Position numbers and translations under genes: made by a program. DNA of 40,308 nt from Betaproteobacteria bacterium. Its GTDB lineage: Bacteria; Pseudomonadota; Gammaproteobacteria; Burkholderiales; Casimicrobiaceae. The notes beneath the pieces are model-generated. The model worked only from the letters and a program-made list of their open reading frames with translations. It did not search any database and was not told the DNA's origin. Below are positions 1 to 40,308 of this stretch, one piece after another. Location: NCBI GenBank assembly GCA_003153335.1, contig PLYG01000275.1, positions 12,917 through 53,224 on the forward strand. Direction: 5' to 3'. Numbering within the stretch: position 1 is the stretch's first letter; the number at the start of each line of letters is the position of its first letter.

Positions 1-25219: not shown

Positions 25220-25384
25220 ATGCGTTTTGTCATCTGTATGCATCCGAGCGGTCACGTTCGCGCCTACGCACTGGATCGATTGAAAGGCACAGGTAAGCGT
25301 TATGTCTACGAGTCCTTCTGGAACGCCGAACTCAATCGACGCGAGCAAGTCACCATGCAGAAGGAGATTGCGGACCCAACCTGA
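25220..25384 (+). CDS. Hypothetical 54-aa protein (same N-terminal motif)
   Basis: Absent from the ORF track because it is under 60 aa. AGGAGG lies 6 nt before ATG 25220. The N-terminus is MRFVICMHPSGHVRAY. Confidence 0.55.
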   Translation: MRFVICMHPSGHVRAYALDRLKGTGKRYVYESFWNAELNRREQVTMQKEIADPT

Positions 25385-25470
25385 CTCTTGCCTGCCCGGT
25401 TGCTGGTGACCTCGCGGACCTGATCAGGCAGTGGAAAGCGCTGGGCTTTGTCGAATTGACCGAGTTCGCG

Positions 25471-25842
25471 ATGCGCAGGACCTACCAGCGTGCTGTCGAA
25501 GACGAATTGGCTGCGCTTACCAGCGCCGTCGATAGTGCTCGGCTCACGCTGCTTCCAGCTCCTCTTGCCGGTACCAGCAGTTTTGTGCTTGCCGCCACCG
25601 AAATGCTTAAGTTCATGAACGATCCAGAGTTGTTCGTGGATAGCCGGGCCGCCTTACGCCTGCCCGCAGACCATTACCGGCACAACGTCTTTTTCTTCTA
25701 CCGCCCTTCAAGGAGCACCCATGAGCTATCGAGAAATTTTCTACTGCAGCACCATCGACCGTGGCGCACAAGGTCGCAACGGTTTGATGAAGCAGGCTGG
25801 TCTTGCCGTTTCCAGCACCAGCGATCCTCTCGCGATTCCTGA
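25471..25842 (+). CDS. Doubtful ORF
   Basis: This is the only open frame across the 25385-25720 gap. Its Arg/Ser/His-rich tail overlaps the well-supported gene at 25721 by about 120 nt. It may be shorter, frameshifted or non-coding. Confidence 0.25.
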   Translation: MRRTYQRAVEDELAALTSAVDSARLTLLPAPLAGTSSFVLAATEMLKFMNDPELFVDSRAALRLPADHYRHNVFFFYRPSRSTHELSRNFLLQHHRPWRTRSQRFDEAGWSCRFQHQRSSRDS

Positions 25843-26215
25843 GGAATTTCTGATCCAGTTGCACGCGATCACCACCAAGGGCTTCAGCGAAGCCGCCCGC
25901 ATCTCCATTACCTGCGCCGACCTGCCCAAGGTCATCGACGCCATGCTGTTGAATGCCGAAATCCCGGCTTTCAAACGCCGAGCTATTCAGGCGTTGCTGA
26001 AAAACGAGTTCGACGAGATCACCGTCGCGCCCGATCAGCCGGTCCGCATCAACTATCCCGACGCATCCGTGCAGGTTCAACGCAATGGCCACGATCTGGA
26101 GTTGGCAGTGACCATCAGCGACATTGCGGTTCGTTCGTTCGCGGTTACTGCACTTGACATAGCCAATCTTCGGCAGCAGCACAATGCCGCCGCCATCAAC
26201 TGGGAGTCCTCATGA
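25721..26215 (+). CDS. Hypothetical protein
   Basis: RBS AAGGAG before ATG 25721. 164 aa, with the stop overlapping the next start. Confidence 0.7.
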   Translation: MSYREIFYCSTIDRGAQGRNGLMKQAGLAVSSTSDPLAIPEEFLIQLHAITTKGFSEAARISITCADLPKVIDAMLLNAEIPAFKRRAIQALLKNEFDEITVAPDQPVRINYPDASVQVQRNGHDLELAVTISDIAVRSFAVTALDIANLRQQHNAAAINWESS

Positions 26216-26685
26216 AGCAATTTTCACTGTTTGTACGTCCTGACGGCGATCTGCGTGGGCATTGCCTGAGCATCGGCGCCGATGGTCTGCACTGGGTCTT
26301 TTCGGCTGAATTTGCCGATGACCTGATCGCCTACGTGCCGCACTCGTTCGCGGTACTGGCGATGCGCACCGAAGTGTTTCCCGTTGACCTGCAGCCGACC
26401 GAGTTCAGCTTCGCCAACTGGAGAGCCGAGGGTTACACGGACCTCGGTCACCTCTTCACCGAAGACAACATAGATGATTCCGAGCGTGAACTCTGTCGTT
26501 GGATAGTCGCGGTCGACCTGCATTTCCAAGGTCAGCGCAATCCGATCAACAGCCTGTCGCGCAACACGAAGGAAGCCGTGGCTCTCATCGCCTTTCTGAT
26601 GCGCGAAGGCCCGCTGTCGTTACTGTCCCACAAGATCCGCCTCCTCGAAAAAGGCATTCTCGAACCCAGTCCCTACGCTTTTTAG
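26212..26685 (+). CDS. Hypothetical protein (same N-terminal motif)
   Basis: ATGA overlap with the upstream gene. The N-terminus is MKQFSLFVRPDGDLRGH. Confidence 0.65.
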   Translation: MKQFSLFVRPDGDLRGHCLSIGADGLHWVFSAEFADDLIAYVPHSFAVLAMRTEVFPVDLQPTEFSFANWRAEGYTDLGHLFTEDNIDDSERELCRWIVAVDLHFQGQRNPINSLSRNTKEAVALIAFLMREGPLSLLSHKIRLLEKGILEPSPYAF

Positions 26686-26702
26686 CCAGAAAGGAATCCG
26701 CC

Positions 26703-27164
26703 ATGAACCCTTGGCGCAAAGGAGGTACCCAAGACCTGCAGATGTGGGCCCTTGGCGAACGCGTTATATCGATTGCGACCCTCAAGGTAGGCGACATCGT
26801 GCTCAACGATTCGGCGCAGTTCGATGCCCATAACCTCTGCCGGATACTGCGCTTTGACGATCCGGCCCAGTTCAAGCCACCGCGCGACATCTGCTACGCG
26901 ATCTACGTCGATCCGAACGATGTCAGCAAGCCCCGGCGGCAGGACGATGCGGAACTCGCCATCTGGGGTCACGAACTTACCGGCACGTTGAACGCGTACT
27001 ACCGGGTGCAGATCAAGTTTGTCGGCACGCCTGATGCCTCACCGCCGCCACTCGTGATCCAACCGGTCTTTCCGCCGCTGCCGGACCTGAAGCTCCTTCG
27101 CGGCTCCCTGCGCGAAAAAGCGCCTTCCAAGTACGACTGGCACCTGCTCTCGCCAGCCATCTAA
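26703..27164 (+). CDS. Hypothetical protein
   Basis: The internal ATG 26703 is preceded by GAAAGGAA. 153 aa. Confidence 0.6.
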   Translation: MNPWRKGGTQDLQMWALGERVISIATLKVGDIVLNDSAQFDAHNLCRILRFDDPAQFKPPRDICYAIYVDPNDVSKPRRQDDAELAIWGHELTGTLNAYYRVQIKFVGTPDASPPPLVIQPVFPPLPDLKLLRGSLREKAPSKYDWHLLSPAI

Positions 27165-27197
27165 GTTGTATCATCGAACCTTACCCAAGGACTTGCC

Positions 27198-27578
27198 ATG
27201 ACCATGAATACCGCCATTCGCATGAACGGTAACCAATGCACTGACCGGGGCACCGCTGAAGACGCCCTCGCTGGAATCCGGACCCTCCCCGGCTTCTTGT
27301 TTGGCTATGTCAACAGTCTCGCCGGCGAACATCGGGTGATCTCCTTCCACGTCGATGCCGCGCCCGACAGCCCCCTCAAGGACTGCCAGCAACGGGTACC
27401 GTGCACGTTCAGGGACCTCGACCAAACGTGCGACGCATATCTGACTGCAGACCGCCGCGACGAACTGATCGAACTGGCGCGCTCGTATCCGACTAGCACC
27501 GTCATGATGAGCATTCGGGAAACTGCCGAAGCCATCTACCGTGGCACCCCGACGCCGGCTACCGATCTGCCCTCGTAA
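27198..27578 (+). CDS. Hypothetical protein
   Basis: RBS AAGGA before ATG 27198. 126 aa, followed by terminator module T1. Confidence 0.6.
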   Translation: MTMNTAIRMNGNQCTDRGTAEDALAGIRTLPGFLFGYVNSLAGEHRVISFHVDAAPDSPLKDCQQRVPCTFRDLDQTCDAYLTADRRDELIELARSYPTSTVMMSIRETAEAIYRGTPTPATDLPS

Positions 27579-27640
27579 TTGTCCAGCCAGCCTCACCACC
27601 AGCGGCCACGACATCACTCAGCAGTTACCTGCTGATCCTC

Positions 27641-27681
27641 CTTTCCCTCAAGCCCATCGACTTCGTCTTTGGGCTTTTTTT
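27641..27681 (+). terminator. Conserved terminator module, copy T1
   Basis: CTTTCCCTCAAGCCCATCGACTTCGTCTTTGGGCTTTTTTT. The stem is AAGCCCA/TGGGCTT, the loop is conserved and a U tract follows. Confidence 0.75.
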
Positions 27682-27835
27682 CATGCCCTCGGCGGCTAAC
27701 GGTCCCCCAGTCCGTCTCGCCCGACAATGCCCCTGAAACTTCGCACTCGCTGGCGGATTCGTCATCGGACCACGGCTTACCCTGTCGCGCACCACATTCC
27801 ATGGGCAATGCTTTCTTTCTTCCATGGAGACCAAC

Positions 27836-28333
27836 ATGAGTGCGAACAAGCTCTACGACGCAGCCAAGCATCTGGTGCCCTCACTGCGTTTTGCCCCAAC
27901 TGACCCATCGCTCTACACTAGCTTTTCAGTGGTCTATCACCCGACCGGGATCGTGTGTTTTTTCTCGCACTATCGAATCGGTTCCCTGCTGCTCACCCGC
28001 GCCACCCCCGACGAAGACGGGACGTGGCACATCGAAACCGGGTACAAAAGGCACGTCGATGACCTGTTCTTCTTGGGCTTCGAGGATTTCGGCGAGTTGT
28101 TCATGCATCCGGACCCGCAGTCGTTTGCTTTCGAGTATTACCGCGAAGGCATCCGCAAGTTCCTGCGCGCTCTCGACGCAGCCGCGCGCTTTGAAACGCA
28201 GCGCATTCCCGAAGAGTTCTGCGCCGTTCACGGTCAGAACAATGGACGCGTCATCATCCGCCTGACCACAGCGCTCCGGCATCGCATCGCTGTTCCTACC
28301 GCCGGGACCTACCCCACCCTGTATCCTTTCTGA
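27836..28333 (+). CDS. Hypothetical protein
   Basis: GGAG lies 6 nt before ATG 27836. An alternative start lies at 27824. Confidence 0.6.
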   Translation: MSANKLYDAAKHLVPSLRFAPTDPSLYTSFSVVYHPTGIVCFFSHYRIGSLLLTRATPDEDGTWHIETGYKRHVDDLFFLGFEDFGELFMHPDPQSFAFEYYREGIRKFLRALDAAARFETQRIPEEFCAVHGQNNGRVIIRLTTALRHRIAVPTAGTYPTLYPF

Positions 28334-28346
28334 CTGGAGCAACCCA

Positions 28347-28736
28347 ATGAACACCGCTGCAAACTGGTTCATCCAGAATAAGCTGCAACGGGCCCAGTCG
28401 GCCTTCACCACGGCAATGAGCAGAATGCGTCGTGCCCGGAACTTGCGTGAGTTGATGCAGGGCCGCAACGTCCACGTCGAGTCCTTCGTCCACTGTCTGG
28501 TCCGTTCTGAAGAATCCCGCGCAGATCGCCTCCGCGAAGAACTGGCAACCACGATGGTCGAAGCCCACCTCAAGGAAATTGAAACCCTGCCACTGGACCA
28601 ACGCCAAGCAAAGATTGGCGAATTCATGCGGCGCGACTGGTGTTTCCTGCGGGGCAATGAACCGCGTCTTTACCGCCGCATCGAAGTCGAAAGCGCCCGA
28701 CTCACGCGCGACCTGCCACGACCGCCGTTGCCCTGA
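28347..28736 (+). CDS. Hypothetical protein, helical and Arg/Glu-rich
   Basis: RBS CTGGAG before ATG 28347. 129 aa. Confidence 0.6.
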   Translation: MNTAANWFIQNKLQRAQSAFTTAMSRMRRARNLRELMQGRNVHVESFVHCLVRSEESRADRLREELATTMVEAHLKEIETLPLDQRQAKIGEFMRRDWCFLRGNEPRLYRRIEVESARLTRDLPRPPLP

Positions 28737-28764
28737 ACCAAGATTCCCTCCGGTTTTTCTCTCT

Positions 28765-28803
28765 CTCCCCTCAAGCCCATCGACTTCGTCTTTGGGCTTT
28801 TTT
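28765..28803 (+). terminator. Conserved terminator module, copy T2
   Basis: CTCCCCTCAAGCCCATCGACTTCGTCTTTGGGCTTTTTT. Confidence 0.75.
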
Positions 28804-28828
28804 CATGGGGGATTCCACGTTTTGCAAA

Positions 28829-28857
28829 TTGCGTATATGCCCATAATAGGGGATAAT
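28829..28857 (+). promoter_or_regulatory. Promoter-operator copy P7
   Basis: TTGCGT (28829-28834), a 17-nt spacer, then GATAAT (28852-28857). ATGCCC-ataata-GGGGAT lies at 28837-28854. Confidence 0.55.
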
Positions 28858-28874
28858 GACCGTGACGGGTAATT

Positions 28875-28943
28875 GGCCTCGGAGAAGAATTGGTTACTTC
28901 CGGCTCGAAAGAGCTAGCGGTGGGTTCGAACCCCATCGAGGCA
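28875..28943 (+). ncRNA. tRNA-like cloverleaf lacking an anticodon loop (GAAA tetraloop instead)
   Basis: Hand fold. Acceptor: GCCTCG (28876-28881) pairs with CGAGGC (28937-28942). D arm: GAAG-aattggtta-CTTC. Third arm: GGCTC-GAAA-GAGCT. T arm: GTGGG-TTCGAAC-CCCAT. It starts about 11 nt after the predicted P7 transcription start. Confidence 0.45.
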
Positions 28944-29020
28944 GCGGGGGCACCCGGCAATTGCCCGTTGCCGAATTGAATGGAACCAAAGCCTCACGAC
29001 GTTGGAGTTGAAATAGAGTG

Positions 29021-29359
29021 ATGCTGGGCCGTTCCAAAGACAAGCTGCGAGATGGTGGTGTCATGGCGAGTAAGGTGATCGCTGAGGAAGTCGATGACGA
29101 CGGTGCCAAAATGGTCAGCATCACGCTGCATTGCGGCGACCGTCCATCGCGTACGTGGGGCAAGTTTGCAACCGAGGCCCTCACCATCGCCTGTATGACC
29201 GGTCGCGCAATGAGAGTTGAACTCAACGACTGGGTGTGGTCGCTCGATACCCGCCAGTTGAAGTCGGGCATCACCCTTGCCGAACGTGGGCGCGAACTGG
29301 CCGACAAATGGCGCAGAGACGTAGCTTCGAATACAGCAAAGGAACGTAAGCATGGCTGA
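29021..29359 (+). CDS. Hypothetical small protein, first gene of the DUF5131 operon
   Basis: The ORF starts at ATG 29021, with an alternative start at 29063 after GGTGG. Its stop overlaps the start of the next gene. Confidence 0.55.
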   Translation: MLGRSKDKLRDGGVMASKVIAEEVDDDGAKMVSITLHCGDRPSRTWGKFATEALTIACMTGRAMRVELNDWVWSLDTRQLKSGITLAERGRELADKWRRDVASNTAKERKHG

Positions 29360-30548
29360 TGGCACTGGCATCGAGTGGACCGATGCAACATGGAATCCCG
29401 TGACAGGCTGCACCTTGTGGTCCGAAGGCTGCCGCCATTGCTATGCGAAATTTCAGGCATGGCCGCGTCTTGCCGCCTCACCGCAAACCGTCTACTTCGG
29501 GCGCCCCTTCGAGAACGTGGCTGTCCATGATGTGCGCCTCGATCAGCCGTTGCGCTGGACCCGGCCACGTCGGATTTTCGTGAATTCCCTGAGCGACCTC
29601 TTTCATCAGGACGTGCCCTTCGAGTTCATCGACAAGGTCTTCGCTGTCATGGCCATGACCCCGCACCACACTTATCAGATTCTGACCAAGCGGGCCAAGC
29701 GGATGCACCAGTACCTGACCGCGCGCCGGGGAGAGGGCAATACCCAAGACACGACCGCAGAATGTGTCGGCACGATCTATGCACGGCCGGGCCACTTCAT
29801 GCTGAACCTCATCGGGCCCGTCCCGCGCGCCAAACTGCTCGACGGCAGAACGCTGCCCGCGTGGCCCCTGCCCAACGTATGGCTGGGCGTGTCGGTCGAG
29901 GATCAGGACGCGGCTGATGAGCGGATCGGGTTCCTGCTCCAGTCGCCAGCCGCGATCCACTGGATCAGTGCCGAACCGCTGCTGCGGCCGCTCGACATTC
30001 GCCCCTTTCTGGCCCACGACTACAGCGAGTGGCAGCCCACCGGCGAACCGTGTGCGGTCTGTGGCGTCTACACGAACGGCATGCACCACCCGTACGCAGT
30101 TGGCCTCGACTGGGTGGTCGTCGGCGGCGAATCCGGTACCAAGGCCCGCCCCATGCATCCGGAGTGGGCCCGCAGCTTGCGCGACCAATGCACCGCCGCC
30201 GACGTGCCGTTTCTGTTCAAGCAATGGGGCGAATGGTCGCCGATCTCGCAGATCGCGGACAGCGATGGCTACTACGATCCGAAATATGGTAGCGTCAAAC
30301 GTGATGAGTATGACGAGCGCCCACCCAAGAAGGCTGTGGCCAGCACCGTGCTGCAGCTCGACGGCCGGCAGGAATTCGCCTTTCCCGTGGGCGCGATGAC
30401 CTGCTTCAAGATCGGCAAACGAACCTCAGGCCGCTTGCTCGACGACCGGACGTGGGATGAGTATCCGACTGCACCGGAGACAGAATCGGTGCTGGTTGAT
30501 GGCGCGCCGGAGGCCATCCGACCGGCCGCCGAGGAAACCTCCGCATGA
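29352..30548 (+). CDS. DUF5131 / phage Gp37-Gp68 family protein
   Basis: IEWTDATWNPVTGCTLWSEGCRHCYA, RRIFVNSLSDLFH, WLGVSVEDQ, DWVVVGGESG and VPFLFKQWGEW together form the family signature. Confidence 0.9.
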   Translation: MADGTGIEWTDATWNPVTGCTLWSEGCRHCYAKFQAWPRLAASPQTVYFGRPFENVAVHDVRLDQPLRWTRPRRIFVNSLSDLFHQDVPFEFIDKVFAVMAMTPHHTYQILTKRAKRMHQYLTARRGEGNTQDTTAECVGTIYARPGHFMLNLIGPVPRAKLLDGRTLPAWPLPNVWLGVSVEDQDAADERIGFLLQSPAAIHWISAEPLLRPLDIRPFLAHDYSEWQPTGEPCAVCGVYTNGMHHPYAVGLDWVVVGGESGTKARPMHPEWARSLRDQCTAADVPFLFKQWGEWSPISQIADSDGYYDPKYGSVKRDEYDERPPKKAVASTVLQLDGRQEFAFPVGAMTCFKIGKRTSGRLLDDRTWDEYPTAPETESVLVDGAPEAIRPAAEETSA

Positions 30549-31363
30549 GCAAGACCGAATGGCACGACCGCCTGCAGAATAAAGGCGGTCCACCCGAATT
30601 GGCTGATCTACTGGACCAAGGCACACCCGAGCCCGCCTCGTCCGCCAAATTGGAGGCCATCCCCACACGCCTGTATCACGGTACTGCCGGCCGCTGGCTG
30701 GACACCATCCTGCAACAAGGCTTGCTGCCCCGCGTCAAACTGGAACAATCCAATGGCCGCAACAGCGAGGGCAATTGGGAGCACTCGGTACCCAGCCACC
30801 CGGAGCTTGTCTACCTGACCAACGCCTACCCGCTGCATTTTACCGGGGCATCGCTGCTGGAGGATGAGACCAATGGCCTGATCGTTGAAATCGATACGAC
30901 GAAGCTCGATCCCGACCGGTTCCGGCCCGACGAAGATTTTCTGGAGCAGGCCACACGTGGGCATGATGATCTTGATCCGAACATGCCGCTGGCCGTGCGC
31001 AATCGGCATTACCGGGATCGGATCGCGGACTACGAGGCCCTGCCCTCGCTCCAGCATCTGGGCACGGTGGGATACGCAGGTTCGATCCCCTTTGCTGCCA
31101 TCGCACGGATCATGGTCGTGGAGACGAGCGCCATCGGCCGCTTGATCATGTTGGGGTTCGATCCTGTGATTTCGCTCGCCAACTACCGCCACGCCGGTTC
31201 CTTCTACCGCTCTGGCACGCGGTGGATGTTTGGCGACACCGATCTGATCTACGATCTTCCGGCTCGCTTGAAGCCCGCCCTCTCGCGGGAGGGGATCACG
31301 ACCTACGTTCGCGACGAGCTGCTCAAGTTCCGGGCCGCTGCGAAGACTACCCGCCAGAGATAG
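30545..31363 (+). CDS. Hypothetical protein with KptA/Tpt1-like LYHGT...GLLP motif (possible ADP-ribosyltransferase-fold enzyme)
   Basis: The ATG overlaps the upstream stop. RLYHGTAGRWLDTILQQGLLP...LVYLTN parallels FLYHGTASRFLDEIKKQGL...YVHLS of E. coli KptA, as I recall that sequence. Confidence 0.5.
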   Translation: MSKTEWHDRLQNKGGPPELADLLDQGTPEPASSAKLEAIPTRLYHGTAGRWLDTILQQGLLPRVKLEQSNGRNSEGNWEHSVPSHPELVYLTNAYPLHFTGASLLEDETNGLIVEIDTTKLDPDRFRPDEDFLEQATRGHDDLDPNMPLAVRNRHYRDRIADYEALPSLQHLGTVGYAGSIPFAAIARIMVVETSAIGRLIMLGFDPVISLANYRHAGSFYRSGTRWMFGDTDLIYDLPARLKPALSREGITTYVRDELLKFRAAAKTTRQR

Positions 31364-31366
31364 GCT

Positions 31367-31750
31367 ATGTCCGTCCCGTCCGACAAAACCTCGGCCCTCC
31401 CGCTTGCGACCCCGGTCCCCCGCGATCTGGTGGTGCGCGTCGGTCGATTGGCTGGTTTCGCCATCTACTTCGTAGGCGACCGCGCCTTTTACAAGCAGCG
31501 CCCCGGTGTCCCTAGTCTCGTCCCGGGCGCTTCGGTTGCGGTTGGCGAGGAGGTGGAGGTCGAGTTCTCTTTGCCGCTGGTGATGCACCGCATCCTGATC
31601 CGGGCGCCCAAGTTGGTGCTGCTGCAAGACGGCACCCAGTATTTGTGTGCACTCAAACCAGCCCAGCAGCCGGCGCGCGGCAACTCCATCGTGGAGGCCG
31701 TCTTCCGCGCTTTCGCTGACGCCAAGGCCAACGCGCGGGCGGTGGCGTGA
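31367..31750 (+). CDS. Hypothetical protein
   Basis: 127-aa ORF starting 3 nt after the upstream stop. Its first codons coincide with a copy of the 20-mer motif. Confidence 0.55.
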   Translation: MSVPSDKTSALPLATPVPRDLVVRVGRLAGFAIYFVGDRAFYKQRPGVPSLVPGASVAVGEEVEVEFSLPLVMHRILIRAPKLVLLQDGTQYLCALKPAQQPARGNSIVEAVFRAFADAKANARAVA

Positions 31751-31865
31751 ACATTCGTGGCCTCGGAACCGAATTCGTTAGAATCCGGCCACCGCCGCGC
31801 GCTTACGCGGCGCCGCGATCCATCACAGAGGCAAGGCCCAACCCTTTCCTCTCTCGGAGTTACCT

Positions 31866-32468
31866 ATGAAACTCGAAATAACTGTTCCCGACGGCAAATG
31901 CGGCAAGTGGGCCGTCGAAACGTTTGAAATCACCGAGCGCGACGCCTCGTATTCCCGCGTCCGAGAAGTTCTGCGGCCCGGTTCGATGGTCTCCCCCGGC
32001 ATCTACAAGCGCCTGATGCGTGGCAATACGGTCGTGATGAGCAACACCCAGATGGAGGTCCGGACCAATCGACCGGTCATTCACGCTGCTACCGGTCGCG
32101 TCCTGATCAATGGACTCGGGCTTGGGATGGTGCTGACTGCCATCCTGCAAAAGGACTGCGTGCACGAAGTCTGGGTGATCGAAAGCAGTGTCGAAGTGAT
32201 CCAGTTGGTCGGCCCCAGCTTCACCGACCATCGGGTGCGCATCATCCACGCCGACGCCATGACCTATGTGCCTCCCAAGGGCGTTCGCTTCGATGTGGTG
32301 TGGCACGACATTTGGGACGGCATTTCCGCAGCCAATCTCGACGAGATGATCGTGCTTCATCGCCGCTACGCCCAACGCACGCGCTGGCAAGCATCGTGGG
32401 CTCGCGCGGAATGTGAAGAACTGCGCCGCCGGGATCGCAAGTTCGAGAGCAACCTGCTGTACGGTTGA
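31866..32468 (+). CDS. Class I SAM-dependent methyltransferase-like protein
   Basis: RVLINGLGLGMV is a GxGxG motif I, followed by VWVIESS, IIHADA and FDVVWHDIW. No DPPY or PCQ motifs typical of DNA methyltransferases are seen. Confidence 0.6.
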   Translation: MKLEITVPDGKCGKWAVETFEITERDASYSRVREVLRPGSMVSPGIYKRLMRGNTVVMSNTQMEVRTNRPVIHAATGRVLINGLGLGMVLTAILQKDCVHEVWVIESSVEVIQLVGPSFTDHRVRIIHADAMTYVPPKGVRFDVVWHDIWDGISAANLDEMIVLHRRYAQRTRWQASWARAECEELRRRDRKFESNLLYG

Positions 32469-32502
32469 TCGACTTACGGCCATCGCGCCTCTTCTTTTCC
32501 AT

Positions 32503-32540
32503 CCCCCTCAAGCCCATCGACTTCGTCTGTGGGCTTTTTT
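32503..32540 (+). terminator. Conserved terminator module, copy T3
   Basis: CCCCCTCAAGCCCATCGACTTCGTCTGTGGGCTTTTTT. Confidence 0.75.
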
Positions 32541-32890
32541 CATGGCGTTTGTACGATGAGCGTCCGTGGTTCCCCAACGCGCAACCGCTAAAACTCACGG
32601 ATTCCACTGTTTTTCTGGGCAAACTGATGGTCTTTTGCCTGGTTACACCGGTTGCCTCTCCGCGAATGGGTGTTTCCGCCGGGAAATTGCTCGGCACGTA
32701 CCCAACTCCCGTGGGCGAGACAAATGCCCGTGTTGATGGGCGCTGCCCCCAAGCGCCACCCCTGCGCCACTATTCGGTCCCACCCTCGCGCGCCGATGAT
32801 GAGGAGGTCGGGCTGGTCATTTCTTACTCAATCAACCCGTGATCCTCCGCCGGCCACATCCGCACGTGGGTTCGGAACGCCCCCTCCAAG

Positions 32891-32925
32891 TTATCCGGTT
32901 ATTTTTCCACAGAAGCTGTGGATAA
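32891..32925. promoter_or_regulatory. Convergent DnaA-box-like pair
   Basis: TTTTCCACA (32903-32911) and TGTGGATAA (32917-32925, reverse complement of TTATCCACA) form the palindrome CCACAG-aag-CTGTGG. TTATCCGGT lies at 32891. Confidence 0.4.
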
Positions 32926-32957
32926 CTGCTGGCGACCGGCGGTTGCGTCGGTTGTAA

Positions 32958-40308: not shown

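Follow-up and report, generated by a model that had tools for sequence, protein, structure and literature searches.

What is a tRNA-shaped structure doing at the head of a protein-coding operon, if it has no loop with which to decode? The question is raised by a 40,308-nucleotide (nt) stretch of a betaproteobacterial contig (GenBank PLYG01000275.1; hereafter, the window), which looks like an accessory region of a plasmid or ICE. Just 3' of a promoter on this mobile element lies a tRNA-shaped RNA element with a four-base cap in place of the anticodon loop.

The cloverleaf was located at positions 28876-28943 of the + strand (the strand of all features described here) from the sequence, a descriptor scan and folding. 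The acceptor stem has 6 base pairs (bp; GCCTCG, 28876-81, with CGAGGC, 28937-42) and is followed by G28882 and A28883 at cloverleaf positions 8-9. The D arm (28884-28900, GAAG-AATTGGTTA-CTTC) has GG in its loop, as well as the equivalents of A14, G18, G19 and A21, and C28901 separates it from a third arm (28902-15, GGCTC-GAAA-GAGCT) of 5 bp that includes one G-T pair. A 4-nt variable region (AGCG, 28916-19) leads into a tRNA-type T arm (28920-36, GTGGG-TTCGAAC-CCCAT) with the canonical T-loop TTCGAAC, in which G53, T54, T55, C56, R57, A58 and C61 are all present, including the G53-C61 pair. The element closes with an unpaired A28943, after which the sequence reads GCG; CCA is not encoded. All 20 pairs of the cloverleaf are standard. 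Every component of the structure that an earlier note had read from this DNA was found in its place, including a separate hairpin (CGGCAA-N7-TTGCCG) downstream at 28955-28973.

A descriptor specifying a 6-bp acceptor, a D arm with GG, a 4-5-bp stem with a 4-nt loop, a 4-5-nt variable region and a 5-bp T stem with a TTCRANY loop has a single match in the window (28876-28942) and none in 300 first-order Markov simulations of it, both strands being searched. The open reading frames (ORFs) that overlap it, whether in another frame or on the opposite strand, have negative coding scores, and a coding sequence over the cloverleaf was rejected for both strands. The fold is a non-random and non-coding feature of the sequence, positioned just 3' of the promoter and specific to one lineage (discussed below).

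The cloverleaf is not a canonical tRNA gene, because neither ARAGORN nor Rfam makes a call. ARAGORN found 0 tRNA genes in the window and no tmRNA, so that tmRNA was rejected as an identity, and there were 0 Rfam matches at the gathering threshold. Instead of the 5-bp stem and 7-nt anticodon loop of a canonical tRNA, the element has a 5-bp stem with a 4-nt GAAA loop; instead of a 7-bp acceptor, U8 and CCA, it has 6 bp (G28875 and A28943 being unpaired), G8 and a 3' side that reads A-GCG. An A15/G48 mismatch is a further departure from functional tRNAs. The best match within the Rfam tRNA clan is tRNA-Sec (15.7 bits, E 1.6; gathering score 47), in an alignment that deletes the anticodon arm and places the GAAA arm as a variable arm. 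Beyond this sub-threshold match, Rfam at E<=10 gave two weak minus-strand matches that were judged to be due to chance: BjrC68 (15.3 bits; gathering score 39; no terminator U-run) and GNAS-AS1_4.

The short acceptor, G8, the A15/G48 mismatch, the missing CCA and the form of the tRNA-Sec alignment are all consistent with a non-functional remnant. According to this explanation, a tRNA gene, possibly of a phage type with a long variable arm, was captured together with the neighbouring gene ORF113 by illegitimate recombination, lost its anticodon loop or the whole arm, and is now tolerated in the leader as a young pseudogene. A comparison with the 676 tRNAs that ARAGORN called in the fetched loci agrees with such an origin: the element is most similar to phage tRNAs (including one from L081) that have the same AATTGGYTA D loop as the cloverleaf and GAAA-capped variable arms. 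Decay is harder to reconcile with four perfectly paired helices and a truncated arm with a stable tetraloop cap, since a perfect stem closed by C(GAAA)G seems unlike the usual outcome of random decay of a 7-nt loop. Furthermore, a stable structure of ~25 kcal/mol would probably affect expression when placed directly behind a promoter.

Thermodynamic folding was among the checks named in the earlier note. At -24.5 kcal/mol, the cloverleaf lies within 0.8 kcal/mol of the minimum free energy (MFE) structure (-25.3 kcal/mol), and the register of the D arm is the only difference between the two; however, the cloverleaf is not itself the MFE structure, and the z-score of the 68-mer is modest (-1.68). 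When positions 28850-28990 are folded using RNAfold, the MFE structure contains a predicted 14-bp basal stem (28862-75 with 28958-71) that encloses both the cloverleaf and a small hairpin (CGGG-GGCA-CCCG, 28945-28956), the latter lying in a bulge of the 3' strand between the acceptor and basal stems. The basal stem and the hairpin at 28955-73 are mutually exclusive. A third alternative, a 9-bp hairpin (28940-48 with 28964-72) that would sequester the acceptor 3' strand, appears in the MFE structure of the variant found in L281, a contig at 98.3% identity that also has the cloverleaf. The L281 MFE structure is without the basal stem: 5 transitions fall in the 14-nt 5' strand of that stem (3 keep pairs and 2 break them), and the 3' strand is unchanged. 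The basal stem is doubtful, as it is unsupported by the single variant available for comparison. The small hairpin at 28945-56 is identical in L281 and so uninformative. The region of the hairpin at 28955-73 was rejected as an intrinsic terminator, as no T-run follows it.

If the basal stem did form, the leader could be regarded as a Y-RNA-like module similar to D. radiodurans Yrn1, with the long terminal stem as a Ro60/Rsr binding site and the cloverleaf as a tRNA-like effector domain. In Yrn1, the loop of the 5-bp "anticodon" stem is shortened to 6 nt, and both ends of the RNA lie in a long stem (PMC4201824); a flanking stem that encloses first a D arm, then a short "anticodon" arm and lastly a T arm resembles that description. 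Against this, no TROVE/Rsr domain was detected in the 55 window ORFs scanned against Pfam (the host genome may encode Rsr elsewhere), the GNCGAAN0-1G motif is absent from both strands of 28850-29020, and there is no Rfam Y-RNA match even at E<=10. These negative results and the broken pairs of the basal stem in L281 largely refute a Y RNA identity, which we consider the most improbable of the explanations discussed here.

The surroundings of the cloverleaf are those of a cassette leader. Upstream, a conserved terminator-like hairpin with a T-run (28765-28806) ends the preceding cassette; it belongs to a repeat family (D1) whose 8 copies separate the + strand cassettes, and a D1 repeat is also present at the homologous place in L282, the nearest syntenic relative (~65% nucleotide identity). 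Next is a putative sigma-70-type promoter, read from the sequence (-35 TTGCGT, 28829-34; 17-nt spacer; -10 GATAAT, 28852-57), from which transcription is expected to start near 28863-65. A consensus promoter scanner did not call the promoter at 28829-28857, its -35 hexamer matching at only 3/6 positions. The -10 hexamer is unchanged in L281 while adjacent bases vary, and the homologous promoter of L282 is TTGTAT-17-TATAAT. The close spacing between predicted start site and fold claimed previously is supported: the element lies ~12 nt 3' of the likely start, behind a -10 hexamer that is conserved in L281 and reads TATAAT in L282.

Downstream, ORF113 (29021-29359) is an orphan protein gene whose stop codon overlaps the start of the DUF5131 gene (ATGGCTGA). 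Its coding score is +0.28 in frame, compared with -0.74 and -0.64 out of frame. Its sole relative in protein libraries of 5.8 billion and 1.84 billion sequences is a 98% identical copy (P0001), its AF2 model is of low confidence (pLDDT 64), and a fold search with this model gave no significant match. The first conserved gene of the operon (29352-30548) encodes a DUF5131 (Gp37/Gp68) protein (PF07505, 1.1e-93). A third gene (30545-31363), translationally coupled to DUF5131, encodes a 272-amino acid (aa) protein assigned to the ADP-ribosyltransferase (ART) fold by profile and AF2 model. Cargo of a defence/counter-defence type is carried by the element, including a TIR protein, the ART-fold protein, a methyltransferase, RadC and a topoisomerase.

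The 272-aa protein had been described in the earlier note as KptA/Tpt1-like, which would have tied the operon to tRNA 2'-phosphates. This link is not borne out. The protein scores 12.3 bits against PF01885 (cut-off 26) and 19 bits against NCBIfam NF002014 (cut-off 239), and both matches cover ~25 residues with one H-G-T motif only. Its family profile matches DarT1 (E 3.5e-4) ahead of Tpt1 (~0.03). Foldseek, used with an AF2 model of pLDDT 85, ranks pertussis toxin S1 (2.5e-5) and DarT1 (4.4e-4) above Tpt1 (2.5e-3), with TM scores that are low throughout (0.3-0.44). Three residues, H45, Y90 and E115, are invariant in 16 homologues and make up an H...Y...E-type motif. Membership of the Tpt1 family was rejected on the basis of the failed HMM cut-offs and the better DarT1 and S1 matches; the protein is predicted to have an ART fold, with a sequence profile nearer to DarT1 and a model nearer to pertussis toxin S1.

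The presence of the cloverleaf in the leader is a property of one lineage. In L282, the same terminator repeat and promoter directly abut DUF5131, with neither cloverleaf nor ORF113 between them, and a covariance search with filters off found no cloverleaf in the syntenic relative (L282-L284). Among 160 other DUF5131 loci (80 from IMG/VR and 80 from GTDB), searched with the structural descriptor and with a covariance model (R1) built from the single sequence, there were only ordinary tRNAs and no cloverleaf; the R1 matches in both sets were real tRNAs at prophage ends. A tRNA-like element was found in 0/5 of the fetched contexts of ART homologues (L282, L285 and L330-L332), 1/5 of which also carries DUF5131. 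Because the cloverleaf is missing from L282, from the 160 DUF5131 loci and from the five ART contexts, it and ORF113 constitute a ~490-bp lineage-specific module. The earlier note's assignment of the cloverleaf to the DUF5131 operon as such is not supported: the cloverleaf is absent from homologous leaders, which the note itself had named as evidence against it. The cloverleaf is apparently dispensable for the operon, because L282 has the same operon behind the same promoter without such an element.

Comparison with L281 shows 1 change in the 68 nt of the cloverleaf (A28912G, converting U-A to U-G and keeping the pair) and 10 changes in the 152 nt upstream, 5/10 of them in one 14-nt patch; with so few substitutions, this contrast is not significant. 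There is no covariation: only two near-identical copies are available, and no pair has changed on both sides. The neighbouring ORFs have no relatives in IMG/VR, and in the 5.8-billion protein set the identity of DUF5131 relatives falls from 100% to 53% or less with no intermediates. BLAST searches of phages and plasmids found no related locus: a DUF5131-based query matched distant DUF5131 genes only (60-80% identity) and the element itself gave matches of 19-24 nt only. Pattern scans of IMG/VR and JGI metagenomes returned no sequence homologue of the cloverleaf; the matches were mostly ordinary tRNAs (tRNA-Phe and tRNAs with long variable arms), and absence here is weak evidence, as the metagenomes were incompletely covered (L281 fits the pattern, yet its JGI contig was not returned).

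This narrow distribution, with two 98%-identical contigs in one lineage and nothing in the syntenic relative or in all other DUF5131 and ART contexts, is also what would be expected of a decaying tRNA remnant, as is the lack of covariation. The single substitution keeps its pair, however, and analogous cloverleaves are found in unrelated contigs, including a five-contig family with pair-preserving changes only. On balance, we consider a mere remnant to be somewhat unlikely.

Attachment (att) sites of mobile elements commonly carry tRNA-gene fragments. In a window resembling a plasmid or ICE accessory region, the cloverleaf could accordingly be a site that acts at the DNA level, either a tRNA gene turned into a site of attachment or recombination, or a signal that a conjugative element presents as structured single-strand DNA. 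Several observations make this very improbable: both tRNA halves are present rather than merely a 3' fragment, an integrase is encoded by 0/55 of the ORFs scanned, and the cloverleaf lies inside a cassette, between promoter and gene. No second copy of either half occurs within 40 kb when <=3 mismatches are allowed, and an att-site remnant was rejected for this reason.

We favour, with a probability of roughly 0.38, the reading that the cloverleaf mimics a tRNA at the 5' end of an mRNA and is acted on by tRNA-processing enzymes. The element would be a tRNA-derived RNA module that keeps those parts of a tRNA whose shape is recognised, namely the stack of acceptor and T arm and the elbow of D-loop and T-loop, and has probably lost its decoding capacity because all that is left of the anticodon arm is a 5-bp helix with a GAAA tetraloop. 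The cloverleaf and ORF113 may have entered the mobile element as a ~490-bp insertion between an existing promoter and DUF5131, and the cloverleaf would therefore be transcribed as part of the operon mRNA, making up its first ~80 nt. The nascent 5' end would fold into the cloverleaf, and the host tRNA-processing machinery could take it as a pre-tRNA-like substrate. If RNase P cut at G28875/G28876, the mRNA would be capped at its 5' end by a compact tRNA-like structure that resists nucleases; if a second cut followed 3' of A28943, a stable RNA of ~68 nt would be set free instead, and the mRNA would gain a new 5' end. With either outcome, the element would set the 5' end and the stability of the ORF113-DUF5131-ART transcript. 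We infer the transcription start, folding in vivo, recognition by RNase P and the effect on expression.

The tRNA-mimic reading draws on the complete pairing and canonical T-loop, the absence of simulation matches, the small distance from the MFE, the pair-keeping nature of the sole L281 change, the position ~12 nt behind a promoter conserved in both L281 and L282, and the occurrence of the same design in independent contigs. There is also a precedent in M. smegmatis YrlA, a non-tRNA mimic with a tRNA-like acceptor/T module that is cleaved by bacterial RNase P (PMC4201824). Against it stand the lack of covariation, the non-significant conservation contrast, the 6-bp acceptor, G8 and missing CCA, the z-score of -1.68, and L282, which has the same promoter and operon without the element. 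In terms of processing geometry, a 6/5 acceptor/T stack with no encoded CCA is a sub-optimal substrate, and pairing of the 5' leader in the basal stem, should it occur, would be an obstacle to RNase P. The three options listed in the earlier note (processing signal, decoy or remnant) are all kept as live hypotheses.

The decoy option belongs to an unlikely explanation in which the mimic acts in trans: the cloverleaf would be excised from the leader as a free small RNA that binds a protein recognising the tRNA elbow or acceptor. It could serve as a decoy or sponge for a tRNA-targeting defence enzyme of the host, or as a cofactor for ORF113, the ART-fold protein or DUF5131, and it could neither decode nor be attacked at an anticodon loop. 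This is suggested by the retention of tRNA-shape determinants with the anticodon removed, by the protein-binding bacterial tRNA mimics YrlA and Yrn1 (PMC4201824), by the defence/counter-defence type of the cargo, and by the fact that the cloverleaf always travels with the orphan ORF113. That candidate partner has no recognisable fold, though, and homologues of the ART and DUF5131 proteins elsewhere are without a tRNA-like RNA; release would also require two cuts at a non-ideal substrate. Anticodon nucleases are a well-known class of tRNA-directed defence enzymes, and a decoy without an anticodon loop would be useless against them.

The truncated-arm cloverleaf design recurs in unrelated contigs. 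Independent phage or mobile contigs with the same short paired arm and 4-nt loop comprise L252, L327, L223 and a family formed by L214, L232, L235, L251 and L272; each of these cloverleaves is intergenic and co-oriented with the flanking ORFs, and the L214 family is conserved across its five contigs with pair-preserving changes only. The window element could be an instance of an unrecognised recurrent RNA class of phages and mobile elements, in which the anticodon arm has been deliberately swapped for a short tetraloop-capped helix and the RNAs, placed between co-oriented genes, act as tRNA mimics; we regard this generalisation as quite unlikely. Candidate further members are L252 (GCGC-GAAA-GCGT), L327 (ACCTG-GAAC-CAGGT), L223, the five-contig L214 family and L177/L260/L270. 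RNase P might excise such RNAs, which could then bind tRNA-recognising proteins such as host tRNA-directed defence enzymes, titrate them or recruit them; alternatively, the RNAs might punctuate polycistronic transcripts in the manner of tRNAs.

Should the fold be in use, the tRNA-like processing modules of eukaryotes would have a counterpart on a bacterial mobile element, and it would follow that mobile elements hijack host tRNA maturation, either to shape the 5' end of an mRNA or to produce a tRNA mimic that does not decode. Much of the conflict of phages and plasmids with bacterial immunity is fought over tRNAs, and an RNA with the shape of a tRNA but no anticodon to attack would be a plausible counter-measure. 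If the fold is a remnant, it would be a clean example of how a tRNA gene is captured and decays within an array of cassettes. In both cases, the links to DUF5131 and to KptA/Tpt1, attractive as they were, turn out to be unsupported.

Among known systems, the mascRNA/MEN-beta elements are eukaryotic, lie at the 3' end of lncRNAs, are cut by RNase P and RNase Z and are CCA-tailed. The window element is similar to these with respect to its acceptor, D and T arms, its reduced and non-decoding anticodon arm, its location inside a longer transcript and its non-encoded CCA; it differs in belonging to a bacterial mobile element, in lying at an mRNA 5' end and in that its processing is putative. The engineered "tRNA scaffold" is used to express stable recombinant RNA, the remaining tRNA giving folding, processing and nuclease resistance. 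There too the anticodon arm is swapped for another stem, but the scaffold is artificial, has a full 7-bp acceptor and ends as a free RNA. The tRNA-like domain of tmRNA is likewise an acceptor/T-arm module without an anticodon, found in bacteria and mobile elements; tmRNA differs in its tag reading frame and pseudoknots, in encoding CCA and in its G3-U70 alanine identity pair, where the window element has C-G at 3-70. YrlA and Yrn1 are bacterial non-coding tRNA mimics that, like the cloverleaf, combine D and T arms with the lack of a free CCA end. In YrlA, the order is circularly permuted (T arm, closed acceptor stem-loop, D arm), the gene lies next to rsr and the RNA contains the GNCGAAN0-1G motif (PMC4201824), whereas the cloverleaf has the unpermuted order of acceptor, D, short arm and T, with no adjacent rsr and no such motif. 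Finally, the allo-tRNA-like genes are irregular, tRNA-like and probably non-translating, and are located on mobile elements or near toxin-antitoxin loci (PMC5389517). Those sequences and the B. cereus tRNA-Other retain an anticodon loop of 7 nt, and their acceptor/T lengths are altered to 8/4 or 9/3, compared with a near-canonical 6/5 and no such loop here; they share with the window element a tRNA-derived, non-canonical cloverleaf in mobile or accessory DNA that probably plays no part in translation.

The cloverleaf occupies positions 28876-28943 of the plus strand and reads GCCTCG GA GAAG-AATTGGTTA-CTTC C GGCTC-GAAA-GAGCT AGCG GTGGG-TTCGAAC-CCCAT CGAGGC A. Its four helices carry the arms in the normal tRNA order, and all 20 pairs are standard (two of them G-U). 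The cloverleaf has a canonical T loop (T54 T55 C56 G57 A58 A59 C60) with G53-C61 as its closing pair, and equivalents of A14, G18, G19 and A21 are present in the D loop. The acceptor stem has 6 bp compared to 7 in tRNA, position 8 is G instead of U, the equivalent of pair 15-48 would be A/G, no CCA end is encoded and the "anticodon" arm consists of a 5-bp stem capped by a GAAA tetraloop. The tRNA-like cloverleaf without an anticodon loop that the earlier note had described from the sequence is thus confirmed. It is clearly tRNA-derived or tRNA-mimicking: a tRNA-like structural module of a kind already known, here in a variant form.

ARAGORN identifies no tRNA or tmRNA genes in the whole window. 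The Infernal/Rfam search suggested in the earlier note returns no match at gathering thresholds; at E<=10, the sole relevant match is to tRNA-Sec (15.7 bits, E 1.6), in an alignment that deletes the anticodon arm and takes the GAAA arm as the long variable arm. A structural descriptor of the architecture matches once when both strands of the window are scanned (28876-28942) and never in 300 first-order Markov simulations of the window (approximately 24 Mb in total). In the proposed folding check, the cloverleaf energy is close to that of the MFE structure (-24.5 and -25.3 kcal/mol, respectively), from which it differs only by a register shift in the D arm, and the z-score relative to shuffles is modest (-1.68). 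Such shifts are common when unmodified tRNAs are folded. ORFs that cross the cloverleaf in a different frame or on the opposite strand have negative coding scores, indicating that this stretch is non-coding. The fold is real and non-random.

A conserved terminator-like hairpin (28765-28806) is located upstream of the cloverleaf. It is followed on the plus strand by a putative promoter (-35 TTGCGT at 28829-34 and, after 17 nt, -10 GATAAT at 28852-57), which we infer from conservation; a consensus scanner makes no call at 28829-57. The -10 is identical in L281 (a near-identical copy of the locus) although bases nearby differ, and the homologous position in L282 (a syntenic relative) reads TTGTAT-17-TATAAT. 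Transcription should start near 28863-65, approximately 12 nt 5' of the cloverleaf, which would place the fold directly downstream of a conserved promoter and agrees with the promoter-proximal position first proposed. Five transitions between the window and L281 are packed into 10 nt at this predicted start (28862-28871), where local divergence is 36% compared to 1-4% elsewhere. In L282 (2142-2153), the -10 TATAAT lies just 3 nt 5' of the annotated DUF5131 ATG, implying either that the mRNA is leaderless or that the start was mis-called.

The terminator-like hairpin is one of eight copies of a hairpin plus T-run of approximately 42 nt (CCCCTCAAGCCCATCGACTTCGTCTTTGGGCTTTTTT), the 13-nt loop of which is also conserved, in window 27642-38485 (at 27642, 28765, 32502, 34050, 35696, 36377, 37123 and 38444). 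The copies set plus-strand gene cassettes apart, and the repeat is kept in L282 (2037-2085), a relative at only ~65% identity. It looks like a terminator with a second role, in bounding cassettes or in recombination.

RNAfold analysis of 28850-28990 predicts a 14-bp stem (28862-75/28958-71) with the cloverleaf and a small hairpin inside it; this stem and the separate hairpin proposed earlier (28955-73) are mutually exclusive. The L281 5' strand carries five transitions in 14 nt, three of which keep pairing, while its 3' strand is unchanged. Because the other two break pairs and the L281 MFE structure replaces the stem with a 9-bp hairpin (28940-48/28964-72), we treat the basal stem as unsupported. 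Its loss in L281 bears on the reading of the cloverleaf as a Y-RNA-like module, which is barely credible: the Y-RNA motif is absent from both strands of 28850-29020, and no TROVE/Rsr gene occurs among the 55 window ORFs scanned.

The JGI contig L281 aligns collinearly with the window (98.3% identity). Its cloverleaf has a single change (A28912G, converting U-A to U-G), compared to ten changes in the 152 nt upstream and two in the 77 nt downstream; the lower number than upstream hints at constraint, although the numbers are small. No pair is changed on both sides. The cloverleaf is an orphan seen in two near-identical contigs, with no covariation and no demonstrated link to the neighbouring genes. 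It is physically linked to ORF113 (29021..29359, plus strand), an orphan gene whose only relative among 5.8 billion clustered proteins and 1.84 billion representatives is the 98% copy on L281. ORF113 is probably a real gene, since its codon usage is coding-like and its stop overlaps the DUF5131 start. The DUF5131 gene itself (29352..30548) is frameshifted in L281 by a 4-nt deletion at 29877-29880 and shows five non-synonymous and three synonymous changes; it may be decaying, or the deletion may be an assembly error. No relatives of the DUF5131 protein were found between 100% and 53% identity.

The syntenic relatives L282-L284, reached via P0123 (a 61% identical homologue of the downstream 272-aa protein), share at least six genes in order with the window at ~65% nucleotide identity. 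Both the terminator repeat and the homologous promoter are present, but the promoter directly adjoins the DUF5131 start codon: ORF113 is absent, and a covariance-model search without filters detects no tRNA-like element in any part of these contigs. Scans of 160 further DUF5131 loci (IMG/VR, GTDB) detect only ordinary tRNAs, at prophage ends. By this comparison, the cloverleaf and ORF113 (~28858-29351) form a lineage-specific module that either entered between DUF5131 and a promoter already in place or was lost in L282. The cloverleaf is not a feature of DUF5131 operons: its absence from homologous leaders, which the earlier note named as a refuting result, is what these loci show.

The earlier note's structural reading stands, while the connection that it drew to a KptA/Tpt1-like protein fares no better than the DUF5131 link. 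The 272-aa protein (30545-31363) matches Tpt1 models over one H-G-T motif only, far below cut-offs, and a profile of 16 homologues favours DarT1 (8baq, E 3.5e-4) over Tpt1 (~0.03). Foldseek searches with an AF2 model (pLDDT 85, pTM 0.80) retrieve pertussis toxin S1 (2.5e-5), DarT1 (4.4e-4) and cholera/LT toxins, and Tpt1 does not appear before rank 24 (2.5e-3); the TM-scores are low, at 0.3-0.44. With H45, Y90 and E115 invariant in its family, this is an ADP-ribosyltransferase-fold protein outside the Tpt1 family. The family (P0123-P0137; L282 3260-4039) is small and unannotated, with invariant motifs LYHGT...R...NW...YLT...E(I/V)D...PDED, and is closest to DarT1 by sequence profile and to pertussis toxin S1 by fold. 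Two related elements have its gene translationally coupled to DUF5131; elsewhere, on phage-type or mobile-element-type contigs, the gene stands alone among small ORFs. No link between the protein and the cloverleaf RNA was found, and no cloverleaf occurs in four further family contexts (L285, L330, L331 and L332/L333, contigs without DUF5131). That the cloverleaf is a trans-acting tRNA mimic, serving as decoy or cofactor, is unlikely.

Pattern scans return no homologues, but several independent cloverleaves with the anticodon arm cut to a short paired stem (2-5 bp) and a 4-nt loop. These include L252 (2525-2594, minus strand; GCGC-GAAA-GCGT, 7-bp acceptor, 19 nt upstream of a 111-aa ORF), L327 (4410-4475; ACCTG-GAAC-CAGGT), L223 (3801-3869, minus strand; CCGAT-AGAA-ATCGG, within a phage tRNA array and called "tRNA-???" by ARAGORN), a family on five contigs (L214/L232/L235/L251/L272; CTA-GAAA-TAG) with pair-preserving differences only, and further examples in L177 (1659-1721)/L260/L270 and L206. 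All are intergenic and co-oriented with flanking ORFs on phage or metagenome contigs. The scans demanded a GNRA-type loop at a set spacing, so the loop is ascertained; paired stems and complete cloverleaves were not demanded, and their recovery suggests that the design recurs. Truncated-arm cloverleaves may form a class of tRNA mimics that has gone unrecognised, or tRNA decay may produce them repeatedly, and each could be an independent product of decay. Of 676 ARAGORN tRNAs from the loci retrieved, those that match the window cloverleaf best are phage tRNAs that share the D loop AATTGGYTA and have GAAA-capped long variable arms (also in L081), so a tRNA of this type that lost its entire anticodon arm may be the source of the cloverleaf. 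That the cloverleaf is a young remnant of a tRNA gene, tolerated in the leader, is a possible but somewhat doubtful reading.

The window corresponds to a metagenome contig (ENA ERZ27254241) and, taken as a whole, resembles the accessory or cassette region of a plasmid, ICE or comparable element. Among its products are a topoisomerase, RadC, HTH regulators, TnpB, a metallophosphatase, a HATPase_c_3 protein and a cpYpsA SLOG protein; the TnpB/OrfB_IS605-type protein at 1376-2614 has a Cas12f-like TNB domain. Iteron-like 14-bp tandem repeats (CTTGCACTAAGCGCATTGCAC and variants; 39801-39971 and 32966-33000) may mark a replication origin or protein-binding array. A lower-GC island (11900-18100; GC 0.53-0.55 compared to ~0.60) has defence-island-like cargo: a TIR-domain protein (12853-13515) and a fusion of a trypsin-like peptidase with an SLT domain (13813-14979), both on the minus strand, plus two unknown proteins (596 and 301 aa). 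Neither phage structural genes nor an integrase are found among the window ORFs scanned. The lack of an integrase, together with the lack of a second copy of either cloverleaf half within 40 kb, makes an att-type or single-strand DNA site very improbable.

Our tentative preference (probability roughly 0.38) is that the operon mRNA carries the folded cloverleaf at its 5' end, where tRNA-maturation enzymes act on it. Cleavage by RNase P would fall at 28875/28876, and the outcome would be either a structured, protected 5' end or release of a stable RNA of ~68 nt with a new mRNA 5' end. The 6-bp acceptor, G8, the missing CCA and dispensability in L282 count against such handling. The cloverleaf has a striking anatomy. 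It lacks defining features of tRNA, tmRNA and YrlA. Non-translating tRNA-like genes of irregular form are already known from mobile DNA (PMC5389517); these retain a 7-nt anticodon loop, in contrast to the cloverleaf described here. In way of working, the nearest systems would be embedded tRNA-like elements of the mascRNA type and the domains of bacterial Y RNA and tmRNA that resemble tRNA.
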